From assembly GCF_030686945.1 (NCBI RefSeq), contig NW_027122708.1:5738248-5802247 (forward strand): a DNA stretch of 64,000 bases. The letters are read 5' to 3'. The position numbers and the translations under genes were made by a program. The DNA comes from Centruroides vittatus. Lineage: Eukaryota. The first letter of the stretch is position 1, and each line of letters starts with the position of its first letter. The notes below the pieces were generated by a model. The model did not search any database. It was not told the origin of the DNA and was given only the letters and a program-made list of their open reading frames with translations. Below, piece by piece: positions 1 to 64,000 of this stretch.

Positions 1-128
1 TGACTGGTTGTTCGTTCTGTACGCTCCTTTTGTGCTCTTTTATTCTTTCTTTTAATGACCTTCTTGTAGCTCCAATGTAGTACAGTTCTTTTTTCCGCCT
101 CTCATCTTGTACGGGTATTCTGTAAATT

Positions 129-910
129 TCAGGAATAAGGCTCTGGTCTATAGGTTTCTTGTCTGTACATAGCATCTGGTATATTGTTGGATTCCTTTTG
201 AAAACTGTCTTTTTGTTTGTTGCTGCTCCTATTTCTTTGTAAATATTGCTTAAGGGTGCCATGTATTGTATCACTGTGCAATCTATTTTTCTCCGTTCTA
301 CCTTCATTATTGACTTTTCTTGTTTTATTGATTAAAGCCTTTATTTTATTCTGATTGACTCCAACATGCCATGCTAGCTCTTTGATGTGTTCTAATTCTT
401 TACATCTGTCCTGCACTTTGCTGCAATGTGTGTATGCTCTTTTTATAAGTGTCCTGAAAGCTGCCAATTTATAACTTGCTGGGTCATGGGAGGTCCATGG
501 TATTAACAACAGATTATAAGTTGGCTTTCTGTAAACTTTAGTATTGATTTCCCCTCCTTTTTCTACTCCTATTGATATATCTAGGAAGTGTATCTTTTGA
601 TTATTCTCTTGTTCTAGCTCGAGCTCTAGGCCATACTTATTATCATTGACGTCTCTGAGAAATTGTTGTATGTCTGGTTTTTCTTTCCATATGATCAAGA
701 GGTCATCAACATATTGTGCATATGATAACATATGCACTTCGTATTTCTTTAAGATGGAATTCTCTAATGTCCTTAGTACCATCTTACATAGTGCTCCAGA
801 TACAGGACTTCCCATTGCCACTCCTCTATGTTGAGTGTATGTTATATCATTAAAATTGAAGACTGATGAATATGTAGCTAGATGTGCCAGTTCCAGTATC
901 TGCTTTCTTA
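129..910 (-). CDS. Penelope-like element (PLE) reverse transcriptase, C-terminal fragment (motif B VAMGSPVSG, motif C YVDD, thumb YRKPT..IPWTSHDP)
   Basis: ORF 129..821 contains QYVDDLLIIW and GSPVSGALCKMVL. The frame stays open upstream to 910, right up to the inserted inverted-repeat element. The YVDD catalytic motif and the YRKPTxxxLLxxxSxHP thumb are typical of PLE RTs. Confidence 0.6.
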
Positions 911-912
911 TC

Positions 913-1313
913 TTGTAAAGTACTATTTTTAGTATCTTAGGAAACTGACACTAACTGCGGCAGGTAAAACTTCCGTTAACCTAACGGGTACTTTACGCGG
1001 ATTCGAGATTAGTTTGCCAGGCCTGGGCTTTTACGCGTGCACCGAAAATATTAGTAAGAATAACGACAAATATCAAGTCAAAGCAAAAGTTTCAAATATA
1101 TTTAATTAGTAAATAGAATTTACTATGTACAATTGTCTATAATCCAAAACAAAATTTATTAACGAAAATCAACAAGTCAACCAGACAATAAAACTCAGCT
1201 ACATAGCTTAACTTAATCTTAATTCCCCTTTGAAAATTCGACAAATCAAATACTTAGGAACTATGAACAGAATCTCTTACGAACTAAACGTCTATCCGTC
1301 ACCTCACTATACT
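913..1313. repeat. Left terminal inverted repeat of the gag-only element
   Basis: Reverse-complement match to 2751..3152 with only about 6 mismatches over ~400 bp. ORFs 1230..1469(+) and 2634..2834(-) share the identical N-terminus MKIRQIKYLGTMNRISYELNVYPSPHYT because both read out of the repeat. Confidence 0.85.
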
Positions 1314-1494
1314 AGGAACCTGTTTCCTCAATCTTTTCGCTATCGTCAAATCGAATTCCTCTTTAACACCTTGGATCGCCTAATTCTCAATCTGGACATC
1401 GACCAGGAATCACCTCACTCTGGAATTCACCTCTTTACAGTAAGTAACAGAAAAAAAAAAATTAGATGAAAGTGCACCAGTAACCCGTGCTGAA

Positions 1495-2397
1495 TTGAAC
1501 CAGCACCAACAGCAATTGTCTGTCTTATTACAACAAGTGTCAACCTTGAGTAACGCAGTAACACACTTAACGTCTTATGTTACGAATGGAATTTCCGAGC
1601 CTACAACACCGAACGTTACTAGTGCTGTACGGCCCGAGGTGTCAATGCCAAGGCAAGATGTGCCTTCAGCGCCAAATACATCCATGGTTTGGCTGCAAAC
1701 AGCTCCGCCACCACCGGAGATACAATTTAACGGTAGGTCAAATATAACTGCATCCGATTTCTTGCAGGACCTCGAACAATATTTTTAAGTTAACCAAGTA
1801 CCTAGCGCTCGATTGGTGGATACTGCCGCCAGCCGTCTCTGCGGCAGCCCAGCGATGTGGTGGAAAAACGATGGCCGCCACAGAATTGGCTCCAGTTGGC
1901 CTTTATTTAAACAATCTTTTTTGGACTTGTATTCCCCTCTAGCAGACGAAATAGCCGTCGCCCGAGAACTTTTCAGCCGTCACTACACCGGCAACAACAA
2001 TGTAGAACAATTTATATGGACCACCGTACAACTATATCGCACTTGGTGACCTCTCGCACAAGAAGAGGAAATAATACAATGCATCGTTGCCCAGATGCCG
2101 TTACCACTTTGGGAGTATTTAGAAAATAGACGATCACACACTCTGAATGAACTAGTACGCACTGCTAAAGAGTACGAATTCCGCCGAAGTGGAAGTAAGC
2201 CTTCTGATGGTACCAGTTCCAGTCAGACCCACGTAAGTAAACCTCCTAAACCAAAATCTTCTACTCCAGCAAGACCAGCTGTGACATGTTATTCGTGCAG
2301 AGAAACTGGTCATTTCTCACGCGCTTACCCTAAAGGAAGACAACAAACAGTACAGACCAACAACAAAACATTTAAGACTCCAGGGTCCACTACTTGA
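1495..2397 (+). pseudogene. Retroelement Gag-like coding region split over three frames, with a degenerate CCHC knuckle
   Basis: ORFs 1495..1788, 1813..2049 and 2095..2397 read FNGRSNITASDFLQDLEQYF, ...AMWW..SWPLFKQSF..ELFSRHYTGNNNVEQFIW and ...CYSCRETGHFSRAYPKG. These resemble the retrotransposon gag (PF03732-like) pattern followed by a CX2CX4H zinc-knuckle remnant. Frameshifts lie between the three ORFs. Confidence 0.5.
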
Positions 2398-2750
2398 CTA
2401 AAGATGGCCATGACGAGAAGACAAATGTCGTTAAACTAGACGGGAGACAGCGAGAGGAGGACCCTGTCTCCAAACCAATAGGAAAAATTTTGGGATTAAA
2501 CTGCTCCCTAGTCACGCCAATTAAAATAGCGTGAACAATAATCAGTAACCTTGGATCGCGTGCGAATCTGTCAACATTCCCCAAAGTGTAAAGTAAATAT
2601 TTAAGATAACTTTAAGCGATCAACGAGTTGCTCTTACTTATGTAAAGGAAAACAAAAAAAAACTTTGTATGGGATGATTTGGTTGTGATTCTGGCAGCAA
2701 CTGTATAGAAAGGCACAATTGGAGAAGCAGAGTTGGAAATTTGGAAGTAA

Positions 2751-3152
2751 AGTATAGTGAGGTGACGGATAGACATTTAGTTCGTAAGAGATTCTGTTCA
2801 TAGTTCCTAAGTATTTGATTTGTCGAATTTTCAAAGGGGAATTAAGATTAAGTTAAGCTATGTAGCTGAGTTTTATTGTCGGGTTGACTTGTTGATTTTC
2901 GTTAATAAATTTTGTTTTGGATTATAGACAATTGTACATAGTAAATTCTATTTACTAATTATATATATTTGGAAACTTTTGCTTTGACTTGATATTTGTC
3001 GTTATTCTTACTAATATTTTCGGTGCACGCGTAAAAGCCCAGGCCTGGCAAACTAATCTCGAATCCGCGTAAAGTACCCGTTAGGTTAACGGAAGTTTTA
3101 CCGGCCGCAGTTAGTGTCGGTTTCCTAAGATACTAAAAATAGTACTTTACAA
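2751..3152. repeat. Right terminal inverted repeat of the gag-only element
   Basis: Reverse-complement match to 913..1313. Confidence 0.85.
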
Positions 3153-3498
3153 TCTTTGTTATATTTTCAATTTTGTTCAATAAGAAGTCTCTCAGATGGC
3201 AAAAGCATGGCTCAAGTTTAATTGAGGGGTATAAAGCCTTGAAATCTAGTACTGCCATATAACTTTTTTCTTTTAATTTCAAATTTTTCATTTTCTGGAG
3301 CAATTCTAGTGGCTGTTTTATGCTGTATTTGTGTGGAGGCATGTGAGCATTAATGAAACCTTTGAGTATCCATTCTAGAATTATCATTGGTGAGCAGCAT
3401 TTATCAACTACTGGCCTTATGTTTCTTTCCGGTTTGTGTGTCTTGGCAAACCCAAATAGTCTTGGAACTGATGGGGAGGGAACTACTATCTTCTTCAC
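3153..3498 (-). CDS. PLE reverse transcriptase N-terminal fragment (PRLFGFAKTHKP..IRPVV; motif A LDFKALYPSI)
   Basis: ORF 3133..3498 has its last 6 codons and the stop contributed by the inserted element. PxLYGLPKxHK...RPIV-like and hhDhxxxF motifs are present. It lies on the same strand and in reading-frame continuity with 129..910 once 913..3152 is removed. Confidence 0.55.
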
Positions 3499-4376
3499 CA
3501 GAGTTCTTTTGCTAGGGTTGTATTAGAAAAACGTGCTTGACTCCTTGCTTTTAACTACTCTAGTGCAGTCTTGCATTGCGTTTCCTTTATGTATCTTACT
3601 AAAAGCTCATTATATGTAGCTCTTTTCATTAATACCATGTCCTTCAACTTGGCAGCTCTTGTAAGCACTATATCATTTTCATTCATCCATTTTCTGCTTT
3701 CTCTTATATTTTTCCATATTGGGCTGCGGGTTGTTCTTGCGTATTTGGTCTTTATTTTGAATGCTGTTTTCCATCTGAATGTTTCTTTCTGAAGTTTGCT
3801 TAGCCCTACTATTGCTTGTTCTACATCAGGGATGATCTCTTCTTAGGTGAGTTTAGGCTGCAGAGTGTATTTTGGGCCGAATTTGCAGGCATAATGTTAT
3901 CCCAGCATATTATTGGTGCAGCATAAGACCACAGGGGGTGGCCTGTGGTCTTATGCTGCTCTGTTGCCGTGTTCTTATCCACTTAATTTTTTTCTCATAG
4001 TTTTTATGCATCCTTTCCATCACTTGATTCAATAAATTTACCACTCTGTTATTAATGTCTCCTAGTAAATTTGGATCTATTTCATACAGCTCATTTTCTA
4101 ATTCTACCAGTTTTTTCAACAAATATTTTCTGTGCTGTGTAGCATGAATAGCCTTTTTTAAGCATAATAATCTTTAATCTTGGGAGAAGTGAAGTGCAGG
4201 CATATTCTCCATATTGACACAGGGACTACGTTGCAATTTTTGAATTCCATTAAGAAGTTCAATTTGGCTTTTTTCTTACAAATCTTTAACCAATAACCAA
4301 TTTTACCAATTTTAACCAATAACCAATTTTAATTTTACCAATTTTTGATAAATTTTGGCCGGCATTGCCATTATAC

Positions 4377-5246
4377 ACTCTTCTCGAACTGCACTTACAA
4401 AAATAACTACACTTTACCAACCGTTAACATGCAGTCTATTTTATTAAAGTAATCTAACATTACAAAAAAACACTTACGTAAGAACCAGATAACCGGAGTG
4501 GTTGATATTAGGATCGCTAACGTTTTCGTAGCTCCATCTGGGCTCTTCTTCAGGCTTTGTAGTAATAAATATAAGCCGTATGTGTAAGCCGGTTATCTGG
4601 TTCTTACATAAGTGCGTTTTTGTATTGAATCCCGGTGTGTAAAGAAGATTGATTATATTCGAAATTCAACATACAGTTTATATTTCTTACTACAAAGCCT
4701 GAAGAAGAGCCCAGAAGGGCTACGAAAACATTAGCGACCCTAATATCAACCACTCTGGTTATCTGGTTCTTATGTAAGTGTGTTTTTGTATTGAATTCTG
4801 GTGTGTAAAGAAGATTGATTAATCTAACATTTTTGGTCAATTAATTGACCTTTGTCAGGATTGAACAATTTTTCAATTTATGATGAACGAAACCAATTAT
4901 AGAACATTTTTAACTTTAAAAGTTTTCTCAACACGTAATTCTTCATTATTATTAATTTTTATTTTTACTTTTATTTATATGTATAGTTAGTGTATGCATA
5001 TATTTGTACATTATCAGTCTGTAGATTCTATTTACCTATTTTCAGACTTTTGCAATAGGCATTGAGAAAACTTTTAAAGTTAAAAACGTTCTATAATCGG
5101 TTTCGTTCATCATAAATTGAAAAACTGTTTGATCCTGATGAAGGCCAATTAATTGACCAAAAACATTAGATTGCTTTAATAAAATAGACTGCATGTTAAA
5201 GGTTGGTGAAGTGTAGTTATTTTTATAAGTGCAGTTCGAGAAGAGT
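4377..5246. mobile_element. Composite foldback structure: outer ~70 bp inverted repeats, inner ~110 bp inverted repeats, and a nested hairpin-family element
   Basis: 4377..4450 is the reverse complement of 5175..5246. 4828..4935 is the reverse complement of 5050..5160. The left arm carries an extra 4470..4782 insert that is itself a hairpin repeat. Confidence 0.5.
4470..4782. repeat. Hairpin repeat family A copy (acacttacgtaagaaccagataaccggagtg...)
   Basis: Internal inverted halves 4470..4565 and 4687..4782, plus a direct repeat of gtgtttttgtattgaat..ggtgtgtaaagaagattgatta. Homologous to 49856..50029. Confidence 0.55.
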
Positions 5247-5631
5247 AACTATTTCATAACTTTCTTTATTATTTGAAACTGACATTTTCTGAATGTAGAC
5301 CATTTTATATCTCAAATGTTTTTGAGTATTCCTATTCATTTTTAAAAGATTTTAAAAAACTGATTCTAATAAAGCAAGAACTATGTAAATTTTACGCCAA
5401 ATTTAAAAAAATAAAATAAAACAAAACAAAACTATAACTTACCATTAGTTTTCCAGAGTAAGTTCCAACAATTAATCCAGTAAATTCTAAATGTTTAATT
5501 AATTCCAAACAAGTAACCGAATCACGGGTATTTATAAATTTCTTTTGATGGCATTCTATTTTAATAAATAATTTAATAATTATAATTTAACAGAAACTAA
5601 TTTCTATGTAATATTAAATATTAATGACTTA

Positions 5632-5662
<31 letters not shown>

Positions 5663-7128
5663 TATACAATAATACAATTATAATATTAATGGGTGGGCAT
5701 GTTCGACTGTCGAGGTTGCGAGTGACTTTTTCCGCCAACTTCTCATTTGCACAAAAAGTTACATATAAACTATTTTTGATTAAAAAAATATAACATACAA
5801 GTTCAAACTAATACTATTTGAGTGAAAATTAAAAATAACAAAATGTAATGATCTCCTGCGAAGCGTGGAAGACCTCCATTGACTCAAACTTGGATATAGA
5901 ATAAACAAACTCAACCAACTACTACAAACTCATCACAGATTATGGAACACACTCAAAAAATGGACTATAAGAAGAAGTAAAAGATTTTACGAACCAAAAT
6001 TTGAATCCACTTCTGCAAAGTTCTCAGTGCTCTACAGGATTATCATTATCAACAAGAATATCTACATAGCATTCATAGAATTCACCAGGAAGGCTCATGA
6101 GAAACTGAAGTTCAACCATTGGCTAGTGAAAACACCCACTAATAATCAAGACTAAAAAGCTGCATCCCCAGAAGGCATCTCTTCTTAGGACTTGGCTGTC
6201 AGCCTCAATCCGCCCACCGAGCATGGCTATCTATCTTTGTCATCCTTGCTGCCTGTTTTGTTCTGTCGGGCAGCTGCCAATTGGATTACGTATTGCTGGA
6301 AGGCATTGTTCTCTGTACTATGTATGCACAATCTATCATGACTCGGTCTCTTGTATGTAATCATAATTTCTCTTATATTTTTATTTGTACTTTTAGTATT
6401 ATTTACAACGTAATATCCCAATTTCTCTCTGTATTACCTACGGGTTTCTTTGTAAAACCATGGTTGTTTATGTACGTGATTACTTTTACCTTGTATAACT
6501 TGTACTGCCTGCATTTTTCTAGTGGTCCCTATCAACAAACCCTGGCAAGCACTTATGATCTCTCCTCTTCCTCCTTCCATCTTCCCTTTCTCCCTGCCCC
6601 TCTCCCCTAGGCACCCTCCCTCAGTAGTGTAGTAAGGGGGAAGCCCGGGACATGAAGGTAATAGTAACTACAGTCGACTCCACATAAGTTGACACCCCAG
6701 TGAGAAGTGAAAATGTGTCGAGTTATCCGATTTGATGACTAAAGCGAAGTTGGAAAAAAAACCACAAAACTACAATTAGGAAAATACAGTAGTGCATTAT
6801 ACAGTAGTATAGGCTTACAATACATTGTGTCCTCCATCTATAATTAAACTGTAGATGAAAAACTGAAAAATTCATTTAGTGTTGTTTTTTTGAGCACTTA
6901 ACTGTCTCGACTTTCTTTTTCAACGATCATGAACGCCTTTAAAACAATCTTTGCAATTGTCAATTGTTGGCAAGTAACGTCTAAGGATTCTTAATGCCTC
7001 TAGCGTAAGAAAATACAAAATTGGATTCTGGTGTGACGTTGATGTACATTGTATATTTTCTTTTTGTTTATCTGTTATTATTTTATACATAAAAATACAT
7101 AAAATGTTAAGGCAGTTTTATTAATATA

Positions 7129-7550
7129 CAGGTATACCTCAAGTTACGTCGCTCTCGAGTTGCGTCGTTCCCGATTATACGTCGTTTGTCAAAAAAGTAT
7201 ATGGAAAAATAAAAATCAAGTTTAAGTCAGTTTATTTGACTTTAAATCCGTCCGCCACAAACACTGAAGTTGTAATATCACTAGAAAAGCGTTAAAAGCA
7301 TATAAAATCATATTAAAATATGTACATTTACAGTAAATGTTAATATAATCATCATAAATCCTAGAGAACAAAACATGAAAACATCTGTGTTTCTGTGTTG
7401 TTGTCTTATTTAGCGGTCTTTAAGTGCTCATTATTGGCGCATAGTTACGACGTAAGTCAAAACTACGACTTACGTCGTAACTACACAAGTAAATTCGACT
7501 TACGTCGCCTCTCCTGGAACCAATTACCAACGTAAGACGAGGTATACCTG
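7129..7550. mobile_element. MITE with ~23 bp TIRs (caggtatacctcaagttacgtcg) and TA target-site duplication
   Basis: caggtatacctc begins at 7129 and gaggtatacctg ends at 7550. TA lies immediately outside both ends (7127-7128 and 7551-7552). No ORF; Stowaway/Tc1-mariner-like. Confidence 0.6.
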
Positions 7551-7559
7551 TATATATAT

Positions 7560-7593
<34 letters not shown>

Positions 7594-7660
7594 TTATTAA
7601 TAATATTAATATATTAAATATATTAATTATATATTAATAAATAAATAGACTCCCCCTCCT
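7551..7660. repeat. (AT)n / AT-rich microsatellite
   Basis: tatatatataatatatatat... run immediately 3' of the MITE at 7129..7550. Confidence 0.85.
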
Positions 7661-8853
7661 GAAAAAAATGAGTTCACACCACACGTGCGGAGTGAATTCA
7701 TTTTTTCAGGAGGGGATGACGACTTATCGGAGTGTGGGACTTATCCAGTGGTGACGAGTTAAACCAGAGTTTTTTTAACATTAATGCCTATGTAAGTCGG
7801 CTGGGACCACAGAAAATGACTACTTAACCAATGGTGTCGAGTTATCCGGGTGACGACTTATGCAGAGTCGACTGTATTTGTAATATATTATAGATATTTT
7901 AAGGTAGGTACTACATTCTATTATTATTTGTATTATATTCTTATTACAAGTAAATTCTATATATTTTATTACTATATGTGTTTCTGGATCAGGGAGGAAG
8001 GCGCCAATAAAGTGTCATGCTCCGGGCACCAGTTATGTTCACTATGTCACTGCCCTCCCTCCTCCTTTCACTATGGCTATGTTCTGTGAGGACGGCCACA
8101 TTACCTTTCCTTCCTATTCCTATTCATATCCACATGAAGTTCTGTGAATAGTTCTCAATCAGATTTAATAGTTTTCAAGAACTATAACAATATAACTTTG
8201 CTTTTTATGATATAACTTTTCTGTAAGTGTTATACTATACTTTATGAATATTTGGAATGTAACCATTATATTTTGTAACTTATCAAAGATATATATTTGA
8301 TCATCAAATTTATCATAATATTAAGAATGAAAAGTATGAACATATAATATAACCAAGGCTGGAATTTTAATCAGCTTAAATCTAATCAACTGGGTTATAC
8401 TTAAACTATAATAATTAAATTAAAGAATTTATTTCTCTTTAGACCAAATCTGTTAGCTTAATCATCTTTATTATAGCCTGAAAATAGTCAAAGGCTTAAA
8501 TAACCTTAGCTAAATGATCATCATAATGAATCGTTTGGTGATTGTTTGGCTTTGATTAAAAACATCAGGCTTTGAGATGTTTATATATTTAAATAACCTT
8601 AATTAGATGAGCTTAAGGTAATAAAATTCAAAAAATTGTAGTTAGAATATATTTTACTTAATTACGAACTGAAAAAGATAATTACTTGTTTTTATATTAA
8701 TAATGAGCACTTCTTCATTTTTAAATCCAATTGCAATATGTTCTGGAGATAAGAAATTTAAATACTGGGCCTCCTTAACTTTCTCCTTTAAAATAATGTG
8801 ACCACTATGATAAGACCATACCTATAAAAAAAATATATGTATATGTTAGGCTC

Positions 8854-10384
8854 AAAGAATGAAAATGCTCACTGAGCAAAAAAAAAAAAAACATCCACAA
8901 TATGAAATTCACGTCGTGGCACTTGTAAAAACAGCCACAATGCATTGTGACTAACTTAAAAAGACCACAAAGCAAAATTCGAATTGTGGCTTTCATGATA
9001 TTTGACCACTACATGTTCTGATGATTAAGAAAAGCCACATTCTGAACATTAGCTGATGCAACCACGATAGAGGGTGATACGACACATAACGGTTTGTAAC
9101 TTTAAAATATGGTTTCTAGCCTTGAAACATTTTTATTTCTAATTTTTAATGCTGAACAATATTTTAGTTCTATAAATGTTTTTAGAAATTTAATTTTCAT
9201 ACTAAAAAAAATTTCAAAGAAATAAAATGTATGGAGAAAAAATACACATTTGGTTTTTTTTTGTTTGCTTAAAAGTGCTAAAGGTCAAACTACATGAACT
9301 AGTAGGTGCTTGATGTACTCTACACAATGAATAAAAATCAGCTGCTAAAGTTAAAAACCACTGTGAGACGGATTTATTATGGTTAAAAGCCACCACAAGT
9401 TCTGAACATTAACTAAGATCAAGGTGATAATGAAAAAGAAAGTTTTAATTTCTTATCATGATTTATTTATCTTCAATCATCTTATATAAGTAGGTAACAA
9501 AATTATTCACCACAAATAGAAATGTAACTTGGTTACTTTTCAACAACATTTAATCATTCATGAAAATCTGTTGCAGTGCTTGAGATGTCAAGATTCTCAA
9601 GCAACTAATTTACTAAAAATAATTATTTTGTTAGGAACTTTTATTAATAAATAAGTCTTTTTTATGAGAATCAAGAATGTTGCAGAATTATTTATTTTTA
9701 GAAGAACTATTACCATGCCATTTTGAGCTGCATTTTATGTTCTTTGAGTGACATTTGCATTTTTATCAATACAGTATCTTTTACAGTGACACATTATAAA
9801 CCCTTGCTCACTTCCAGATGTTAACATGGATGCTGAGCAAAGTTGAGGTATGTTCTGAACGTTAATAAAGTTACTCACAGAAATTGTAAATTCATTACAA
9901 GCATAAAGTCAATCAAGAAGTCTTTCTTTGTTTCCTAACTGATGGAGACCTGACGGATTAATGCTCATAACAGCTAAAACATTTCAGGGAGCTGCACATC
10001 CCCTATTAACATCAGGCACCCTAACTAAAACATTCAAACCAATTTCAACTGCAGGAAATTTTGAGTTGGATAGCGAAATCATTTTGTCCACCTGTTTCTC
10101 TAGGTCAGATTTGGCAAATTCTCTCTAGCATTGATACTATTCTTTCTTAAACAGAGCTTACAAGTAATCCCTCATTCATGTTGCTTTCTCTGCAGATAAC
10201 ATGAACATATTCATGACACTCTGAACACTTGAGCGCCTGAGGTTTCATTTTGCTTTGTGCTCTTTTTGAGTTAGTCCAACGCATTGTAGCTTTTTTTACA
10301 AGTGCCGCAATGCATTATCGATGATTTAAAGAAACCACAATACATTGTGGATGTTTTTTTGCTCAATGAGCATTTTCATTCTTT
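8854..10384. mobile_element. ~1.5 kb non-coding element with ~45 bp TIRs and subterminal CCACAA/TTGTGG repeats
   Basis: 8854..8905 (aaagaatgaaaatgctcactgagcaaaaaaa..catccacaat) matches the reverse complement of 10330..10384. ccacaa/ttgtgg motifs recur at least 8 times within about 500 bp of the left end. Confidence 0.5.
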
Positions 10385-12000
10385 AACACAATATATATAC
10401 TGTATATATATATATAAAATAATCTTTTAAATTAATGAGAAATATATTAGTCCAAATTTCACAGAATTTACAGAAAACAACAGGTACTAATAAATACTAG
10501 TTTAATCCTAATACAAAATTCAGAAACAGACATGAAAAATTACAATTTGTAAACAGTTACGTACATAAGATTTGTAAAATGTATACATCTAATTTTTGAT
10601 ATATGCTGAAAAATTAAATTAATCAGAAGTGGTGCTTCGTTGATTTGATTAAATTTTGTTTAAATGAATTATAAAAAGCAGAGAATTCAAAGTTTAAAAC
10701 TTTTTTGGCAGTTTTCTAAAAATAAATAAATATCTATAATCATCTGGACATTTTATATTTATTTTGTAATTTTTTATTGATGTATATGCTTTGCACATGA
10801 TGACAAAAACTATGCAGAATTGCTCTTAAGTTTCATGTATTTTTGATTTTAACTTACATATAATCAACAAGCATTGTCATTTTAAATATTAAAAGTCTTC
10901 CTTTCCAAATCTTGCCTTGGCAAATTATAAAGGTAAACACATAAGAGGTTTGGGAGTTTAATTTCCCATTACTAATATAAAAGCAGTCATCTGTGTGCGT
11001 GAATTCCTTATAATTCCTGCAATTTTTGTCCAATCCAGATGAAATATAAGTTATATTCAGTCTATGTTCTGACAGAAAGTATAGGCTACTTATTTTGCAG
11101 AAATATTAGCTATAGACTAAATGTTTATTGATTTTGAATTAGTGATCGCACTTGCATTGCAGTGACATCAGTGACCACAGTGACCACCGACATTCATGCT
11201 TGATGAGAAAATTTCCCTTAAATTGCATTTTTAAATATTTTGGCAAATGGCATATTTTAAACTTACTTCATTAAATTTAAAATTTAAATTTTAAAGAAAA
11301 GATAGCTGCATCGTGTCACTTCTACTATTAAAAATACTTTTTATAGTGACCATGTGACATTTTATTATTCAATTGAAAGTAATGATTTAACAAGCCTGTT
11401 ATTTAAAATATATTATTGTGCATTAACTATGCTTTGATGGGAAGTATAGGCTACTTAATTTGTAGAAACATTAGCTACTCTTCTTGAATTTCTTGAAATT
11501 TACTCTTTTCAATTCTTCAGTTTCTACTTTCTCATAGAAAGTAGTCCACCATGCTTGGTGGGGAAATTTCTAGTTTGAGAATAATTAAAAAATTAAATGA
11601 AACAGTATATTGCATATAACACATTTATTCGTACAGTACATGTTCACTTCTTCTTTAGCCAACGGTACTGTCTTACTCTATATATTCATATTATCAATAT
11701 AATAAAAATGAATAAACTATATTATAAATTTTTTTTTAAAATTCACCCTTTTAAAAATATTGTGCATGGGCTTTATTTGCTTTCTTGGAGACCAGAGCAT
11801 TTTTTCTAAACCCAACTATTGGGCTGTTCAGAAAGTAATTTTGTGTTTTTATTACCAGAGGAATTAGATGTATTTTTATCAGCCAATTTGATTTTAAACC
11901 ACATTTTCATTATATAATTTGACAGCTGACATTTTAAGGCTTATTTGTAAGAAATTTTGTTTGGTTCTGTACAATTGTTTTTTTCGGTGACCCATCAAAT

Positions 12001-12560
12001 ATGGAAAATCGAAAGCATCATTTTTGGCATATTTTGCTTTTTTATAACTAAAAAATCAAAATGCTGTTCAAACAAGAAAAAAATTGTGGTACATGTTTGG
12101 AGATGATGTGTTGAGAGAAAGACGGTGCAAAAACTGGTTTACAACATTGCGTTCTGGCAATTTTAATATCGAAGATACACCACATTCTGGATGGCCATTT
12201 GAAGCCAATGAAAACAAAATAAAGGTAGTGATTGAAGCAATCTGCCATATAACAACATGTGAAATCACTAAGAGATTAAATCTGTTAAATTGAACAGTTT
12301 ATTACTACTTAAAACGAATTGGTTTTGTTTCAAAGCTCAATATATGGGTTCCATACATTATTAACGAGAGATGCTCTCTATGGTTGGATTTTAAATAAAT
12401 TTGTTTTTGAGCATTTACCAATTTAACAATTGATTCAAAAGTGTACTGCCATCGAGTAAACAAATTGAGTAATATCATCAAACAGAAAAGGCCAGAATTG
12501 ATCAACAAACAAAGTGTAGTGTTTTACCATAATAATGCCAAATTTCACACAAGTTTGGTA
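12001..12560 (+). pseudogene. Mariner transposase remnant (HTH region and part of the catalytic DDD region), with frameshifts and stops
   Basis: ATG at 12001. ORF 12084..12293 matches the mariner HTH consensus CxRWFxRFRSGDFDLEDxPRSGRP. The 12300..12560 frames give KLNIWVPYI and VVFYHNNAKFHTS, like HDNARPH. Confidence 0.6.
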
Positions 12561-12564
12561 ATGT

Positions 12565-13329
12565 AGTATATGCACGTGGTGAGCGATTCACAATGGAATA
12601 TAACACGAAATTATGTTCTCGTCACCCGTGTTTATTTACTTTGCAGGATTCCTTTACACTTCCGACACTCCTCGTTTTTACAATAATAACCCTTTCCACA
12701 TATGATTCCGGCAGATGCTCAGATAGGATCGTTATGCGACCTCGCGACAAAGGAATATTCAGCGCGTTACAAAATATAAGGACTAAGACTAATTACTTAA
12801 AACTACTTATATGACTAAAAAAGATAGGGAAGAAAAGATAGACAATAGGATAGTTGGAAGTATGATAGAAAAGAATGGGTACCCAAAGTGTCGACGATCT
12901 TGGGGTGATGGTTGCGAATACTAGATTGATAATTTTCTGTGTTGTTGATTTTGGACGTCTCTCCGATCCTCCCAATAAGGTTTTTGAGGTTCCTATATCA
13001 GGATATACTTCGGATTTCTCACGAACGTTGGCTTAGGCTTATCGTCCCTTGTCCTCCAGTTGATGCTAGAACAACCTGGAGGTCTTCACAATACGTCCTG
13101 TCCCTTCCACGTCTCAGTCAAAAAGTGACCTCTCCTCCTCCACTTAGCCCCCAGGCTACCACCTCTTCTTTGTATTCTAATTAGGTCACCACCATTTGAC
13201 AGGGAAGGGTTAGGGAAGACAGAAGTTTCTAGAAAAAGATAGACAAAAGAACTAACGAAGAGGAAGAAAATGGAATAAATACTAAGAGGAATATATACTA
13301 AAATATACAAAATAAGGTGCACAGCCACA
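12565..13329 (-). mobile_element. Diverged reverse-orientation copy of the ~780 bp solo-LTR-like family, nested in the mariner element
   Basis: 12770..12910 aligns with the reverse complement of the 48600..48720 region (acttaaaa..taaacttatat..gatagat..ggatag..ggtacccgggtctacgatgatcgg). The 13329 end carries cagccaca, the reverse complement of the family's tgtggctg start. The left boundary is uncertain. Confidence 0.45.
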
Positions 13330-14589
13330 GTAACTCGTCAGAACTGTTATAGCTTAGCTGGGATGTGTTATCACACCAACCATATTCGCCAGATCGGGCA
13401 CACTCAGATTATTACTTGTTCCGGTCTATACAAATTTTTTTTAACTACAAGACATTTACTTGAAATGACAGTGTTAAAAATCACTTGAATCAGTTTTTGT
13501 AAACAACGATCAAAACTTTTATGAATGTGAAATCATGCTATTACCAGAAACAATGACAACAGGTATTTGACCAAAATGGTCAATATATAATTCAATAAAA
13601 TAATTTATTTATTATAAGAATATTGCATTTATTTTTCTATGGAAAAAACGAAATTACTTTTCAAACAACCCAATACTTTGGGCTTCTCAGCCAGGGATGC
13701 CCATACAATGGGGCACTTGGAGCATGTGCCCCCTTTTATCTGTGTTTCCCTTTTCCTAATCCCCAAGGGGATCCCAAATTCCATTATTGACAAACAACAA
13801 AATTCATGACTTCTGGCCTATTCTGCAAATATAAAAGAAACTAAGAAATGATATCTGTCCACAGTCCCATACAGTTTCATTATATGTTGATCAAGACTTG
13901 GCCTTGAAAACAAGGAATGTTCCTTTTTTTGGAGGCTAAGTTAGTCCCAATTGCAATCAGTGCCACCTTGTAGGAGCACTGATCTGATACCGAGTTTGAA
14001 GCTTCATAAATAATGTATGATCCCCTTTTTTTTTATAGCTTGTTGCCCCCTTTTATATAGTTTGCAGGCACTGCTGTTCTCAGCCCATCATAAGGGGTAA
14101 AAACTGTCGTAAAAAAGTTAGAATCATTATGGTTGTATAGAATTGTACAGTTGTTGTGTATTTAAAACATATTTTCTTCATATGGGAATCAACTGGCTCT
14201 AGGTACTGTACCTTGATTATTATTCAATCAAATTATGAAGAATCACAGTATTTAATAAAATGGCTCTTTTTATGAAAAAATTTATTGAACTCTATTCTGA
14301 AGTCATCTCTTTAGAATTTAATATTATGGTTTTCTTTTGGTCAGTTTTTATCCTTGATGTTGGACAGGAGGTCCAATATACAATATTTGGGTTTAGAGAA
14401 AATACTTTATTGGTCTCTGTGAGAACAGGAGGTTCCAGTCTATTCCGTCCTACATGTGATAGCCATTCAAAATATCACTGAAAGTCAAGAATATATGAAT
14501 ATTCAGACTTTCTCAATACTATTGTCAAGAGCCTGACACCAGTTAGAATAAAACTATTTTGCATCCCAACTTGCAAATTAATCCTTTCA

Positions 14590-15240
14590 ATAACATAGCC
14601 TGAGAACCTATATCCGGTGTGTGATGAAAAAAACAAAAAGAAAAAAGTTCACCACAAACGTTTTTGAACTGCTCTGAGTTCTCCAATCAGGTGTTAAACA
14701 GAATTTCTGATGTTAAATAGAACATACAGATTACGAAAATTTGAAAAAACATTTGAATCTGCCATGAAAGCCGTGCATGCGTATTCGTAAGGTTGACTGA
14801 TCTTGACATTTAAAGATTGGCATCCATCAATGCCTGCCAGGCTACCAACAAAGCCAATTCGTCTTTATAATTAATGCACGTGGAGTTGAGGCTCAATTTA
14901 TATATGTGAATGGCTTCTAGCCATTTTAGGTGTTCCGTGCGGGAGGAAGTGGGGATGAGCTTCGCCTGGTTAAAGGCCGCCACGATGTTAGGATCGGCAG
15001 TGTAAGTGGAAAGAGCGGTAGAGTGCACTCCTGTAATCTTACTCCCAAGGAGCGTTTTGTCAGTTCGATGTAAATGAGGTCCCTATCAAGTCTGTTGTCC
15101 CTAATAAGGATACCGTACACATCAGGGAATCTGTTCTGGTTGGAGGGGTCTTTCCCATTGCGGAGGATGTCAAAGATGGTCGGATGTCAAAGATGGTCAG
15201 AACATGATCTGAACACAGCGTTTCTTGGCAATCTTGGTAC
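14590..15240 (-). mobile_element. PLE 3' portion (GIY-YIG endonuclease domain plus tail), left arm of a head-to-head inverted duplication
   Basis: ORFs 14926..15120(-) and 14810..15028(-) mirror the right-arm ORF 15335..15670(+). Shared peptides: GVYGIPIRDNRFDRDLIYIELTKRSLGVRLQE..., ...HLKWLEAIHIYKLSLNSTCINYKDELALLVAWQALMDANL. Confidence 0.55.
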
Positions 15241-15334
15241 ATAGCGTTTTTACGTATGGCTTATACGTAAACGCACAGACACAGCTGACACGCAGAGCGA
15301 CAACCATCCTGACACTGTAGAATGGGTCCCTATC

Positions 15335-16000
15335 ATGTATAATCTATACGTAAAAATGCTATGTACCGAGATCATCAAGAAACGCTGTGTTCAGATCATG
15401 TTCAGGAGATGTCCAACCATCTTTGACATCCTCTGCAATGAGAAAGACCCCTCCAACCAGAACAGATTCCCTGGTGTGTACGGTATCCCCATTAGGGACA
15501 ACAGATTTGATAGGGACCTCATTTACATCGAACTGACAAAACGCTCCTTGGGAGTAAGATTACAGGAGCACACACTACCGCTCTTTCCACTTACACCGCC
15601 GATCCTATCATTGTGGAGGCCTTTAACCAGGCGAAGCTCATCCCCACTTCCTCCCGCACAAAACACCTAAAATGGCTAGAGGCCATTCACATATATAAAT
15701 TGAGCCTCAACTCCACGTGCATCAATTATAAAGACGAGTTGGCTTTGTTGGTAGCCTGGCAGGCATTGATGGATGCCAATCTTTAAATGTCAAGATCTGT
15801 CAACCTTACGAATACGCATGCACGGCTTTCATGGCGGATTCAAATGTTTTTCTCAAATTTTTGTAATTTGTATATTCTATGTTCCATCAGAAATTCCGTT
15901 TAACACCTGATTGAAGAACTCAGAGCAGTTCAAAAATGTTTTTGGTAAACTTTTTTCTTTTGTTTTTTCATCACACACCTGATATAGGTTCTCAGGGTAT
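15335..16000 (+). mobile_element. PLE 3' portion (GIY-YIG endonuclease plus tail), right arm of the inverted duplication
   Basis: It is the reverse complement of the left arm across about 650 bp, with a ~95 bp spacer at 15241..15334. GIY-YIG-like spacing is visible (GVYxIP ... YIxxTxRSLxxRxxEH). Confidence 0.55.
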
Positions 16001-17502
16001 GTTATTTAATACACCTCAGTGTTACATGTTATTGTTGTTTAATCCTTTTAAGTGGAAAGATATAAATAAATTCTATCGAAAATTTAAGAGGGACAAAATT
16101 GAAATATCAAATACATGAGATACATGGGGATCATGGGCCAACAATGGAGTTCAGCATTAATCAAATCAAATTGTAATAATTTAAGGATATATTTATTAAC
16201 CATGGATGAATAAATTTATAATACAAATGAATTAAATGCTAATATGTGCTGACCCCATTGTCAAGTGGGACTAAGACAAAAGAGGAAGAAGAAGAATTAA
16301 ATGTTAATAAACTATAAATTAACATATCAAAGAAATAAACTGCTAAACATGACTGATTCTAAAAACAGATAATATAAATGACAACTCCATTCCTAATCGA
16401 GAGAGTTACATTACCTGTGAACATTTATTTGCTCATTGAATGATGTAATTCTTTAATTAAGACACAAGTTTAAAGTGTTCATATTGTTTTATCTTGTCTC
16501 AGTGAGAGAATGAGTGAAAGTTAGAGAACTGGGGAGAGGGATGAGAGAGTTGTCAAGAGTGTTGGAAAAAAGCAAAAGTGCATTTGAAGATGGCCTCTCA
16601 TCTTTTATACAAGAATTCCATCCAATCAGATTATTGAAAATAAGCCCTTCATGCTTCCAATGCATGACGGAAGTTGGGCAGTCTTGTGGATATGTAAGAC
16701 ATCTCACATGAACTATCACTTTTGGACAAACTAGATTGTTTTCCTCTAGTTGAAAAGGAAGTTCCTCTTTTCAACTTTACTTAATTTTTAGATATTAATT
16801 TGATAGAAAATTATCTAACAAAAACTTGTTATTTAATTTTAAAATTTAAATCATCATTATTAACCCCCAGAGTCTCACAGTCTCCAAGGAAACAAAAAAG
16901 ATATATCATCAACCAAATCTAAATTTAAAAAAAAATTCAAAGAATTCAAAAATTTTAAAATAATTATTAATTCAAAGTTTAGTATACACAAAGAATGTAT
17001 ATTATCAGCATAATCTTTGATATCTCAGTATTTCTGCCTTTCTTAGACTAATTCAATTAAGTTATAGTTAAAATTTTATCATATATCAGCTATTATCTAA
17101 AAGTTTATGGAATTAACCATAGAACTTTAGCCACATAATAATTTTATAATAAGCTCAACTCTCACAATAACTTCTATACACATGCTTGCTCCAATAATTT
17201 TCCCATGCCTTGAAATAATCTTGAAAAACTTTCTTTTATATTCTGTATGTGCTTAATATTCTTTACTCTCAATATTCTTATGTCAATTCCATTTTTGTTT
17301 GTATTTTAGTTAATTAGTATTTACTTTTAAATGCAAAATATTTTCAGTTTTTAATTTCTAACTTTTCTGTTTAATTTTTAGGTATAAAAGTTAAAAGGCA
17401 ATCCTGTAATACAGGATAGATCTGACTCCTGAAATCATGGTAATATTTGGAATCTTGTATGCAGCTTGAACACAAGGTCTGCTTCCGTTCTACCATTGTT
17501 GG

Positions 17503-17893
17503 GCTGCAATTTGAAAAAACTGTAGACCTATAAATTCCCACTGTCATCTGTCCATCTGTCTTTCCTTAATCTTGAGAACATAGTTAGATAGACGAAATCT
17601 GAGACCAGATATGAAAACCTTAAAGGCAGGAGGCCCTGACTGAAATAACATGACTTCCAATTTGCATCATAAGGCACATTATTTCAATTAAAAGCTTTTC
17701 CCCTGAAAGTAGTTAATAGATGACTGACACGACTCCATTACTAACAGAAAAGTATGATGTACATACAGGGGCAAGACACTAGCAGTACTAATTTAAGAAG
17801 AAAAGCATATATTTTAAATTAAGAATATGATTAAAAATTGTAGCCCAGCATTGTGATGATGTTACAATAAATAATTGCTCATTTCTATTGTGT
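17503..17893 (+). repeat. Dispersed repeat family B, copy 1 (~390 bp, non-coding, SINE/MITE-like)
   Basis: gctgcaatttgaaaaaactgtagacctataaattcccactg... matches 60465..60853 along its whole length at roughly 80% identity, in direct orientation. Confidence 0.6.
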
Positions 17894-18284
17894 TATATTA
17901 AAAAATTATGATAATATTTACAATCAGAGACATGTTTAAAAATATGAGTTAGGGAGAATTTATTAGGGAGTAAGTTGTTATCAAATTTGCATTCTCTCTT
18001 ATTTCATTTTGAATAATTATTTTTACTGTAATTTAAAAGACTGCAATATTGAAACATTTTAAACATTAGTATTAGAGCATATTTTTTGAACTTTTAAAAA
18101 AAATTAAAACAGACTTGTTTTCTTTGATTTTTAAAGAGCAACATATTATTTTTGATTAAAAACAAAGTGAAAAAAAATATAAAAATTTCAATTAATAAGA
18201 TGAATGAATGAAACAAATTAACAATATAAAACCCACTGAATGAAGTAAGTTAAAGTAGTGTAAATAATTATTGATATTACAGGC

Positions 18285-18871
18285 ACTACTTATGAACTTA
18301 GGTTCTTGAGGTTTTGCTATAAATTGAAATGTTCGTAAGCTGAAAACAAACCTAGAAAGTACATTTGTACACAGAATAACTACATATTGTTAGTGTTTGA
18401 TTCTTCAATGTACTTAATAGAATACATTATGCTTGTTTACCCACTTGCTACTACTTAGTAGCAGATGTTTCAAATGCAGTTTTTTCCACTTAATGCACTT
18501 AGCTTTATAATGTAAAGTTTACTTTCCACGGTAATAGAGCCACACTCCTTGCATTTATCTCCACTATTAAATTTACTATTACATTTTGGATGCATTTTTG
18601 AAGCCCTCATTGTAAAAGTTTATAAAAATTGCAAAACTTTGACGCCACCTCATGAGTGGCAATAGAATGTCAGAATTTGTGCATAAACAAAAAATGATGA
18701 TAAATAATTAATGTGGATTAAATGTGTACTAAAAATTTATTATTTATTACTGGCTAAAGACTGACTTCAACATCACCTCATGATGGGGAACAGAACTTCA
18801 AAATTTGTGCAAAATTTAAATTTTAAATGTAGGGTCCAATTATTTCTAAGTCTGAAAGTTCATAAGTAGTG
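18285..18871. mobile_element. Putative short-TIR element (cactacttatgaac / gttcataagtagtg) with an internal ~50 bp direct repeat
   Basis: A 14-bp terminal inverted repeat. Internal direct repeats gacgccacctcatgagtggcaatagaatgtcagaatttgtgcataaa and tcaacatcacctcatgatggggaacagaacttcaaaatttgtgcaaaa. Confidence 0.3.
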
Positions 18872-18924
18872 GATCTCCTCTATTTAATTTTAATAATGAT
18901 TATATTATCAAATTCATTACTTAC

Positions 18925-19023
18925 TTTTAAGGTAGAATTATTATTCCCAACAATCAAAAAGTTTCCATTTGTAGAAATAGTAATGCAGTTAATTGAAAAT
19001 AAATCATTCACAATTTGACCAAG
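18925..19023 (-). CDS. NACHT-WD40 gene exon, WD40 repeat (LGQIVNDLFSINCITISTNGNFLIVGNNNSTLK)
   Basis: Acceptor taaacag| and donor AAA|gtaagt. The 3' end of the gene was not found; further exons may lie below 18925. Confidence 0.55.
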
Positions 19024-19088
19024 CTGTTTAAACATAAAATCATTAATATTTTATATTATTTTATTATTTCAATAATAATTTTTCTCAC

Positions 19089-19202
19089 TTGTATTCCTTG
19101 ATTTAATGACCAATAGAATAATTCACCATTAAATGATCCAGAAATAATAATTTGATTATTTAAATCAACTGCTCGAATTGAAGATGTATGACCTTTAAGG
19201 AC
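19089..19202 (-). CDS. NACHT-WD40 gene exon, WD40 repeat (VLKGHTSSIRAVDLNNQIIISGSFNGELFYWSLNQGIQ)
   Basis: Acceptor tttttttag| and donor CAA|gtgaga. Confidence 0.6.
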
Positions 19203-19442
19203 CTAAAAAAATAATTTAAAAATTTACATTAAAAATATAATTTATATTTTTGAATCTAGCATAATTCACAAAGAAAATAAATAAATAAAATTTTTCATTA
19301 GAAAGCTTTCTGTTTATCAAATTATTAAAAACAATGATTCAATAAAATAGTTATGTTTAATAAATGATTTAAATTCTGAAATGTATGATAAATTCAAATT
19401 AAAATAAAAGACAATGTAAAGTATTTATTATTTTATACTTAC

Positions 19443-19551
19443 AGCAGTTCTAGTCATTGTTATTAAATCCCATATTTTGATTTTTTTATCCCATCCTCCA
19501 GTTACAACTAATGATTTTTCTAAGTGATGAGCAACACAATTCAAGGGTGAT
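19443..19551 (-). CDS. NACHT-WD40 gene exon, WD40 repeat (K-SPLNCVAHHLEKSLVVTGGWDKKIKIWDLITMTRTA)
   Basis: Acceptor tttttag| and donor GCT|gtaagt. Confidence 0.65.
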
Positions 19552-20741
19552 CTAAAAAATATTAAACATATTTACTGAAAATAACGTAAGAATAAATGAT
19601 TTGATTTCATAACCTTTCTTTTAAAAAATTTATTTATTTTTGAATTTTAATTTAATATAATAAACAATCTTTTTTAAATTTAAAAAATTTTTTGTCCAAC
19701 AAGAAAATTTAATGTAAAAAAAAACAAAGTAGATCCCATAAAAGATATAAGTTTAACATGATTTCACTTAGTGATGAAATGGTCTCTCTAATTTTATTGT
19801 TGATTAGTTTTGTTATATCATGTTTATTAGCATTAAATATTTGATATTCCATTACCTTGCATTGAATACTTAACTACTGTATTTCTGTAACAGCAACTAT
19901 CCAAATACAGCAGTCTCTCTATAATCTGTCACTTATCAGTCCAACATGTCCAGAAATCCAACACTGCACAGCAGTGTACATGAAATTCTCATGTTACTAC
20001 TTGTCGATGTATGCAATAGAGAGATGATGATGTCTGTGTATACTGTCAGTCACTAGTTGAATGTTGCACATGCAGTCAGCAAAACAGTCACAATCATGAT
20101 TAATACAATAAATTAATCTGTGAACTAGGTGCGTTCCTTTTACCATACAGTATATACATATAAAATCCAGTAATCCAACAATCTGTACATAATTTATGAC
20201 AAACAAACTGAGCTAAAATCCTCATAATAAATGGCTAAATGAAATCATAATTGATATAACACCATATAATATGTTCAATACACATATGTATTCAATACAA
20301 TATAAAACAATGAGAAAATTACCAGATTTAAGAATATTTTTTTAAAATATTCCAATATGTTTTAAGACAACAGCTTTCAAAGGTTTCATTACATAAAGTT
20401 TTGTCCATCATAATTCTAATGAGTCTAAAGATTCTAATCAAAATGTAATTATTACATTGAAATTTACAGTTAAAGCATTTAGGCATTTATAGTTATATTT
20501 AATTGTTACTACCTATATCAAAATGTTTTATCTATATCAAGAAATATATTGGTAGAATAAACACGTGCTTTTTGAAGCTTTTTATTTGACTGAATATACT
20601 TTATAACAGATTTTATGTTTATATCAATACTATAATACTAAACTTATTAAATTATCAATTTAATAATATAAAATAATTTAATTAAATAAATATATATATT
20701 TATTTAATTAAAAATATAAATTTTGAACTTCGGGTACATAC

Positions 20742-20891
20742 TTTATACTTGTTATTGCATTTATTTCACATCCATTTAATACATTCCAAACACGTAATGT
20801 ATTATCCCAACCAACAGATATTACAAATTTTCCACATGAACTAGAACAACAAGAACTAACACGTCGACTATGGCCTTTTAATAAATGTAAT
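20742..20891 (-). CDS. NACHT-WD40 gene exon, WD40 repeat (R-LHLLKGHSRRVSSCCSSSCGKFVISVGWDNTLRVWNVLNGCEINAITSI)
   Basis: Acceptor attacag| and donor AA|gtatgt. Phase continuous with the neighbouring exons. Confidence 0.65.
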
Positions 20892-21414
20892 CTGTAATTA
20901 TAAAAATATTAAATACTTTTAGTAAATAAATAAATATAAATACATATCTGATATAATAAAGCTTACATTGACCTCACTGACTCACTCATTAATGATATTT
21001 TTCAGTATAAGCAAACTTCTTACAAAGAAAAAATAAAATATAGGACACAATTGAAAGGAAATATTGAGCACATTACCAGAAAAATCTGAAATCTAAAAGT
21101 GTAAAATATTGTGTGTGCTATGATGCATCAAAGTTTAACACTTCATGCCTATATAAAAACAGTGTTCAAACAACTGATTTTAAGCACTTTGTCTATTTTC
21201 AAAGATGCTTATTCTGTGTATTTTTGTAGAATGACCGGCATGCCAATCTATCCAGAGGAGACCAAGAAATCAGATATTTCTGTATGGTAAAAACCAGCAT
21301 CCCTCTCTAGAGGGCACAATAAAAAAAATGAATGAATCATGTAAGGTAAAAACAAACAAGTTTTTATTCTAAACCTGTAAAACTGTCTGCATTGCATCAA
21401 AAACTATGATTATA

Positions 21415-21719
21415 CAGTAGAGCATCAATTATCCGACCCCCGATTAACCGACTTATCAGTTAACCAACTGGTTTCTAGTCGGCAAATTCAAATGTCCGCT
21501 AGTGATGTGGCGCTACAATATTTGGTTATGTCTTGGCTACTTTAATATTATTTTTGTTAAATTTTTGCATGTTTTAGCTGGCAGCACTGGCTCGACCATG
21601 AAAGGGAGGCTAGTATTTAAACCAGGCCTAATACACTACACTAATAATGTACTTTTCATACTTTCGGTTATCCGACAAACCCCAGTCCCCAATTAAGTCA
21701 AATAATTGATGCTGTACTG
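21415..21719. mobile_element. MITE (305 bp) with 23 bp TIRs (cagtagagcatcaattatccgac) and TA duplication
   Basis: The reverse complement of the 3' end is cagtacagcatcaattatttgac. TA flanks on both sides (21413-21414 and 21720-21721). No ORF. Confidence 0.6.
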
Positions 21720-22596
21720 TATGTTTAATTTCTTCATTTTGTCTTCTTTCTAACAACATAAAATATTCTTGGAATTCCAAAAGTGCTTTTTTTATGTTAT
21801 TTTATTGTTATATGATTCAAAAATGCAAAAAGAAACATGTTAAATTCAAGAAACTTGCTGTAAATTCTCAACTTACACAATTAATATTTGCTTTGAGTGA
21901 AATTTGAGAGGAAGGTGTTATTTTTAAGATCAGGGTAGATGGTCAGTGTAACCAATACTGACTGACTAACTACTACTACTACTGTCAATAAGTCATTGTT
22001 TTATTGTCTTGTAAACAAAAACTCTCTTCCTGATTTTAAGTCAGTTAAATTACAATGTTATTATTTTATTGTACTCAGAAGAATGTTTTCTTTAATGTTT
22101 AATTAACAACTAGTTTGGTTAGATCTGATTAATTTTATATTTTAGATGCAGTTTAACTGGCATGCAGCATGCCAGTTATTCTGTGAAAATACAGTATTAA
22201 TTTTCTCCATATTATTTTAAATTACAATATCTTTTCAATATGCATATTAAATTAGTATAAATAATATAGGAAAATATTATTATTAACAAAGAATTGTTTT
22301 AAATTACAAAAAAGTAGAGAACATTGTGAGGAAACATATAACACTGTACACACACAAACACAGAGGTGGGAACAAAAATCCCTTCTTGGCTAAGTATTTC
22401 AAAAACTAATAGGAAAATCATTGTAGATCTTTTTCCAATGAATGCTATTAATATGTTGGGCATGCACTAAATGATGATGCAAATTTCCATACCTCTAACC
22501 ATTCTATTCAAGAAGGTTGTAATTTCTGTTCTTAATGATGATAATTTTTATTATTTCACTTTTTTCTTTTATTTCTTTTTGGGTTATAATTATTTT

Positions 22597-23370
22597 CAGG
22601 GTTCCTACTCAAATGTTTGTTTTAATTTCCATGACTCCCTAATCAAATTTGTACAAATTCCTTGACCCTCATGTCTCTTACAGTATGGCACACTGACAAA
22701 ATAAAACAGCATTTGACTTCTATGCATATATGTTTTACTTCTTCAATGTTTTAATTAGTTATTTTTTCTAATTAACAGTTATATATTTTTTTTTATAATT
22801 GCTAAATTATTAAAATTAAGAATAAAATGTAGTATTAAAATTCTGTTATTAATCCACAACCATAAATCTACATGGCTTTGAAAAAAACAATTATTTTTTA
22901 TTATTTGTTAACAAATTCTATATAATTCATGTACAAAAGTATATATCTATTAAATTTCTCTCTTAATAAATTTCCTGAACTTTATAAAATATTAATAAAC
23001 TGGAAAAAATTCAGAAATTGTTTTGTTATGCAATCAAAATTATTAAAATGAGAAATGATAAATAATACCATTTAAATTATTTATAATTTTGTCTACTTTG
23101 TAAATTTTTGGGGAAATTTTGTGTAAGTTTGAGAGGTATTTTGGGTCCTGAAAATATTCTGCACCCCGTTTCGTAAGTTGTATTGCACCACATAATTTCT
23201 TGCTGCCTGCAGACTGCTACACTTAGTCAAGCACATTGTCAGCAAAAACTCAAGGCAGCCAAGGAAGAAAATTCCCTGACTTTTTGACAATTTTTAACAA
23301 ATTTCTGACATTCCATGACTTTCTGAACACTAATGAAAATCCCTGACTTTCCAGGTGTGCAGGAACCCTG
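22597..23370. mobile_element. Putative non-autonomous TIR element (cagggttcct...aggaaccctg) with tccctgacttt-type subterminal repeats
   Basis: ~11 bp terminal inverted repeat. Repeated (c)cctgacttt / ccatgactt motifs near both ends. A 6-bp tatttt direct repeat flanks it, which is weak evidence in AT-rich context. Confidence 0.3.
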
Positions 23371-24414
23371 TATTTTATGTATAAGCATTATTGTTTATGC
23401 AAGGCAACCTGTTCTTTTCAAGTTTTGAACTTATTCAAATGCTTTCATTTAAGCATTCTATTTGCTTGAGTTTGATTACCTGACAATAGCCTATCAATTA
23501 GGCTGAAAACATTAGACATTTTGAGTAAAAAAATCACTGTTTTTGGTGTTGAGTTGTGTTGCAAAATAGGGCAACATTGTTAATTACAAAGTTGTAGCAC
23601 AAAAATAAAACTATGCACTATTTATTACCTTTCAGTTCATTTCAAAATATTAAGTGAGATCATGAAACAATCTGTTAAATATGACAAGTAAATGCTTTAC
23701 TGCACAACGCACAAGGTTTAACAATGCATCACTAGATATAGATAATATGTTCAGTGTCACACCCAAAGGGGACCAGGGGCCCTGGCATGCTCAAACATTT
23801 TCAAAAACCTTTTCCTAATTATAATTCATTTTTTAAATTTATAGTGTGTTGTGTTTTATATTTCTAAATTTCTTAAGAACTAGCAGTCACATAAGCTGGG
23901 AGTTTTATTGAATTCACATTAAAAATTTTTTTATCATCTGTTCAACCCAACTTTCCCAAGATTAAATTATGAGTGTGTCACTGAGCATGTTGTGATACGG
24001 ATATGCAAATGATCCAATTTATTAAATCTGATTATTTACATTGGAAAATATCAAATCCGATTAAATAAAACAACACTAATGTAATAACTATATCACTGTT
24101 GACCTAAACCTAACCACACATTCAACCATTTCACATTGTATTCATGTAATGCAATGAGACATTTACCTGTCATATTTGACAGGCATTCTGTTTTTGGGAT
24201 TCCACTTGATATTTCAGAATGCACTAAAAGGTAAGTGTATACATTTTCATGTGCTACAATTTTATAATTGACAATGTTGCCCTATTTTCATAAGGAGCTG
24301 AGACTACTACAGCCCATCCAACAAAAGGGCCAGAGGGGGAAAAAATTTACATCATTTCATGCCCAACATATGTATTGGCAAAAGATCTACTGTAATTGTC
24401 TTATTAATTCTTGA

Positions 24415-24453
<39 letters not shown>

Positions 24454-24694
24454 GTATGTGTGTCTCTGTGTGTGTACATGCACTTGCATGTGCCTTTGTT
24501 AAAATTCATTCTAACTTTTCTTTGGTTTTAATTTTTTTTAAATCTTTATTCTTTAATTAATAATACTAGCAAAGAGTCTTCAAACATCTGTCATGCAAAC
24601 AGAAACAACCATCAGATTTGTCAATATTTTTTATTTAAAAATTCTTTGTCATTTCTAGTGTCAATATTATAAACTAAATATGATAAAAACATAC

Positions 24695-24819
24695 CGATGA
24701 CCCTTATCAATATCCCATATACTCATTGTAGTATCAATAGAGGCACTGCAAAGTTTATCCTCTCCAACAAAACACAAACAACATACTGCTTCTTTATGCC
24801 CAGTAAATGTGCGTATCAC
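24695..24819 (-). CDS. NACHT-WD40 gene exon, WD40 repeat (VIRTFTGHKEAVCCLCFVGEDKLCSASIDTTMSIWDIDKGH)
   Basis: Acceptor atttcag| and donor CG|gtatgt. Classic GH...WD spacing. Confidence 0.65.
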
Positions 24820-26076
24820 CTGAAATATAAATCAACCATATTAAATTCAGTTACCTTATAATTTTAAATTATATTACATAAAAAAAATGACTAATGTTTT
24901 TGACGAATAATTCAGAGTTTTTCGGCAGTGTAAAATTTTAATTTTCTGAAATCATATATTTTTAAACTCAAATTAAAAATATTTAAAATCTGTGAAAGTT
25001 ATTTTTCAAATTAAATAAGTTTAGACTTTAATAACTATTTAAAAATCTGTTATTGATTGTAGTTTCAGCTTTTATCCCAACATGGTATGCATATAAATTC
25101 AGTACTGTACGATATGGTACGTATAATAGGACATAGGGATAATGTCCTCTTCACTAGAACCAAAGATATCCCTATAAAGAGGACAATTCATATGTCCAGT
25201 TTCAGACTTTGAGCAAGGAACAATTGTGAGAATGCAGGCAGGCAAATTATCCTTCTGTAATGTCAATACTTTGAGTTGGATGGAATGAAAACACAGTGAT
25301 GAGAGTATGTCATCAGTGGGTAACTTAGAGGTAGGTCAGACCCACTGGTACAAAAACTCTGGAGCTTTCCAACACATCTCATGCATGTGGTAATGAACCA
25401 AATAACCACATCACTGATCCTAACCCAATAATGGTGATCTGTTATATGTCAATGGTTGTCTCTACATGCACGGTTTGATGCTGTTGACAGTAGTAGGACT
25501 ATCTCGTTTGCTGTCCATTGCTTCAGCTACCATTGATCCTTGACCACAGGTGGCTATAACTGCAATGATGCCAAGAATGTCATCACAGCAAGATGACTTA
25601 TCTCATTTGGTGAGAGACATTATGGTGAAAGACTCTTGAATGTATGCATTTTGCATCATACAGGCCTATTATCAGTTGTTATAATCAATCAGTTATAATC
25701 AGTTATAATCAATTGTTATCAGTTGCTATTATCATACAGGCCTATATCTATATCCATACAGGCTATGAAGTGGGGTTGCATCAGATTCTACCCTCATTCC
25801 TGCCTCATATGCATTGCTGGTACATCAAAGAGGTATTGAAGGTGTACTCCAATGTACTGAGGTTGTATTCCATTTGCAGAACAACCACAGATTCCCTAGT
25901 GCCATATTTCAAAGGGCATTATCTGACCACAGGGCAATCAAGAGCTTGTATGGGGTCCCAGGGTACAGTGAACCCCTTTTGCATTTATTTAATAAATGAA
26001 ACATGTAGAATGTTTCTTCATTAATAAAAAGTATTTTTAAAAATTTTAATTTTTGTTAATAGAAATAATGCTAATT

Positions 26077-26385
26077 TATATGGGTAGTAGTAGTACTACC
26101 CATATAAATAGTAGTAGTACTACTATTTATATGGGTAGTACTACTACTACAAGTAGTTAAGTTTTCTCTGGGCCCAAGGAAAATTTTTAATTTCCCTCTC
26201 TCAACAGCCCTACCTGAACATATGTGACAATGTCCTACAGTTCATGGATAACCATTATGTATAAGCCATTTCTTTCCATCGTGCACATCCAGCATGCTGG
26301 AAAGAAATGGCTTATATTTCCAGCATGCTGGAAGAAATGCTTATATTTCCAGCATGCACATCCATTTCTTTCCAGCATGTTTACA
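26077..26385. repeat. Cluster of long perfect palindromes/hairpins
   Basis: tatatgggtagtagtagtactacccatata units at 26077..26160. ataagccatttctttccagcatgctggaaagaaatggcttat-type units at 26270..26385. Confidence 0.6.
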
Positions 26386-26877
26386 TGTGATTTGTGATTC
26401 TGATTTAAATACTCCTGAGCGAGCGAGCGTTATTGAAGCTACTTGATTTGTTATCTAATTGTCAGTGACAGTGCCTTGAACAAAAATATTGGATTTACTT
26501 TTACGGTAAGTACTTCCATATATTAATTTCTTGAATTGGCATGTTCATGAATTAGATTGAGTTTCGTTTCCAAGTGGCATTTAGTGCTAATCAGCGTCAC
26601 TTGACAACAAGGTACAAACTTGGCTAAAAACAAACGAATGGATTTTGTATTCTTTATTTTGTAAATTGAATGTGTAGTTAAATAGATTTAACACCTTTAA
26701 TTACATATTTAGTTAAATTCACAATATCAAAAATGAAGTAAGCTTTTATGGAAAGTTCAATGACCTGACCTGCGTTTTGTGCCTTTTATGAAGATTGAAT
26801 TTATAGTTTAATAGTTCAAAAAAATGTAAAAAGATATCAATTTAGCTAATTCAGAGTGTAACGAGATAACAAGTTGT

Positions 26878-29288
26878 GTGACTACAAGTTCTAAGGCTAT
26901 GAAAGAATTTATAAAAAACATTAGTATTTTAGTAGGAGAAAAAGGTGGCGGAGGTGATAGGGTGAATGATGTCAAAACCGCAATGACTGTCATACCAGAA
27001 GTGATTATACAGCATGAAATTGGACTTCTTGAATTTGATAAGAATACAGGGAAAGTAATTCTGTCAGATTATTTAAAAACAGAAATAATTAAATTGGGTT
27101 CAAAATATTTTCAAAATACTGAAGGTCCTTTCTTGCCAACAAATAACCATTGTATGAACAAAAGTTGGTTTAAGAAGAAACTAGGAAATCGCGGTGAAGA
27201 AGTGAATCGCTCATGGCTAGTCTATTCCCCGACTACACAATCAGTTTTTGCATCTGTCGTCTTATCTTTTTACAATTAGATAATCAATCTTCATTAGAGC
27301 ACAAAGATGGATTTACCCACTGGAAAGTACCTGAAAGGCTCACTACACATGAAAATGCGAAGAACCATCGTGAGTGTTTCACACAGTGGAAGGAAATGGA
27401 AAGAAATTTTGCAGCTAATAAAGGGATCATTGACATTGAATTTCAAACCCAGATCGAGACAGAAAAACAAAAGTGGCATAACGTATTAAAAAGTATCAAA
27501 TTTCTTGCTTCTCAAAATCTTGCATTACAAGGTCACAGGGGTCACTCACTACATAGCGATGGACTACGAGGTCATTGCACTACAAGGTTACTCACTACAT
27601 GCGATGGAACCGAATCCAGTAATGCTGGTAATTTCTTTGGATTAATAAAACTCTTGGCCATATTCGACCCTGTCATGAATAACCATCTTACTCATGTTAA
27701 AAATAATCCCAGAACCACATCTTACTTTTCACCTCAAGTTCAAAATGAGTTCATTCATCTGATGGCGACCACTGTTTGCTAAAGTTTATTGCAAAGCATT
27801 TGCAAATCGAAATACTATGGACACATGTTTGACTCAACTCCTGATCAGGTACATTGTGGGCAGATGTCAGAAGTAGTGAGATATGTAGAGGTTGATTTTG
27901 AGAGAAAATTAGTCCATGTTAGAGAGTCCTTTCTTGGTTTCATTCAGATAAGTCAAAAGGATGCTGTAAGTTTAGCTGACGAAATACTTAAACAGCTAGG
28001 GAAAGACAATATGGATCTACAGGATTGTTTTTCACAATGTTATGACAACGCTGCTGTGATGGCTGAGCACCAAACTGGAGTTCACCAAAGAATAAGTGAA
28101 AAGAATAATCTGGCAATATTTGTGAATTGTGATAATCATTCACTCAATTTGGTCAGTGTACATGCAGCCAAGCAGGACACTTTAATGGTCACGTTTTTCG
28201 AAACTATTGAAGCTCTTTACATATTCTTTACTCATTCCACTCTGTGCTGGGAAAAACTCAAAAAATGCATGCCTGTGGTTGTAAAATCAGAGTCCGAAAC
28301 AAGATAGAGTGCAAAGGTTGAAGCAGTAAAGCCAGTTCACAAATATCTTGAAGATATGCTGAACCTTCTCCAAGATATGACAGACGATAGCGATCAAACC
28401 ACTGAAACAAGAAGGGAGGCCAGACTTCTTCATAATCACATGTTGTCCTACGATTTTCTGACGTTAGGATTTTGGAATGATGTACTCGCTTCCATTGACC
28501 ATGTCCAAAAGCGGCTCCAGGACCCTAGTATGAATTTTCATAATGCTGCCTTGGACATAAAAGCCCTCCGAGACTATTTTTCAAATGAAGGAGAGAGGTT
28601 AGTTAATGAGGCATTAAAAAGAAGATTCAATCTTTGCCAGAAATGGGATGTAGCCATGGAAAGGCGTCAAAGGCGAAAAAATGTATGTCTGGAGAGAGTG
28701 CGTCAGACGCAGGCTTGACCGCTAAAGAAGAAATGGAACGAGTAATGAAGGAATCGCTGGATCATATTGTGTGTGAAATGAGTAAAAAGTTTACTCATTT
28801 GCATGAAACTGACACGAGATTTGCATTTCTTCTAGATGTTAAAACACTGTGTTATAACATTGACAAGTGCAACAATTTAAAAAAGAATGTAAAGAATTCG
28901 GAGATTTCTATGGTTGTGATGTTAACAGGGAACAGTTATATGAAGAAATATTGGATGTTCAAATACTAACATCTACAAGAAAAAACATCAACATAAAGAA
29001 ATGTGAAGAGCTACTTGAAGTTATTGTGCAGTACGGGGATGAAAGTGTATTTCTAAATCTGCACATTTCCATTCAAATTCTGCTCACAATTGCAGCATCC
29101 ATTGCAAGTTGTGAGCAATCTTTCAGTAAGTTAAAATTCATACTTTGTATTTGAGGGCTACAATGGGTCAAGAAAGGTTATGCGACCTAGCTTTGCTCAG
29201 TGTAGAGCAAGAAAAAATGGAAAAGACTAATTTCGAAATCATCATAGATATGTTTGCGTCGCAGAAGGCCAGAAAGGTGCAATTGTAA
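26878..29288 (+). pseudogene. hAT-superfamily transposase (ZMYM1-like: TTF-type zinc finger, DUF4371-like region and hAT C-terminal dimerization domain), disrupted by at least 3 frameshifts and 2 in-frame stops
   Basis: SWLVYSPTT/ISFCICRLIF...DGFTHWKVPERLTTHENAKNH (TTF zinc finger). LALQGHRGH..SSNAGNFFGLIKLLAIFDPVMNNHL. NCDNHSLNLVSVHAAK. CEQSFSKLKFI then LRATMGQERLCDLALLSVEQE...IIDMFASQKARKVQL. The reading frame switches between six consecutive ORFs in the track. Confidence 0.65.
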
Positions 29289-29648
29289 GTGTAAAGGATT
29301 TACGGACTCGCTTTCATTATAAAATAGAAAATAAATATGTTTTGTAAGTAAGATTTATGACTGTTTTATTTAGTGTATCTGTTTTTTATATTAAGATAAT
29401 TTACGAAGGGGCACAACTTTGATGCGTGCCCTAGGCGCCATTTTTGATTGGTATACCCCTGGATGAATGCATCACATTGTCTGTTATTTTCATAATTGAT
29501 TAACAGATTTGTGAAGTTTGACAGAATATAGTTAATTGTATTCCATTGACTCACAAATCTAAGAAATTTTTACCCTTGTGTTTATTGCAAAAATTTCTTT
29601 TCTATAATAGATATTGTCATCAAACTTTTCACTAGAAAATAGATACTA

Positions 29649-29903
29649 TTGAGAACTTTGTGTGAATTAGTGGTCAGAAAACACAAGAATGCCATAGTGC
29701 CTAAATTTTATGAAGATATAGAACTGTACGTCAGATACATTGATGACATTCTCATTGTGTGGAAGGACAAACCTAATCTTGACTTGATGCTCTCTTGTGC
29801 ATCTCATTCATTAAATTTAGTTGTAAATGATGCTGCCAAAGTAACAGTTAATTTTTTAACATTGTACAAGAATTGTACATCTTTTTTCTGCATCTCCTTA
29901 TAG
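29649..29903 (+). other. Chimeric ORF: PLE RT motif C fragment (YVRYIDDILIVWKDKPNL) fused to an hAT transposase motif (LSCASHSLNLVVNDAAKV)
   Basis: Both motifs sit in one open frame. Compare YVDDLLIIWKEKPDI in ORF 129..821 and NCDNHSLNLVSVHAAK in the adjacent hAT remnant. Confidence 0.45.
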
Positions 29904-30129
29904 ATAAAACATACTAAATTGTAATATCACATTGAAATCTAAGTAATACAAGATGGGAGAGCAGAATGAAAATATCAAATATTTTAATGGATTTTTTTGT
30001 TTTAACTTTTGTCAACTATACAGAACTATCATAAAAACATACCAGTAAATTCCTATTGGTTGGGTTAAGTTATAAATCTACTGGCCATTCACACAATGGG
30101 GCGAGAGTGGCCCATCTAGCGGGCAGGCA

Positions 30130-30838
30130 GCTAACAGCCCAGAACTAGTCCTGGATAGAATCATCGAAAGTGTTATACGATATTTTGGTATGTAGCTTCT
30201 ACCAGCTAAACTTTGTGAGGTTGGTGCTCTGTAAAGCACATGCGCAAATGCCTGTTTTACACCATTCAAATATTTTCGCTGTGGAAGCTGTCCCATATTC
30301 AACAATACAGCACTTCCATTGAGAATATCCATATACAAATTTATATTCGAATATACAATAGCAATCTTATCATTTAGTATAGAAATTTGTAATAAGATAC
30401 ATAATGCTGTTATAATAAAATACAAACTTTAATTAATTCAAAGTATGTTCAAATATGAAAATAATCGTGCAATATATATTTATAATTTAGAAAATACAAG
30501 GGAAGTGGCACTTCCACCACTTCCAAGGACTGCATGCCACTGCCGCACATTATTATATATTGGTGAGACTGAGGGGTCTCGCTCTGAGAATGAAAAAGCA
30601 CGAATACACAATAAGAAAGAAGCTAAGAACCATGGCTTTAGCAACTTGTGCCGTACGTGAGGATGTACGTGTTGATCTATGGGATGTAAGATCGCTACAC
30701 AGAGTTTCCAATAGAGCACACCTTAAATACTTGGAGTCAATTGAAATCTATAGGACACTTAAGAATGAAGTAGGAATTAATTTCAAAGAAACAGACACAC
30801 TATCTACAGTGTGCTGTGATATTGTTGAACTTTCATAA
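30130..30838 (+). pseudogene. PLE fragment ending in a GIY-YIG endonuclease domain (YIYNLENT..CHCRTLLYIGETEGSRSENEKARIHNKKEAKNH)
   Basis: ORFs 30445..30660 and 30560..30838 are frameshifted relative to each other. They show the GIY ... YIGET ... R..EH pattern. The segment 30130..30545 is homologous to 44165..44578. Confidence 0.5.
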
Positions 30839-31048
30839 AGCTTTCTCATTTACATCACACCAGACCATGCAGATACAATTTTACATTAATCAAAATTTAA
30901 ATTAAATCTGTTATTTGTGTCAAAATAATTATTCGGAAATTAATTTATGTCATTATGACATTTATCTTAATCTAAGTATGTAATGTTTATGGGGAAACAA
31001 ACACATTCTATAAATTATTCTTTAATATTTTTGAATAATATACATATA

Positions 31049-31381
31049 CAGGGTGGGCCAACGAAAACGAAACGGCAGAGTGTTCGTGTTCGTCCAAGCA
31101 AATCGCTTGGACAGGTCGATTTTATTCTTGAGGGGACATCTTATGCAATAAAGTTTTTGCGATTCTGTATATTAACTAAACAAACATTTTTTTTAAAATA
31201 AATGTTTGTTTAGTTAATACAAAATAAATGAGTTTTTAAAATTTTTTGTTGTCTGTTGTATTCAGAATCGCAAAAACGTTATTGCAAAAAATGTCCCCTC
31301 GAGAATAAAATTGACCTGTCTGAGTGATTTGCTTCGACGAACACGAACACTCTGCTGTTTCGTTTTCGTTGGCCCACCCTG
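31049..31381. mobile_element. Foldback MITE (333 bp) with ~125 bp TIRs and TA flanks
   Basis: cagggtgggccaacgaaaacgaaacggcagagtgttcgtgttcgtc... matches the reverse complement of the other end. TA lies outside both ends (31047-31048 and 31382-31383). Confidence 0.6.
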
Positions 31382-31901
31382 TATATACACACAGTGTATA
31401 CATATATTATATTTTGTTCAGGATATAATTTTAAAATGTATAATAATGTATATAATTTTAAACTGTAAGCATACATTGTTCCATTGACAATTTTAATTTG
31501 AACATGTAAATTATTTGTATGATGTGTTTGATTTTAATGTAGCCGTTTTGTTCTGTGTTATGTGCCTGATTATGTCATTTTAAATGGACGAAAACATTAG
31601 TAAATATTTCTTTATTTATTACTTACATAATTGCTGGTATTGGTTTGGTTGTGTGTGTTTATCCTATCCCAGTTTTGGAGAGTTCATGAATAATAGATGA
31701 AATCATGTAACATTTTCATTTTATTTTTTGTTTTAAATTCTTAATATTTGAAATTATCATCCTTATTTACCTGTTCCCACTGTATCATTGTCATGTTTTT
31801 ATAACTAATAGACAATAGATATAATATAAGACATGGATAAAGTTGTATAGCAATAGAAATAGAGTTTAAAAAAAATTTTAAAGTGATATAATTGTAATTA
31901 C

Positions 31902-31997
31902 CTTTCCTGACAAAGAATTAACAAGTTGAACTATGCCATCATTTTTACCAAATGCTGCCTTTCTTCCATCTTTTGAAACAGCAATGGATATCACAGC
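31902..31997 (-). CDS. NACHT-WD40 gene exon, WD40 repeat (AVISIAVSKDGRKAAFGKNDGIVQLVNSLSGK)
   Basis: Acceptor atattag| and donor AAG|gtaatt. Phase 0 at both ends, so at least one undetected exon must lie between 38366 and 31997. Confidence 0.55.
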
Positions 31998-32296
31998 CTA
32001 ATATTAATTGAAAACCAAACTTTAGTAAAATTTACTTATATAAAATATTTTAATTTCAATAAACTCAAAATTTATAATATAATATAGAAAACTAGTTTCA
32101 ATTTAAACTCCAATTTTTAACTGGACTAATCTTCAATTTTTTAAACATAACTATATTTAATCCTTTATTATTTCCAATAATGTAGAAATGACATCTTTTA
32201 TGCCACTTCAACATGTATGAAAATGTGCATCATCAAAGAAACAAAGTTACATAAATTATATTATAGTTTAATTAACAATTTTCATTTTTATTTCTA

Positions 32297-32550
32297 ATAA
32301 AAAACTTAAATCAACACCTTAATGTTCGCTGAGAGATTTATTAATGTAACTAACGTTTTCGATCTAATCGATAGATCATCTTAAGGTTAAACAGAATGTT
32401 TCTTAAATGGAACATCAATTGAGAAAATTGATGTTCCATTTAAGAAACATTCTGTTTAACCTTAAGATGATCTATCGATTAGATCAAAAACGTTAGTTAC
32501 ATTAATAAATCTCTCAGCGAACATTAAGGTGTTGATTTAAGTTTTTTATT
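32297..32550. repeat. Near-perfect 254 bp palindrome (hairpin centred near 32423)
   Basis: aataaaaaacttaaatcaacaccttaatgttcgctgagag... is mirrored as ...ctctcagcgaacattaaggtgttgatttaagttttttatt. Confidence 0.6.
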
Positions 32551-33650
32551 TATGTAATTCTGCTGGGTACGAGTGTGGTTTTTATTTCTAATATTTTGTA
32601 CACATTCTAGTAAACTGAGCAATTTTTGATTAGTTGTTTATGTGGGAATCCGGGGTTAAGAGATGTTACTCTTATCCGTGATAGGTTTCAGATCCGCAAG
32701 ATCTGCACACTTTGTCAGTGGATGGAATTGTAAAATAATTTCTTAGTAACAAGAGGCTCTTATGACCTTCCCTAAATTTTCCTGACACCAGCCTAAATTG
32801 CGTGTTAAGCCTGCGATATGTAGTCCTTATAATTTTGTGGGGGAGGACTCGTGGACTTCTGATAAGACAGCAACATATATTTTAGAATCAAGAATGAGAC
32901 CATTTAAACAAACTAAAGACAAAATTTAATAAAATTAACAAAAATAAAATACAGGTAACTCCTAATGTCCCTACTTAATGTGTGAGAGAGAGTTTATATC
33001 TTTATAAACATACTACCTCAATTTGTAAACAGTGCTTCTGCGGTGAACGACGACAGTTTGGATAAGATGAGGTTGCTGTTGGAGATTCAGGAGACGGCTG
33101 GAGTAGAATGGCTCAAATTAAGGAAAACAGCCCTCAAAGATTTGAGTAGAATGATCTACAAGGGTTGGAGGTAGAATAACGGCCGTGAACGGCAGGAAAT
33201 TGCCCCTTTTTTACATAAATCTCCTCCAATCGGAATTTGGAATTTGTATCATCTGACAGAATGTACAGATGAGTCAAACAGCCGAATGTTCATTAAAATT
33301 TGTGATAATATATGGTTGAAGGCAGTTTTATTTCCCCTTTCCTCACAAAAATGACAAAAAAAAGTGTTGCTTTTTAACAAAAAAATTACTTTAATTTAAT
33401 TTTGTTTTATACTTTAAAAAAATAAGATTTTTCATTTCTAATTTACGGAGGTGGTGTTATTTAGTCTGATAAAATTGATTTTGTAATAAAATTATACTTC
33501 GTCTCCAGATTCTCACATTTATTTATCATAATGGATATGTCTGTCTTACAATTTCTGTTTCTATAGTAATGCTGTTCATTAAACTTATTTTTCCAAAAAC
33601 CTGTAAGTGATGTAGTAATAAATAATGTTCATGCTGTTTTTCTGTAATAG

Positions 33651-34410
33651 TGTGGTGATACGCCATATTGTTGTATATATGTCTGTAGTGTTAAGTCTAA
33701 TATTAAGTTTCGTTAATCTTTTGTTCTATATCTTTTCTTCGAACTTTCTAACGGTCTTTCCTTCCTGCTGGTGGGAACACATTTTCGTAGAATAACACCG
33801 AAAAACAAGTGTGTATAAACCCTGAGGCAAGTCGGGGAGGGAGATTAAGCATTCCGGGGCTAGCGTTAAGAAGAAGCGGACGAAAAAGAAAGTGATCGTC
33901 GTCACGGATCGAGACAGAGTGCTTAGGTCATCTGCAGGAAAAAGAACTGACATAGACGAAAACTAAAACCGAGAGTTTGGTGATATACTTAAAAATCATT
34001 AGATTGGAGTTATTGAAAAGGACAGCTACAAGTGACTGCAATGCAAGTCTCCATTTCGTCAAGAGTGAAGACCAGACAAAAGAGAAACCCGGGTACCCCA
34101 CCAGCATTTTTCTTCTATTCTTACCCTTCATTCTTTCCTCCTCTATTTTCTTTTAGATTATAAGTTAGTTTAAGATAGTTTAAGTTAATCGGAATATTTC
34201 GGAAATGGCTACAAACGAAGAACATTGTCGAGTAAACGTATCACTCTCCTTTGTGTGTACAAAGTTTTACCACACCGACATTATATATTGGCAATGTATA
34301 GTTGGGATCTCAAAGAATGTAGTGTATAAAGAACCGCGCGAACCATTAATAAAATATTATTTTATTGTGTACAATCTCATATTTTATTGTTTGTCCGCAT
34401 GTACACCACA
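33651..34410 (+). mobile_element. Solo-LTR-like element (TG...CA termini), flanked by a 4-bp ATAG duplication
   Basis: tgtggtgatacgccatattgtt start and gtacaccaca end. atag lies immediately before and after (33647-33650 and 34411-34414). Homologous to 48181..48978 and 53800..54583. Confidence 0.6.
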
Positions 34411-35899
34411 ATAGCTTCAAATAAATTAACTGTTCATGTAATTTATGATTTGAAAAGTCCTTATAAATTCATGTGAATAATTTTAATAGAATTTACATTT
34501 AAGCAATGTCATACAATATTTCTATTACATAACTGTAGCAAACAATAGATGTGATAACAATTCAGGGAATACTTGTAATCTGAGACAGAGAAAATTGGGA
34601 ACATTTTCCTGTGAGACATAGTTAATAAACATCTTTATTTGCACCAACTAATTTAGTCTCTATTTTATTAGAGCTACTTGTTCATAAACACTAAAATAAT
34701 GGTTTCTATTATTGGTTCTTAAAAATAATTTAAATAAGTCATTGAAGATTTATATATTTATAATGTTAAAAAAACTTTTCTGACAGTGCAGTTTCAAGCA
34801 ATGTTAGAAACTACAATTTTCTTAACAATTCTAAGAAACAGTATTCGACAAAATAATTTATTTTATTACGGACATAAAAATAATCCTATTTGCAACAACA
34901 TTCTTAATTACTTTCAGATTAATAAATCCATCTTCAGGAAAACATGTTTAAAAAAATTAGTTTTTAAAATACAATGCTTTTGAATGCTATAGTATATAAA
35001 ATATATTACTAATTTAATTAAATAAAATAGATAATTTCTGTCATGCCTTACACCATTGCTCTCTGGTAAAACTAAATTTTCTCAAGATTTTTTTTATTAA
35101 CATTATAAATTTTAAATTTTTAAAAAAAGTTTTTAAATCACAGCCTTCATATCTTACATTTAAAACTAAATCAGAGCTGTCTTGCAAAGATAATAAATAC
35201 ACTCAAATATCTTACATGCTTTTATATGATAAAAATGGCATTACATTCCTAGTCATTTTAAAGATGTCTGTGCAAAATGATAAAACAAGTTGCAAGGTCA
35301 GTTAAGAGTAACAAAATTCATGATTTTTTTATGCAATTTGGCTACCATAATCATAATCACAAGATAAATTAGTTTATGATGATCTCTTTTCTATGAGTAA
35401 AAAGGTTCATGTGTGTTTGGATGTGGTCAAAGACCACACCCAAATACTCACCACCAATCATAGTAGTGGTGATTGGTGGTAAGTATTTTGTGAGTACTGA
35501 CCACCTTTTCCTTTAATTCATATTGGTGCACTTTTAAACAATGCAAACATGAAACCTGAAACACTTCCTTTATTGAAATCTCCAATTTGCATATACAATA
35601 ATTGAGAAATTGAAAAAAGTTTTAGTTTGTATTTAGAGAAGGAATTTTCATGTGAGTGGAAATGTTAAGTCACGCGAGTGCATAGCCAACGAAATGACAA
35701 GAAATACGAATAAAACAAAACTTTAATTTTAATTATATAGATAAAAAAACAATTATTAACAAAATACTTTTCTCCTCGCGTGATGATACACAGGATTCTT
35801 TTACAACTCCAACTTGGGACCTCGCACGTGTGTAGGTGAAGGAGGAGCAGACAAAGAAAAAAAAAAAAAAAAAAAAACACGTGGTTCACACAGAAGAAG

Positions 35900-36400
35900 C
35901 GTGACTCACTGATAGCGAGTTACAATGGAATGTTAACCGAAATCTTATAAACTAATACTAAAACTAACTTACAAACTAGAGAGAAAAAGGGAAGAGTTTG
36001 ATAGATAAGAGAAGTATATGAAAGAAAGTATAGGGGGTACCCAGGCTAATGATGAGTCCTCGAAATCTTTGGGTCGGGGAATTATATTTACGACACTGGC
36101 TACTATCTTTCTTCTTTTCCAGTCGTATCTCTGTTCTGCTGAACGAGCCGCTCGGATTCTCTCCTACCGTCCGCTCTGTCTCAGCTCCACACCAAGAATG
36201 ACCGTTACTCCCGTTCTTGTGCCTCGGGGTCTTTTTATGCCTTTGTCCTTCCCCTTACTTCCTAGAAAAGGACTGCCCCGCCCGCAAGGAAGGTGAAAAT
36301 CGAAAGATCGAGAAATAAGGGAAACAAAGAACAAAGAATAGAGGGAATAATGTTATGCTTATGACTATCGCGTATATACAAAATTATGACGTACCGTCAC
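35900..36400 (-). repeat. Possible further diverged, reverse-oriented copy of the solo-LTR-like family
   Basis: 36030..36075 (gggggtacccaggctaatgatgagtcc) resembles the reverse complement of the LTR segment gggtacccgggtctacgatgatcgg. The flanking composition is similar, but boundaries are not resolved. Confidence 0.3.
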
Positions 36401-49855: not shown

Positions 49856-50029
49856 ACACTTACGTAAAACCAGATAACCGGAGTGATCAGTATTCTGGGC
49901 TCTTCTAGGCTCTTCTTCAGGCTTAGTAGTAATCTTACTACTAAGCCTGAAGAAGAGCCTAGAAGAGGCTACGAAAACGTTTGCGACCCGAATACTGATC
50001 ACTCCGGTTATCTGGTTTTACGTAAGTGT
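49856..50029. repeat. Hairpin repeat family A, second copy (near-perfect 174 bp hairpin)
   Basis: acacttacgtaaaaccagataaccggagtg...cactccggttatctggttttacgtaagtgt. Shares terminal and internal motifs (ggctcttcttcaggc, ctacgaaaacgtt) with 4470..4782. Confidence 0.55.
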
Positions 50030-51043
50030 ATTTTTTTATTGAATCACCGGTGTGTAAGGAAGATGGAGTAAGAATTTTAAATTATTGTTTAGATTTTTTA
50101 ATTCAATAAATACTTCATATATTTCTTGTAGTAGAGATCTAAGTAATAAAAGTAGACTAATATTATTGTGAGAATCCAGAATAATTTAAAGTTATCAAGA
50201 ATTTGTTAAAATATTAAATTGATGTTGAAATTAACAATTTCTGTCAAATTCGTGGGAAGGAAAGTAAAACTTCCTTTGGAAGAGATGTTATTGCACATCT
50301 CCGACAAACATCTGTCCATTTTCGTCAGAAATAATATCCCATCAGATGTTACGAATACTAAAACCCAATTGGAGAAAAATTTAGAATAAAAAGGGAGAGA
50401 AATTTAGAATAAAAAGGGAGAGAAATCATAATCTCTGGGCAGCAACCAAAAGTTACACGGACTGTCAAAGAAAAAGGCAGCAGTCGAGGGAGGGAACAAA
50501 CACTGCCACATGAAAGTGTGGATGCCAGAAAGAGTATATAGTCCTGCTCTCCATCATCTGTCTCTCATTCTTTAGCCATCTCCATATCAGAAGAGAAGCT
50601 CTATGCATCGAACTAGACTAAATACACTTGTCTAGACAGAGATATTAATATATATTATTGTAAACTCTCTCTTGGTGCTTAGAAGTGTATAGAGTTGATG
50701 ATCGATTTAGCGAGAGATTATTTCTTTATGTAGTTTTATTTTCATATTCATTAAATTTTATTTGTTATTTGTTAATCTACCTGCCTGTTCTTTTGTTTAA
50801 ATGGATACAAATCAAACATACCAATGACTCTCCCCGCTCAACTATTAGCCCTCCTAAAATGCTATCCAGTGACCCAGTGAGTAGAACTAACCGTTCTGAC
50901 AATTAGAGGGTTTACCCTTGCCACATTCTCATGTTATGTTTAAAAGTTTATGTAAACTTATCAAATATTCATGTATATCTTTAAATTGAAAAAGTAAATT
51001 AATTCTATTCCTATATACAGCATTATTAAAAATATTAACTTAC

Positions 51044-51227
51044 ATATCTTCAGTAAGTCGAAGAAATCCATGTAAAGTTCTTAACAAGGCAGAAAATTTT
51101 AAAGGAACAAATATATCTTCTGGTTTCAAATTTCGTATTATGGTTAAAAACTCTTCAAAAGATGAATTAATATTTAATATACGATTAAAAATGCTTATTA
51201 GAGCATGAAGTTCAAATTCATCTAAAC
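51044..51227 (-). CDS. NACHT-WD40 gene exon (G-LDEFELHALISIFNRILNINSSFEEFLTIIRNLKPEDIFVPLKFSALLRTLHGFLRLTED)
   Basis: Acceptor attacag| and donor AT|gtaagtt. 184 nt, with phase consistent on both sides. Confidence 0.65.
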
Positions 51228-51314
51228 CTGTAATATATAAAGCAATACAAGATATTGCAAAATATTAATTTATATAAAATAAATTTTATCTAATAAATCA
51301 CAAACATATTTTAC

Positions 51315-51447
51315 CTTCAGGAGATATTGAAATTAAACATAAAGCAATACAAACAATATTCTTGCCATGAATATTATCCAACTGTTTCAAAATCTCTCTC
51401 AGTAATAAATATAATGTTTGAGGATATCGTTGAAGTTTAGAAGTTAA
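51315..51447 (-). CDS. NACHT-WD40 gene exon (LTSKLQRYPQTLYLLLREILKQLDNIHGKNIVCIALCLISISPE)
   Basis: Acceptor ttttttttag| and donor GAAG|gtaaaa. Phase 0 at the start and +1 at the end. Confidence 0.6.
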
Positions 51448-51479
51448 CTAAAAAAAAATTTATTTTAATACAATTTTTT

Positions 51480-51600
51480 AAACACACACACACACATTAT
51501 TATTATATATAATAAATAATAATAATAATATAAATAAATAAATAAATAAATAAATAAATATATATATATATACATACACACACACACACACATATATATT
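51480..51600. repeat. Compound microsatellite (AC)n(ATT)n(AAAT)n(AT)n(AC)n
   Basis: Visible runs acacacacacac, aataataataata, aaataaataaataaataaat, atatatatat and cacacacacacaca. A second (AC)n(AT)n lies at 52530..52570. Confidence 0.85.
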
Positions 51601-52535
51601 AAATTTTCATAAAATATGTAAACTAGAAAAATATAAATTTTCTATTTAAGCAGCTACATCATTAAAAAATTCTGTTAATTGCTACAACTAACCTAAAATT
51701 AACTTCTACCAAAATTATTATTATTGAATAAATAATGCGAAACAGTAAAAAATGTATTTCCATTACAGACTATTGAAATTTAGCCTTGATTTTTTACATA
51801 TATTTTCCAATGTCTTTATTATATCAAAAGTTTTCTTTTTTCAACTCAAAAGCAATTGAGAATCATTTTATTTAGTTACATTGTATACATAAAACATCTA
51901 TACACTAGGAAACTAACAAATTAATTAATTACTTTTTATCAACAATTGTCTTCTCTGTTAATTATATTATTTATCATTAGAAATATTTGTAAAATCATTT
52001 TTAGAAACTAAAATCTGTTTTAAAAAATTTTCTAATCATTATTGAATATGCCAGTCAATAATTTTATCTTTCAATGTATAATTTAAATATTGTGTAACAT
52101 AATTGATGTAATTGAATATTTATTCAGAGTTTATTTAAATAATTAATACTATTATGAAAAAGTTTGCTCATAAATTTATCATTATAAGTATAAAAAATCA
52201 TAACCAAAAACAGGAGTAGAAAATAAAGCAAAATTTGTTTAAAAAATAAAACATTAGCTTTAAACAATCAACTGAACAATTTAGATAATTAATGTTAAAT
52301 TCCTCGAACTGATAAATTTATGTATATTTTAGTATCTATAAAAACTACCCTTTATCAAAAATATTAATAAAGAGTCAAAATGAAATGTCACTGTAATTTA
52401 AACTTTAATACATTATTATTATTTTAATATGTTCCATAAAAAAACTCTATTGAACTTAATTTAATAGTTTTATTGATTTAGTTGCAAGAATTTCATAATG
52501 TGTAACCAACAAAACATTTATATTTAAAAAAAAAA

Positions 52536-52570
<35 letters not shown>

Positions 52571-53196
52571 GGTCTACCAAAAAGAATGCTATCATTTTAA
52601 ATTATTGTAATTATGTGAATTATTGTCTGAGAATGTTGTAACATACACTAAAACTATCCGTGTTTAATATTTGTCCATTACAATTTCTCAATGTGTGCAA
52701 CTTGTGTCACATGGCACATACCTAACTGATACTCAAATTCTTCCTAAGCTCTACATCAAATCTATTGTTACTCTTCTCACAGCTTATTGCAACAATTCTA
52801 CAGCTGCTGCAGATTATTCATGTTGCACAATGATAAGTGATTCTGACTTTGAGAATCTGTGAAAAACAAAATGCCTTCTTTATTGTGGAGTAACCATTTT
52901 TGTTTATGATAGTTCCTAGAGGCAGTAGACAACAACATATTTGAATGCAAATGGGAGATGAAACTCGAACAGTTAACTTTATCAATCGATGTACATTGCA
53001 TACTTCTTGGGTAATAATTTAACATAACTACAGTAATTTAAAATAATACATTCTTTTTGAAAGACCCTGTATAATATTTTATTAATAACTAACTATAGAT
53101 TTTAATAAAATGAATTTAATATCTATATATTTTTATGACATCAATTACTTTTTAATATAATTTAAAAATTTTAATTTATTATAATATGATACTTAC

Positions 53197-53481
53197 ATTT
53201 TCATATTGGCCAAAACTTTTAAGTTCTTCACAAGCAATATGTAAAAATAATGGAATACCTGCTTCTCTTTTACTGATCAACATTAAAAGTTGATTATTAA
53301 ATGGACTAGTATCAAGAGTTTTTCGGAAAGGAAGAAGATCATTATTCACAATTTTCTCTCTATCTGACATAACTAAAGCTGCTAATTCAAACTTATAAAT
53401 ATTCTTTTGATATTTTAACCTTTCGGACAATATTTTATATGTAAATGAATCTGTTGCTGTACTGAGAATAATTTTCACACC
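53197..53481 (-). CDS. NACHT-WD40 gene exon (GVKIILSTATDSFTYKILSERLKYQ...GIPLFLHIACEELKSFGQYEN)
   Basis: Anchored to ORF 53179..53478. Acceptor aattttag| and donor AAT|gtaagt. The GVKIILSTAT motif follows Walker B as in NACHT/NB-ARC domains. Confidence 0.7.
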
Positions 53482-53799
53482 CTAAAATTAAATTATTTAA
53501 ATATATTTTTAAACCATAAAACATAAGTGAAAAACAATATATATAACACTAAAAATTATAAATTTTTTTTAAACCATATGTACTGTACATAGCTTTTTAT
53601 ATTCAAATCAAATTTTGAATATATTTGATTATATCAGATATAATGTGTATCAAAAGACATGATATAAATATATATAAGCATATTCTTTGAAACCTTTTAT
53701 TTTGCCTTTTAACTTTGTAAGAAACAAAAACATTCTTTGCAGATTTCTTTATGTCATACAAGATATTTGTATTTTGTCTCGGTAATTTTCTTGTCATAT

Positions 53800-54583
53800 T
53801 GTGGCCGTCAGCCATATTGTTTTCTTGTTTATTTTTTTGTTTTAGTTCATAAGTTGTAAATACATATATATGTTTTCTATCTTCCTTCTTCCTTCATTTC
53901 TATTCTCTTATTTCCGTTCCTTTCTTCTTTGTCTCAACAATCTAACCGTTGTCGCTGAAGGGCAGGATTACCCCTTCTAAGAACTAAGTGTGAACAAAAG
54001 AAGGCAAAGAAGCCCTGAAGTGAAGTGGTGGAACAAGGGACACTTTTTCTACTGGACCTCGAGAAGGACGGAAGTGTGAGCCAGCGATCGACCAGAAACG
54101 AGAAAAATCGAAAGGAGGCTGCAGGACCGTCGAGGCCAAAGGAATATACACACAAAACCTGGAGAGCACTGACGGAATCGAAAGAACGTCGAGGGTAAAG
54201 ACAGCCGGACAAGGAAAAAGAGAAAAACGGCTGCTATTGTGGAAGTATACTTCAGCGAAAATATTGATCAACGTAGACCCGGGTACCTTTTATCTGTTTC
54301 TATATACTTTCCATCTTTCCTAAATCTATCTGTTTCCCTTTCTTTTTTAGTTTTTAAGGTAGATATAAGTTTAGTTTTAAGTCGAGTGTAAAAATCTTAT
54401 GTTATGAGCGCGGGTGTAATTCTTTGCATGTGGCGACCCCCCTTCCTCAGTGAAGTTATTCCAGTTGGGATCTCCGTGTTCCGGAAGAGAAATAAAAGAG
54501 CTTTTAATTGTGTATCAGTCTCTGTGTTCATACTTGTAACGTGCATTCACAAGTTTACAAACTTCTCTCCACAAACAACCACA
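53800..54583 (+). mobile_element. Solo-LTR-like element, flanked by a 4-bp ATAT duplication
   Basis: atat at 53796-53799 and 54584-54587. Same family and orientation as 48181..48978. Confidence 0.6.
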
Positions 54584-55153
54584 ATATATTAGTCAAGCAA
54601 GAAATTTTTTAAGATATTTAGTACAAAATCAATGGTGAATTTTCATATTTTCACTGTAAAAATAAAATCTATTTGGAATTTAGAATAATCAGTTATAAAG
54701 TTTTTCATAGCAAAAGACAATAAAAACAAAAAAATGAAAATGGTACCTACTATAGATCTGAGATGATCCAATGTAATCAATTTCATCCTATGACAACACT
54801 AGTCATGCAATGGGGTCAATTATTTAAATAATAATAACAACTTACAAATAGTCAGCTTCACTGCTTGAATACGTCAAATTTGTGCAAAATAATACAATTA
54901 CTTCATTATTAACAATGTTTACAATTAATTCTATAGCTAATTAAAACAATTTCTATTATTTTGCATATAAAATTATAATAGCCAAAATTTGAGAGAGTAT
55001 GCTTATATATAATTATATCATGTCTTTATGATCTTCAAATTATGAATGCAATTATGTTAGTTTTTTATTGTTAGACTGCTACAAAAATAATAACTTAATA
55101 TATATGTTTTTTAAATTAATATAATTTTAATATATTATTAAATTTGTTTTTAC

Positions 55154-55301
55154 TGTTGGTAAATCAACAGGAAGCCAGTCAAGATCTTGAGAGTTGTTAT
55201 TCATCATCTGATCCAATCCATCAATAAAGATGATTAGCCTATTATGTGTTGATTCTTGTACTGCTACTTCAAGAATATCATGAAATATACTACATAAATT
55301 C
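55154..55301 (-). CDS. NACHT-WD40 gene exon carrying the Walker B motif (..NRLIIFIDGLDQMMNNNSQDLDWLPVDLPT)
   Basis: Acceptor ttttaaag| and donor ACA|gtaaaa. The hhhhDGhD Walker B lies about 75 residues after the P-loop, as expected for a NACHT domain. Confidence 0.7.
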
Positions 55302-57348
55302 CTTTAAAAAATAAAAGGAAAAATTAGATTAGACAAATCTATAATTACCATGACTTATTAACTTAAAATGATTGTTAAAAAACTGCATTTAATTCAAAAT
55401 GTTATCATTACTTCATAAACAAAATATATTTTTTTTAAGTGCAGAAAACGTTGATCAATTTTATTATAATTATTTTTAAAAGTCATTTATTTGATACAAT
55501 TTTATTTCATAAATTGTGTTTTTAACTTTGGATAAAGGTTAAAGACTTTTTTTAATTAAGTCCTGATTTTTAAATTTGTTAGTCACCTTTAACTTTATAA
55601 GTTAATTATATATTTAATTGATATAATTATTAAATAGAATGCTACAAGAAATTAAATTAAACATGCTATTAGAAAAAGTTAAAATTTAATCTTCTCTTCT
55701 AAAACATTGCTTTACTAATTATAATTTTATTATTAGCTTACATTAGGTACCACTTATTAAAATCAGATATCATTATCAGTTATCTAATATTACTGAATCA
55801 ACATGTCTGAAAATATATAAATTAAATAACATTACAAAATTTTTGCTTTTTATAATCATAACTTCACACACAATTATCATTGTGTTATTAATAATAAGTT
55901 TGAATTATTATATATTGTGATATCTAACCCCCCTGTAACAAGGTTTTTCCTTAATACAATAAAGCTTTTAAATAAATAAATAAAATTATAAAGTACAGTA
56001 CTTTGTGTTTTCACCACTTTTTAATATAAGATTATTTTAAAAATGGGAATAGGAAAAATTAACATAATAATAAACATATAGTCAAATATGTATATATGAA
56101 ATAAATATTGAATTTATCGTATTTATTTAGGAGAATATAATAATGGATTTTATATGACTTTCATAAAAGTTTATCTTCTTGCAAAGAACACTTTTACGAT
56201 TATAATAGACTGTAACAGAATGTAATGATGTTATTTATCATGATAAAAATATGATTATATTTGTAATAATGTAATAAGGATAGAGTAATAGATTTTGCTT
56301 GAAATTCTTATAAATCTGATCTGAAAGCGAAAGCTAGAAGGAAGAGGAACAGTATGATAACTTACATTTATGTTTAAAGGTTGAATGACTTTTGAAGTTA
56401 GATGTATGATTGAAAAAATACAAGTTTTTTTCTCTGGTTTTTGTGGTACAAAGATAAGTTTTTTGTAAAGTAATCCTATGGAGATTTGTGGAAAAGACCA
56501 TTCTTGCTTGTCGATGACCATTCTTGCTTGAACACTTTCGTTTTCAACCTTGAGACTGTTGAACCAATTATGATGTTATTCGATTGGACTTTGTTACTCA
56601 GATCTAAACCTCTTAATATCATCCATAAATCCTATCTAAAGCTACAACTCAATTCAATTAAAATCATTAAAAAAAAAATAATAAGTTTGAATTTACATAA
56701 ATGGTTAACAACAGTCGGTTAAAAAAATAGATGATAACAATTGTAAGTCGAGTCATTTCAATAAAAGTGTTACCATAACCATCAGAATCAATTTAAATTA
56801 AATTATCCAATCATATAAGATGTTTACTCTTAATACATTAAATGGTTGTTCTAATCTTGTACTCTACATTGTACACAGTACTACAATTTAAATTTCTATT
56901 TTTGACATTTGTTACTTCATTTATAGGCTATCTGTTTGCTGTTTGTTGAAGACTGATCTTCAATACTGTTTAATTAAAGAACAATACTAGATTGTATCTC
57001 TTAGCATAATAGAAGAAGCAAGTAAGAAAAGCAATTCCCAAAAGCAAAATTGTTGTACAATTGAAAAATTTCACAGTAAGTTTTGTACAAGATTTCAAAA
57101 ATCAAAGTGAACCATTGAAATGACAGTAGGACAAAATGAGAACCTAATTTGCAAGAGAATCAAACTGGAAAAGATGGTAAAGTTGAGTTAGCATTGAAGC
57201 TTTGCTTTATTAATGTTAATGAAAAAAATATACCTGAAAATGAGCTACTAATGTATCATAAAGCATATGATTAGCTAAAAATATGGAAAAGAAAAATTTT
57301 ATTCTAACTGTTGAGTGGCTTAACCAGTGAAGAAAATGAGAGAATATT

Positions 57349-57870
57349 GTGTACAGACAGATTCATGGTGAAGTGAAAAATTCTAATTCTGCATTAGCTG
57401 AGTTGTGGATAAAGCCAGAATGGCCAGAAATTATTGATGAATATTCTTTGAGAAATTCTACAAATTTGCCCAAAAGTTTGGATAACTCAACCTCCTCTCC
57501 CCTCCTCAAAGTGTCTCATATGCCCATGTTTGTTGGAAGACAACTGTAAAGCATATTTATGTGTTAATAATGTGTCATTAAAAAACGTTAAAATAATATT
57601 CCTTTCTGCAAATACAACATCACTGATTTAGTCATGCAACCAAGGAATCATATCTACCTTAAAGGAATACTATAAAAGTGAAATGTATGTAAGAATTTTA
57701 GGAGAAGTAAATGATAATCAAAGACAGATTGGTAAGACTTCTATTGCCAAAAGAATTTTCCTACTTGATGCATTATATCTTTGGGTAATGTTGTGGGATC
57801 AAGTGTTTGAGTAGACCATTAAGAATTGTTTTAAAAAGTGTGTTTTTAAAAATAGGTTCAGAAACATCTG
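57349..57870 (+). pseudogene. pogo/Tigger-like DDE transposase C-terminal fragment
   Basis: LPKSLDNSTSSPLLKV (like LPPNTTSxLQPxD) followed by NQGIISTLKEYYKSEMYVRIL..IAKRIFLLDALYLWVMLWDQV..IKNCFKKCVF. These match the pogo motifs DQGVI..LKxxYRK.. and IRNCFRKAGF. Frameshifts and stops are present. Confidence 0.45.
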
Positions 57871-59213
57871 AAAATGAAGCTGTTATCTGTTGAAGAGAAG
57901 ATACTAAATAACATGCCAGAGAATATGTCAAAAGAAAAGTTTAAAAACCAATTGACAGGGAAAACCCAGTGGCTGCTATGATGACATCAGAAATATACTA
58001 AATTGTTATCAAAGAAGGTTCTGGAGAATTATCTGATACAAGTAAAAAAAAAAAATCAACATAAAAATAGCCTAGATCTTCAACAAATACTCAAATGCAA
58101 GAAGTTCGAAAAGTGTTGCATTGTTATATACAGTACCTATAGATGTGTTGAGTTTTGTAAAGCACTATGAATATGTTTTTTTTTATTAATGAAATATTGC
58201 CAAAAAACAGCTGGCAAATAAATGCTGGATATTCAAGTAATCTTATTATAATTAATAAATTTAATAACTAACTTAAAAGTTTATTTTTAAACATTTTTAA
58301 TTGTTTTAACAATTTTTTAAATTATCTGATTCAATGAAACTAGAATTTCCATTTATTGTGGTCATATTACTTTCACTACACAATGTTTTCACTTTATCAT
58401 TGTTATCAGTACACGTTAATCCTATAGTAATTAACTTAGTAGTACCTAATGTGTTATTATTTTAAGTATTTCTTCATGATCGGTGAGATTTGATTATACA
58501 TTTAAATAAATTTAAATAGCCAAATTGTTTACAAGCTATTTTATTTTAAGGTTAAATATGATCAGATTATTATGAAAATTTTCAATATAAATAAACAATG
58601 TTGTTATCTTTTAAGAAATTTAATAATGAGACTCCATTTTTACATAATAAATAATTTAGAAACATTTATAAGGAAAACATCTTATATATCTGTTGGGCAT
58701 GCAGAAATTAAAAGTTCAAATCTGACTATATGATCCTGGAAAACATTCCAGGAGTTTCTACATTTTTGAATTTAAGAGTATTTCTATTATTAAATTTCTT
58801 TTACAATGTTATGAAACCATCTTTTTTTAAAATTATATAATTTAAATTTTGCCTTTCAGAAATGTATTAAGTTTATTCAAACTATTATCTAAATTATATG
58901 ATAAACCAAACAGCTAGATTAAATATAATCACATAATTTAAGCTATGGTTTAAATAAACTTTTTCGCCTTTCAGAAATTAAAAGAGAAATATAAAAATTC
59001 TCTGATCAAATAATTATTTATAATTAAATATCTAGCTATCATCAACAGCTTTTACATTAATATTAAAAGATTATGATAATTAATCTTCTTTATTTTATAA
59101 GATTGTGTATTAATTCCTTTTCAAAGAAAATTTAAAATTATTTTAAAAAATAAAACAGTAAACTATTACTTTATTATAAAACTTTGAAAATAAAAAATAC
59201 TTGTTTTACTTAC

Positions 59214-59368
59214 TCTAATTTATTAGGAATTTGAAATTTTATGGAAAAGTAATTAGAAATAGAAGTAAGTAAATCATATAGCAAATTATGAAGATAAAAA
59301 GATCTTGAATCAATTCCAACAAAATAAGGAAAGACTGGTTGCAGTTGATTTACTTTACAAAGTTCAGC
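59214..59368 (-). CDS. NACHT-WD40 gene exon (AELCKVNQLQPVFPYFVGIDSRSFYLHNLLYDLLTSISNYFSIKFQIPNKL)
   Basis: Acceptor ttttag| and donor GA|gtaagt. 155 nt, phase 0 at the start and +2 at the end, which joins exactly to the next exon. Confidence 0.6.
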
Positions 59369-59789
59369 CTAAAATTGAAAATAAATCATGATGTAATATT
59401 TTTATTGTAATTTAAAGATTTAATAAGCTTAAAACTATTTAATGGTGTCGGAAATTGCTTTAATTTAAAATTATATAAAATACGAGAAAAAACTCTCAGC
59501 CTCTTCAAACTTCAGATGATGATTAAAAAAACATTCAAACAATACTTAAATCAAGACAAGGTTATTTTAATTCCTACACATCACACAATTTAAGTTACCT
59601 ATAAAATGCATTTTGCCAAAGTGACAATGCTTTGACATCATCTGTGATAATACAATTCTATCTGTGTGCAGTGTATTTATTGTTTACAAATTATCCCAAC
59701 ATGCAACAACATTAATGCCATTATTTAAATTAATATTATTTATAATTTTCTTATTTATTATTGGAAATGTTCTTTAATTTTCTTTTAGT

Positions 59790-60044
59790 AGTAGCGAGGT
59801 TGAGGCCAAAGTTTGAAATGCAAAAATGTGTACGCCAGACTGGACGTCTGGCGTACACATTTCTTGGTGTTTGGTGCCGCTTTCTTGTAAGCCTAGAAGT
59901 TTAACAATGACATTTGGAATGTTGAGCATGATTCCACTGACTTTCCAAACACCATTGTCAAACTTCTAGGCTTATAGGAAAGCGGCACTGAACGTCCGAC
60001 ACACATGTTTCGCGTTTAAAACTTCAGCCTCAACCTCGCTAGTA
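59790..60044. mobile_element. Hairpin MITE (255 bp near-perfect foldback) inserted into a PLE GIY-YIG remnant
   Basis: tagcgaggttgaggccaaag...gtacgccagactggacgtctggcgtac...gcctcaacctcgctagta. Confidence 0.5.
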
Positions 60045-60275
60045 TTTTTCTTCAAGCAAAATTTTATATTGTCTGTATTGATATTACACTTTACTTCACT
60101 ACAATGTAAATACCATGGTGATGTCATAATACCTAATCTGATAGCTGCTTGATGCTCTTTTAATCTTTTTTCAAGCAGTTGTTTCATTTCTCCTATATAA
60201 TATTTAGTTTAATTTTCACAAGTACAAAATATCTTGTAAACTATTCCAGCTGTTTTAACCTTCCTTACTTGTTTT
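60045..60275 (-). pseudogene. PLE GIY-YIG endonuclease remnant (GIVYKIFCTCEN..YIGEMKQLLEKRLKEHQAAIRLG)
   Basis: GIYxIxCxC ... YIGE ... R..EH..AI spacing is present, with a stop inside the remnant. The 3' side is interrupted by the hairpin MITE. Confidence 0.45.
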
Positions 60276-60464
60276 TCATGTAGTAATCTTGATACTCTAT
60301 TCTCTTTGAGAAGAAGCCGAAGTTAGAGAAAATTTATTAAATTCACTCTATTTTTCAAATAAACCTTTTATATATGGAAACTGGAAATATTAAAAAGACT
60401 GTTTCACTTTAACTTTATGTAAAACACACACATAATACCAATTTTTTAAAATTGTATTATTAAG

Positions 60465-60853
60465 CTGCAGTTTGAAAAAACTGTAGACCTATAAATTCCC
60501 ACTGTTATCCATCCATCTTTCCTTAATCTCAAGAACAGTGTTAGATAAATGAAATTCAAGAACAGATATGAAAAACATAGGGGCAGAAGGACCCAGTTGA
60601 CTATATATGAACTTCCAATGCAAACCAGAAGTCACATTATTTCAATTAAAAAATTTCTCCTGAATGGAGCTAGACAGATGACCAGCACAACTCCATTGCA
60701 TACGTAAAAGTATGATATACAGGGGTAAGACATTACAGTACTAATTTGAGATGGAGAACATACATTTTAAATTAAATAAATTAAAAAATATGATTAAAAC
60801 TTGCAGGTCAGCATTGTGATAATGTCACAACAAATAATTGCTTATTACTATTT
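60465..60853 (+). repeat. Dispersed repeat family B, copy 2
   Basis: Homologous to 17503..17893. Confidence 0.6.
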
Positions 60854-61127
60854 TAAGTTCTGATGGGGTAAGGTAAAGTAGAATGGTAAAATGATAAACA
60901 CTTCAATAAGGTTGAAATAAAGGAAATTGTATTTAAATAAACAAAATGCCCACAGAAGCATCTACATATCTTAGTGCATGAATGAAGTACAAAAAGGGTG
61001 TGTTTGTGAAGAACTACAGTGCCACGAAGTGGAGCAAAGATACAAAACTTAAAATAAAACAACATATAAAGTAAACATTTAATATATATTTTTTTATATC
61101 AAATTTTCAAAACAATCTGATATTTAC

Positions 61128-61304
61128 CATTACTGCAGTTTTTCCATAACCAGATTTTCCAGTAATAAGGAATAAACCACTTTTACTTAAAATATTATCC
61201 ACACAATTTTTAACAAAAGAATCTCTTCCTTCAATTTGATGAAATGCTTCAGCATATGAAGTATGCAGAACTGATAATCTTTGGTCAGAATATGAAATTT
61301 CATC
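61128..61304 (-). CDS. NACHT-WD40 gene exon carrying the Walker A P-loop (DEISYSDQRLSV...SGLFLITGKSGYGKTAVM)
   Basis: Anchored to ORF 61107..61346. Acceptor tttacag| and donor ATG|gtaaat. GxxGxGKT P-loop present. Confidence 0.7.
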
Positions 61305-62775
61305 CTGTAAATATGAAAAAAAATACTGAAAAATTTTCAATTTCATTTTTGTTTCTGTAATTTTCAGATATTAAAACTTATTTCTGAATCAAAGAATATT
61401 ATAAACATTGATTTATAAAAACCAAAATAGTTGTTGTTACTGCTTAAAATCACTGAAGTTAGTATTTTTATGTTCTTTAGTATTCAATTATTATAATTTC
61501 TCTTAATTTTGTTTTAAATTCTGATTAAGTTGAAGTTATCTCTGCTAAAACTGCAATATAACATGGTTTATAATCAAAGTACTAAGCATTAAAACTGATT
61601 TTAATTTAAAATGTTACGTTTAATACACAAGTTTTTCATTAACTGAATTTTGATCACATTTAAATTTTAATCCATTTTAAAATTATAAAATATAAATTAA
61701 TTAATACTAAAACCTATTCTGTACACAATAAATTTATTATTTTATTATGGTAATTTAACTAACAGATGAAATCCTCTTATTAAACATTTCAATAAACTTC
61801 TAAAATTTATTAAAAAATTGTATTTCTTGTTTATAAGAAATATTTTAACATAAGAAATTTCAGAAAGTTTCATTCATTAATTTTCTGTGTAATCGAGTGG
61901 ATGAATTTAACATTTTCCCCATAAATTTCTTTTAACTTCCAACCACTATTGTGGACTTTAGTTTTATGGTCGAAATTTAAAAAAAAAAAGCTTAAATTTT
62001 AAATACAATTCAGTTCTATTATAAATTTGTCTATAAAATTATTTTAATATAAACAGTGTTGGAAATAATCAGTATGAGAGGAAGTAAATCAAATATAAAA
62101 GTGAAAGGTATTTATTTCATCATAAAATCTAAATAATACAAAACTCTAAATGATGGATTTTGATTTCTAAACTTTTATTATTTTTAAGTATTTCAAATTT
62201 TCTGAAAAAATACAAGACCATATTATTTATTAGAAATAATATAAATAATAAACATAATAAAATGAATCAAAATCACATCAAAATATTTTTAAAATTATTC
62301 AGGATAAAAAGTAAGTAAAAATGTCTTGAATTATAAAAATATCTTTGTTAATAAATATATTGTTTATTACATTTGTGTAACTAAAAATAAATAAAAATTA
62401 ATATCGTTTTAATAATTTAATAAACATATTCATAAAAATAATACTATACTATGTGAATTTCTAATTAACACACAAAAAAATTATAAATTCAAGTTTTTGG
62501 CCAAATTACTTAACGAACCTTTAATAGTGGAATTTATTTTTTTAAAAATAAAAAAAGTGCTTACATTTTCAACCATTCTCCAGCACAAACAGTCAAAAGA
62601 TGATTATTCACAGCATTCATCTTTTGACCAGCTTTGCCCATTTACTGTATTGGAAATGTTAGAGCACTTTTCTAAAAATCCCACTGTTAAAGGTGCATTA
62701 AGTAATTCAGAAACATTCCACAGTAACTACTACATCATCTTCAAGTTTTTATATTAATTTTCAAAATTCAATTAC

Positions 62776-62893
62776 CTTTTTATAATATTTACATAAGGAA
62801 TTCCATAAATTTTCTAGAACTCTTTGCCCAAATTCTTCTAAACCAGCAACAACTGGTTCCTCATTAACTACTCCACCCCAATAACATGGATAG
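62776..62893 (-). CDS. NACHT-WD40 gene exon (YPCYWGGVVNEEPVVAGLEEFGQRVLENLWNSLCKYYKK)
   Basis: Acceptor ttttaag| and donor AAG|gtaatt. Phase continuous with the previous exon. Confidence 0.55.
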
Positions 62894-62964
62894 CTTAAAA
62901 ATATATTAATTTCAATTGTTTTGAAAATAAAAAGTATGTTTCAATAATCACAAAAACTTCTTAC

Positions 62965-63078
62965 TTATTAAAAACTTCAAGACCACTTTCTTTAATTCTT
63001 TGTTTCAAATTCTCCATTTTAATATGATTAGATTCACTCTCTGATACAAAATTATCTTTCCATTTTTCAGGAATTTGG
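62965..63078 (-). CDS. NACHT-WD40 gene exon (QIPEKWKDNFVSESESNHIKMENLKQRIKESGLEVFN)
   Basis: Acceptor tttcag| and donor |gtaaga. Anchored to ORF 62961..63167. Its phase (+1 at the start, +2 at the end) fits the neighbouring exons. Confidence 0.5.

Positions 63079-64000: not shown

Follow-up and report, generated by a model that had tools for sequence, protein, structure and literature searches.

The question raised by this locus is how a gag gene enclosed by inverted repeats that resemble long terminal repeats (LTRs), with no enzyme of its own, came to lie inside another transposable element of the scorpion Centruroides vittatus. The DNA analysed, called the window below, is a stretch of 64 kb (64,000 nucleotides), and the features discussed are listed in Table 1. 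The first-pass annotation had described a discrete, gag-only insertion of 2.24 kb bounded by inverted repeats of about 400 bp and devoid of reverse transcriptase (RT), integrase (IN) and tyrosine recombinase (YR). The repeats are real: the two arms share 98.5% identity, with 5 substitutions and 1 indel between them (BLAST E value of 0). The interior holds a Gag-like ORF alone, and no ORF for RT, IN, YR or transposase was found in 913-3152. The leader and the 3′ spacer are too short for any enzyme, which leaves gag as the sole gene. No second copy of the element was detected by blastn (word size 11) in the whole 64 kb window.

Table 1. Positions, in window coordinates, of the element, its parts and its host.
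Feature	Position	Strand	Remarks
Host PLE, 3′ part	1-912	-	RT motifs B and C and thumb; GIY-YIG motif LYYIGATRRSLKERIKEHK in another frame, near the window start
Left target-duplication copy	910-913		ATCT (4-bp reading), or tc at 911-912 alone (2-bp reading); same as 3152-3155
Left inverted-repeat arm	913-1313	+	401 nt; outer end T followed by TGTAAAGTAC...
Leader	1314-1461	+	148 nt; GTAAGTA motif and A11 run, both a short way ahead of the former start codon
Gag pseudogene, capsid and CCHC nucleocapsid	1462-2439	+	single frame; Pfam Retrotrans_gag, Arc_C, zf-CCHC
Degenerate zinc knuckle CYSCRETGHFSRAY	2287-2328	+	last Cys changed to Tyr (TGC to TAC, 2326)
3′ spacer	2440-2750	+	311 nt; no ORF; purine-rich stretch adjoining the right arm
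Right inverted-repeat arm	2751-3152	-	402 nt; outer end ...GTACTTTACA followed by A
Right target-duplication copy	3152-3155		ATCT (4-bp reading), or tc at 3153-3154 alone (2-bp reading)
Host PLE, 5′ part	3155-4122	-	N-terminal region and RT motif A (AVLDFKALYPSI); stops upstream; N-terminus aligns to P0166 and P0172

The host is a Penelope-like element (PLE) on the minus strand. Deletion of 913-3154 restores the reading frame of its RT, ...LLNKIENITK running directly into IRKQILELAHLATYSS..., and the rejoined ORF matches RVT_1 with an E value of 1e-15. The alignments of nine Centruroides PLE paralogues (44-68% identity) continue through the junction with no gap. Taken together with the in-frame rejoining, this makes the insertion boundaries exact, and the precise placement between RT motifs A and B that the first-pass annotation had claimed, proposing such paralogues as a check, is borne out. 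The motif LYYIGATRRSLKERIKEHK aligns with the GIY-YIG region of the PLE paralogues, so that the host shows both the RT and the GIY-YIG module of a PLE. The host PLE is dead. We conclude that the 2.24 kb unit entered it in one piece.

The flanks can be read in two ways. The outermost pair of the arms, T913/A3152, is assignable to the flank, in which case the termini are TGTAA...TTACA (914-3151) and the target duplication (TSD) is a perfect 4-bp ATCT. In the other reading the tips are TTGT...ACAA and the TSD is the 2-bp tc that had been noted at 911-912 and 3153-3154. The tc copies are indeed present, but their status as a 2-bp TSD is ambiguous, as the 4-bp version reads equally well and the empty site is identical under both; this single copy favours the 4-bp reading by no more than about 4-fold. 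A TA duplication of the Tc1/mariner type is found in no reading of the flanks, which are tc/tc. TG..CA termini with TSDs of 4-6 bp characterise most LTR elements (PMC12440569), and Gypsy LTR elements and Ginger transposons share TGTNR tips and a 4-bp TSD (PMC2836005). The tips TGTAA...TTACA with ATCT are thus what a retroviral-type DDE integrase leaves, the signature of such enzymes, with the reservation on the flank just given. The earlier statement that the duplication fits no textbook class is largely dissolved by this reading.

Within the arms, a possible LTR unit TGTAAAG...CTTTAACA spans 914-1358, reaching beyond the left arm. In left-arm orientation a TATA-like motif at 1139 is followed by AATAAA at 1188, and the opposite orientation has no AATAAA downstream of TATA. 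This order would make the left-arm orientation sense, though in AT-rich DNA such motifs carry little weight. The outer 143 nt of the arm show no folding advantage over shuffled sequences (z of -0.26 and +0.28). The terminal 9-mer has an inverted copy within the arm (915-923 versus 988-996), for which about 0.3 occurrences are expected by chance. ARAGORN found no tRNA in the element, and nothing credible was returned by Rfam with E values up to 1 for the element and up to 10 for the arm.

The Gag-like ORF with its degenerate zinc knuckle was recognised correctly by the first-pass annotation, but it is not frameshifted. A single frame runs through the whole of it, in which the ATG has become TTA and three in-frame stops have appeared (TAA at 1786, TGA at 2047 and TGA at 2395), and the knuckle, CYSCGETGHFSRTC in intact homologues, has lost its last Cys. 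It remains 92% identical to an intact 324-aa protein of C. vittatus, XP_067140579.1. The window copy is a decayed pseudogene, and was probably gag-defective before its mobilisation. The recent insertion that had been deduced from the identity of the arms becomes uncertain, since a heavily decayed gag lies between near-identical arms.

Some of the usual landmarks of an LTR retrotransposon were searched for in the non-coding interior. No tRNA-type primer binding site (PBS) was identified in the leader, the first 48 nt of which contain no TGG. A CA occurs at 1357-1358 and is followed, 3 nt on, by the sole TGG of the leader (1362-1364), the sequence of 1362-1376 being TGGATCGCCTAATTC; to our knowledge, the bases downstream of this TGG match no tRNA 3′ end. 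The purine-rich stretch before the right arm (2717-2750) is only weakly similar to a polypurine tract (PPT). A 9-mer, TGTAAAGTA, at 2587 was considered as the relic of a direct 3′ LTR and rejected, its score being below shuffle level. At 2435-2491, TRRETARGGPCLQTNRKNF matches weakly (E value of 0.02) TKQEAKAGGLCLYNGKNL, found downstream of gag in the relative L002; this segment may be what is left of the beginning of pol.

What kind of Gag the element carries was asked from its relatives. Intact gag-only copies of 324-326 aa are multicopy in C. vittatus. The 326-aa form comprises five distinct protein sequences with 98-100% mutual identity, under at least 14 XP accessions on many contigs, and such identities indicate that this set is multicopy and recent. 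Proteins of 324 and 326 aa end at the same ...LN stop, so that the gag-only state is found in two subfamilies. Comparison of the window gag with copies of C. sculpturatus gave a dN/dS of 0.10-0.11, with a dS of about 1.5, and by this measure purifying selection on gag has been strong between the subfamilies. More distant relatives, recovered by HMMER, have protease (PR), RT, RNase H (RH) and IN on the same protein or contig (P0012, L004 and L003), and in another, L005, an IDTGAD protease motif comes immediately after gag. Given its Retrotrans_gag/Ty3_capsid/Arc capsid and relatives encoded with PR-RT-RH-IN in that order, the Gag classifies by ancestry as Ty3/gypsy (Metaviridae) type. No closely related Gag-Pol partner was found among Centruroides proteins, and a second, profile-based search gave the known matches alone. 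Gag-based locus searches of metagenome and viral collections returned nothing. In RefSeq the Gag proteins of the family presently figure as "uncharacterized" or "Arc-like" host proteins, and one C. sculpturatus fragment is named "activity-regulated cytoskeleton-associated protein-like" by NCBI.

Conservation of the repeats was examined at a single C. sculpturatus locus, L001, which contains two degraded gag copies, c1 and c2. Downstream of gag, at 13571-13940 of this locus, lies a repeat that is 72% identical to the right arm over its length, rising to about 90% in a core that corresponds to about 965-1046 in the left arm and about 3019-3100 (some 75 nt) in the right arm. Its orientation relative to gag is the same as that of the right arm in the window. 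The UTRs of the two loci cannot be aligned although the repeat can, and synonymous sites between the subfamilies are saturated; judged from these alignments, the repeat has been conserved between subfamilies, above all in its core of about 75 nt. The outermost 60 nt or so are its least conserved part. The C. sculpturatus repeat extends at least 20 nt beyond the equivalent of window position 1313, and some 45 nt of inner sequence, present in that repeat and in the left unit of the window, are missing from the right arm of the window. For copy c2, the repeat begins about 320 nt past the end of gag homology, and the left side falls in an assembly gap of 3359 N. Upstream of copy c1, no significant match to the arm was found; a 20-nt match there, considered as a left-arm remnant, was at chance level. 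Copy c1 has the GTAAGTA motif and the A-run in common with the window. Exact-pattern scans for the repeat core in metagenome, GTDB genome and viral collections gave nothing.

The account that we prefer, and to which we would give an even chance, is that the element descends from a Ty3/gypsy LTR element and is non-autonomous and gag-only, with inverted LTR-like repeats, and that it was inserted by an integrase and now lies nested in a dead PLE. That the inverted layout is the transmissible form of the family appears somewhat more probable than the contrary, one complete copy having been examined. Under this account, Gag would be made from intact copies and would package the RNA of the element, while RT, RNase H and integrase would be supplied in trans by an autonomous Ty3/gypsy element. 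Because the canonical R-to-R strand transfer is unworkable with inverted repeats, each arm would presumably act as the intramolecular template for restoring the other, through a panhandle or snap-back, and the resulting linear DNA would then be joined to the target by integrase. Against this account, the inverted layout is seen in one complete copy, and an arm identity of 98.5% beside a heavily mutated gag needs an extra assumption. We also know of no reverse-transcription scheme that copies inverted LTRs without an internal complementary region (ICR). The failure to find a tRNA-type PBS or a closely related Gag-Pol partner, the poor resemblance of the purine-rich stretch to a PPT and the small margin of the 4-bp reading likewise count against it.

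The closest described class is TR-GAG (PMC4350172). Like the scorpion element, these are non-autonomous and multicopy, measure less than 4 kb, encode Gag in a single ORF, have terminal repeats in the range of about 400-500 nt, and are presumed to rely on autonomous LTR elements acting in trans. Their TG...CA tips and short TSD of integrase type are shared as well under the 4-bp reading of the flanks. Fig. 1 of Chaparro et al. (2015, same source) also shows barley BARE-2, a non-autonomous LTR element of a different type. However, TR-GAG elements are known from plants and have direct LTRs, a PBS complementary to a tRNA, a PPT and a 5-bp TSD. The scorpion element has a TSD of 4 (or 2) bp and no tRNA PBS that we could find, and since its arms are inverted and it contains no direct repeat longer than 27 nt, the direct LTRs of the TR-GAG type are lacking. 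Our survey of the literature on gag with inverted LTRs and on transposable elements of scorpions found no element or class with exactly such a layout. What is still unusual, then, is the presence of inverted LTR-like repeats around a gag that has experienced purifying selection.

Could the window simply hold one aberrant copy? The family would then consist of direct-LTR, gag-only elements of the TR-GAG kind, one LTR of this copy having been flipped through an aberrant cDNA (by snap-back or strand switch) or by inversion in place, and the copy would be a dead end. A single full copy was seen, with a gag already decayed, and the candidate LTR unit (914-1358) begins with TG and ends with CA whichever way it is read, so that a flipped LTR would be acceptable to integrase; the inner segment missing from the right arm also suggests an arbitrary junction. 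But the downstream repeat of C. sculpturatus is oriented as the right arm of the window, which means that both right ends examined would be flipped if the left arm is sense, by the weak argument given above, and an inversion in place between 8-nt repeats is a very rare event. We consider a one-off copy unlikely. Somewhat less probable still is that the element is an integrase-derived DNA transposon related to Ginger, its long TGTNR terminal inverted repeats (TIRs) being cut and pasted by a transposase acting in trans and Gag being a cargo kept for another function. Ginger1 and Ginger2/Tdd have TGTNR TIR tips, a 4-bp TSD (one of the two readings here) and a link to the Gypsy integrase, and Bao, Kapitonov and Jurka (2010) proposed that Ginger TIRs derive from two LTRs in opposite orientation (PMC2836005). 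A DNA transposon requires long, perfect TIRs such as these, and the lack of a PBS and of an ICR fits as well. On the other hand, strong purifying selection on capsid and nucleocapsid (dN/dS of 0.1) is hard to square with a cycle that involves DNA only, and the outermost part of the repeat is the one least conserved between subfamilies. Ginger elements, which lack gag, code for an integrase-like transposase, have TIRs of 40-270 nt and insert at CCGG/CCGT or RTATAY (PMC2836005), whereas here gag is the sole gene, no Ginger-type transposase is present in the element, the TIRs reach 400 nt and the target is ATCT. A broader proposition deserves a similarly low rating: that the layout is the heritable form of a long-lived lineage which no longer replicates like an LTR retrotransposon, and which would move either as DNA, through a retroviral-type integrase or transposase that cuts and joins the two inverted LTR ends, or as panhandle-templated cDNA without an ICR.

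The resemblance to DIRS elements, put forward in the first-pass annotation, did not survive closer inspection. The locus would in that case be a non-autonomous DIRS1-like element, with RT and YR provided in trans by a DIRS element, and the short flanking repeat would be a recombination core and not a TSD. Long inverted terminal repeats, gag as first ORF and short identical flanks are common to both (PMC3266345, PMC7192593), and the DIRS model, in which one terminal repeat is restored with the other as template, offers a plausible analogy for the identity of the arms here. The ICR, however, was shown by experiment to be essential for DIRS-1 (PMC7192593), and none stood out above shuffled controls in the element: queries with the terminal 100 nt of the arm, in both orientations, scored 16-20 at best inside it, while shuffles averaged 19.7 and reached 34. 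Unlike the non-identical tips of DIRS repeats, the arms pair perfectly out to their very tips. DIRS elements encode RT/RH/MT and YR, and no protease or DDE integrase, whereas the Gag found here has relatives in PR-RT-RH-IN units, with protease next to gag, as in Ty3/gypsy and not in YR elements. A DIRS origin is therefore very improbable. Scarcely credible, finally, is a family of domesticated, Arc-like host genes, in which the repeats would be relics and the locus a pseudogene that was duplicated and not transposed. The NCBI name quoted above, the low dN/dS, the gag-only coding unit and the match of the Gag profile to the bilobar capsid structures of Arc (E value of 9e-21), a fold family shared with Arc/dArc and other domesticated Ty3/gypsy Gag genes, speak in its favour. 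Yet Arc genes exist in their hosts as single copies and have neither terminal repeats nor TSDs. The scorpion element is a multicopy unit, with at least 14 near-identical gene models over many contigs and with conserved inverted terminal repeats, and it is inserted precisely, with a target duplication, in an ORF of another transposable element.

The consequences depend on whether the inverted layout is the norm of the family. If the window holds a one-off flipped copy, this is an ordinary nested insertion of little consequence. If the layout is the norm, the TR-GAG concept would be extended from plants to arthropods, and LTR-finding pipelines that demand direct repeats will miss families with inverted LTRs, a warning of practical use. 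We would then be dealing with a gag-only element that has integrase-type ends and is barred from canonical R-to-R strand transfer, which would call for either a new way of regenerating terminal repeats or an integrase-driven mobility, as DNA, of ends derived from LTRs. The latter, if true, would bear on whether Ginger-type DNA transposons arise from LTR elements or give rise to them, and the scorpion element would be a living example of the intermediate with two LTRs in opposite orientation that Bao et al. postulated for Ginger.

The two arms of the 2.24 kb element (see table) are 98.5% identical as reverse complements, differing by 5 substitutions and 1 indel across 401/402 nt, in agreement with the first-pass annotation, which had put these terminal inverted repeats at ~98% identity. 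No further match to the element was found anywhere else in the 64 kb window. On either side, the minus strand encodes the reverse transcriptase of a Penelope-like element (PLE). Removal of 913-3154 gives a single uninterrupted PLE ORF, ...AVLDFKALYPSIKLEPCFCHLRDFLLNKIENITK|IRKQILELAHLATYSSVFNFNDITYTQHRGVAMGSPVSG...YVDDLLI..., with an RVT_1 match at E 1e-15, so that the in-frame fusion proposed earlier is borne out. Nine Centruroides PLE paralogues (44-68% identity), whose use as empty sites had also been proposed, cross the junction without gap or added residue; one of them, the protein P0163, reads LLGNVKNAVKLRKQILELAHLATFSS there. This fixes the limits of the insertion exactly and shows that the 2.24 kb arrived as a single unit.

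With the insert taken out, the PLE RT ORF is continuous over 374 aa. The host PLE is itself degraded, with stops in its N-terminal region and a GIY-YIG motif, LYYIGATRRSLKERIKEHK, farther 3′ in a different frame, at the window edge. Over 30 PLE paralogues from C. vittatus and C. sculpturatus carry the label 'uncharacterized'; one bears the label 'telomerase reverse transcriptase-like'. Just outside the start (~4122) of the minus-strand PLE ORF, on its 5′ side, lies a nest of inverted repeats, which could be a MITE/foldback cluster or an upstream repeat belonging to the PLE. Elsewhere in the window, an ORF of 189 aa adjoins one of 172 aa; each weakly matches DUF4371, the two taking in successive stretches of the profile, and the pair resembles a split hAT/ZMYM1-like transposase-derived gene or pseudogene.

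Coordinates of features in the window and at L001, the C. sculpturatus locus KZ495114.1
Feature	Sequence	Coordinates	Strand
Element, 2-bp reading	window	913-3152	
Element, 4-bp reading	window	914-3151	
ATCT duplication	window	910-913; 3152-3155	
Left arm	window	913-1313	
Leader	window	1314-1461	
gag	window	1462-2439	
3′ spacer	window	2440-2750	
Right arm	window	2751-3152	
Repeat core and its mirror	window	965-1046; 3019-3100	
Leader stretch matched by c2 repeat	window	1314-1331	
Candidate repeat unit	window	914-1358	
TATA-like motif; AATAAA	window	1139; 1188	
GTAAGTA and A-run	window	1444-1461	
In-frame stops TAA; TGA; TGA	window	1786; 2047; 2395	
Knuckle Cys to Tyr	window	2326	
Possible pol remnant	window	2435-2491	
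Host PLE	window	1-912; 3155-4122	-
Inverted-repeat nest	window	4377-5246	
Nest pair, 95%	window	4377-4457; 5166-5246	
Nest pair, 91%	window	4821-4931; 5062-5172	
Nest pair, 92%	window	4458-4532; 4719-4793	
Other nest pairs	window		
DUF4371-like ORFs	window	27213-28307	+
Tandem repeats	L001	2621-3302; 5417-7201	
GTAAGTA and A-run	L001	7766-7779	
Repeat homologue	L001	13571-13940	
Palindrome	L001	13975-14038	

The flanking bases can be read in two ways, under which the empty site is identical. The 2-bp 'tc' direct repeat described in the first pass is present, and bounds an element reading TTGTAAAG...CTTTACAA; a perfect 4-bp ATCT duplication around TGTAAAG...CTTTACA fits the same site equally well. 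The 4-bp reading requires one coincidence, namely that the first and last bases of the target-site duplication (TSD) are complementary (probability 1/4), against two for the 2-bp reading (1/16). TGTNR tips are found in Ginger and most Gypsy elements, and 4-bp TSDs in Ginger (PMC2836005), while most LTR retrotransposons make TSDs of 4-6 bp (PMC12440569). The 4-bp reading is a classical retroviral-type integrase signature and, on the strength of this single copy, the favoured one. As the same bases can be read as integrase-type tips with a 4-bp TSD, the argument that a 2-bp duplication fits no class is weak. A Tc1/mariner-type insertion was rejected, the TA duplication being absent at the flanks.

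The window gag is one frame of 978 nt throughout, and not the frameshifted gene initially described. Compared to its intact homologue, its ATG is replaced by TTA and three in-frame stops are present; the zinc knuckle is indeed degenerate, its last cysteine being replaced by tyrosine. Single-step amino-acid differences between the window copy and the intact protein number 25; toward the window copy, C>T or G>A accounts for 15 of them, and 9 of these 15 are CpG-compatible (among them changes of R to stop, Q, C and W), which looks like deamination-type decay in a silenced copy. Decay is uneven, gag being rich in C>T/G>A while the arms keep several CpGs and have only 6 differing sites. From the 0.75% divergence per arm, ~7 substitutions are expected in gag since insertion. 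Given that at least 6 disabling changes are present against so few expected substitutions, Gag of this copy was probably non-functional already at insertion; alternatively, gene conversion may have homogenised the arms afterwards. In both subfamilies, a splice-donor-like GTAAGTA and, after it, an A-run directly precede the start codon of gag.

The conceptual window protein shares 92% identity with XP_067140579.1 and 72-74% with a cluster of 326-aa proteins, all of them annotated in Centruroides vittatus as 'uncharacterized protein'; a fragment from C. sculpturatus carries the name Arc-like. From these matches, the host is a scorpion of the genus Centruroides or closely related to it. The intact proteins pass the Pfam thresholds for Retrotrans_gag and zf-CCHC, and the family profile matches bilobar Arc capsid structures (E 9e-21) and retroviral nucleocapsid knuckles. 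Searched exhaustively with HMMER, a set of 1.8 billion representatives yielded more distant relatives, which reside in ordinary Ty3/gypsy units. Protein P0012 combines Ty3_capsid-PR-RT-RNaseH-Integrase_H2C2-rve; at three loci of gag relatives, gag is followed by a PR-RT-RH-IN ORF (L004), by a 979-aa ORF (L003), or directly by an IDTGAD protease motif (L005). Since relatives lie in PR-RT-RH-IN units, the Gag lineage is Ty3/gypsy, not DIRS. After the window gag stop, TRRETARGGPCLQTNRKNF weakly matches TKQEAKAGGLCLYNGKNL of L002, a further such locus (E 0.02), and may be a remnant of a pol start.

The gag-only state is not limited to the window copy, and the 324 and 326 aa proteins end at an identical ...LN position. 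The 326-aa type comprises 5 distinct sequences of 98-100% mutual identity (at least 14 XP accessions among those listed), and the presence of such near-identical sequences on many C. vittatus contigs indicates recent amplification. Two degraded copies of this type, c1 and c2, occur at L001 in C. sculpturatus. When the window gag was aligned by codons to c1 and c2, dN/dS came to 0.10-0.11, at a saturated dS of ~1.5; strong purifying selection has therefore acted on this multicopy gene as the subfamilies diverged.

A homologue of the repeat is found ~320 nt downstream of the c2 gag, oriented relative to gag like the window right arm; right-repeat orientation is thus conserved between the two copies. 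Identity to the window is 72% overall and ~90% over a ~75-nt core (TTCGGTGCACGCGTAAAAGCCCAGGCCTGGCA...CGAATCCGCGTAAAGTACCCGT), conserved to this degree between subfamilies with saturated synonymous sites. Leader and 3′ spacer are unalignable between the window and C. sculpturatus copies, so the conserved core is under constraint too. Within it, CGCGTAAA(A)G..CCC occurs twice in direct orientation, together with two palindromes, ACGCGT and CCAGGCCTGG. No match of the core to Rfam or tRNA was found, and tRNA, Rfam family and unusual fold were all absent from the arm; pattern scans with the core (metagenome, GTDB genome and viral collections) and protein scans (metagenome and viral collections) gave no matches. 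The c2 repeat extends at least 20 nt farther inward than the window right arm, matching the left leader AGGAACCTGTTTCCTCAA, which suggests a full unit longer than 401 nt. The candidate unit would run TGTAAAG...CTTTAACA, having TG...CA ends and short LTR-like terminal inverted repeats; the leader's only TGG lies 3 nt after it, and no tRNA matching this site was found. Upstream of c1, no significant similarity to the arm was detected in either orientation, the sole match being 31 nt from an unrelated palindrome; for c2, the left side falls in a 3359-N gap. L001 also contains tandem repeats (units of ~450 nt and ~370 nt, with inverted copies ~3 kb off), and a 64-nt near-perfect palindrome adjoins the c2 repeat, with a half-copy 120 nt upstream of c1.

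The inverted arrangement is documented in full for one copy, the window element. One possibility is that direct LTRs in right-arm orientation are the norm for the family, the window left arm being the odd one. In left-arm orientation, a TATA-like motif is followed by AATAAA, and in the other no AATAAA lies downstream of TATA; in AT-rich DNA, this motif order is a weak hint that the left arm may be the sense LTR. We found no description in the literature of a gag-only element with inverted LTR-like repeats, nor of scorpion elements of such type. The closest described kind is TR-GAG, plant non-autonomous LTR retrotransposons of <4 kb with a single Gag ORF, direct LTRs, priming sites (PBS and PPT) and a 5-bp TSD (PMC4350172). 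The element resembles them in coding content and probably in dependence on a partner, but its repeats are not direct and no tRNA PBS was found; that it is a one-off flipped copy from an ordinary TR-GAG-like family seems unlikely.

Somewhat less probable still is a Ginger-like DNA transposon or DNA mobilisation: tips and 4-bp TSD fit, but the target preferences and TIR lengths reported for Ginger do not match (PMC2836005), no transposase was found in the element, and a DNA-only cycle would not readily account for strong selection on a capsid-nucleocapsid gene. The resemblance to DIRS initially noted does not hold, and we regard a DIRS-like element as very improbable. The element lacks the internal complementary region (ICR) that experiments have shown DIRS-1 to require (PMC7192593). 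When the outermost 100 nt of the arm were compared in both orientations with 1314-2750, scores were 16-20, while shuffled sequences averaged 19.7 and went as high as 34. Moreover, the element tips are perfect whereas those of DIRS ITRs are non-identical, and the relatives of Gag have a protease and a DDE integrase, both missing from DIRS. A domesticated Arc-like gene is the least credible explanation.

We propose, with moderate confidence, that the element is a gag-only unit of Ty3/gypsy type. Intact copies would provide Gag, which would package the element RNA, and RT/RH/IN would be supplied in trans by an autonomous Ty3/gypsy element. As inverted repeats preclude R-to-R strand transfer, one arm would be restored from the other by intramolecular templating, much as in the initial repair under the DIRS model, though with no ICR involved. 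The TG...CA-ended linear DNA would then be joined by integrase, producing the 4-bp duplication.
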